This document shows, piece by piece, positions 1 to 52,223 of a DNA stretch of 52,223 nt (the first letter of the stretch is position 1; every line of letters begins with the position of its first letter). The translations under genes were made by a program, and so were the position numbers. The DNA comes from Chiloscyllium plagiosum (Eukaryota), in NCBI RefSeq assembly GCF_004010195.1, contig NC_057719.1, positions 37,988,200-38,040,422 on the forward strand. Direction: 5' to 3'. The notes beneath the pieces were generated by a model. It was given only the letters and a program-made list of their open reading frames with translations, was not told where the DNA came from and ran no database searches.

Positions 1-1940
1 GGGGATCTTCCACCCACAGCTTCCAAACTCATAGTTCAGGAACCCCCACACCATTTGGTTCTACCTCCTATCTAAGATTCACAAGCCTGACTACCCTAGC
101 CGACCTATCGTCTCAGCCTGCTCCTGCCCCACCGAATTCATCTCCACATACCACAATACTGTCCTATCCCCCGGGTCCAGGAACTCCCCACATACGTTCA
201 GGACAGCACCCACGCCCTCCACCACCACCTCTAAGAGTTCCATTTCCCTGTCTCCCAACGCCTCATCTTCACCATGGACATCCAGTCCCCTATATACCTC
301 CATCCACCATGATCAGGGCCTCAAAGCCCTCACCAGAACCTTTCCACTGACACTTTCATTTGTTTGGCTGAACTGGTCCTCACACTCAATAATTTCTCCT
401 TTGAATCCTTCCACTTCCTCCAGACGAAAGGGGTAGCCATGGGCACCCGCATGGGCCCCAGCTATACCTATCTCTTTGTCGGCTACATAGAACAGTCTAT
501 CTTCCGCAGTTTCACCTGCAGCACTCCCCACCTTTTCCCCCGCTACACTGATGACTGCATTGGCGCCACCTCATGCTCCCACGAGGAGGTTGAACGTTCA
601 TCAACTTCACCAACACATTCCACCCCGACCTTAAATTCACCTGGACCATCTCTGACACATCCCTCCCTTTTCTGGACCTCTCCATCTCCAGCAACGGTGA
701 CCAACTCAACACTGACATTTTCTACAAACCTACCGACTCCCACAGCTGCTGGATTACACCTCCTCCCAGCCTGTGAAAATGCTATCCCTTATTCTCAATT
801 CCTACAGCTCCACCGCATCTACCCCTAGGAGTACCAGTTCCACCACAGAACACACCAGATGGCCTCCTCCTTTAAAGACCGCAATTTCCCCTGCCACGTG
901 GTTGAAGATGCCCTCCAGTGCATCTCATCCACACCTCCCGCACCTCCGCCCTCAAAACCACCCCTCCAAACGCAACAAGGACAGAAGCCCCCCCAGTCCT
1001 CACCTACCACCCCACCAACATCCAATTACATTGCATCATCTTCCGCCATTTCCGCCACCTACAAACAGACCCCATCACCAGGGATATATTTCCCTCTCCA
1101 TCCCTATCCACTTTCCATAAAGACCATTCCCTCCGTGAGTACCTTGTCAAGTCCACGTCAGCCAACAACCCACCCTCCCCTCCCGACATCTTCCCCTGCC
1201 ACCTCAGGAATCACAAAACCTGCGTCCACACCTCCCTCTCACCTTGGTCCAAGGCCCCAAAGCAGCCTTCCACATCCATCAAAGTTTCACCTACACTTCC
1301 ACACACGTCATTTACTGTATCTGTTGCTCCCCACGTTGTCTCCTCTACATTGATGAGACAGGTTGCCCACTCTCAGAGCACTTCAGAGAACATCTCCAGC
1401 ACACCCGCACAAACCAACCCCACCGCCCTGTGGCCAACACTTCAATTCCCCCTCCCACTCTGCTGAGGACATACAGGTCCTGGGCCTCCTCCATCGCCAC
1501 TCCCTTACCACCTGACCCCTGGAGGATGAAAGCCTCATCTTCTGCTTTGGGATCCTCCAACCCCATGGCATCAATGTGGATTTCAACAGTTTCATTTCCC
1601 CATCCCCCACCTTATTCCAGTTCCAACCTTCCACGTCAGTACTGCTCTCCTGAACTATCCCACCTGTCCATCTTCCTTCCCAACTATCTGTTCCACCCTC
1701 CCTTCTGACTTTACCCCTGCCTCCATCCACCTATTGCACTCTCAGCTACCTTCCCCCCAGCCCCACCCACTGCCATTTATCTCTCCACCCCCAAGACTCC
1801 TGAACTCATTCTTGATTAAGGGCTTTTGCCCGAAACGTCGATTTTTCCTGTTCCTCGGATGCTACCTAACCTGCTGTGCTTTTCCAGCACCACACTCGAC
1901 TCTAAGCTCCAGCATCTGCCGTCCTCACTTTCGCCTACCT
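1..1940 (+). mobile_element. Penelope-like element (RT + GIY-YIG endonuclease), frameshifted, runs off the left edge, ends in pseudo-LTR
   Basis: Frames give ELVLTLNNFSF, QTKGVAMGTRMGPSY, RYTDDCIG (PLE RT) and HVIYCICCSPRCLLYIDETGCPLSEHFREH (GIY-YIG). Pyrimidine-rich 3' region, then pLTR with hammerhead-like motif. Confidence 0.93.
1811..1840 (+). ncRNA. Degenerate minimal hammerhead ribozyme of PLE pLTR
   Basis: cTTGATTA-A-GGGC-TTTT-GCCC-GAAA-CGTC: helix II and GAAA intact, CUGANGA core mutated. Confidence 0.6.
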
Positions 1941-2269
1941 GACATCGAATGTGTCCATCTGGTCATAGTGGACTATATTGCTGCCGGTCTCTGGTGTTCC
2001 CTCCTCCACCAAGAACAGGGGGAGTATGGCTGCAGCTCCAGCCCCTCGAGACTCTTTGCTCTCCCTGGAATTGTGAGCTCTCTCCTGCAATGAGGAAAAA
2101 TTCAGAAACTTAGGAGTGTGAGAAGTGGACAGTTTGCTGAGGATGGATGGTGATCATTTCAGGAGGGTCATGTGAGGGATGAGGGTGAATGTGAATGATG
2201 TCTATCAAGGTGGGGAGGTTTCAGGAGGGAAAGGAATGTGTGTGATAGTAAAATGTATTTTCTTTTATT

Positions 2270-2590
2270 TGTTCATTGGAAGTGAGAGTTTCTGGGTTGG
2301 CCCATATTTAGTTCCCATCCCTTATTGGCCAGTGGGCAATTAAAAGTGAAACCATTGCTGTGGATCTGGAGTCACATGTAGACAAGACTGCAGATTTATT
2401 TCCCTAAAGGACATTAGTGAACCTCATGAGTTTTTTTTTATATAACAATGAGCACTATTTACATGGTCACCATTAGGATAGCTTTTTTAATTTCAGATTT
2501 TTATTAAATCCAAATTTAATGACCTGTCATGGTGGTATTTGAACCCATGAGCCCAGACTATTAGCCTAGGGTTCTGGACTAGCCCAGTAT
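2270..2590 (-). mobile_element. DeuSINE-like tRNA-derived SINE (old)
   Basis: Similar to 10935-11268. Contains attgctgtggatctggagtcacatgtag (Deu-domain-like) and a tRNA-like B-box region (tttgaaccc). Confidence 0.65.
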
Positions 2591-2634
2591 TGGTCAGAGG
2601 AGGGCTGTGCGGGAAAATGCAGGGTGGTGAGATA

Positions 2635-2821
2635 TTATTTTATTAAACAAATTACAAAAACAGTTTACAACAAAGTTACATTTACAGCTGCATACAAGAG
2701 ACAGCAATTTTAACACTCCTGTTATTTTTTTTTCCTTTTTTTTATTTTTTTTCCCCAGCACCCATGGTGTGTGTGTGTAGGTGTGAGACACAGTGAAAGA
2801 CACAAAGTGCACAAATCTTTA
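2635..2821 (-). mobile_element. Short non-LTR retroposon 3' tail (L1/Tx1-like or unknown) with 14-bp TSD
   Basis: Flanked by agggtggtgagata at 2621-2634 and 2822-2835. Minus strand ends in AATAAA and A-rich sequence. Confidence 0.7.
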
Positions 2822-4231
2822 AGGGTGGTGAGATAATGTGGCTGCCACATGAAGATTATAGGACACTTGTATTATTGGATTACTCAAGGCCATCAAATCG
2901 CGATCAATCTCTGTGACATGGTGCAAGTCTGAGAAGTAAGATGAACAGATTTTCCATGTGTCTTACTCTTGGTAGATTCAATTCTGCACTTATTGCTGCC
3001 ATTTTAAGCCTTGTCAGGGTCCCTTTAAATAAAAACAAAACTTTCCTCAAATGATGAATCACATCATCCCACCCATTCTTTGGGATTGGTCTAGGAAATT
3101 TGGTGTGGAATGATAGAACCAAGACTCGGTGAAAGACTCTCTCCAAAGCCACGAATTAATTTAATGTGGGTTCTCAGCCTGCTAATGGTCCCAGCATTTC
3201 ACGGGACTAAAGTGCCGAAAATTTCCTTCTCCTTCTGCTTCAGTTTTAAAAATTCGAATTGTTTGTCAACTCTCCTGTATTTCATACATTGTTAATCTGA
3301 TTGAAAGAGCTCACAATGACAGCGCTTGGATTTCATGTAGTGAACCCAATGCTACGAACGTTAAACTAGAGTGACTCATCCCTTTTTTTTCCTCTCGAGT
3401 GAAGCATGTGGCATCTGCTCAGCTTCCCTTCCCCTCCCCCATATACATCTGTGAAAATAAATCATTGAAAGTGAAATGGGAGCACAAAGCTACATCCTTT
3501 TCTCTGACACCATGACTGGGATTGTTAAATGGTTGGCGTCGAGATGGAGGCAAGATCCAGGATCTTGGCTCAGGGATTGTGGTATTTTAAATAAATAAAT
3601 AGGCGCCCACTTTACCTTCTGCCACCCTATATCGGGAGCTCCCACTCGGCTCAAGCGAGTGAATGGCCCTAATCCAGCTCCTGCGTACTCTGAAGCACAT
3701 TAATAAATCAGGTAGGGTTTTTATAGCGACCCATCCGTTTCACAGTCAGATTACCGCAAATTCTTTTTCATTCGAAATTTTATTTAATTCTGACCCGTTT
3801 CCATGATTGAACTTGAACTCATGTCTCCAAAGTAGTGGTTCAAGCATTCATATTACGAGTCCAAAAATATAACCATTCTATTGCTGCCCTGATTATGAAT
3901 TATCATAAGGAAGTTTTAAATATAACTTCTATTAAATAATCAGTGTAAAAGGTTATGTTGCCATAATCCTTTCGGATTTCTCTGGAGAAAGTCAATTGGT
4001 GATGAGTTTAACCTGGGGTCCACTATGTCTCAGATGAGGGGAGGTTGAGGAGGCGGGATCTTCAGAGTAATCTAACCCGGTGCAGTATCAATGAAACATT
4101 TTTTTTGAAGGACTACACACTGAAATGGCAATAAGACTTTGTGTATTTAGTTCTCCAATTTTTCTTGAATATATATCACAGCAAAGAAAACTGTAGCCAG
4201 CTCCAAGCTTTGGCTTTAATTGAAAGTGTTA

Positions 4232-5650
4232 GAGACAAAAAGAAACTGCAGATGCTGGAATCGAAAATAGACAGGCAGGAAGTGGAGAAGTCGACATTTC
4301 CCGTGGGCTTTTGCCCGAAACGTCGATTTTACTGCTCCTCGGATGCTGCCTGAACTGCTGTGCTCTTCCAGCACCACTGATCCAGAATCTGCAGTCATTG
4401 TTTTTACCTGTTTCCCGTGTAACCCTTCTTAAGGACTCTGGGTGGGTGTGGGGGAGCTGCAAGGGAGGGGGAGGGGCTGGGAAGAGAGTGGGGGATGGGA
4501 AGGGAGGTTATTTGAAATTGGAGAACTCAAATGTTGAGTCCTCTGGGCTGTAGGCTGCCCAGGTGAAAGATGAGGTGTTGTTCCTCCAAGTTGCGGTGTG
4601 AGTTGTTGTGGCAATGGAGGGGGCCAACGATGGTTATTTCGGAAAGGGAGCGGGAAGGGAAATTAAAGTGACCGTTGACTGGGCGGTGTAGTCAGCCCTT
4701 GTGGGCCTGGCTGTGATGCTCGGCAAACCGTTCCCTAACTTTATGTTTGGTCTCCCTGATGTAGAGAAGACTACATCAGGAGCATCTGATGCAGTAAACT
4801 AGGCTAGAGGAGAGGCAGGTGAACCTCTGTCTCACCTGGAAGTACTGTTTGGGGCGCTGGATTGAGGTGAAGGGAGTGGTGTCCTTGCAGGTTTTGCACC
4901 TTTTCCGGTCGAAAGGGAAGGTACCTAGGGGTTCGGAGGGTCGGTGGGGAGAGTGGCACAAACCAAGGACTGTCGAAGGGAACAGTCCTAGCGGAAGGCA
5001 GAGAGAGATGGGGAGGGGAAGATGTTCTTGGTGGTGGGATCTAGTTGGAGTTGGCAGAAGTGTTTAAGGATGATGCATTGGATGCGGAGACTGGTGGGGT
5101 GATAGGTGAGGACAAGGGGGTTTTTGTCTTTAGTGTGTCGGGAGGGCGGTTTAGAGCAATGGAACAGTGAGTGGAGTTGGTGCGGTGGACAGTGTCTGGA
5201 TGACAGAGGGAGGAAAAGCACATTGTTCAAAAGAGGTGGACATCTGGGATACTTGTGAGTAGAATGTCTCCTAATCCGAGCAGATGTGGTGGAGGCGGAG
5301 GAATTGGGAGAATGGGATGGAGTTCTTGCAGGATACTGGGTGCGAGGAGGTAGAGTCCAGGTACACCTGGATGGGAGTCTGTGGGTTTATAGTAAACGTC
5401 CATCTGGAGACTGTCGCCAGAGATGGAAATGGAAAGGTCAAGAAAGGGGAGGGAGGTGTCCGAGATAGACCAAGTGAATTTGGGGGCGGGGTGGAAGTTA
5501 TGGGCGAAGTCGATGAACTGCGGCAGTTCAGCCTGGGTGCAGGACGCTGTGCTGACACAGTCGTCGATGTAACGGCAAAAGAATTGGGCACAGTGCCTGG
5601 ACAGGTTCTGAAGAGGGACAATGAGGCAGGCATAGCAAGGGCCCATCCGT
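4232..5650 (-). mobile_element. Penelope-like element, 5'-truncated, with inverted pLTR segment (4304-4435 on +)
   Basis: Minus frames give MGPCYACL, FCRYIDDCV, LPFLDLSISI, DVYYKPTDSH, SIPFSQFLRL and RFTCLSSSLVYCIRCS. The + strand at 4305-4325 has gggcttttgcccgaaacgtcg. Confidence 0.9.
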
Positions 5651-6021
5651 GTGCCCAGGTGCTCAAAGTGTCACAGAATTTGCCAAATGTTGTCTCCATG
5701 CAATCATTAAAATGAAACTGCTGAGTGCAGTTTACTCTGTGAAGCATTTTGAAAGGCAATTCATTTTAGATTTGGAAGGAGCAGATGAGAACCTAGTCTG
5801 TGCAATAAATAACATTTGTACAGGAATCTTTGTAAAGTACAGTACATCCTGATCATTTCTTATATGCTAAAAGCATTGAAAGTAAAACGTTTACATTTTT
5901 TAATAGTATAAATTCATATAAATTTCTTATACTTTTTTTGAGGTTCTGTTAAGGTCCTGACATAACACCAACTGGATTCCAAGTGAATGGCTTCAAAGAG
6001 ATGAAACCCAGATACACTGTC

Positions 6022-6445
6022 ACAAATAAAAACAGAAATTTCGGGAAAAGCTCAGCAGGTCTGGCAGCATCTTTGGAGAGAAATCAGAGTTAATATTTCA
6101 GGTTGAGTAACCCTTCCTCAGAACTGGCAGTCATTGAGGAATTTAATGTGGGTGTGGAAATGAGCTGTAGCAAATACCTGGTCAAACACTAGGAGCAACA
6201 GTAAAATTAATGACAGTGGACATGAGGAAAGATTGGAATGGAAATCCTGTCAGACAGAGGAGAAGAACGTCTTCAAGGTGGGGCATACTTAGAAGAGAAG
6301 TGGCAGTGAGTTAAATGCCAAAGAAAAAACTGAAATAACTGTGGATGCTGCAAATCAGAAACAAAAATAGAAATTGCTGGAAAGGTTAAGCAGGCCTGGC
6401 AGCATCTATGGAGAGAAATCACAGTTAACATCTTGGGTCAAATGA
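6022..6445 (-). mobile_element. Non-coding PLE derivative with two direct pLTR copies (about 6022-6126 and 6360-6445)
   Basis: Repeat acagaaatt..gaaaagctcagcaggtctggcagcatct..ggagagaaatcagagttaa recurs about 338 bp later. No ORF between the copies. Confidence 0.7.
6088..6125 (-). ncRNA. Minimal type I hammerhead ribozyme
   Basis: Minus strand reads AGUU-CUGAGGA-A-GGGUU-ACUC-AACCU-GAAA-UAUU-AACU: helix I AGUU/AACU, 5-bp helix II, palindromic helix III, AUU site. Confidence 0.7.
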
Positions 6446-6849
6446 GGTTTATATCTGTGAGATAGTAGGAAAATCTGGATCAAAATTAATGCATGGCAAC
6501 CATCATTCTGTTAGTTCATTTCATAAGAACCACACTTCCAAATAATTGCATACCATGGAAAGGAGCAGCATGCAAATCACTTGGATTGCATGTTTTCTTT
6601 TAAACCATCATAATCTGATAAATGCTAGCAAAATGCTGTGAATATAACATGAAATGGAAGCAACTTTCTCAGCTGTGTCAATGCGGAATGTAGAAGCAGT
6701 CTTGTGGCATTCCTTAGAATAAGCCACAATCCTTTTCAAGCTATTACCAGCATCAAAAACAGCAGAGTATAGACAGGAGAGTGTGGTTTCACAGCTAATG
6801 GGTCAGATCAAAATTGGATATATACTACAGGAAGAAAAGCAATGGACAA

Positions 6850-6972
6850 CCAGGCACGATGAAGTGGAACAGCAAGCCGGCAAATGGCACAAGATTCAGT
6901 GTGAAAACTGGGTGGCATAGACAAGTTGGGCCAAAGGGCCTGTTTCCATGCTGTAAACCTCATGACTCTATA
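6850..6972 (+). mobile_element. CR1-type LINE/SINE 3' end
   Basis: ttgggccaaagggcctgtttccatgctgtaaacctcatgactcta matches the 3' tail of the other CR1 and SINE copies here. Confidence 0.65.
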
Positions 6973-7049
6973 AGCTGCATGAATTCCCAATTATCAACTA
7001 GGTAAGATCTCAATATGCAAATACAAAAGGTCAGGTAGATATGTTTGCA

Positions 7050-8270
7050 AATATCTTGTTGGATGATCCTATTATGCCTACGTAGAGGTTTCCATCATTA
7101 TAGATGTCATCCTCATCAAATTTGATTCACTCTGCAAAACATTAAGGAACTGTGGAATACACTGGATACTATAGATCCCATTACATCCTGACTATAGTGT
7201 ACCAGAGATATCTGAACTGTCAGCACAGCTGTCACTCTCCATAGGCAATCTGGAAGATTATCCAGATATGTCCTGACGACAAAAAAACTGAAAAATGTAA
7301 CCTGGTCAACTATTGCATCATGTACCATTCCCAATCATTAGTAAAATAAACCTTTGGTAGTGCCATTAAGTGACAACATTTTGCTCATCAGTTAGGTTTT
7401 GACCAAACTACTCTATCTCAAACCTCATCATAGATTGAATTCAGACATGAGAGCAGCTGTCCAAAAGCACCAAGGAACTCTTGCAAAAATTAAAGGGTTT
7501 GCTGATAAAGCCCTCTGCTCGCTGTAATTATGTGTGTTGTGCAGTAAGATGGTTGTAGTTTGCAAAGGCCAGGCTTCACAGCCCCAGGATAGTGGCCCAG
7601 CACTTCCACAGGACATTGTCCTCAGCTACAGCTGTTTCATCAATGATCTTTCTTCCATTATAACATTTGAGGTGGGGCTTTCCACTGATGTTTCTGTAGC
7701 GTTCAGCCCTCTGAAAATGAAGTCACACATGAAAGCAACAGCTCAGCTTTCGGACAGTGAAGTCACACATGGTAGCAACAGTATCACTATCATTGAACCT
7801 CTGTCACCAGCATATTGGTGGGTTACCATTAGTTAGACACCAAATGGGAACAACCACATCAACAACAAAGCTATAAGAGCAGAATAGAAGTTGTGTATAT
7901 TGTGACAATCAGCTTACCTCCTGCTTCCTCAAAGCACTGTTTCAAGGATAAGATTAGGAGTCTGATAGAATACTTTTGACTGAATGAATACAAACATAGA
8001 AACTACAGCTAGGATAGGACAGCTTACCTACAGTTATATCTGCCACCATTCTGCACCAACCCACTGTGGAATCTGTTTGCATTATCCACAGAATGTACTG
8101 CAGCAACTCACCACAGGGGCTTTGACAACACCTTTGACACAAGTGACATCTACCACCATTGAAAAAAAGAGTAGAAACTCTGTTGAAGAATCACCATCTT
8201 AGGGTGCCCTCTGGGGTTTGCTATATATCACCATTCTTTCACCATTGTTGGGTCTATATCCTAAAATCAC
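7050..8270 (+). mobile_element. Ancient CR1/L2-clade LINE RT remnant
   Basis: Degenerate RT motifs (PQDSGP...SCFINDLSS, resembling [14 protein letters not shown]) with many stops. Confidence 0.55.
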
Positions 8271-10934
8271 CTAGCTGACATGAATACAGGAGGACCATCA
8301 TCACAAATATAGAGATAGTGTTTAATAAATATGTAGATGAGCCTCTGAGTTAAATGTGATGTAGCCATCAGCTCTGGTCATGTGCTGGTACTCTGCTAGG
8401 AGATTGGAATCTATGCAGCACAGAACAGATTGCTCAGCAAACCTACCTTCATGTACAGTCTGTTTGTATACATTGTTTGAAGTAATCCTGAAGTTCGGCC
8501 TGAGCTCTTGAGAAGATCCAAAGAAACCATACTAGATCAAGGATTGCAGTTATTCAAGGAAATATCGCATCATCATTTTCTCAGAATAACTAATATTGAA
8601 TAATAAATTCACTTTTGCTCATGTATCTCCAACACAAGAGCAAGATTTTTTTTAAAAAGTGTTCATGCACATGGGTTTCATCTTCACTACAGTAGTATTA
8701 AAACTACCCTAGGAAATGGTGTCAGAATGAAAGATTTTTTATCCAAAGAGAATCAGTTGTCCATTAATTATTTCTGGATAATGAAACTGCAGTGTAAGTG
8801 CATAGGACTGAACTCTATTAGGTTAGCTAATTAGCTGCAGAAGGGTAACTGCTATTGATTTCTGTATTTCAGTACTAAGGAAGGGAAATATCAACCATTG
8901 TTGTTATTTTTGATCATTATCCAGTAATCCTTATGCTGAATTCTGTCCTTCAATGTGAATTAGGTGAATAACCCATTGACATTCATTATTTCGACACACA
9001 CTGCCATGTTAGAGATAAATACCCAGAGAGGTTAGTCAATGATCTGTAAACAACTGTTAAATCAGGCTTTATTGAATGACCTTGTGTCTAGTCCTACTTA
9101 CAAAGCTGTTTCGTAGAACAGAAACAGCTGTTTATTGTTGTAAATCTTCCATTGAGGAATAGGTAGGCCTGTAATTATTGTAAACATGCAATGCTTCTGT
9201 TCAATTCTTGACTTACTGGTTAATTTAATTTAAATCACAAACTGATATTTAATCTGGGACTGACTACTGTCAATAAAAATCATGTGAGTTTGGGTGAAAG
9301 AACCAAAATATCAAAAACTAGCAATAAAGCTGTTTTCTGTTGGATCCTTCAGCTCATTAAGAGTTACCTAAATATTTAGCAGGCAAAGTCAAACTGAAAA
9401 GAGTGCTAAAGCCAAAAAAGATATTAAAGCCCTCTTCCACTTCCCACCCAAAAAGAAAACTGCATAATTTTGAAGTTACTGATTCTTTTTTCACTTTGGA
9501 ACAAAATCGGAGGTTGACCTCAGTAAATATTGTGGCAGACTATGGATCATGACATCTGCATCAGCATGCGAGTTCACTGTCAAAATGTCTAATCACCTAG
9601 CAATTTTTCTTGACTTATTCCTGAGAAGCATTAGATCTATTATTTAAACCCAGATTTTTATGGTGCTGGATAATGATGGGTGGGGTTTGTATGATGCAAT
9701 GTCCTCCCAGCTAGTCCATTCACTTACATTAGTCATATATCCTATATTTGATTATATTCCTGGAAAGATTAGGCCAATAAAATGTTGCTATAATCTGAGT
9801 TTTGCGCAGTTTACCCTGGGCGGGCAAAAGCCTGAAAGAACTGGGCTATTTTTAACAAGTCATAATGATAAGGTAAAAGTAGTGTTAACAATCATAATAC
9901 TTGTAACTCATACTCCTTAATTGTGTTTAAATAATCAGAAGGATGATATTAATGCCTTTGATTGTGAGAATTATGTGGTAAAGATAAAAGATGATTCTGA
10001 TAACATTCTATAGCTTATGTGTGAATGTTACAAAATTTCATTGTTCTTTTCTTTAGAGCAGTGGAAGTTTTGAAGTGCTCTAAATGAAGTTTTTAAATTT
10101 ATGAAGCAACTTGTTCCAGGAAAATGAATCACTGTGGCAAAGGATTCAAATACCAAGGGCTGCTGTTAAAAATGAAAAAGGTAGGAGTGAGAAAAATGTG
10201 TCTGTTCCTATTACCTTATATTGTGCTGGTGTTTATTAATGATGCTTGCACTGGTACAAACTGGTTGTTAGATCTTTGCAATATTTTATCTTCAGCTGTA
10301 TGTCACCATACCTGTACATAATGGGAATGAAAAACAAGCATAGCCTGAAATTCAGAAATGGGCTCACATCAAGAATCATGAAGGTGAAAGACAATCCATT
10401 GCAAACAGTATCGTTTTTTATGGATGAGCCTTAATGCAGATCACAAGCCTCTTGCAATAGACAAACCTGTGTACAACTTGTTAAAAATATACAATCAGTG
10501 GGTTGCATTCTGATATTGTGTGATCGTGGGTGAACATGAATTGGCAGCATCTTTACAATTCTCTTAAAACTCATTTCCACTGAAGTCATCAAAAGGTTCT
10601 CTTGAAATGTATACTTTGTTTTAAAGTTATTTTCTTGATAGTTAATCCCATACTATCAATAAATCTCTATAGTCCGCTGAAAACCTGTCATCAGCTAGAA
10701 GTCAGAATGAGAAGTTTCAATCAGTGTGGCTAACCAAACAGCACTGGCTGTATAATGAGTAAAGTTGAGTGTTAGTAACAATATGTATGTATTGACATTG
10801 ACAAAACTCTCGGGTTGGATTAAGTTTTCCCCACTGGCAGGTTTGGAAGTGAGGGAGTGTTTGTTAAATCAGTGAACATCTGTTTGCCACCTACTTGTGT
10901 GCCTCTGACTCACTGCCATTTTGTTTTCATTTCT

Positions 10935-11268
10935 CTATTCATTCTTGAGCTGGGGGTGTCATTGGCTCGGCAACATTAATTGCCTAACCCTAATTGCCCA
11001 GAGGGCAGTAAAGAGTCAGCCATATTGCTGTGGGTCTGGACTCACATGTAGGCCAGACTAGGTAAGGATGGCAGTTTCCTTCCCTAAAGGATATTAGTGA
11101 GCCAGATGGGTTTTTCCTGACAATCAACAATGGACTCATGGTCATCATTTTATTAATTGAATTCAAATTCCACTATCTACCATGGCAAGACTCGAAGCCA
11201 GGTCCTCAGACATTATCTGGATCTTTGGATTAACAGTCCAGCGATAATACCATTAGGCTATCGCCTCT
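10935..11268 (-). mobile_element. DeuSINE-like tRNA-derived SINE
   Basis: ctgtgggtctggactcacatgtaggccagactaggtaagg core. Reverse-complement similar to 23305-23476 and 26136-26265. Confidence 0.7.
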
Positions 11269-12989
11269 CCCATTTTACCAGCAGTCGGTAATTCATCCAT
11301 TAGTTACCAATTGAGTCCCTTAAGTGGGCAACTAATGCCTTATCCTGCCCCAACTAGGTTTCCCTGCAAGGGCTGGTGGGGGTCCTAATAGGAATTCCTC
11401 TTACATCCATTGGGTCCATCAGAAGGACCTCACATTTATTACTACCACTGCCTTATCCCATCCTCCTCAAATGTCCTCTCAAACCCAGTCTCAACTCCCC
11501 TCGCCATCTCAAGAACAAAGTTCCGATCCATTGTAGCTCCGCTCTTAATCACCATAATTTGACATGCTTTAATACAGTAGATGAGACCTGAATCTCAAGT
11601 GTCTGGCCCAGAGGTAAGCTCACTACCATTGCACCACCAATTACATCACCTTAGACTGCTTAGCTAAGCTACTACCAGTCTCTCACTATAATGGTACATA
11701 TCTGTCCCTTTGGTTCTGGGTACTTGAAGTTGATATCCAGAGCAAAGCTGAACAAAGTTAGATTTTGAGCCTGGCTCACCAACCTGCACCTTGATTATGT
11801 TTCCAATTGCAGCAAATTATTTAGTGCAGTTTATGGTGCTCCAAAATTTGTTCCATTAAATAATAACCAATAAATGACACATTTTAACTTTCTGAAATCC
11901 TACCAGAAATGGCAATGAGAAAGATTCTCCATGACTTCATGGTTTGTTTCCCTATCATCAGAAATACACCTACAAATAGTAAGCTTCTGCAGAAAGATTG
12001 TAAAACATAAGAGGTATATAAGCATAAAAACAGTCATATTAGGTAATATTGATTGACTCTCCTTGTTTAACCACACTGATGATACTTAATTATGGAGTTG
12101 CTGGAAATGCATAAGAATTAATTGCCAAATGATAAGAGAGCTACTGAGGAATAATATGAATCCTCTATTGTGTTGCTGTTCTTTCTCAGCTGCCTGGCAA
12201 CTAATTTACTGTTCCCCAGTTACTTGGTTTGAATGATTCCTTCATTAACTCTCATTATGCCCTTAAAGGGAATTATTACATTACATCTGAGGTTTTTTCA
12301 TTGCCAGCTGCAACATTATAGCACAATCATATAATTACAGATAGGAAAAAAAAACATAGGTCTATGGTTCTAATGAATTCATTGATTAATTATTTTAAAG
12401 TTCACCAATTACCCAAGCTGTGATAAAATAAACAGCTACTGTGTTTCATGATACAGAAGGCACCTCGCATGAATATCACATCGTGACTAGAGTATATTGA
12501 TTGAGAAAGCCAAGGGAGTGATGTTAAAGTATAAATGAGGAGAGGTTTGTAGATCATTCGAAGAACATGGCCATAGTAAAACTGTTTGGGGGTGATTTTC
12601 AGGCTGTCAGCCCACCCTATCATTTTGGATGAAAGCTCAATGAGTTTTGGTGGTTAGCCGTTAGGTAAATAAGAATGGTGAGAGTTGCCCTTTTGCATTA
12701 TAGTTCTTGTAGGCAGCTCTTCATTTGGAACAGTGGCAAATTTGGCAAGTGCTTCTGAAAGGTAATCAGTAATGGTTCTGAAAGAGTTAGTGCTGAAGCT
12801 CCATTAAACTCCACTCAATCTGATGTCACACCATATTTGAATGGAGAAAAAAACAGACTAGTTTGAGGTCCTAATGGAGAAACGAGTGTTATCTCTGACT
12901 AATGATAGTCATATAATTATGGTGGACTAGTCAATGTAACCTGCACTTTTTCCTATAATGCAATGAACTATCCCTTGAATATTGCTGAA

Positions 12990-14490
12990 AAATGGACATA
13001 TTTTTGTCTTGCACTTACAGACAATTTGGAAGAACAGCATTTCAAGGTGTAACCCAAATGTTACACATTAGAAGAGGAAAGTGATGTTTGATTGGCAAGT
13101 GGACTCTAATTACCAGACATGTTGTCATGGAGAAAGTAGCAGTTGTTTTTAATTTCACTCATGGAACATGGACATCGCTAGCTGGTCAGCTTTTATTGCC
13201 CATCCCTAGTTGCTCTTGAGGTGGTGGTGGAGAACTGCCTTCTTGAACCACTGCAGTCCCTCTGCTATAGGTGCACCTGTAATACTAGGAGTTTGGCTCA
13301 ACAACAGTGAAAGAACGGCGATATATTTCCAAGTCAGGATGGTGAGTGGCTTGAAGGGGAACTTATAGGTGGTGGTGTTCCCATATAACTACTGCCCTTG
13401 CCCTTCTAAATGAAAGTGGTTGTGGGTTTGGAAGGTGCTGTCTAAGGATATTTGTTGAATTTCTGCAGTGCATCGTGTAGACAGTACATACTGCTGCTAC
13501 TGAGCATCAGTAGTGGAGAGAGTGCATGTTTATGGTGGTTCAAATGGGCTGTATGTCAAGCTTCTTGAATGTTAACTGCCAGGTTTTGTATAGATTTTAA
13601 ACCAGGTAACTTGACTTTGATTAGTCAGAAATAAATGAACCAGAGAATACTGTCACGTATGTTGTTCACTTGAAACAGGCACAGCTCATGCACATGTACT
13701 TTCTGTCTGCAAATACAGGCCCTGTTTGTTAATAATATGAGCTTCCAGTACTCAATTGTGCACCAAAATGTGGGTCCAACTGACAATCCTACATTAGTTG
13801 TCAGTGTAATTCTTTGCACCCCAGGAATATCCAGTAAATGTTGTCCATTTGCAGAATCACATCTAATGTTGATGACTATGTGGTGAATTTTGCAAGTGCA
13901 GGCTGGTTGGTTATGATCAGTGCATGTTTTGAACAGCCGAAAGGACATGCTCTGTAATGCGAGCTGCCAGCCTTTGGGGTGTATGGTCAAAATATCAGGC
14001 ATCACACTGGCACTGAAATTCTTATACCACACAATTCACTTGTGGGACAGGTAGAATATCTTTTCAACTTGATACAGCATCCCATCAGTGGCAAACATCA
14101 TTCATGTTCCTAGTGCACAGTAACATCATGAAATAGTTAGCCTCTCCTGGTGCTCAAATGCTTGATACACTTCATCCTTCCAAGGGAATCTGATTAGATT
14201 GGACATTTTCAAAGGCCAAGATTGCCACCCTATGACCTCTCATGAGTTTGCATGATATACAGCGAGAAATTAGATCAGGGGATACCTTTGATACATCCTA
14301 TTCCAGCAACAAGCTTGCACAGTGAACAAATGGCTGGAGCCTTATTTGTCAGATTTCTGATAAGGCCAATCTTATAGTGCGTGAAACTGTGGGAATTTCA
14401 ACATGTATATTGACTGTTGAAGGTATGTTTCTCACACATATGACTGAGTTTTCAACTTGGACAATGAGGAAAGGGATTTTATTTGAATGC
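12990..14490 (-). mobile_element. Old Penelope-like element of a separate family (RT C-terminus + GIY-YIG), interrupted
   Basis: Minus frames give IPFLIVQVE (LPFLD-like), RCDSANGQHLLD and ICRQKVHVHELCLF. 3' part is similar to 49790-50290 and 47460-47700. Confidence 0.65.
13150..13570 (-). mobile_element. Old LINE 3' end nested in PLE
   Basis: Tail ttcactcatggaacatggacatcgctagctggtcagctttttattgcccatcccta resembles the DeuSINE-like tails. It splits the PLE 3' UTR. Confidence 0.6.
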
Positions 14491-15280
14491 TCCATTTCCA
14501 ATGCAAATTTGAGCATAGGAAATTTCTGCTATGGATTCTACCATCTACATATTGGAAATATCAAGGGTTAGGAGATTTTTCTGTAATTCTGACAAAGCCA
14601 ATTCTCTCATGGAATCAACAAATTGATGTTTGTGACAAAATGGGCCTGGGGGAGTCCCATGGCAGCACATTTTATTTGGACATATGCAGTATTGTAAAAA
14701 CTGAACTAAATTATGCAAGTTGTTGAGTTCATAAATTCAGTGAATATTAATTCACACACTGGTGATAGGTCTATATCCTTGGATAGTATATTGCTGACTA
14801 AGCTAGCCATGTCAAATGAGTCAATGTGCCCTGCTATGTTATGGGTATATAAGCCATGTGTAGTCTTTGCAAATGTGAAGGAACCCTTCAGTATTTAAGT
14901 GGAAAACTTGCTCAAAACTGGTTGTAGCGATTCACCCAGCCATTTGGTCAGTTTATATTGTGCAGAACTGGTTGCTGATAGCATGAGGTGTAAAGGGATG
15001 TCACCTTTGTGTGTGTGGGAAATCTGTACATACATGGACATAGTGACCTATCAGGACAAACCCTATTGTATGTATTGTTTGGTAGCTAGATGCTCCAACA
15101 TTTCTTCACCTTTTTTCTAAGTAAAGCTATCGTCATGCTGAGCAGTAGGATATCAGTTTTGATTAGTCATTAAGAATGGTGTGTATTTTGCTGATTGTAG
15201 TCGGATTTATTAATAAGATTATTCCAGTCACTCTTTGTTAAGTTTATGGATGTGTCTAGGTTGGCCTCAAGACCTCTAAA

Positions 15281-15330
15281 CAGGGGTGGCATGGCAGCTC
15301 AGTGGTTAGCACCGTTGCCTCGCAGTGCCA
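15281..15330 (+). mobile_element. tRNA-derived head of HE1/V-SINE-like element (fragment)
   Basis: ggtggcatggcagctcagtggttagcaccgttgcctcgcagtgcca: A-box-like, matches the reverse complement of 28620-28660. Confidence 0.6.
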
Positions 15331-15339
15331 TGTCTGTAT

Positions 15340-15506
15340 CAAAATATTGTGGATGTTGGAAATTGGAAACAAGCACAGAGAATGCTGCAGAAATTCAGCA
15401 GATCTCACAGCATCAGTGGAGAGAGAAACTGAGTTAACTCTGGTATGACTTGACCTGAAATGTTAACTCTGTTTCTTTCTCCACAAATGCTGAGTTTCTC
15501 CAGCAT
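15340..15506. mobile_element. Inverted (palindromic) PLE pLTR pair
   Basis: atgctgcagaaattcagca..gtggagagagaaactgagttaac versus gttaactctgtttctttctccacaaatgctgagtttctccagcat. Partial hammerhead 3' half (gacctgaaatgttaact). Confidence 0.7.
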
Positions 15507-16380
15507 AGAACATCGAACAATACAGCACATAGAACAGCCATTCAGCCTACCATGTTTGTGATGACCATGATGCTATTCTAAACTATTTCCATCTGCCTGC
15601 ACATGGTTTGTGTCCCTCTATTCTCTGCCATTTATGTGTCTGTCTAAATGCCTCTTAAATGTTGCTATTGTATCAGCTTCTACCACTTCCCCTGGCAGCA
15701 TGTTCCATGCACCCAACATGCTCTGTGCCTCACACATCTGCTTTAAACTTACTCCTCCTGTCACCTTAAATCTACGGTCTCTAATATTTGACATTTTCAC
15801 CCTGGAAAAAAGACTTAGACCACTCACCCTATCCATGCCTTTCATAATTTGATATACTTCTATCAAGTCACCCCTCGATTGCTGACACTCTAGCAAAAAC
15901 ATCCAAGTTTGTCCATCCATTCCTCATAGCTAATACACTCCAAGCAACATCCTGATAAACCTCTTTTGTACTCTCTCCAAAGCCTCTGCATCCTTCTTAT
16001 ATGAGTCAAGAGTGTGATGCTAGCGAAGCACAACAGGTCAGGCAGCATCTGAGGAGCAGGAGAATTGATGTTTCAGGCATATGCCCTTTATCTCTCACTG
16101 CATCCTTCTTATCATGTGACAACCAGAACTGCACACAATATTCCAAATGTGGCCTCACTAAACTTTTATACAGCTGTAACATGACCTAACAACTTGTATA
16201 TTCAATGTCCTGATCAATGAAGGCAAGCACATCATATGCCTTCTTTACACCTTATCCACTTGTGTTGCTACTTTCAAGGAGTTAGACTTGCACCCCAAGA
16301 TCCCTCTGTATATCAATGCTCCTAAGGATCCTACAATTTCCTGTATACTTTTCTCTTTACATTGAACCTCCCAGAGTGCA
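15506..16380 (-). mobile_element. CR1 LINE 3' portion
   Basis: ORF 15618-15920 gives RGDLIEVYQIMKGMDRV...AWNMLPGEVVEADTIATFKRHLDRHI, the CR1 ORF2 C-terminus. Confidence 0.88.
16001..16097 (-). mobile_element. Solo PLE pLTR fragment with 15-bp TSD, nested in CR1
   Basis: TSD ctgcatccttcttat at 15986-16000 and 16098-16112. The insert breaks off within the hammerhead core. Confidence 0.85.
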
Positions 16381-16667
16381 TTCTCTGTGTTTGTTTATAT
16401 CTGTATTAGAGCTTGCAAGATTGGGAATTCTTGACATGGGTACATGACAAATATCTGGATGTTACTCTCCTCTGGTAATAATATGCTTAGCTAAGAACAA
16501 CACTGCAGGTATTGGATACCTAAAATAAAAAAAACCCCCATGGAAATAGGAAATCAGAATACAAAACGTTGGGCACGTAATTGAGCTCATGGCTATCAGC
16601 TGGGGAGCTAGTAAAATCCCAATGTCACCTCTTTTCAAGAAGGTATACTGCAACTTGTCTCACTTAC

Positions 16668-16955
16668 CAGACTCGTGTGCTGGGTCTTCCTACTGGTTCA
16701 AGGTTTATGGGGGCAGACTTTCTGCAAACTGCAACCTCTTCTGTAATAAGCAGTGCCATCTCTAATTGCTGTGGGACCCAGGCAGTGGTAAGTGGTGTAA
16801 CAAAGTGTGGTTCATGGAGGAAATGGATTTCAGCATGGACAATGAGGTCAGCAGACTCCCATTTCTTCTCAAAGATGAGTACTAAATCAGGAAATGGTGC
16901 ATTTGATTGAAGGAATCTCTCACTTGGCACCTCAACATGCACTTGTTCAAGGAAT
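16668..16955 (-). CDS. Candidate internal coding exon of an unidentified host gene (288 nt, phase 2-2)
   Basis: Acceptor tgtttgcttgtag|, donor TG|gtaagt, length divisible by 3, only one frame open (FLEQVHVEVPSERF...PINLEPVGRPSTRV). Not repeat-like. Confidence 0.65.
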
Positions 16956-19448
16956 CTACAAGCAAACATGTCAGGATTTAGACCAAGTTATCCCTCAGAC
17001 AAAATCATTGGAAAAAACACAGATTCCCATCTTTTTAAGATTGTTTGTGGGATCTAGATGAATGCAGATTGGTTGCTGCATTTCCAAATTAGAACATTAA
17101 TTACACTTCAAAAATATATTTTTGTCTCTAAAGTGCACTGGAAGTCACAAAAAGCACTATATACATAAAAGTTTTTTAAAATAATTTTCTCAAATCAATA
17201 AAAAAAGGAAGGAAACCTTTAATCATTTGGTATGCAGGAGGAATACCATGATAGTCCTTCACAACAGAAGGAAAGAGCCAAGTGAGAGTATTAAGAATGA
17301 GAGTGAGAGGTGGTAAAGAGTGAACAGTGATGAAGGAATAAATCCAATGGGCTATCAAATAATATTCACTTCAAACTCGTGTAAAATAATAGTAGGCTTT
17401 TCAAAATACATCTGGCATGTGCCCTGGACATAATAGTAGGTGGCTCACATTCATTCAGGTCCACTGCTACATTTGACTCTTAGGCAACCATTTCACATCT
17501 AAAATATGGCTAGGCACAATCCAACAGTGCACAGGCTCAGCAAGAGTCAGAATCATTAAGCATGTTTGTATGACATATCTGTAAAATGTGGGATAGCGTG
17601 TGAGTCAGAGATTTGGATTGTTACTTTTCTTACACCTTTTTGTACTTTTAGCCTCTAGTGCAGTGGAATGTGCAAAGATTTTAAATTAGGGATGGGCCAA
17701 AACCTCTGTTCCTTTGGAGATTTGCCAACAGCATTGCTTTACAGAATAATATGAGAGCTCTAGAGCTTTGTCATAGAATAATTGAAATTCAGTGCCAATC
17801 ACAGTGCTATTGCAGCCAATTCATTTTAGGAATTAGAATTTTAACACCAAACCATCTCTTCTTAATGGAGGTTTAGCACTTACTTATTACTGATTGATTT
17901 TGACTATTTTTTTAAAATCTGAATATACGTAATGTGAATAACTTGCTCCCTGCCTATGAGTCCTTTAAATTTTCAATGATATTTTAATTAGTTTCATACT
18001 AGACTGAGAATGAGCTCAAAGTTAAGATTAAAATTGTCAATATAAGCATAAGGTTAATGCCATCTGTTTGGCACTGTTCACTTTTTTTCCTCTTCATCTT
18101 ATATATGTATTTCTGGACATAATAGTGATGTACAGTTGTAAGGCTGGTGTTGCAAATCTTCAATGCATTATTCATATATTTTAAAATATAACTTTTAGTT
18201 TCATGAGTGTAATTTTTAGTTTGGAAGGTGAAGTATTAAGCGTAAAATAAGTGCACATCTAGTTGGAAACTGATAAACAATCCTAAAGTAAAGGGAAATC
18301 AAACAAGCCTAAGTTTAATTAACCTATGTTTACCTTACAATGTCAGAATTGATCGTGAAATAAGGTGAACAATGAATAATCCACCTCTAAACTTGAAATG
18401 GAGCCAAAATGTTTGGATAAAGGGGCATGAGTTCCGTTAGCAATACAGTATACATTTTTCGTGTGGGTCGTAGAATTAAAGAGTAACGTGGAAGATAAAA
18501 TTAATTTCTATTTCTATTTGAGGATATCCTAATGCATGCCACATTGTCATGGAAACTGGTTGTGAGGGTGGTTTAAGTTGTTTGTGTGTGTTTGTTGGCA
18601 GAAGTAAACCGTTCAGTTGGGATCTGACAGAGCTAGTTGCAACATTGCTTTGGTGTAGACTGCAACTCACAGGATTGAGAGAGCCAACAGAAGATGTTAA
18701 TCAGTGAGGCTGGCACTTCAAGCAGAGAAAATCCTAACTTTATCATTCACCACATGAAATGCTAGTGGGGCTTTAAACTTGGTTCAGGCTTTATGTGGGA
18801 AAAGTAGTTGGATTATGTCAATTGATTGCTGGGTATTCCTATTTCTTCTTTCAAATGTTAACAGTCCCTAGCAGGATCATAACACGCAAAACAAAATCTC
18901 TTACATTGTAACTTAGGTGATAGTTGCTAGGTTGACCAAAATACTGAGAAGTTTAACATTTTTCTTTGATTTTCCTCCTCCTTTTATTTTATGGGATAAG
19001 AATCAAGCTCCTGATTATTGTCTCCTAATGATGTGATCAGTTTCAGATTGTTGCCATATGGTCAAGTATTAACACAAGCATATTTATCCATGTTAGAGAC
19101 TGCATTCAATTGCATAAGGCAATTCAGGCCATACCTCTGTACAGCTTTGACCCACCGTAATATGCTCCAGGAATTGAATTCCAGAGGTAAGGTGAGAGTG
19201 ACTGTCTTTGAAGCCAACATAGACTTTTCGGTGAAGGTGGCATCAAGGTGACCTCGCCAAACTAAAGTTCATGAAAATGGAAGTGTAAACATTCCACTAG
19301 GGAATCATCCTAGTATAAGCTCTGGTTAGTTATTTATGCTTGCAAATAGCCTTAAGACCTGCTTACTTGTAGGCTTGGGCGTGTAACATTCACACAACAT
19401 AAGTGCTAGAAAATAACCATGGAAGATACTACAGTTGGTGGATGTAAT

Positions 19449-19631
19449 AGTCAGAAGTCACATGACACCAGGTTGTAGTCCAGCAATTTTATTTGAAATC
19501 ACAAGCTTTCTAAGCGCTGCTCCTTTTTCAGGTGAAGTGTGATTTTCCATAAATCTGTTGGACTCTAATCTCGTGTCATGTGACTTCTGACTTTGTCCAC
19601 CCCCAATCCAACACCAGCACTTCAACATCAT
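19449..19631. mobile_element. Inverted PLE pLTR pair of another family, with degenerate hammerhead
   Basis: Arms at about 19449-19503 and 19538-19593. Minus 19500-19534 reads CAC-CUGAAAA-AGGAGCAGCGCUUA-GAAA-GCUU-GUG. Confidence 0.7.
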
Positions 19632-21590
19632 AAATGAAATCGGGAGGAGGCATGTATATAAACATCAGCAGAGATTAGTTGATCTGAAAGGCCAACTTCT
19701 TGTGATTCTATATGAAGTCACATACCAGACAAGCTGTTTCATCAATGAATGTTGGTCTTGCCAGTAAAGCAATCACACCCGTCAAGGAAAAGACAGAGTA
19801 TACACCATTTAAAAACAGTAGTAAATAGTGTCAAAGGTGGAAAAATGGTAAAAGAAAATCAACATTGATGGTTATCTACTTGAATGCTCATAATACTCAG
19901 AGCAAAATAAATGAATTAATGATACAAAAACAGGTTAATGGGTTTGATCTTGTTGCCATTACAAGGATATGGTTCCAAGCTGGAAACGAAATATTCAGAG
20001 GTATGTGACTTTTCAAAAGGACACGCCGGAAGAAAAGGGTGGTGGGGTTGCATTGTTACAACAGGATGGAATAAGTATGATAATAAGTAATGATCTTGGA
20101 TCAGAAGCTGTAGAAATCGTATGGGTGAAGGTAAGAAACAGAAAGGGGAAGAAAACACTGAAAGGAGTATCTACAGGATCCCTAACAGGAGCAAGATAGT
20201 GAGACAGAGAATAAATCAGGAAATAATAAGAGCAAGTAAAAAGGCAGTACATTAATCACGGATGGTTCTCATATTAAAGAAGATTGGGATAGTCAGATTG
20301 GCAGAGGTAGCAACCAGAAAGAATTTATACAGCATATTTAATAAAAACAATATGTTGTTGATCCAACCAGCATTGCGCTATTTTGACCTGGTGATGTGTA
20401 ATGATGCAACTTAATAAATGACATCAGTGTAAAAGATCCCGTGGAAAACAGTGACCATAAGATGGTAGAATTTAGCTTTCACTTTTAAAGGGAGAAACTT
20501 GGGTCAGAACTAACTTTGCTAAACTTAAATAAAAGCAACTACAAAGGAATGAGGGCGGAGCTAGTCAGAGTGGATTGGGATTGTGATTGAGCAGTATAGG
20601 TTGAGGAATAACGGTAGATATTAAGAAAATGACCCACAGAAGAGATATATCTCAGTGATAAAGGATTCTGGGTCCGGAATAAGCCAACCATGGTGAGCTC
20701 ATGATAACATCAGATTGAAAGAAAAAGTGTTCAATGTGGCAAAGATTAGTTGTAAGTGAGAGGAATGTGAAAGTATTAAAACCAACAAAAGTTGCCCAAA
20801 AAGGAATAAAAAGAGAGAAGATAAAGTGTGAGGATAAACTTGGAAATAATATCTAGATGGACAATAAGGGATTATTTGAATATGTAAAAGGGAAGAGGCA
20901 GACAATGGTGTATATAGGCCCCTTAGAAAGCAATGCGGGGGAATTATTAATGCAGAACCAAGAAATGACAGAGACGTTGAATAAATACTTTGTATCAGCC
21001 TTCTCTGTAGAAGCCACTGATAGCTTTCCAAAAATATTAAACAATCAAGGGGCAATAGGATAAGTGGGAATAAATACAACAAGCATCACCAGAGAAAAAG
21101 TGCTAGGGAAATGATCAATCAGTCCCCTGGATCTGATAGGATGCATCCTCGGATATTAAAACATAGCCACAGAGATAATGAATACAATCATCCAAGAATC
21201 CTTAGATTATGGAAGAATACCAGAGGATTGGGAAACTACTAATGAAAATGAAACAAGACAATAAACAGGAAATGATAGATCAGTTAGCTTCAATTTTGAT
21301 ACTGAAAAAGTATTAGAGTCTGTTTTTAAGGATGAAATAGCAGCACATCTAGAAATATGTAATTTGATGAAGCAGAGTCAGTACCCTTGACAAAGGGTAA
21401 ATCGATGTGGCAAAGATTAGTTGTAAGTGAGAGGAATGTGAAAGTATTAAAACCAACAAAAGTTGCCCAAAAAGGAATAAAAAGAGAGAAGATAAAGTGT
21501 GAGGATAAACTTGGAAATAATATCTAGATGGACAATAAGGGATTATTTGAATATGTAAAAGGGAAGAGGGAGACAATGGTGTATATAGGC

Positions 21591-21680
21591 CCTGAAGAAG
21601 GGCTTATGCCCGAAACGTCGATTCTCCTGTTCCCTGGATGCTGCCTGACCTGCTGCGCTTTTCCAGCAACACATTTTCAG
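21591..21680 (+). mobile_element. Young solo PLE pLTR beginning at an intact hammerhead core, part of a composite insertion with 13-bp TSD
   Basis: CTGAAGA-A-GGGC-TTAT-GCCC-GAAA-CGTC with CpGs retained. TSD caaagggtaaatc at 21391-21403 and 21681-21693. Confidence 0.9.
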
Positions 21681-22721
21681 CAAAGGGTAAATCATGCCTA
21701 ATAAATTTATTAGAATTATTCCATGAGGTAACAAGTAGGATAGATAAAGGAGAAATGGTTGATGTAATATATTTGGAATTTCAAGAAGGCTGTTGATAAG
21801 TTAACACACATTGAAAGGTTCAGTAAGTAAGAGCTGATGGTGTTGGATGTAGTATACTAACATGGATAGAGCATTGGCTAACTAGTGGATGACAGAGAAT
21901 TGGACAAGTAGGGGGTATTTTCAGAATGCTAACTAGTGGAGTGCTACAGTATACGTCATGGCACCAGAATCATTTATAATATATATTAATGACTTGGATG
22001 AGGAAAGTGAATGTAATCCAGCCAAGTTTGTGGAACACAGAAAAGTAAGTGAGAAGGCAAGGTGAGGACAATAGAGTCTACAGAGGGATATAGATAGGTT
22101 AAATGAGTGGGCAAAAACTTGGCAGATTGAATATAATGTGGGGAAATGTAAGGTTATACACTTTGGTAGGAAAAATAGAGGAGCTTAATATTATTTAAAT
22201 GGGGAAGGACTGAAGTAGCTACAGCACAGAGGGATTTGGGAATCCTTGTGCATAAATTACAAAAAGCTAGCATACAAGTTCAGCAGGTAACAGGGAAGGC
22301 AATGAAATGTTGGCCTTTATTCCAAAGGCAATGCAGTATAAACATAGGGAGGTCTGGCCACAACTATAGTGGACACTAGTTATACCACACCTGGAATACT
22401 GTGAATATTTTTCACCCCCTTATCTAAGGAAAGATTTCATGGCAGAGGGGGTGGTGCAACAAAGGTTGAATAGGCTCATCCCTGATTTGGAGGGACTGCC
22501 TTTGTGAGGAGAGGTTAAGCAGGTTTAGCCTGCATTCACTGAAGTTTAGAAGAATGAGAGACACCTTATTGAAGAAACAAGATTCTTAGGGGACTTGACA
22601 AAGTAGATGCAGAAGGGTTGTTTCTCCTCTAGGACCACAGGGTTCACTCTTAAAATAAGGGGTCATCCATTCAGAAGAAAAATGAGGAGGAATTTTATTC
22701 TATTAGAGGGTTGAGAATATC

Positions 22722-22915
22722 ATAGAAATCATAGAATCCCCACAATGTGGAAACAGTCCATTTGGCCCAACAAGTCCACACCGACCCTCCAAAGAGCAAC
22801 CCACCCAGACCCATTCCCCCAACCTAGTACTGTACATTTACCCCTGACAAATGCATCCACCTAACCCACACATCCCTGAACACTATGGACAAGTTAGTAT
22901 GGCCAATTCACCTAA
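22722..22915 (-). mobile_element. HE1/V-SINE-like 3' part
   Basis: Reverse-complement similar to 38915-39040 (ggccaattcaccta, ggcccaacaagtccacaccgacc). Confidence 0.75.
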
Positions 22916-23081
22916 CAGTGGTTCAAGGAGGTTGCTCACCACCACCATCGCCATGGTAACCTGCAGAGAGTAATAAATGTTGGCCCAGCCAGCAACTCTC
23001 ACATCCCTGAAGGAATTAATTTCAGTCATCTGAACTAATATCTCCTTAATTGGTTTGGTTAGGCATTGTGAGGTGTTTAAT

Positions 23082-23320
23082 TATGTTAAAGGCACTTCAA
23101 CAAGTTGTTGTTGTTGAAGAAAAGTAGGAGAGGTGGGAGGGAGAGAAGAACAAAAGGAGTGTGAGAAGGAATACAGATAAATAGAGAGGTGATGGCCTAG
23201 TATGTTAAAGGCACTTCAACAAGTTGTTGTTGTTGAAGAAAAGTAGGAGAGGTGGGAGGGAGAGAAGAACAAAAAGGAGTGTGAGAAGGAATACAGATAA
23301 ATAGAGAGGTGATGGCCTAG
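23082..23320. repeat. Near-perfect tandem duplication (119 bp + 120 bp)
   Basis: 23082-23200 equals 23201-23320 except for one extra A in an A-run. Confidence 0.95.
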
Positions 23321-23476
23321 TGATGTTATCATTGAGCTGTTAATCCAGAGACCCAGATAATTTTCTGGGGACCCAGGTTTGAATCTTGCCAGGGTAAACG
23401 GGGTAATTAGAATTCAATAACAAAAAAAAATGGAATTAAGAGTCTAACGATGACCATGAATCCATTGTCAATTGTA
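23305..23476 (+). mobile_element. DeuSINE-like 5' half (tRNA head)
   Basis: gaggtgatggcctagtga (A-box-like) and ggtttgaatc (B-box-like). Reverse-complement similar to 11120-11268. Confidence 0.65.
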
Positions 23477-23673
23477 TATGTGGAATTCATTTCCACAAAG
23501 GGCTGTTGAAGCTGGGTCATTGAATATATTCAAGGCTGAGAGAGAGAGATTTTTAATTAGTTAGGGAATCCAGAGTTATGAAAGAAAGCTAAAAAACTGA
23601 AGTTCAGGAATTTTAGATCAACTATGATCTAACTGAGTGGTGAAGCAGGCTTAATGGGCCAAATGACCTACTT

Positions 23674-23975
23674 AGAGTCATAGAGATGTACAGCATAGAA
23701 ACAGACCCTTCGGTCCAACTCGTCCATGCCGACCAGATATCCCAACCCAATCTAGTCCCACCTGCCAGCATCCGGCCCATATTCCTCCAAACCCTTCCTA
23801 TTCATATACCCATCCAGATGCCTTTAAAATGTTGCAATTGTACTAGCCTCCACCACTTCCATACACATACCACCCTCTGCGTGAAGAAGTTGCCCCTTAG
23901 TTCTCTTTTATATCTTTCCCCTCTTACCCTAAATCTATGCCCTCTAGTTCTGGACTCCCCCACCCCAGGAAGAAA
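23674..23975 (-). mobile_element. Young CR1 3' end
   Basis: Reverse complement of the 38030-38795 CR1 tail (gagtcatagagatgtacagc...). Confidence 0.9.
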
Positions 23976-24059
23976 CTTTTCTACTCCTGCATTATGGTAT
24001 TACGTTCTAAAAACCATCTAGTTCATTACTGTCCTTTACGAAAGAAAACCACCATTCCC

Positions 24060-24670
24060 ACAGATATTGATGGTATTATAAACACTGTAGATCAAAGAGA
24101 TATCAACAGGTCATGTGAATGGATTTAACAGTGGCAAATAGATTTCAATGTGAAGGTCATATATTCTGGGACTAAAAAGCACTAGAACAGAGTGCTTTCT
24201 ATATGGTGAAAAACTAAAGATGCTGGAAGTCCAAAGTCCTTGGAAGTACATGTACAGTAGATCATTAAATGTAAAGAGGATGTCTATAAAATAAGCAAAA
24301 AGGACATTGGAGTCTTCATCTTTCTAAGAACCAGAATAGTACGGATCAAAGTTTTGCTACAGCTGTATAAAACTCTGGTTAGACCACACCAGGAACTGTA
24401 AGCAGTTCCAGGAACACACTTTTGGAAGGACATATTGGTCTTGTAGCGAGAGCAGCTTTGATTTATCAGAGTGCTGTTGATTCCAAGAGTTAAAATAAAA
24501 CAAAAGATTGCACAAACTAGGGCTGTTTTCCCTAGAATCTAGAAGAATAAGGGGAAACTTAATCAAAGTTTTCAAGTCATTAAGAGGAATTAAGGGTAGA
24601 CAAAGAAAAATTATTTCCACTCTTGATGAGTCTTGAACCAGGAAGTATAATTTAATAATTAGACCTATGG
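24060..24670 (+). mobile_element. Old CR1 ORF2 C-terminal fragment
   Basis: ctgtataaaactctggttagaccacac (LYKTLVRPH) and agaataaggggaaacttaatc (RIRGNLI). Confidence 0.7.
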
Positions 24671-25269
24671 TTGAAGGTCAATTTAGAAGTTTTGTGACAC
24701 AGTGAGTAACAAATTGGCCTCTAAGGCAAAGTTCCAGGTTCAAATATCAGTGCAGGACTTCATGGCGACAGAATGTGTACTTATAACATGATCAACATAT
24801 TAATCCTTCCAATATGCCTATTATTATGATACAGGGATAACAAGCCAAATCAAATCAGGCCCAGTCAACACAGTGAAATTAAAACATTCAATAACCCTTA
24901 AAACTGCCTGATTGTTCTTAACCAGACTTTACAAATATCAGATCTTAGACAGACCATGTTTATAACTTTAACAAAAATTAGTGATTATTATTACTCATGC
25001 AACTTCAGCAGAACACAAATAAGCAACAAGATAATCTAATTAATATCTGTGAGCTAAAGGCTAATTTGTTTTAATCATAACCCCTACTCTCACAGATGAA
25101 TACCTTCATGAAATTCTTGGACAATGAGTTATTCTCAGATATGTAGAACTGTATTTATTGCTCAAGTTCTAAAATCACTGTTAGTGCAAATAATTTCAGC
25201 AGATTCCAAGGAATATTTTGCTATTTTTTTAGGACAGCGATTCTTTTCTCAGAAAATGCAATGAGTCGA

Positions 25270-25440
25270 CAACTTAATAATTTAAGCATCATTTAAGGTG
25301 TATCTAGACAAATACATGAATGGGCAGGGAGCAAAGGGATACAGATCCTTAGAAAATAGAAGGCAGATTTAGATAGAGGATATGGATCGGCACAGGCTTG
25401 GAGGGCTGAAGGGCCTGTAATGTACTTTGTTCTTTATTCT
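25270..25440 (+). mobile_element. CR1 3' end
   Basis: catttaaggtgtatctagacaaatacatg...ggcttggagggctgaagggcctgt tail. Confidence 0.7.
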
Positions 25441-25694
25441 AATGGAAAGCTAGAGAGAGGGAGAGCAAAACAGAACTGCCTGTCCTGAAGCTTCCCAAAA
25501 ATCACTGTGTCTCCTGCAAAAAATTCGGTCAGGACTGATGCTGTCTCTTTTTTTTAAAATGAACATTCTTTGTGGTTGGCTGGTTAGCACCAATCCTCCT
25601 TTGATTGACAAAATCAACGTCCAACCGGTTGCCAGCCCTGAGCATATCAACAACTCAGTGCTGATACATCTTCATTGTTCTTAGACCAGCTATA

Positions 25695-26135
25695 AGTTAG
25701 CTATAAGGAGAGGTGGACAAACTTGGAATATTTTCTCTAGACCCCCAGAGGAAGAAGAGTGACCTGATAGAAGTATAGAAAATTATGAGAGGCATAGAAG
25801 TGGTGGAGAGTTGGAGTGTTTTTCCCAGAGTGTAAGTGTCAAATACTAGGGAGCATAGGTTTAAGGTGAAGGAGGAAGATTTAAGGAGATGTGCAAGGCA
25901 AGTTTTTTTTACAGAGCGTGCGAAGTGCCTGGAACATGCTGTCAGAGGAGGAGGTAGAAGCAGGTATAATGGTAATGTTTAAGAGGCATTTAGGCAGACA
26001 CATGAACAGGCAGAGAATAGAGTGATACGGACTATGTGTAGGCAAATGGGTTTAGTTTGGAATAGCATCATGATTGGCACAGACATGGTGGGTTGAAGTG
26101 CCTGTTCCTGTGCTATACTCTTCTATGTCTATGTT
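25695..26135 (+). mobile_element. CR1 3' end
   Basis: gtgacctgatagaagtatagaaaattatgagagg (DLIEVY-like) and typical tail gcctgttcctgtgctatactcttctatg. Confidence 0.8.
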
Positions 26136-26265
26136 CTTACCTGGTCTGGCCTACTCAGACCCATAGCAATATGGTTGAATCTTAATTGCCCTCTGGGCAA
26201 CTGGGGTTGGGCAATAAATGCTGACGAAGCCAGTAGTACCCATATCCCAGAAATGAATAAAAAAG
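26136..26265 (+). mobile_element. DeuSINE-like 3' half
   Basis: cttacctggtctggcctac...gggcaataaatgctg...atgaataaaaaa. Confidence 0.65.
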
Positions 26266-26269
26266 GAAC

Positions 26270-26790
26270 AAAATAGGTCCCCTAATATGTCAATTGGTGA
26301 TACCTTTTACATATAAGCAATAAAGATTACCATTGTATAACAGGTTAAAATGCTCCTTTAAAAGCCTTGCAGAGAATGCTTACTAGATTCATAGCATAGT
26401 TGAAGTATTTTAGGAAACACTGGAGAGCTGGCATTGCTCTCCTCCAAGCAGAGAATGTGAATGATAGCAATTATGATAAATCTCGAAGATATAAATAACA
26501 AGAAATGGTTTCCACTAACAGGACAGTGGTAACCAACGGCTACAGATTTAAAATAATTGAAAAAGAACCAAAGAAGTTTAGGAGAATCTTTTAAACAACA
26601 AGTTGTTATGATGTGAATGCAAGTAAAAGGGATGGAAAAAGATTTGCTGTAACTTTCATTAAGAAATTGGATTTACACTTAAAAAGGAAAACATGCAGGG
26701 CTATGGGAAAGAGGAGAAAAATGCAAATAATTAGCTAGCATTTTAAACAACCAGTACAGGCCCAATAGGCTGCATGGCTGTGCCCATGAC
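26270..26790 (+). mobile_element. Old CR1 3' fragment
   Basis: Degenerate ORF2 end and tail (caggcccaataggctgcatggct). Confidence 0.5.
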
Positions 26791-28469
26791 TCTGTGATTA
26801 GTAAGCCTTGCTCATACCAAAGGATGTAAAAGTCCATTTACTAGCTGTTTAAACTGTGAGCTCTGGATGGTTGCATTCATAGCAGGTCATCATGACCGCT
26901 ATTGAATATGCACTGTTTGGTTTCGTACTAAATGTCACTGCGTGTAAGGGGGGATAATCACACAGTTGATGCATGAGCTAAAATTTAAAGCAGAAAAACT
27001 AGCAGGAGTGTCAGAGCCAGTAGTTTGTACCAGCCTAGTATGAATTTCCTGCATCACAGCCCAGATCCATATCAAAGACAAGACATGGCAGTTATTTCTC
27101 TGATTTCTACCTGGTGTCGATAAGAATTTTGTATACACTGAGTTACAATAAGCACCTCAACTACATCATAACAGCTGTCACTCAGTGAATGTTACATTAA
27201 TGTTCATCTTTTATACTGATACCTAGTAAATGAAACAGCAGAATTATCTTTGTTATTACTGAAATCCACTGTTGTAATGTGAGTTCAATATTCAAACCCA
27301 CACGGGAATTTGTTTGTCAAGCAGACAGTTCATTTAAAATATCAGAATCTGCAAGCAACAATGTACAGTGATATTGTTCTCTTTTTAAAACAAAATCTAT
27401 TCCTCTTTTATGAAGCCTGTTGCTAAATAGTTCCAAAAGGCACTCAATAATTTGCTCCAGTGATACTTTGTCAGTGTGTGTCCACATAGAATTGCAGGTT
27501 ACTTAATCAGCGGGCGGTCACAGGCTGAATTTGATCTAAACCTCATTCATTCGCATGCACTCTTTTCAACATTTCCCACCGGAAAAGTAACTTTTGCTGC
27601 TTTTTTTCACTGCACTCCAGCTTTGGGAAGTCCCTGACTCTCACCCTCCCTCAACTACCCTGCCCCAATGCCTCCTCAACTACCCCTCCTCCTCCTCCAC
27701 CATACTGCTCCTGGTGCAAATCAGGATCAAAATTTGTTTAAAATTAAAATTAAATTTGCTCTGTATGAATCAGTGCAACAGGCTGTCAAGGAACTTCCTT
27801 GAATTTTAATTTTGAAGATTAACATTCAGGCAAGAAATGCAAAATGAGTATCTTCAAAAGGAAACGCTATCTCAAACCTTTGACAAGAAGCCAATAACAT
27901 TTTGAGAGGATTGATTAAGAAGATTGGAAGAAATAGATTCTCAGATAGAGTTGCCATGTAAGTGTGCAAGTAGGCAATAGACGTTTAGAGATTAGGGCTC
28001 TGTTGCTATGATCTGGACTTGGTATTAATGCTGCCTACTCATCTCATTACACATCATAAGATGATTCATCATGCAATTGGGGAGGGAAGACAGAAGATGG
28101 CAAACTGTTTATGTTACAGCAAGTTATGCTTTAGCTGCTGGCTTCACTGAAGTCACCTATTGTTTTTGACTGATCAGCAAATCATAAACAGTCAAAGTGG
28201 CTTTCTGGAATTCCCAGGGGAAATATGTAGTTTAGCTGGAGGGTATATTACAGTTGAAAAATTGCAACCAAAACTGCTGCCTCAGATGATGTTTAGTTCA
28301 AATGCATAACCAAAAGAAAAAAAAATCACAGACTTAATAGAAGTTAAACTTAATCATTGAAAAATAATTAAAATACTCAGGGGAAGAAACTGTTCAGGCA
28401 TAGTGTAGCATGCACGGAATCCGACAGTGTTGAAGCAGACCATTCAGCTCAGATCAACCTTCCAAAAAG

Positions 28470-28660
28470 CATCCCACCCTCTACATTTCACATGGCTAAT
28501 TCACCTGCACAACTTTGGACTGTGGGAAGAAACTGGAGCATTCAGGGGAAACCCATGCAGACACAGGGAGAATGTGCAAACTCCACGCAAGTCGCCTGAG
28601 GGTGGAATTGAACCCAGGTCCCGAGCACTGTAAGGCAGCAGTGCAGACCACTGAGCCACC
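28470..28660 (-). mobile_element. HE1/V-SINE-like tRNA-derived SINE
   Basis: Minus strand ggtggctcagtggtctgcactgctgcc..gggttcaattcc..tggagtttgcacattctccctgtgtctgc. Confidence 0.85.
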
Positions 28661-29007
28661 ATCACAGAAATCAGGAAGGTCCTCGGCTGAGTTATTTGAT
28701 TTCATCTGAGCTGGAAGGATGGAGAGGAATGGCAGTTAACCTTTTACCCAAAAGCTGTGAAAAGGAAATATTAGCCATGGCTCCCATCCCTTTATTTGCT
28801 ATCTTGTTGCCCCTTTTAGAAAGGGAAGGTATTTTGGATGTGAAATTTGGATCAGTAGCATTTACTTGTTCTATTTGGTGTCTAAGATTGTAGCCTTGGC
28901 ATGTGTATGCATTGAAATGAATTGCACAAGACACTATACTGGTGATTGCATTCATGCCATACAGATGAATGGCCAGCAGTGGTATGCAGAGTAAGGAGAT
29001 CAAGATG

Positions 29008-29134
29008 GGAGAAAGTGAGGACTGCAGATGCTGGAGATCAGAGTTGAGAGTGTGGTGCTGGATACGCATAGCAGGTCAGACAGCATCCAAGGAGCAGGAG
29101 AATCGACGTTTTGGGCAAAAGCCCTTCATCAGGA
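29008..29134 (-). mobile_element. Solo PLE pLTR starting at the hammerhead
   Basis: Minus strand CTGATGA-A-GGGCTTTTGCCC-AAAA-CGTC (GAAA mutated). Possible TSD aggagatc at 28994-29001 and 29131-29138. Confidence 0.85.
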
Positions 29135-29304
29135 GATCTTGCTAACTGTTGTGTTATTTTGGATTTCATTGCTCCGTCTAATTTCTTCTTTAATGAAGCA
29201 AGGCCGAACACACAATCAACCTCAGATGACTGCCATTGGTATGACTCAAAAAGGACCATCGACTGCCCTGAGGCAAGTTGATGATTCATACCTTCTGGCT
29301 GTAG

Positions 29305-30350
29305 CTTCACAGAATCTCAGAATTGTTATGGCACAGAAGGAAGCCGTTCAGCCAATTACATCTACATGAGCTGTCCAATGAGTATTATGACTGGGTGAAA
29401 TTCATCTGCTTTCCCCCTGTAACTTTGCACATTGATATGAATAGAAACAATCATCCAATATCAATTTGAGTGCTGCAAATGACTCTGCCTCCACTGCAGT
29501 GTCAGGCTGTGCATTCCAGACCTAAACCATGCTTCTCTGAAAATATTATTTTCTCACAGCACATTTGTTAAATTTAAATTTACAAATTACATTAAATCTC
29601 CCCCTCTTATTATCAATCCTTTTATGATCAGGAATAATTTCTCCCTATCTACTCTATCCAGGTCTGGATAGATTTTGAAACTTCAATCAAATCTCATCTT
29701 AACGGTCTTCTCTCCAGGGAGAACAGAGCCTAACTCTCCAATTGAGAGTTGATCTTTCAGAATTGAAGGTTTCTCATCCCTGAAACCATATTTATAAATC
29801 TCTTCTGCACCCTCTCCGATGTATTTATTGTTATTGACAATCACTTGCTAATGAGGAAGATTGTCCATTTAGGAATGCATCCACATCCTTCCTAATGTGT
29901 GGCTCCAAGAACTAAATGCAATATTTCCAGCTGATTTTGAACAAGTGTCTTATACAAGATCACCATCACCTCCTTGCTCTTGTATTCTATGACCCTACTA
30001 ATAAAGCCCAGGTTACTGAATGATTTTTTTTTAACTGATCTCTCCCATCTTCCCATCTGATGTTCTCCCATCTTCAGTAATCTGTGTACACATACACCCA
30101 GGTCCCTCTGCTCCTGCGCCCCTCTGAACTGTCAGATCTCCTATTTTATTTTGTCTGACGATGTTGTTCCTATCAAAATGCATCATCATCATCTGTATTG
30201 AACTACATTTGCCATGTATCTACCCATGTATTCACTGTGCCTATATTCATTTGGAGTTATACACTGTCCTCCCCACAGCTTACAATTCTTCCAAGTTTCA
30301 TATCATCCGCAAACTTTTAAATCATCCCCTGCACATCAATTGTTAAACCT
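29305..30350 (-). mobile_element. Old CR1 3' portion
   Basis: Reverse CR1 tail (cacagaatctcagaattgttatggcacagaagg) and FADD-like atcatccgcaaactt. Confidence 0.7.
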
Positions 30351-31167
30351 AGCTTCCAATTGAAACCTTAAAATCTACATGTATCTGGTTCTTTCTATTG
30401 TTGTGTAAATTTGCAAAAAGCCTGCAATGAGTGGTGCTTAAGATGTTTTTGCTGACTTCAAGGATTCTTTCAAAACCTTGACACAAGTCTGCTGGTAGCC
30501 TTTCCCCTTAGAAAACAGCAAGACTTAGAAAATAACCAGGAGTGCTGAAAGAAGGAAGGATGAAAAGGATAGGTAGAACAGCTTTCAATTAGAGGTCGTC
30601 TCCACCAGGGAATTCAAAAAGTAATTGTCCTGCAGCTCAACAATGTATGATGTATCTGCGTTTATATAAGATGATCACACTAAAATCTGCGACCTGCTGC
30701 ATTCCCCCTGTAACTTTAGTGAATGGCAGGGATATATTGGAAGTGACTGAGGCTGATTGAGGTGATGATTCTTTCATGTGTCTGCTGGAACTGGAACTGG
30801 AGCTGGAGCTGGAGATATTTTTGCAGTTTTCCATAGATTGTTGATTAAGGAAGGTCACTCTAAGTCTATGCTCTCTCTATTCTTACAGAGCTAATTACAT
30901 TTCTTTCTCTCTTGTCAGAATTAAGTACACACAGTTTTGTTGGGAAGGTAGTCTTCCCTATTGTGCGGGTGCCACATGCTAATTCTGCTCTATGCTGAAA
31001 ACAAGGAGACTCACTATCTTAATATCCAGCTGATATGCAACCATATAAAGAGAATCATGGAGGTAATGCTAAAAGCTGGGAAGCACACTTAGTGCTTTCT
31101 TTGTGTGTTCACTGCATCAGCAGCATATGAACCATCAGAATAGGTACTGGGCAATGAGGTCTACCAA

Positions 31168-32632
31168 GGTGTAGCCATGGGCCCCAGCTATGCCTGTCTC
31201 TTTGTTGGCTACGTGGAACAGTCCATCTTCCGTAGTTACACCGGCACCACTCCCCACCTCTTCCTCCGCTACACTGATGACTGCATCGGCGCCACCTCAT
31301 GCTCCCGCAAGGAGGTTGAGCAATTCATAAACTTCACCAACACGTTCCACCCTGACCTTAAATTCACCTGGACCATCTCTGACACCTCTCTCCCCTTCCT
31401 GGACCTCTCCATCTCCATCAAAGATGACTGACTTAATACTGACATTTTTTACAAACCCACCGACTCTCTCAGCTATCTGGATTACACTTCCTCCCACCCT
31501 ACCTCCTGCAAAAATGCCATCCCGTATTCCCAATTCCTGCGCCTCCGCTGTATCTGCTCCCAGGAGGACCAGTTCCACCACAGAATACACGAGATGGCCT
31601 CCTTCTTTAAAGGCCATAATTTCCCCTCCCATGTGGTTGAAGATGCCCTCCAACGCATCTCATCCACATCCCGCACCTCTGCCCTCAAACCTTACCTCTC
31701 CAACCACAACAAGGACAGAACCCCCTGGTCCTCACCTTCCATCCCACCAACTTCCGCATAAGCTGCATCATCCACCGACATTTCCAGCACGTACAAACGG
31801 ACTCCACCACAAAGGATATATTTCCCTCCGCATCCGTATCCGCTTTCCACAAAGTCCATTCTCTCCGTGACCACCTGGTCAGGTTCACACCACCCCCCAA
31901 CAACCAACCCTCCCGTCCTGGCACCTTCCCCTGCCACCGCAGGATTTGCAAAACCTGCACCCACACCTTCCCCCTCACCTCCATCCAAGGCCCCAAAGGA
32001 GCCTGCATGTTTCACTAATGTCATTTATTGTATCCGTTGCTTCCGATGCGGTCTCCTTTACATTGGGGAGACTGGTTGCCTTCTCGCAGAGCGCTTTAGG
32101 GAACATCTCCGGGACACCTGCACCAATCAACCCCACTGCCTCGTGGCTGAACATTTCAACTCCCCCTCCCACTCTGCCGAGGACATGCAGGTCCTGGGCC
32201 TCCTCCATTGCCGCTCCCTCACCACCTGATGTCTGGAGGAAGAATGCTTCATCTTCCGCCTCGGAACACTTCAACCCCAGGGCATCAATGTGGACTTCAC
32301 CAGTTTCCTCATTTCCCCTCCCCACACCTTATCCCAGTTCCTACCCGCCAGCTCAGCATCGTCCTCATGACCTGTCCTACCTGCCTCTCTTTCTTTCCAC
32401 CTATCCACTCCAACTTCCTCTCCAACCTGTCACCTTCATCCCCACCTCCATCCACCTATTGCAATCTTAGCTACCTTCTACCCAGCCCCACCCCCACCCC
32501 CTTCCATTTATCTCTCCACCCTGGATGCTCCCTGCCTCATTCCTGATGAAGGGCTTTTGCCTGAAATGTCAATTTTCCTGCTCCTAGGATGCTGCCTGAC
32601 CTACTGTGCTTTTCCAGCACCACTCTAATCTT
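31168..32632 (+). mobile_element. Penelope-like element, 5'-truncated (RT C-half + GIY-YIG + pLTR)
   Basis: MGPSYACLFVGYVEQ..RYTDDCIG..LPFLDLSIS and NVIYCIRCFRCGLLYIGETGCLLAERFREH. Same family as 1-1940. Confidence 0.93.
32543..32570 (+). ncRNA. Minimal hammerhead ribozyme (PLE pLTR)
   Basis: CUGAUGA-A-GGGC-UUUU-GCCU-GAAA-UGUC. Confidence 0.65.
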
Positions 32633-33689
32633 GTCTCTTCCCAGTGTTAACATGACTGATAATTTTGGTGTACAACTCTCACGCATACATGGACATTATT
32701 TATTCATTGAGAGCTCTGCTGCCAAGGAAATGTGATAGAACAGACCATTGACGTGTTGATCCAATGTTTCCGCTATTTGGTCTGCTTTGGAGAAGCAATG
32801 CAGCAGTCAAGTGAGTATCAAGATTTGTGGTGGCAATCTGTATGCTACTCAATATCACCATGATGACGGGACAGCCCTTTCACCAACTTTTCATCAAGCA
32901 ACTCAGGAGGAGGCAGGAGAGGATGTGACTTGCACTGTCCTTTATGGTTGGGCAGGATTATCTGGCTGAGAGCAACAGTAAAGATACAGGTGGAATGCCA
33001 AGTGTTGGATGTTAATGTTGCTTTCTTGAAGGAAAGCAGTGGCTTGGTGCTCCATGCAGCCACCGTCATTCCCCTGAAGCAGAACCTCATCAAATCTAAC
33101 AAGCATTTTAGTACACAATGAGTCAGGCTGCTGGCCGATCAAAGCTGACTTCAGTCTGAGCTTCCATTCCATCACTCAGATTTCTGATACAAGTTGTTTG
33201 TGCTGCAATGGAGTTAATGCTATGATTATTTATTCTATCATGGTTGGTCCAATTGAACAAGTCAAGATGGAGTTGTCTATCACTTACATACTGGAAACGA
33301 TGGACTCCGAGATCCATGCAATCTTTGTGTCACACTGTTGCTTGAGCCCTTCACTCCTTCACATTGAGTGCAGGTTCTCTATTAGGCTTCCCAATGCACT
33401 AGGCAGTTTATTGTGTAAACCCATCAATCTTCTTCTATACACAGCAGGAGGTTTAACATCTGCCATTTTAGCTCCTCCCTGCTCAATGTCCAAGTTCCCC
33501 AATATTCCTTCCAGATGTCCAGAACTTCAAACTCGTTCATTGATTTTGATATTTACCACGGAGACCCCTTATGCTCCAATGCCTTCATGGTTTTGCTTTC
33601 AGCAGAGCTAATTTATATTCTGCTATCAACACATATCATTAGCATCTCTGCTGGGTCTGTGCTTTGTCACTTCTCTACAACCATTTCCA

Positions 33690-33935
33690 CTCCCAATGTC
33701 TTTTGTCTGCAACACCTCATCCCCTAACATTTTCCTGACCTTCCCTTCAGTTCCACTTGCTCCTACCCACCTTTTTCAACAGCGTAAAAGTCATCACATT
33801 GACACCTCTCTTCATCTCTGAAGAAAATTCATATTGAAGCTGAAATGTTAACTCTATGTTACTCTCTCAGATGCTTTAAGACCTTTTTTTTCCAGCACTT
33901 CCAGACTTTCTTTTCAGATTTCCAGTAGTATTTTG
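33690..33935 (+). mobile_element. Ancient PLE 3' end/pLTR
   Basis: ctgaagaaaattcatattgaagctgaaatgttaactct (eroded hammerhead) and ttttcagatttccag tail. Confidence 0.5.
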
Positions 33936-34439
33936 CTTTCATACTTGGTGTGAGGAGGATTAACCATGAAAATACCATCTTCAATATTTCTACGTTCTCC
34001 ACCGGCCAAACCTTAGCATTGAGTGTCTCAATAATTGCCAATCATATCTTCTCTTTGGGGATCAGGATTTACAAGCCTGTCTTCTGTATCAGTGGACCTG
34101 CGCAGTTAATGCCTTTGCTGTTTGAATTCATGTATCACTGGACATCGGAGTGCATCTGGGAAAATTAACAAATAGTGAAATTCGCAACTAATCTTGGAGA
34201 AACATGTTTGGGAGAGGTCACAACACAGAAACAGATAAGTGAATATTTTAAGCGTGGCCTTACAGTAAGTCTGCAGTGGTGAGTAGAGTGGGTTCTTTCT
34301 TGATTATATGTTTTATTGAGATATGTCTCTTGATTATACTTAAAATATAAGTCATAAGTATTAATTTAACCTGGAGCAATGTTTTGTAGAAGAATAAGAC
34401 AGTGCTATTTTCTGGGTCTGTAGATTGAAAGAAGCAAAA

Positions 34440-35375
34440 ATGGCCCTTAGTAGAGTGATATGCTCTTTTTGTTGGATGTGGAAGTTTAGGGAGAGTTTAC
34501 GGATTACTGAGGATTACATTTGCGATAAATGCCATTGTTTGCGAATCCTGTCATATCGAATGGATCGGTTGGAGAGACAGTTAGAGACAATGAGGAATTT
34601 ACAAGAGCAAGGTGATGTGATGGATGGCAGTTACAAGAAGGGGGAAAATCTCAGATACAGTCACATAGATGGGTTAACTCCAGGAAAGGTAAGAGAGGTA
34701 GGCAGGTAGTGCAGGAGTCTTCTGTGGCTATTCCCATTTCAACCAGGTATGCTGTTTTGGAAAATGTAGGGGGTGATTGATTCTCAGGGGAACGTAACAT
34801 GAACATCTAAGTTTCTGGTATTGAGACTGGCTCTAATGCAATGAGGGGTACGTCAGGTTCCAAGATATCAATTGTGTTAGGGGATTCTGTAGTCCGACGT
34901 ACAGACAGACGTTTCTGTCGCCAGCAGCAAAAAAGCAGAATGGTGTGTTGCCTTCCTGGTGCCAGGATAAAGGATGTCTCAGAGAAGGTGCAGAATGTTC
35001 TCAAGGGGGAGAGGGCCCAGCAGGAGGTCATTGTCCACATTGGAACCAACAACATAGGAAGGGAAAAGGTTGAGATTCTGAAGGGAGATTCACAGAGAGT
35101 TAGGCAGAAATTTAAAAAGGCGGTCCTCGAGAGTAGTAATATCTGGATTACTCCCAGAGCTATGAGTTAGTGAGGGCAGAAATAGAAGGATAGAGCAGAT
35201 GAATGCATGGCTGAGAAGCTGGTGTATGGGAGAATGATTCACATTTTTGGATCACTGTAATCTATTTTCGGGTAAAAGTGACCTGTACAAGAAGGACGGA
35301 TCGCACCCACATTGTAAGGGGACTAATATACTGGCAGGGAGATTGGCTAGAGCTGCTTGGGAGGATTTAAACTAG
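34440..35375 (+). pseudogene. CR1 ORF1 (zinc finger/leucine zipper + SGNH esterase), frameshifted
   Basis: MALSRVICSFCWMW..YICDKC..RMDRLERQLE and IVLGDSVVR..CCLPGARI..VHIGTNNIG. Confidence 0.85.
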
Positions 35376-38105
35376 TAAGGTGGGGGATGGGACCCAGGGA
35401 GATAGTGAGGAAAGAGATCAATCTGAGACTGGTACAGTTGAGAACAAAGGCGAGTCAAACAGTCAGGGCAGGCAGGAACAAAGCAGTGAACAAGAACGGA
35501 TAAATTAAACTGCATTTATTTCAATGCAAGAGGCTTAATAGGGAAGGCAGATGAACTCAAGGCATGGTTAGGAACATGGGACTGGAATATCATAGCAATT
35601 ACGGAAACATGGCTCAGGATGGACGGGACTTGGAGCTTAAAGTTCCAGGATACAAATGATACAGGAAGGACAGAAAGAGGGAGGCAAGAGAGGAGGGGGA
35701 GTGGTGTTTTTGATAAGGGATAGCATTACAGCCATACTGAGGTAAGATACTCCCTGAAATACAACCAGGATGTTATTTGGATGAAACTGAGAAATAAGAA
35801 AGGGATGATCACTTTATTGGGATTGTATTGTAGACCCCCTAATAGTCAGAGGGAAATTGAGAAACAAATTTGTAAGGAGAACTCAGTTATCTGTAAGAAT
35901 AATATGGTGGTTGTGTAGGGGGATTTTAACTTTCCAAACATAGACTAGGACTGTCATAGTGTTAAGGGATTAAATGGAGAGGAATTTGTTAAGTGTGTAC
36001 AAGAAAAGTTTCTGATTCAGTATGTGGATGTACTAACTACAGAAGGTGCAAAACTTGACCTAATCTTGGGAAATAAGGCAGGGCAGGTGACTGAGGTGTC
36101 AGTGAGGAAGCACTTTTGGGCCAGCGACCATAATTCTATTAGACTTAAAATAGTGATGGAAAAGGACAGACCAGATCTAAAAGTTGAAGTTCTAAATTGG
36201 AGAAAGGCAAATATTAGGCAAAGAATTTTCAAGAGCTAATTGGGCACAGATGTTCGCAGGTAAAGGGACGGCTGGAAAATGGGAAGCCTTCAGAAATGAG
36301 ATAACGAGAGCCCAGAGAAAGTATATTCCTTTCAGGGTGAAAGGAAAGGCTGGTAGGTGTAGGGAATGCTGGATGACTAAAGAAATTGAGGGTTTGGTTA
36401 AGAAAAAGAAGGAAGCATATGCCAGGTATAGACAGAATACATCGAGTGAATCCTTAGAAGAGTATAAAGGCAGTAGGAGTATACTTAAGAGGGAAATCAG
36501 GACGGCAAAAAGGGGACATGAGATAGCTTTGGCAAATATAGTTAAGGAGAATCCAAAGGGTTTTTACAAATAAATTAAGGACAAAACGGTAACTAGGGAG
36601 AGAATAGCGTCCCTCAAATATCAGCAAGGCAGCCTTTGTGTGGAGCCGCAGGAGATGGGAAAGATATAAACGAGTATTTTGCATTGGTATTTACTGTGGA
36701 AAAGCACATGTACAGACATAGACTGTAGGAAATAGATGGTGACATCTTGAAAAAATGTCCATATTATAGATGAGGAAGTGCTGGATGTCATGAAACGCAT
36801 AAAAATAGATAAATTCACATGACCTGATCATGTGTACCTTAGAACTGTGTGGGAAGATAAGGAAGTGATTGCTGGGCCTCTTACTGAGATAATTGTATCA
36901 TCGATAGTCACAGCTGAGGTGTCAGAAGACTGGAGGTTGGCTAACATGGTGCCATTGTTTAAGAAGGGTGGTAAGGACAAACCAGGGGAACAATAGACCA
37001 GTGAGCCTTGTATCAGTGGTGGGCAAGTTGTTGGAGAGAATCCTGAGGGACAGGATGTACATGTATTTGGGAAGGCAAGGACTGATTCTGGATAGTCAAC
37101 ATGGCTTTGTGCATGGGAAATCATGTCTCACAAACTTAATTGAGTTTTTTGAAGAAGTAACAAAGAGGATTGATGAGGGCAGAGAGGTAGATGTGATCCA
37201 CGTGGACTTCAGTAAAGCGTTCGACAAGGTTCCCCATGGGAGACTGATTAGCAAGGTTAGATCTCATGGAATACAGGGAGAACTAGCCATTTGGATACAG
37301 AACTGGCTCAAAGGTAGAAGACAGAGGGTGGAGGCTTGCTTTTCAGACTGGAGGCCTGTGACCAGTGGAGTGCCACAAGGATCTGTGCTCGGTCCACTAC
37401 TTTTTGTCATATATATAAATGATTTGGATGTGAGCATAAGAGGTTTAGTTAGTAAGTTTTGTAGATGACACCAAAATTAAAGGTACAGTGGACAGTGAAA
37501 AAGGTTACCTCAGATTACAACAGGATCTTGATCAGATGGGCCAATAGGTTAAGAAGTGGCAGATGGAGTTTAATTTAAATAAATGTGAGGTGCTACATTT
37601 TGGGAAAGCAAATCTTAGCAGGACATATACACTTAATGGTAAGGTCCTAGGGAGTGTTGCTGAACAAAGAGACCTTGCAATGCAGGTTCATAGCTCCTTG
37701 AAAGTGGAGTTGCAGGTAAATGGGATAGTGAAGAAGGCATTTGGTATGCATTCTTTTATTGGTCAGAGTATTGAGTACAGGAGTTGGGAGGTCATGTTGT
37801 GGCTGTACAATTCTGGTCTTCCTATCAGAAGAATGTTGTGAAACTTGAAAGAGTTCAGAAAAGATTTCCAAGGATGTTGCCAGGGTTGGAGGAATTGAGC
37901 TACAGGGAGAGGCTGAACAGGCTGGGGCTGTTTTCCCTGGAGCGTCGGAGGCCGAGGGGTGACCTTATAGAGGTTTACAAAATTATGAGGGGCATGGAGA
38001 GGATAAGCAGACAACGTCTTTTCCCCGGGTTGGGAGAGTCCAGAACTAGAGGGCATAGGTTTAGGGTGAGAGGGGAAAGATATAAAAGAGACCGAAGGGT
38101 CAACC

Positions 38106-38495
38106 TTGTTGTGGTTCTGTTCGCCGAGCTGGAAATTTTTGTTGCAAACGTTTCGTTCCCTGTCTAGGTGACATCCTCAGTGCTTGGGAGCCTCCTGTGA
38201 AGCGCTTCTGTGATGTTTCCTCCGGCATTTATAGTGGCCTGTCCCTGCCGCTTCCGGTTGTCAGTTTCAGCTGTCCGCTGTAGTGGCCGGTATATTGGGT
38301 CCAGGTCGATGTGTTTGTTGATGGAGTTTGTGGATGGAAAAGGGACAGGCCACTATAAATGCCGGAGGAAACACCATAGAAGCGCTTCACAGGAGACTCC
38401 CAAGCACTGAGGATGTCACCTAGACTGGGGACGAAACGTTTGCAACAAAAATTTCCAGCTCAGCGAACAGAACCACAACAACGAGCACCCGGAGC
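38106..38495 (-). mobile_element. Young PLE 3' end with inverted pLTR (141-bp arms), a different family from 1-1940
   Basis: Arms 38106-38246 and 38341-38481. The spacer on minus encodes STNSINKHIDLDPIYRPL, a PLE endonuclease C-terminus-like motif. Confidence 0.88.
38404..38443 (+). ncRNA. Minimal type I hammerhead ribozyme, core intact (mirror copy at 38143-38183 on minus)
   Basis: GCA-CUGAGGA-U-GUC..GAC-GAAA-CGUU|UGC: helix I GCA/UGC, palindromic AACGUU helix III, predicted GUU cleavage after 38440. Confidence 0.8.
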
Positions 38496-38833
38496 ACCCA
38501 CAATATTAGCATCTGTAGCATATGATATTGGAAGAAGCATTCACTAACCCTTACCACTTGTTTGACTTTGGGTCAAACTTTGGGTATGTGTATGAAATGA
38601 GCTGCCAGAATAAGTGGTGGAGGCTAGTACAATTGCAACATTTAAAAGGCATCTGGATGGGTATATGAATAGGAAGGATTTGGAGGGATATGGGCCAGGT
38701 GCTGGCAGGTGGGACTAGGTTTGGTTGGGATATCCAGTCGGCATGGACAGGTTGGACTGAATGGTCTGTTTTCGTGCTGTACATCTCTATGACTTTGACT
38801 CTATGTTGCTTCTCGCTACTGATCACCTTGTCC

Positions 38834-39058
38834 TTCAGGCGACTGACTGTGTGGAGTTTGCACATTCTCCCTGTGTCTGCGTGGGTTTCCTCCGGGTCCA
38901 AAGATGTGCAGATCAGGTGAATTGGCTATGCTAAATTGCCCGTAGTGTTAGGTAAAGGGATAAATGTAGGGGAATCGGTGGGTTACGCTTCGGTGGGTCG
39001 GTGTGGATTTGTTGGGCCGAAGGGCCTGTTTCCACACTGTAAGTAATCTAATCTAATC
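38834..39058 (+). mobile_element. HE1/V-SINE-like SINE, 5'-truncated
   Basis: caggcgactgactgtgtggagtttgcacattctcc...gggccgaagggcctgtttccacactgtaag followed by (taatc)n. Confidence 0.88.
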
Positions 39059-39136
39059 TCATCTAATCACCAGAGAGGGAAGCGTGTCAATCAGTGTTGT
39101 GCAATCTGGTTGGCTTATTGTCATGGTAGAATAGCT

Positions 39137-39285
39137 TGTTTAGAAACAAACAAACTGCAGATGCTGGACAAGCAGGAGGCTGGAAGAACACAGCAACCCT
39201 GAAGGAGGGTTCCACCTGAAATGTCAACTTCTCCACCTCCTGATGTTGCCTGGCTTGCTGTGCTCTTCCAACCTCCTGTTTGCCT
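39137..39285. mobile_element. Inverted PLE pLTR mini-insertion with 14-bp TSD
   Basis: TSD atggtRgaatagct at 39123-39136 and 39286-39299. Arms gcaggaggctggaagaacacagcaa and ttgctgtgctcttccaacctcctgt. Degenerate core ctgaagg-agggttccacct-gaaa-tgtc. Confidence 0.8.
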
Positions 39286-39444
39286 ATGGTGGAATAGCTG
39301 GCAATGTTTGCAAACTGTGAAATGTGAGTCTGAGGCTTGCATTAATGCAAAGTGTATGAGGGTGATGCAAAGCATGTGAACATTTGGTATGTGAATGATG
39401 GCACTGTGATGATTTCAATAGTGGGCTAGTGGTGTAATGTTGTG

Positions 39445-39489
39445 AAAGTAGTCGCCATAGTCCCAGGGAACTGTAGGCTGCTCACTCAT

Positions 39490-39523
<34 letters not shown>

Positions 39524-39627
39524 TGGTGAATGGTTTAACCGTAAGGTCACTATGCCTCAGGCGAGGGGTCAGGTTGAGAAGGCTGGACCTTCACAGTAAC
39601 CTCAGCTGGTCTGGGAATTAAACCCAC
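39445..39627. repeat. Short interspersed repeat (SINE-like), related to 3955-4085
   Basis: tttaacc..ggtcactatgcctcaggcgagggg..ggttgagaagg shared with tttaacctggggtccactatgtctcagatgaggggaggttgagg. Confidence 0.55.
39491..39520. repeat. (AG)15 microsatellite
   Basis: Perfect dinucleotide run. Confidence 0.97.
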
Positions 39628-39680
39628 AATATTAGCATCTGTAGCATGTGATATTGGAAGAAGCATTCACTAACCCTTAC

Positions 39681-39837
39681 CACTTGTCTGATTTAATTGA
39701 TTCACTCGTAGCTTTGTATCTTAATCCTTGGGGCCAGGCTCTGGCTTTGATAGCTATGACTATCTGATCCCTGTACTTTTCGGGTGCATCTGGAGGGTTA
39801 ACTTTCCATTGTTCCACCTCCTCCACTGATGTAACAT
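39681..39837 (-). CDS. Candidate internal coding exon of an unidentified host gene (157 nt, phase 1-2)
   Basis: Acceptor caatgttttcag|, donor TG|gtaagg. Open frame VTSVEEVEQWKVNPPDAPEKYRDQIVIAIKARAWPQGLRYKATSESIKSDK. Confidence 0.6.
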
Positions 39838-40259
39838 CTGAAAACATTGAAGCCCACTGACTGTCACGTTGCATTATTCTTCAGTCTTTTCTATATTAAA
39901 TTATGCCAGCACAAGACTTCCAGGACTTCTACTTGCTGCAATGCTAGCTTTTAACAGCTTTGGTTAGCTTTAACTGTGCTAGCCACTCACAATATTGTTG
40001 CCTTGCTCAGATGTTCAACAAATCGACAATGTAGTTAGCAATGACTGGAAGCAGAAATCAATTAAATCATTGCACATCATCTATTGCTCATCCTTTAGGC
40101 ACTGAGTCAATTGAATTGCATGGGTCACTTTTTACACTAATGGTTGAAGGGATGTACTTGAACAAGTTACTAGAGGACAGCTGGAGAACATGCCTTAGCA
40201 TTAGTTGTTGTTCCGTCTGTAATTTCTTGGTCTAAGCTTGATAATGCATAAACCTCGCT

Positions 40260-40432
40260 GCTTCTTACTGTCTAAGGTGCTCCTTAAAATGTACCAGTTT
40301 GGCAATGCTTTTGGCCATTTGACCTAATATGCCCTTTTCTGATTCAGTATCATACTTTGTTTTGTGAAGTATATGCTGTACTCTGGGATGCTTATTAAAG
40401 GTACAAGGTACTGTATAAATTCTTGTTGTTAG
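40260..40432 (+). mobile_element. L2-like 3' tail
   Basis: aaggtgctccttaaaa..gcttttggccat..ttaaaggt..tataaattcttgttgtt. Similar in reverse to 48460-48590. Confidence 0.5.
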
Positions 40433-40708
40433 TTCAGCACCAGTAGGGACAAATTGGTAAAAGTGAAGCAAAAGTTCCTGACAAACAAAATAGCTGGCAG
40501 GTCTTGCAATCTGAGAGGAGTTGCAAGCTGTTCTGTTTTAGTAGACATTCTAAACTGACTTGTTTCTACCTGTCAACTAGAGGAAGTTTAACAGGGAGAA
40601 AGAGGCACAAAATAAGACAGTAGCAGTTGAATCTCAGGTACAATTAAAGTGGCACAATTAGCTTTTTTAACTGAACTCAAACTGCGTCTTATTTTTGGTA
40701 TTTTTACT

Positions 40709-40722
40709 GTTGCTATGGCAAC
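40709..40722. promoter_or_regulatory. RFX X-box consensus site
   Basis: GTTGCTATGGCAAC matches the RFX consensus GTNRCC/YATRGNAAC. Lies in non-repetitive sequence with several retained CpGs. Confidence 0.5.
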
Positions 40723-41760
40723 ATATAATCGTTCATAGCGTGTCGGCTGTGAAGATTTTCTTTGACTCTTTCTGGAATTTTAGTTCTAGCTGAAAGAGAA
40801 AGAAAAAGCTGATCTTGCTGCTCATTCCTTTCGCAATCATCATTGACCGTATCTATAATATCACCTGGCATTTGAGGTCATTTTATATATTTGTATTTTG
40901 TGGCCTTTGCTACTAAGCTGCAAACAAATTATTCACATATTCTATATTGCAAATTGATTTTCATTCTTGCAAAGAAACCTACAATTTAAAATAGTTAGTC
41001 TCTTGAAATTCCAATTCCAAAGGACATTGGTTCCCATGAATCTTATTTCAATAACTATGGACAGTTTATGGAACTGGGCTGTTATTTTCCTGGTGCTCTG
41101 ACTTTACATTTAGTAAGTTACAGAACTTGCACTATTTAATTAATCTCAAGAGTCTTTTAAATAAACTTTGTCCATTAACAATAGCTTGTGTTACAATCAA
41201 ACCCCAGCAAGGGTCCTCAATATATTACTATTCAAGACAGGATACCCCAATGTTTTAAGCCCCTGGTGAGGAGGGATGAGTTGGATCCCCTTGGATATTC
41301 ACCGTTCTCTCTCTTGGATTTGATTTGATTTATATATTATCAAATTTACCTCAGTAAGTGAAAAGTTTTGTTTACAAGCGGTACAGGCAGATCAAAGTAA
41401 GCGAGCACACACATATCATAGGGTGAAAATAAAGAACTTAGAGGTTACATAGCACAGGGTGGCACAGGGTTTGCGCTAGATCAACGTTAGCAAGATCAGC
41501 ATTGTTTGAAGTTAGACTCCTTTCAACAGTCTAATAGCAGCCGAGAAGAAGCTGTCCCTGAACCTTCTGTATCTTCTGCCTGATGGAAGAGATTGTAGGA
41601 GATCATTACTGGGGTGGGAAGGGTCTTTGATGATGCTGGCAGCCTTTCTGCGGCAGTGAGCCATGTAAACGGAATCCATGGAAGGGAAGTTGGCTTCCGT
41701 AATGGTCTGGGCTGTGCACTGTAGTTTCTTACTGTTCTGGGTAGAGCAGTTGCTGTACTC

Positions 41761-42276
41761 GAGTCAAGAATGAGGTGCTGGTAAAGCACAGCAGGCCAGG
41801 CAACATCCGAGGAGCAGGAGAATAGCCCTTCATCAGGAATGAAGCTGGGAGCCTTGGGGGTGGAGACATAAATGGGAGGAGGGTGGGGCTCTCCAACCAC
41901 ACAGCATCAACGTGGATTTCACCAATTTCCTCATTTCCCCTGCCCCCACCTTATCCCAGTTCCAATCTTCCAACTCGGCACCACACTCATGACCTGTCCC
42001 ACCTGTCCATCTTCCTTCCCCCCATCCGCTCCGGCCTATCACCATTGGACACCCCCCTCCATCTACCTATTGTACTCTCAGCTACCTTCCCCCCCCCCCC
42101 CCAAGCCTTACCCCTCTTCATTTATCTCTCCAGCCCCTTGGCTCACAGTCTCATTCCTGATGAAGGGTTTGTGTCTGAAACATTGATTCTCCTGCTTCTC
42201 AGATGCTTCCTGACCTGCTTTTCCAGCACCACATTCTTGACTGTAATCTCTAGCATCTGCAGTCCTCACTTTCGCC
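41761..42276 (+). mobile_element. PLE 3' end with 5' inverted pLTR segment and degenerate 13-bp TSD
   Basis: 41761-41890 inverted, 41891-42276 forward (family of 1-1940). TSD cagttgctgtact at 41747-41759 and cagttgttttact at 42277-42289. Confidence 0.88.
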
Positions 42277-42651
42277 CAGTTGTTTTACTAGCCCATAATG
42301 CACCCAGACAGCATGTTTTCTGTGATACACCTGTAAAAGTTGATGAGGGTCCTTATGAACATGACAAATTTTCTGAGCCACCTGAGGAAGAAGAGGTTGT
42401 TGTGCCTTCTTGACTGTTGCATCTATGTGGGAAGTGCAGGACAAGTTGTCTGTTATCGTCACTCCTCGGAACTTGTTGCTCTCAACCTCAGCTCCGTTGA
42501 TGTAGATGGGGCTGTGTTCTCCTTTCTTTCTGAAGCCAATGATCAATTCTTTAGTTTTGCCGACGTTGAGAGAGAGTTTATTCTCATTGCACCATGTCAT
42601 CAAGCCCTCTATCTCCCTTCTGTATTCTGACTCATCATTGTTAGATATCCG

Positions 42652-42750
42652 AGTTTAGATCAGAGTGGTGCTGGAAAAGCACAGCAGGTCAGGCAGCATC
42701 CGAAGAGCAGGAAAATTGACGTTTCAGGCAAACGCCCTTCATCAGGAATG
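42652..42750 (-). mobile_element. Solo PLE pLTR with hammerhead and 15-bp TSD
   Basis: Minus strand cattc-CTGATGA-A-GGGCGTTTGCCT-GAAA-CGTC. TSD attgttagatatccg at 42637-42651 and 42758-42772. Confidence 0.9.
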
Positions 42751-43414
42751 TTGTTAGATTGTTAGATATCCGTCATACCATGGTGATGTTGCCAACAAAC
42801 TTGTAGATGGCATTCGTTCAGAGTTTGGCAAAATGGTCGTGGGTGTACAGGGAGTATTGTAGGGAGCTGAGAACACATCCTTGGGAGAGCTTCAGTGTTG
42901 AGGTTTACCGTAGAGCAGGTGCAGTTGTCTATCTTTGCTGACGGCGGTCTGTGGGTCATAAAGCTGAGGATCCAGTTGCAGAGGGCGGAGCAGAGATCCA
43001 GGTGTCTCTGCAGCTCTTCTTACCTAGTTCAATTTGTACCTGTAATCCATTGGCCACCTCTTTTAAAATTTTGGGTTTCCTGGCTTTCAGGCAGAATTCT
43101 AATCCCAAGTGCTTTGTCTAAACAAATTGAGGGACAGAACTTTTAAAAACCCCAAATGCAACTTTCTCTAGTATTGTTAGGAATGTGCTGGCATCAAATG
43201 CAGACATCCCTATACTGTAGCAGTGCAAGCCCAAGAAAGCCATTTGCAATTTTTACTTTTAGAAAAAGGGTTTGTATCATAGTAATGGCCTGTATGTTGT
43301 TATGACCAGGCCCCAGGCAAGATTCCCCAATTTATTAGGGTTTCTGATGGGATACTCCAAATCATGAAGTTCCCAGGTTAGGAGAGATGAACTGGCTTCC
43401 CTTGGTTATTACTC

Positions 43415-43700
43415 ACAGAATCACAGGAATGTCATGGTGCAGAAGGAGGCCATTCAGCCCATCACGCCTGCACCTATTCTATTATCTAGTGCCAATTTCC
43501 TGCCTTTTACCCATATGCCTGCACACCATTTCTATCCAAATAACCACTTCAATGCCCTCTTGAATGCCTCAACTAAACTGTCTCCACTGTATTCCGAGGC
43601 AGTGCATTCCGTACCCTAACTACTGCTTGTGTGGAAAAGATTCTTCTCACTCCTACCCAGTTGGTCACAATAAGGTTCATTTGAAAAGTGTCCCTCCTTT
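43415..43700 (-). mobile_element. Old CR1 3' end
   Basis: cacagaatcacaggaatgtcatggtgcagaaggaggccattcagcccatc, similar to 29305-29360. Confidence 0.65.
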
Positions 43701-44699
43701 TGTGGTTACCTTTCTCCTAGACCTAAATGAACTTAAGCTCTTTATAAAATGTAAGCATGTAAACAGCTTTTCCTGACTTAACAAAAAAAAGTGAATTTAT
43801 AATTTGCTAAACATAAAAGTACACATATCAATTGTAGAAAAAGGCGAGGTGTTCAAAAAGATAAAGTACAGACCAGTCTGAATTGTTTGTTAAGAACAGA
43901 TAGGATGAAGTTGCAGCTGTAATTGGATGGCACTGGTAACACTGACATTAGCAATTGAGCAGTCAGTTTCAAAATTCTTGCATGACCACATGGGCACAGG
44001 CCACATTCTCTGTGCACAGCAATACTGAGGCACAGGCTGTATCTCGGAATTATTCTATGCTGTATATATTAGTTCAGATGTAAATAAACCCACTAGAGAT
44101 CTTCGAATAAACAGAATCCATGTACCTCATTTGTGCTACATTTACATAACACAAGAATATTATTGCATGGTTTGCAGTTGGGATTTCTTCGCGCTTTTAA
44201 AAAAAGAACAAAGAACAAACCAGCCCGACAAGCTTGAAGACCAAGGGGGCAGCTGCAAACAAAAGCTCTCACAGTGTAGAAAACAGAAGGAAGTAAGATT
44301 TTTGTTCAGAAACTGGGAGTACCAGTTTGTTGGCTAGGTTTGTGTAGGCAGCCAGCGAGTTCAAGCAGATCGATTGAAAAGCTATTTTAAATTTGAATGA
44401 CTATTCGAGTCAGCTTGGAGCTGAAGTAATTCAAATTACCCAAAAGAAAAGTCAGGCTGCAGTCAAAAACAGTGCAGAGCCAATAGAAAAAGTCCTGAAA
44501 CAAGTTTCAAGCCAAAAATATAGAAAGGAACACTAAGTTCAGTGCAGAAAATATATAAAGAATGCAGAAAGTAAAATATCAATTGAAAACACAAAATACA
44601 AACATAGCTTTTGGTCTCTTGCCATGAATGGAAATAACTTCATCTAAGTCACTAATTGTCTCTCCAAATTTCTACTTATCAGAAAGGTAAAGATGAACT

Positions 44700-45420
44700 T
44701 TAAGCATAGCCATGGTGGACACATTGAGTGCAATATTCAGTTTGTTTGGTGCATCTGCAGAGGTCATTACTGTCAATGGGCTGAAGTATATGGGCAAAGC
44801 TTTTAGGGAGGTGTGCCAAATGGGGCATGAACTATGTGATCCCTCACTATGTTACCCTAACTCAAATGGTCTTGCTCAGTAAATGGTTCACACTATTAAA
44901 TCACTCATTCAGAAGTGTGGGACAACGAAACAAGATTTTCATTTAACCATGTTACATCTCAGAGCTATACTCTGGGCTAAGGGTTACCATCGCCAGCAAG
45001 TGAGATCGATCTTACCAAGCCACTACCTATGCAAATTCTCCGAAAGGCAGGATGGCAGTTCTTGACACACAAAGGAGAATTAAACTTGTGACTGACCAAC
45101 ATGTGGGTGTGGAACTACCTTAACCTCAAGAGTAGGACAGAGTCACACATACTCCACAATAAAAACCTCTGCAGACAACTCAGAGTGCACAGCAATCCGG
45201 GTCTTATGAAGCCATGGAATAATGCTGAAGAGGAGCCAAACGATAGACAAGGCAAGTATATAATATATCAAATATGCACACGGAGCTAACAATGGTGTGC
45301 TGGAACACTAACACAACAATAGACACATCTACAGACCAAGAAAATCCAAGGACAAAATCAACCAGAACGCTATAACAAGATCTGGACAATTGTTAATCCT
45401 CCAAAATGATATATGGATTC
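44700..45420 (+). mobile_element. Gypsy-type LTR retrotransposon integrase relic
   Basis: AIFSLFGASAEVITVNG (ISDNG-like), YPNSNGLAQ*MVHTIKSLI (PQSNGLAERMV..IK-like) and terminal TRSG motif. Confidence 0.75.
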
Positions 45421-45482
45421 TGTAGTTGTAAATTTTACAATCCCTGTGTCTATAACTTATTTTGTCATTCCACAATCTTTAC

Positions 45483-45595
45483 ATGGTTTTATCTGCATCA
45501 TGAGAGAGCTATCTTTGGAAAAAAGGTGAAATGTTGTGTAATCATCTTTGGAGTGATGTCCCTTTAAGAGACTGGCATATAAATAAGCCAAGTAC
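45483..45595 (-). CDS. Candidate coding exon (113 nt, phase 2-1)
   Basis: Acceptor caactttcag|, weak donor AT|gtaaag. Frame YLAYLYASLLKGHHSKDDYTTFHLFSKDSSLMMQIKP is phase-compatible with both neighbours. Confidence 0.35.
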
Positions 45596-45702
45596 CTGAA
45601 AGTTGTGAGATGACCGCAGGTTCTCTGCTCTACAATCTCAAGGAACATGCTATGTCTGGAGTTCATGCTGTACTAACTTAGTTTAACTCTAAATAAGCCC
45701 AC

Positions 45703-45781
45703 CAGAGATCCTCAGATATACAGAATCCACATTCTTCGTTTATGTAACTTAGATAAGACAAGAATGTTATCATACTATGAT
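45703..45781 (-). CDS. Candidate coding exon (79 nt, phase 1-2)
   Basis: Strong acceptor ttttctgtttttcttttag|, weak donor TG|gtgggc. Frame HSMITFLSYLSYINEECGFCISEDL. Confidence 0.35.
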
Positions 45782-47459
45782 CTAAAAGAAAAACAGAAAA
45801 TGTTGGAAACTTGGAATAGAATATCAATACAGACCTGCTCAGTATTTCCAGCAGTAGTTGAATAGCTTTAACTAGCTCTCGGCAGTGACTTGCTTCCTGT
45901 TCAGGCACTTACTATTAAGAGAGGTTGTTAATTGACGTGTCAGAAACCAAAATGCAATATGACTTCTTTAATAAGTTTTCATGGGTAATTTAGCTGTTAT
46001 TCAGAGCATTAACAAACTTCCTACACATACTTCAACTTTACTATGATGATGTCTTCTGCTAAGGATGACTTAAACCAGCTGAAAAGTCACTGCTTTGGAA
46101 ACTACCTCAGAAGCTCCTTAGTAATTGGAATATTCAAAAAGCATCACCCACTTGGCTCTAAAATTCATCCAAGGAAGTTGAACAGTTAGCACATGACATG
46201 ATCTCATGATGATTCTTAGGACCAAACTGATAGTTTATGAGTCTTGTACAGATAGAAGAAAATGGCAACGCTTTCTATAGGTTGGTGTGCACCACTGCTA
46301 TGATCAGCTTAGCAACAGGTACCAATGCAAACAATGACACTTCGGAGCTTCTTGTGCAGCATTTCTGGCAGAACTTGCATCTCAAGCATTAGACTCTTCA
46401 GCATTAATAATAAAGCATCATATGGATAATTTAAAATGGTGTGGTCATCACCGCTGGATCAAAGGATGTTGACAACCTTCGTTGTTGAACTCCAAGGTCC
46501 CAAATGCTTTGCTTACCACCCTCTCAATGATTTCTGCCATTTTCAAAGAGCTATGCACATAAACTACTAGGTCCATTGTGCAAGGATAAATCAATAGAAC
46601 TGTGCCATTATCAAAGTATAGCCTCTCCCCATTTCTTTGCCAAAATACATCACTTCACATTTTTCATAATTAAATTCCACTTGGCATTTGTCCATTCTGT
46701 GAACCAATCTATGTCCTGTTGCAGTTGATTTGTAACACCCTCCATGTTTACCATTTAAAGAAAAATATCAATGAAATATTACTCCGAATTCCAGGCAAAT
46801 TCATTTAAGCACTAACCCTTGGGAAACATGCTATTCCCCATCTCCAGTCTGAAAAACAACCAGTTGGAGCAACTTGCTGATTTCTGTCCTAAAGCCATTT
46901 TTAAAATTCAAGCTGACACTAACTCTCCAATGTTATAAGTATCAATTATGTTAACCAGCCTTTTATCTGTTGCTCTGTCAACTGCTTCCTTAAAAAAAAC
47001 TGGTTACTCTTCTGGTTTTAGCTTTCAGGAGTGATGTTTAATGTGTGGCCAATTCAATAATTCAACTTGCAGCTTCTCTGACGTGCTATGGTAATTAGAC
47101 GCACAGGAACTCAAAGAGGAAATGGTGGAGAGTTTTAAATTGTGTTAGGAAATTCTGGGGTAGAATAGCTAACCAGAAACACATGTTGCCCTATATTAGT
47201 GCCTTTCTGAGGCAATTATGTAAATAAAATGAATACAGAGAAAAGACTCCCCCCAGGAATTGTGCATCAAAAAAATAGCTGTCTGAGCCGAAGTACAAGA
47301 CAATTGTTGTGAATTATGTTCATCGGGTAATGTAAGGATAAATTGGATGGAATCTTGATTTCCTCTGTTGATCCATTTAAGGAGCTGGCTTGCATCACCA
47401 TTCTTGCCAATGAACTTCAGTTTTGCCACACCGGTTAGACTTGTTACTAAAACTAACAT

Positions 47460-47700
47460 TAGTCATAGTGCACTAGCAATCAAATAAATAATTGGCTGAA
47501 TTAAGAATTTGTTGCTGAAAAAGATACATTTTGACAAAGCTGTCTGTCTTGCATTCATCAGGACAATTCACAATAAGCACCAAAGTATAATGAGAACAAC
47601 ATTTATACTGTTTGTGAGGAGAGTGGTGACTGGTGATAAGTGGACGCTGATTGGTACAGGCGTTGCTATGAGGAACACACCTGCTAATGTTCACTGGTAA
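47460..47700 (-). mobile_element. Old PLE pLTR (family of 12990-14490) with eroded hammerhead
   Basis: Minus strand gtc-CTGATGA-atgcaagac-agac-agctt. Similar to 49800-49960 and 13000-13140. Confidence 0.55.
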
Positions 47701-48459
47701 TGATGCCTGCTGCAGTTAAATACCTGCATCTGTTAATTTTCACTGGTTATGATGCCTGCAGAGGTTGAATACCTTGCTTACACCCAGTGTCAAGAAACAC
47801 TAAGAACAATGATCATTTATGTGAGCTTTTGGAATGCAAATTAATACCACTGAAAGATTAATATTTTCAGAACATAAAATGACAATGTTTCCATTATTGC
47901 AAGGTAATGAAGTTGTCATCCTGTACTAGGTTTAAGTCCAACTTATACCATACTGACACATCAGTACCAATATAGTAGTTAAACCAAAGTAGTTAAGCAA
48001 AGCACTCAACCAAAAAGCCCTGGTAGTGATGTTTCTTCAGTCAATGACATTTATAATTAAAACTAAATTATTGTTATTTATCCAGATGTTGCAGTATTTA
48101 TTCCATCTTTCTTAAACCAGCTGAGTCAAAACCAATACCACTATTTCAGCAAAATCAAATACGATACTACAAATAGTCAGCTGAAAGAAAAGCAGTTTAT
48201 TAAGTGCAAGGAAACAAATTATTATTCAATACATATCAAAGGCAAATGCCAAGCCACAGATTTCTAAATTATTAAATACTGGAACAGATTTCAAAAATGC
48301 ACAACAATAGCCTACTTCATCAGGTTTTCCTCTTCATACAATTCATAGCCAAAAAGTACCAAAACAACAATCAGTTAATATGCAAAACAGTGCCAGTCAT
48401 TTCTTTTGGTCGTAGCACTTTTCACACCATCTCCCAAAGCATTTTATAACTAATTAACA

Positions 48460-49190
48460 ACAATTGTAACTTGTACTTATATAGCACCTTTATTATGCAG
48501 TGAAATGTCCAAAGTGCTTCACACGTGTGAGAAACAAAATTGACACTGAACCATATAAAGAGTTATGTTTTAAGGAACATCATAAGGAAGAAAGACAATA
48601 CAGTGGCTACAAGGTGTAAATTCCAGAGCTAAAGGTCATCACAACTGAAGGCATAGCCTCCAAGTGTAGCAATTAAAGCAGGATGCACAAAAGGCTAAAA
48701 TTAGAGGAGGTAGACATTCTGGATGGTTATAATGCTGGAGGGGATTACAGAGATCAGAAGGGACTGGGTCATGGAGAAACTTGTCAACAAGAATGAGAAT
48801 GTTAAAACTAAGCAGTCAGTTAACTAGCAGCCAGTTTAGATCAGCAAACACAACAATAATAGGTGAATGGAATTTTCTGAGTTAAGATACAGATGGATGA
48901 ACGAACGATTATGGAGGATTAAGAATGGAGTTCAACCAAGAGTGAGTTGAACATAATGCTTTGCTGACAGTTTCAACAATGAATAAGCTGAAGTATGGCA
49001 CAACATTTGCAATTTAAAAGAGGTAGAAACAGGAAGACTTAGTGTTGATGGGGCTATGTGATTGGAAGCTTATCTTCAGATCAAACATGACACCAAAGTT
49101 GTCAAGAGAATGGTTCAACTTTAACAGTTTCCAGGGAGAGAGATGGAGTTAGTTGGTGTGCCAGCAAAGGACCTTGTTGCAGGGGCTGAA
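48460..49190 (-). mobile_element. Old L2-like LINE 3' portion
   Basis: acaacaattgtaacttgtacttatatagcaccttta tail, followed by degenerate LINE-like sequence. Confidence 0.5.
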
Positions 49191-49789
49191 AGCAGTGCCT
49201 GAAACATTAACTCTGCTTTTCTTATCGCAAATGCTACCAGGCCTGCTGAATATGTCTGGTATTCTAAATGATGATTTCTAATACCAGCCAGAAATCCTTA
49301 AATTTCTGGTACAGACAGAGTCTTACACCCATTTCCAGCCTGAGGTCTTGCTGGGGAGCAGATACCATGGGTGACCCCAAATTTTATGAATAGCTCAGGC
49401 TGGACAGGACTAAGAGTGGAAAACAGGAAAGCAAAACAGAGCAAAGATATGGACTGAAAGGCAGAGAGTAGCCAACAAAATATGTGACATTATGTGCTCA
49501 ATTGTAGGCATATAACTTGTATGAATCTCACAAAATGTGCAAAGGTTTTAATGAACTATTTTATTCATTGCCAATGGATGAAAGACTGAACTGATTGGAG
49601 TAATGAAAGCAATATTCAATAGCTGAAAATGGATGGCATTCAGAATTAAAACTGAATCCTTAATTACACATTATACATCTTATAAATTGCAATTCTTGGC
49701 AACACAGACTACTTCTTTTACTCATTTGGTAGTACAGAACTTGAATATTGCTGAAAAGAGTCACATTTTGCTAAAGCTTTTTCAGTCCA

Positions 49790-50290
49790 CATCTGTTTTG
49801 ATTATTAAAGCTTTTTGTCCTGAATTCATCGGGACCATTCACAATAAATAGTAAAGTAAAAATGAAAACAAAACATTGATGTTGTATGAGAGGAGAGTGC
49901 ACATTGTTGGGCAAATAGACTTTGACTGACAGAGGATTGCCTTGGAGAATGCAGCAGTTAATGATGATTGACAGTTAGGTGTCAAGCTTTGTTTAAATTT
50001 TAAACTAAGGCAGGTTGACTCTGATTGGTCAAGGCAGTGTCTTGCTGAATGAACCAGCTGTCATTTACTTTGTTGTATTGTAACAGTCACAGTGTTTATA
50101 CATGTGCTTTCTGTATATGTTATGAACAAATAGGGCCCTGGGCATTAACACATAGCTCCCAATACATACAAGTGCACCATACCATGAGTCTGATTGACAA
50201 TTCTAAATTGGCTGTCAAAATAATTTCTTGTGTATTCAAGCTAATTTAGCAAATGTTTTCTAAGTTCAGAATTATATCCCATGTTGTACA
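49790..50290 (-). mobile_element. Old PLE 3' end (family of 12990-14490)
   Basis: Colinear similarity with 13000-13140 joined to 13570-13850. Confidence 0.6.
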
Positions 50291-51447
50291 TTGAGTTTTG
50301 AGCTTTCACAGATGTAGGCTGGTTGAGTGCAGTTAGTGCCTTTGTTTTTGAGCACAGTTTAAGGGATATGCCTTTAAAACAATCTGACAATTTTTGGAAC
50401 ATACAGTCTACATATCTGGCATCATGCCAACAACACTGAAACTCAATACAATATTACTCATACATGTGATAAGCACAATGTCTTTTTGGCTTGACCACTT
50501 TTCTTCCTGTTTCAAGTCTGCTCCTCACTTACAATACAAAAATGTTCCATCATGTGGAGAGCAAAATTAAGTATGGCTTTTGTCAGTGGAGAGTGCAATA
50601 TTTCCTGCACCATCTGCTTTAAGTTTTATTCCTTGCAGCTCTGTTGTTATCATTTTCATGTGGTCAGTAAAAGCAAGTTTCGAAAGCAGTACCTCCTTTT
50701 GTTTCACTTAGCTCATAACTGACATTTATCTACTTTGCTGAAGTTGTTAATTGAATGTCTTCACCAGATGATTCAGCCTTCAGTCAAAAATACACCAGGA
50801 TTAAAATCTACCATTTTGGAAGGTTACATGGAAATTGGTTTTCTTGTTTATCTGGAACTGCATACAAATAAATTTCCCGATAAATATTTGTGAATTGAGC
50901 TTCCTTGGGATTTGCTCTGCTAAGAAGAAATTGTTTAGTACCCAGTGCTTTTTTTTTCTGGATTGGATGTAATGAATTGCGAATTAGTTCTCCATTCCCT
51001 CATGTGCTCCAAACCGAGGCAGACATCAAATTGTGCAGTGATTTCATTCCTATCATCACTGACACAGAATATGTTTTGGTATATTCATAAGGTTTGATGT
51101 CATGAAATGTAACAGAAATATAAAACCTTTTAGAAAGTTGACTTTCCTGACCTGGTAAGACCCTGATCTAAGGATAGAACTTCAAGGAACTCCTACAGTG
51201 TTAACAGGTTGAAACAAAAAGCAATTAAAAGACATAGACTTTCTTCTTGCAGAGTGTTTATTGACGACACCAGTCCAATAGATTCCTCGCTCAATCTCAG
51301 AAGATCATTCTCTAACGTATTATTTTGTTGTTTTAATCATCTGAATACTATTTATCAAATAACGAATAAATGTTCCCCCTTTTATATATCCAGGTATCAG
51401 TCAATTAATTGACAGCAATCATCTGTTTCCCTTCTAACTTTAATTAC

Positions 51448-52223
51448 TAAAATAGTGATGGAAAAGGATAGACCAGATATAAAAGTTGAAGTTCTAACTT
51501 GGAGGAAGGCTCATTTTGACGGCATTGGGCAGGATCTTTCAAAAGCTGATTGGGCGCAGATGTTCACAGGTAAAAGGACGGCTGGAAAATGGGAAGCCTT
51601 CAGAAATGAGATAACATGAGTCCAGAGAAAGTATATTCCTGTTAGGATGAAAGGAAAGGTTGCTAGGTATAGGGAATACTGGATGACTGAAGGCTTCCAA
51701 GAGATCAATTGTGTTAGGGGATTCTGTAGTCCGAGGTACAGACAGACGTTTCTGTGGCCAGCAGAGAAAAAGCAGAATGGTGTGTTGTTTCCCTGGTGCC
51801 AGGATCAAGGATGTCTCAGAGAGGGTGCAGAATGTTCTCACGGGGGAGAGGGGCCAGCAGGAGGTCATTGTACACATTGGAACCAATGACATTGGAAGGG
51901 AAAAGGTTGAGATTCTGAAGGGAGATTACAGAGAGTTAGGCAGAAATTTAAAAAGGAGGTCCTCAAGGGTAGTAAGATCTGGATTACTCCCAGAGCTACG
52001 AGCTAGTGAGGGCAGGAATAGGAGGATAGAGCAGATGAATGCATGGCTGAGGAGCTGGTGTATGGGAGAAGGATCCACATTTTTGAATCATTGGAATCTC
52101 TTTTGGGGTAGAAGTGACCTGTACAAAAAGGACGGATTGCACCGAAATTGGAAGTGGATTAATATACTGTCAGGGAAATTTGCTAGAACTGCTTGGGAGG
52201 ATTTAAACTTGTAAGGTGGGGGT
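51448..52223 (+). mobile_element. CR1 LINE, rearranged: ORF2 piece (51448-51688) joined upstream of ORF1 esterase (51695 onward), runs off the right edge
   Basis: 51448-51688 matches about 36146-36378, and 51695-52223 matches about 34858-35390. ORF 51711-52214 has GDS, GTND and DGLH SGNH blocks in one frame. Confidence 0.9.

What the first reader, a model, noticed from the sequence alone, without database searches (positions are those of the whole stretch)
38097..38580. Second local capture by a different PLE family duplicates a candidate host splice donor
Seen: immediately after the inverted-pLTR element, 38496-38565 copies 39622-39691 (70 bp, 2 mismatches, offset 1126 bp). An imperfect TSD (gggtcaacctt/gggtcaaactt) flanks the insertion. 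The copied piece contains the last 11 nt and the GTAAGG donor of candidate exon 39681-39837. It sits at the element's 5' junction and is co-oriented with the putative host transcript. Inference: a template switch onto nascent pre-mRNA or local DNA created a duplicate 5' splice site 1.1 kb into the intron.
Basis: partly seen in the sequence, partly recalled or inferred. Interest (0 to 1): 0.75.

Follow-up and report, generated by a model that had tools for sequence, protein, structure and literature searches.

The report
Local DNA patch in Penelope tail
About 70 bases of nearby DNA were copied into the 3' tail of a short, two-armed Penelope-like jumping-gene insertion, most likely as an ordinary DNA-repair patch of a kind scattered through this genome, and nothing shows that the splice-like signal it carries is real or used.

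Summary
The duplication is real (38496-38568 = 39622-39694, 73 bp, 3 mismatches) and occurs only at these two places in the genome. The element is this family's usual two-armed Penelope-like insertion: a tail-less inverted arm plus a tail-bearing arm, with a 10-11 bp TSD (family mode 11). The copy replaces 17 nt inside the 3' tail of the right arm; it is not at a 5' junction. If made during first-strand synthesis there, its template had to be + sense, which excludes the supposed minus-strand pre-mRNA. Similar 47-184 bp patches from 0.2-1.3 kb away occur in both orientations away from this family (5 in 578 kb of arbitrary DNA). That rate predicts about one such patch among the family's tails, and this is the only one found. 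The exon has no homologue and no host gene was identified; donor use is untested. Two runs of a sister organism show a single copy. Best reading: a host microhomology-mediated templated insertion at or after integration. The scan noted such captures in Penelope-like copies elsewhere in this genome before. Ordinary.

The parts
35949..38107 (+). Host LINE (CR1-like, label recalled), left part, interrupted by the insertion
   Evidence: RVT_1 hit E 2e-23 at 36908-37465; 2346 first-look candidates for 38010-38104 in the genome
38097..38107 (+). Left copy of the target-site duplication, GGGTCAACCTT
   Evidence: its T is private to this LINE copy, 0 of 29 sisters
38107..38336 (-). Tail-less inverted pLTR arm of a Penelope-like element, 3' end pointing left
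   Evidence: 97-99% identical to the best family copies; ends at the tail-less site
38337..38340 (.). 4-nt seam between the two 5'-truncated arms
38341..38495 (+). Tail-bearing pLTR arm with the first part of the tail (38483-38495; GAGCACCC repeated at 38483 and 38492); hammerhead-like motifs CTGAGGA 38407 and CGAAAC 38432 (recalled motif, no Rfam match)
   Evidence: Rfam 0 matches
38496..38564 (+). Locally templated patch, direct copy of DNA starting at 39622; replaces 17 nt of the tail; carries a duplicate donor-like motif, GT at 38554-38553 on the minus strand
38565..38570 (+). ACTTTG, the last 6 nt of the family tail, at its usual place before the TSD
   Evidence: family ends CAAACTTTG then TSD; position
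38570..38582 (+). Right TSD copy (38570-38580, one mismatch), overlapping a second tail-end 9-mer (38574-38582); ACTTTGGGT occurs twice, at 38565 and 38577
38583..38794 (+). Host LINE resumes, net 12 nt shorter than in 24 of 29 sister copies
39622..39694 (+). Template (source) of the patch, unique DNA 1126 bp to the right
39681..39837 (-). Candidate exon (AG...GT, 51 open codons), unverified
   Evidence: open frame; donor score among the top 32 of 2716 minus-strand GT sites, weak acceptor; no homologue

Best explanation
A 70-base copy of DNA from 1.1 kb away sits inside the 3' tail of a standard two-armed Penelope-like insertion, and it was most likely pasted in by host microhomology-mediated repair or replication template switching on a DNA template, during or after integration. 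Shown: the two-arm anatomy, the 10-11 bp TSD, the loss of 17 tail bases with the last 6 kept, short junction repeats on both sides (GAGCACCC twice, ACTTTGGGT twice), and a net 12-nt loss in the flanking LINE. Inferred: a break opened at the tail/TSD junction, a free 3' end annealed by a few bases (ACCC on the left; GA(C/T)TT on the right) to DNA 1.1 kb away, copied about 70 nt, and rejoined after one or two short re-primings. The donor-like motif was likely carried along by chance and has no shown effect.
For: Capture inside the tail with tail end and TSD kept. Same kind of patch away from this family: 5 unique, non-tandem local duplications of 47-184 bp, 0.2-1.3 kb apart, 3 inverted and 2 direct, in 577,825 bases of 60 arbitrary regions, none next to this family (3 satellite rows of L209 dropped from 8). 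More such patches inside LINE bodies or beside other repeats in the 60 family-centred 10-kb loci (L095, L106, L119, L139, L144). Background rate x 7082 tails x 18 nt = 1.1 expected; this is the only local host capture among 15 pattern hits for stretched tails. No enrichment at family junctions: 3 of 293 against 86 of 28196 control positions, p 0.06, and 2 of the 3 are repeat pairs; unique-only 0 of 263. No local capture seen in the seams of 65 two-armed insertions (several gaps are N-filled). The repeated ACTTTGGGT copies the tail/target junction, which suggests that junction already existed as DNA (inference). Junction repeats fit SD-MMEJ (PMC2943611, abstract) and MMB-TI (PMC8421209, passages).
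Against: The patch starts only 6 nt from the reverse-transcription start site, which is what an early RT jump would also give. One other family copy, L006, has a 257-bp, 100% identical inverted local copy exactly at an arm end, and earlier scan notes report captures at seams of such elements, so some link to integration is possible. The background rate rests on 5 events (about 3-20 per Mb). The 12-nt LINE loss may predate the insertion (1 of 29 sisters has a like deletion). No allele with the element but without the patch was seen, so the order of events is not shown.
Confidence: 0.65

Rival explanations
1. The element's own reverse transcriptase made the patch: primed from the bottom-strand end of the TSD, it copied 6 nt of tail RNA, jumped to the top DNA strand 1.1 kb away for about 70 nt, and jumped back to the tail RNA 17 nt further on.
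For: Position at the RT start. PAc cleaves and extends both strands and starts at two sites that bound the tail (PMC11167929, parts 1-2 read). L1 makes chimeric insertions with templated genomic DNA (10.1101/2024.08.27.596794 and PMC11702581, passages). L006 shows a capture at an arm end.
Against: Only 1 such case among more than 7000 tails, as the background predicts. The L1 templated insertions described lie mostly within 15 bp of the site, not 1.1 kb. It does not explain the repeated ACTTTGGGT and the LINE loss without a further step.
Confidence: 0.2
2. One reading: a switch onto nascent host pre-mRNA copied the exon end and donor.
For: The source lies upstream of the insertion in a minus-strand transcript, if there is one. 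RNA-derived patches at breaks are described (PMC5110952, section 5 read). A top-strand polymerase copying minus-sense RNA would give a direct copy.
Against: First-strand synthesis of this arm makes the bottom strand and needs a + sense template. No host gene or exon homologue found. Equal patches of both orientations occur in arbitrary DNA. A random 70-mer holds a donor of this score about 4% of the time per strand.
Confidence: 0.08
3. Short-read assembly error next to an inverted repeat.
For: Many two-armed copies in this assembly contain N gaps. Two runs of organism B show one copy only, and run X1 of organism A was inconclusive.
Against: The copy differs from the source at 3 sites, and the organism B source differs from the copy at only 1 of 70, so the copy shares an allele that the window's source lacks. 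Both junctions parse into tail, TSD and short repeats, and the window holds no N.
Confidence: 0.05

Closest known systems
Endonuclease-bearing Penelope-like element insertion unit: inverted 5'-truncated pLTR, tail on one end, 8-10 bp TSD (PMC3846280, passages; PMC11167929, parts 1-2 of 4)
   Same: Head-to-head arms, tail on one arm only, short TSD, RT followed by a GIY-YIG-like region in longer copies. PMC3846280 also reports host DNA captured as a spacer before the 3' pLTR of Pen1.
   Different: This copy is a 0.4-kb ORF-less remnant whose tail is split by local host DNA; the passages read describe no split tail.
Microhomology-mediated templated insertions: MMB-TI/MMBIR (PMC8421209, passages) and SD-MMEJ / polymerase theta scars (PMC2943611, abstract)
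   Same: Copy of nearby DNA replacing a few bases, microhomology or microhomeology at junctions, several short re-primings, germline occurrence.
   Different: Classical MMB-TI is inverted and very close to its template; this one is direct and 1.1 kb away. The enzyme is not shown here.
LINE insertions with flank-derived sequence: 5' extra nucleotides (PMC4245944, passages) and L1 templated insertions (10.1101/2024.08.27.596794; PMC11702581; passages)
   Same: Retroelement insertion joined to a duplicated piece of local genomic DNA under 250 bp.
   Different: Those lie at 5' junctions or use templates within about 15 bp; here the piece is in the 3' tail and comes from 1.1 kb away.
Class 2 templated sequence insertion polymorphisms (PMC5110952, abstract and section 5)
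   Same: A DNA patch copied into a break with the donor left intact.
   Different: Those come from distant regions and are argued to be RNA-derived; this one is local.

Membership tests
EN+ Penelope-like element (Penelope/Poseidon type) | Reverse transcriptase ORF in longer copies | tested here: met
   RVT_1 above cut-off in 2 of 4 fragments (L028, L014)
EN+ Penelope-like element (Penelope/Poseidon type) | C-terminal GIY-YIG endonuclease | tested here: inconclusive
   GIY-YIG hit in L019 at E 0.18, below cut-off; VVY...YIG motif visible downstream of RT
EN+ Penelope-like element (Penelope/Poseidon type) | Inverted 5'-truncated pLTR with a 30-40 nt tail on one end | tested here: met
   45 tail-less+tail pairs against 1 tail+tail and 1 tail-less pair among 146 clusters; tail about 36 nt
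EN+ Penelope-like element (Penelope/Poseidon type) | Short target-site duplication | tested here: met
   34 of 45 with 7 nt or more, mode 11; 10-11 nt with one mismatch here
EN+ Penelope-like element (Penelope/Poseidon type) | Hammerhead ribozyme in the pLTR | tested here: inconclusive
   CTGAGGA and CGAAAC motifs present, but 0 Rfam matches and no notable fold, z -0.26
EN+ Penelope-like element (Penelope/Poseidon type) | RT phylogeny placing it in the Penelope/Poseidon clade | not tested
   no tree built; clade label is a resemblance
Microhomology-mediated templated insertion (MMB-TI / SD-MMEJ type) | Insert copied from a nearby intact template | tested here: met
Microhomology-mediated templated insertion (MMB-TI / SD-MMEJ type) | Microhomology or short templated repeats at junctions | tested here: met
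   ACCC shared at the left, GAGCACCC x2, ACTTTGGGT x2, GTTTGAC/GTCAAAC inverted pair; each is short and could be partly chance
Microhomology-mediated templated insertion (MMB-TI / SD-MMEJ type) | Inverted orientation close to the template (classical MMB-TI) | tested here: not met
   direct, 1126 bp apart; so it is not filed as classical MMB-TI
Microhomology-mediated templated insertion (MMB-TI / SD-MMEJ type) | Dependence on polymerase theta or a replication-fork switch | not testable with these tools
   needs genetics
LINE-type 5' extra nucleotides | Position at the 5' junction of the insert | tested here: not met
   inside the 3' tail
Functional duplicated splice donor | Source exon is real and the new donor is used | tested here: inconclusive
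   no homologue; the RNA run laid had no reads on 38520-38581 and cannot decide

The most novel reading that the evidence does not exclude
The Penelope reverse transcriptase, six bases after starting at its tail site, jumped onto chromosomal DNA 1.1 kb away and back onto its RNA. That would be a genomic footprint of DNA-templated jumping at initiation, at the 3' end, unlike the 5' captures of LINEs. A related possibility is that the tail is re-cut by the element's own endonuclease and so collects repair scars (L154, L155, L157, L158, L160, L165).
Probability: 0.2. Interest if true: 0.45.

Novelty: new member of a known kind. Interest (0 to 1): 0.18.

Why it matters
As a single case it matters little: it is one of many small locally templated patches in this genome. 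It corrects a tempting story, since orientation alone does not point to an RNA template and the splice-donor copy is unproven. The family itself is a useful resource: more than 7000 tail-bearing copies with a strict one-tail, one-tail-less layout and 11-bp duplications could test how Penelope reverse transcriptase starts on both strands, and whether patches are enriched at its start sites.

Tried and rejected
Dispersed-repeat origin of the 70-mer: rejected. Fold-back of one cDNA as the origin of the two arms: unlikely, since the right arm has the tail that the left lacks and the arms carry different alleles at 2 sites that are polymorphic in the family. Reading 38574-38582 as the true tail end with no TSD: considered first, then dropped because the family almost always makes a TSD and ACTTTG at 38565 already sits in the canonical place. 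Host gene: Pfam, PDB, ESM Atlas, two protein collections and an own-genome search gave no orthologue or paralogue (two weak hits at E about 1e-4, one in an fn3-repeat protein); a crude exon scan of the window and 200 kb of flank with approximate, recalled splice weights, and Pfam on 40 of the candidates, named no gene. The protein collections' cover of vertebrate proteins was not checked with a control. The polyA single-cell run X21 (about 2% read) had no reads on 38520-38581, which is uninformative. One search had a filter bug that dropped long hits; one search replaces it. A search for 'Penelope-like' with 'templated insertion' gave 1 paper; this is the only search behind the remark that split tails were not found in print. 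Supplements of the cited papers were not read and may hold such cases.

Full report
Observation. The segment 38496-38565 matches 39622-39691 with 2 mismatches at offset 1126 and extends to 73 bp with 3 mismatches. A search of the 3.56-Gb own genome finds only these two places. The two 11-mers named as TSD are each single in the window. On the minus strand the copy reads GTG|GTAAGG, with GT at 38554-38553. The sequence facts of the finding stand.

The element. The arms 38107-38336 (minus) and 38341-38495 (plus) belong to a large family: 1395 first-look candidates, and 7082 exact matches to a 23-nt pattern spanning the pLTR end and tail start. Longer copies carry RT (RVT_1 above cut-off in 2 of 4 fragments) followed by a GIY-YIG-like region (E 0.18, below cut-off). 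Family copies end either at a tail-less site or about 36 nt further at CAAACTTTG. In 120 loci, 146 clusters were typed: 45 pair a tail-less arm with a tail-bearing arm, 1 has two tails and 1 has none; the rest are one-ended or irregular (90 of the loci were picked by the tail pattern, so tail-less pairs are under-sampled). Of the 45, 34 have a flank duplication of 7 nt or more directly after the tail, mode 11, against 34 of 1954 shuffled pairs. This is the insertion unit described for endonuclease-bearing Penelope elements (PMC3846280, passages), and it fits the in vitro finding that a Poseidon protein cuts and extends both strands and starts at two sites bounding the tail (PMC11167929, parts 1-2 of 4). 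Both outer ends are therefore pLTR 3' ends, and the right arm is the tail-bearing one.

Where the copy sits. The family tail reads GAGCACCCGAGC, 17 nt, ACTTTG, then TSD. The window reads GAGCACCC-G-GAGC (38483-38495), the host copy (38496-38564), ACTTTG (38565-38570), then GGTCAAACTT, the right TSD copy with one mismatch. So the host piece replaces 17 nt inside the tail. The TSD carries a T found in 0 of 29 sister LINE copies, which ties it to the left flank. The host LINE (RVT_1; CR1 label recalled) resumes at 38583, net 12 nt shorter than 24 of 29 sisters; 1 of 29 has a like deletion. Short repeats mark both junctions: GAGCACCC at 38483 and 38492, ACTTTGGGT at 38565 and 38577, and GTTTGAC/GTCAAAC. 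The left arm has no private change in about 230 nt and the right arm 4 in 150 (Fisher p 0.02), which I cannot explain; it may reflect two templates.

Template polarity (inference). First-strand synthesis of the right arm makes the bottom strand, starting from the TSD. A direct copy made then needs a + sense template: top-strand DNA, not a minus-strand pre-mRNA. An RNA template remains possible only if the piece was added during top-strand synthesis.

Is capture a family trait? In 119 other loci (59 with about 1.5 kb flanks, 60 with 5 kb) 3 of 293 junctions had an adjacent local match of 30 bp or more, against 86 of 28196 control positions (p 0.06); two of the three are pairs of repeat fragments and one, L006, is a 257-bp, 100% inverted copy at an arm end. 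With both copies required unique, 0 of 263 junctions scored (L006 fell out because part of it matches another locus). The seams of 65 two-armed insertions showed no local capture, though several gaps are N-filled. Genome-wide patterns for tails stretched to 23-53 and 54-113 nt gave 7 and 8 hits. These are slip-back duplications, a short inverted filler (L160), a repeat inserted into the tail (L165), intact tails with a later match, and this window; only this one holds local host DNA (one search examined 9 of the other 14; the rest were read from the listed match). An earlier scan note put local captures at about one in ten of longer insertions; my sample of this family does not show that.

Background. 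In 60 arbitrary 10-kb regions (577,825 non-N bases) there are 5 non-tandem, nearly unique local duplications of 47-184 bp, 94-100% identical, 194-1300 bp apart, 3 inverted and 2 direct, none beside this family (3 satellite rows dropped from 8). The family-centred loci hold more, three of them 100-118 bp pieces from 0.6-1.1 kb away set into LINE bodies (L095, L106, L144). At this rate 7082 tails x 18 nt give 1.1 expected patches, and two patches in a 52-kb window have probability about 0.08. The rate rests on 5 events.

Other samples. In two runs of organism B a single contig of 2083 or 1035 bp runs through the 70-mer with 1 other letter, starting 93-124 bp before it as the source locus would, and the depth on 38520-38550 equals that contig's depth (11.0, 11.1): no second copy is seen there (contigs show presence, not absence). 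Whether B has the element at this site could not be read. Run X1 of organism A was inconclusive and may be the assembly's own sample. The RNA run showed family transcripts with intact tails but no reads on 38520-38581.

The exon. 39681-39837 has AG and GT ends and 51 open codons. The donor ranks in the top 32 of 2716 minus-strand GT sites and the acceptor is weak on my approximate matrices. No homologue was found and no host gene in 250 kb. If the exon is real, extending it to the new donor meets a stop at once, and the two better acceptors between the sites give pseudo-exons closed in all frames. A random 70-mer contains such a donor about 4% of the time per strand.

Mechanism. Most likely (0.65) a host polymerase patched a break at the tail/TSD junction from DNA 1.1 kb away, at or after integration, as in SD-MMEJ (PMC2943611, abstract) or non-classical MMB-TI (PMC8421209, passages). 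Next (0.2) the element's RT jumped to DNA just after starting; L1 makes related chimeras, mostly from within 15 bp (10.1101/2024.08.27.596794, passages; PMC11702581, passages), and LINE 5' extra bases often come from flanks (PMC4245944, passages). A pre-mRNA template (0.08) has precedent for distant patches (PMC5110952, abstract and section 5) but no support here. Assembly error 0.05.

Verdict. Real, correctly located, wrongly oriented and over-read. A new instance of a known kind of scar; the scan has noted similar captures in Penelope-like copies elsewhere in this genome. Interest 0.18.

Noticed in passing
window 21389-21694: The other local capture in this window: 21402-21592 copies 20731-20921 (191 bp, 2 mismatches, direct, 671 bp to the left), followed by a roughly 90-bp repeat with hammerhead-like motifs, all inside a perfect 13-bp TSD. 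It lies on the 5' side of that + strand element, so first-strand synthesis would again need a + sense template.
   Followed up: partly
L006:2081-2337: 257-bp, 100% identical inverted copy of L006:2771-3027 joined directly to a 3'-truncated arm of the same family; could be a young capture or an assembly error.
   Followed up: partly
L154, L155, L158 around 1500-1583: Three copies on different contigs share nearly the same 35-bp slip-back duplication of pLTR end plus tail start, at a GAGCT/CAGCT likeness.
   Followed up: no
family loci L004-L062, L093-L152: Two-armed insertions almost always pair one tail-bearing with one tail-less end (45 against 1 double-tailed), often with 1-2 A between tail and TSD: the two primed strands seem to use different RT start sites.
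   Followed up: partly
L148:3355-5041: Nested inverted duplication with a 148-bp, 100% identical piece between three family arms.
   Followed up: no
L161, L167, L168: Three loci share similar sequence after the tail, suggesting a segmental duplication or a 3' transduction.
   Followed up: no
window 23082-23328: Tandem duplication of about 120-128 bp, 98% identical.
   Followed up: no
window 34858-35386 and 51695-52222: 529-bp pair, 91% identical, likely two copies of the 5' part of the same LINE family.
   Followed up: no
L114:1-4044: A 54-bp minisatellite array of at least 4 kb.
   Followed up: no
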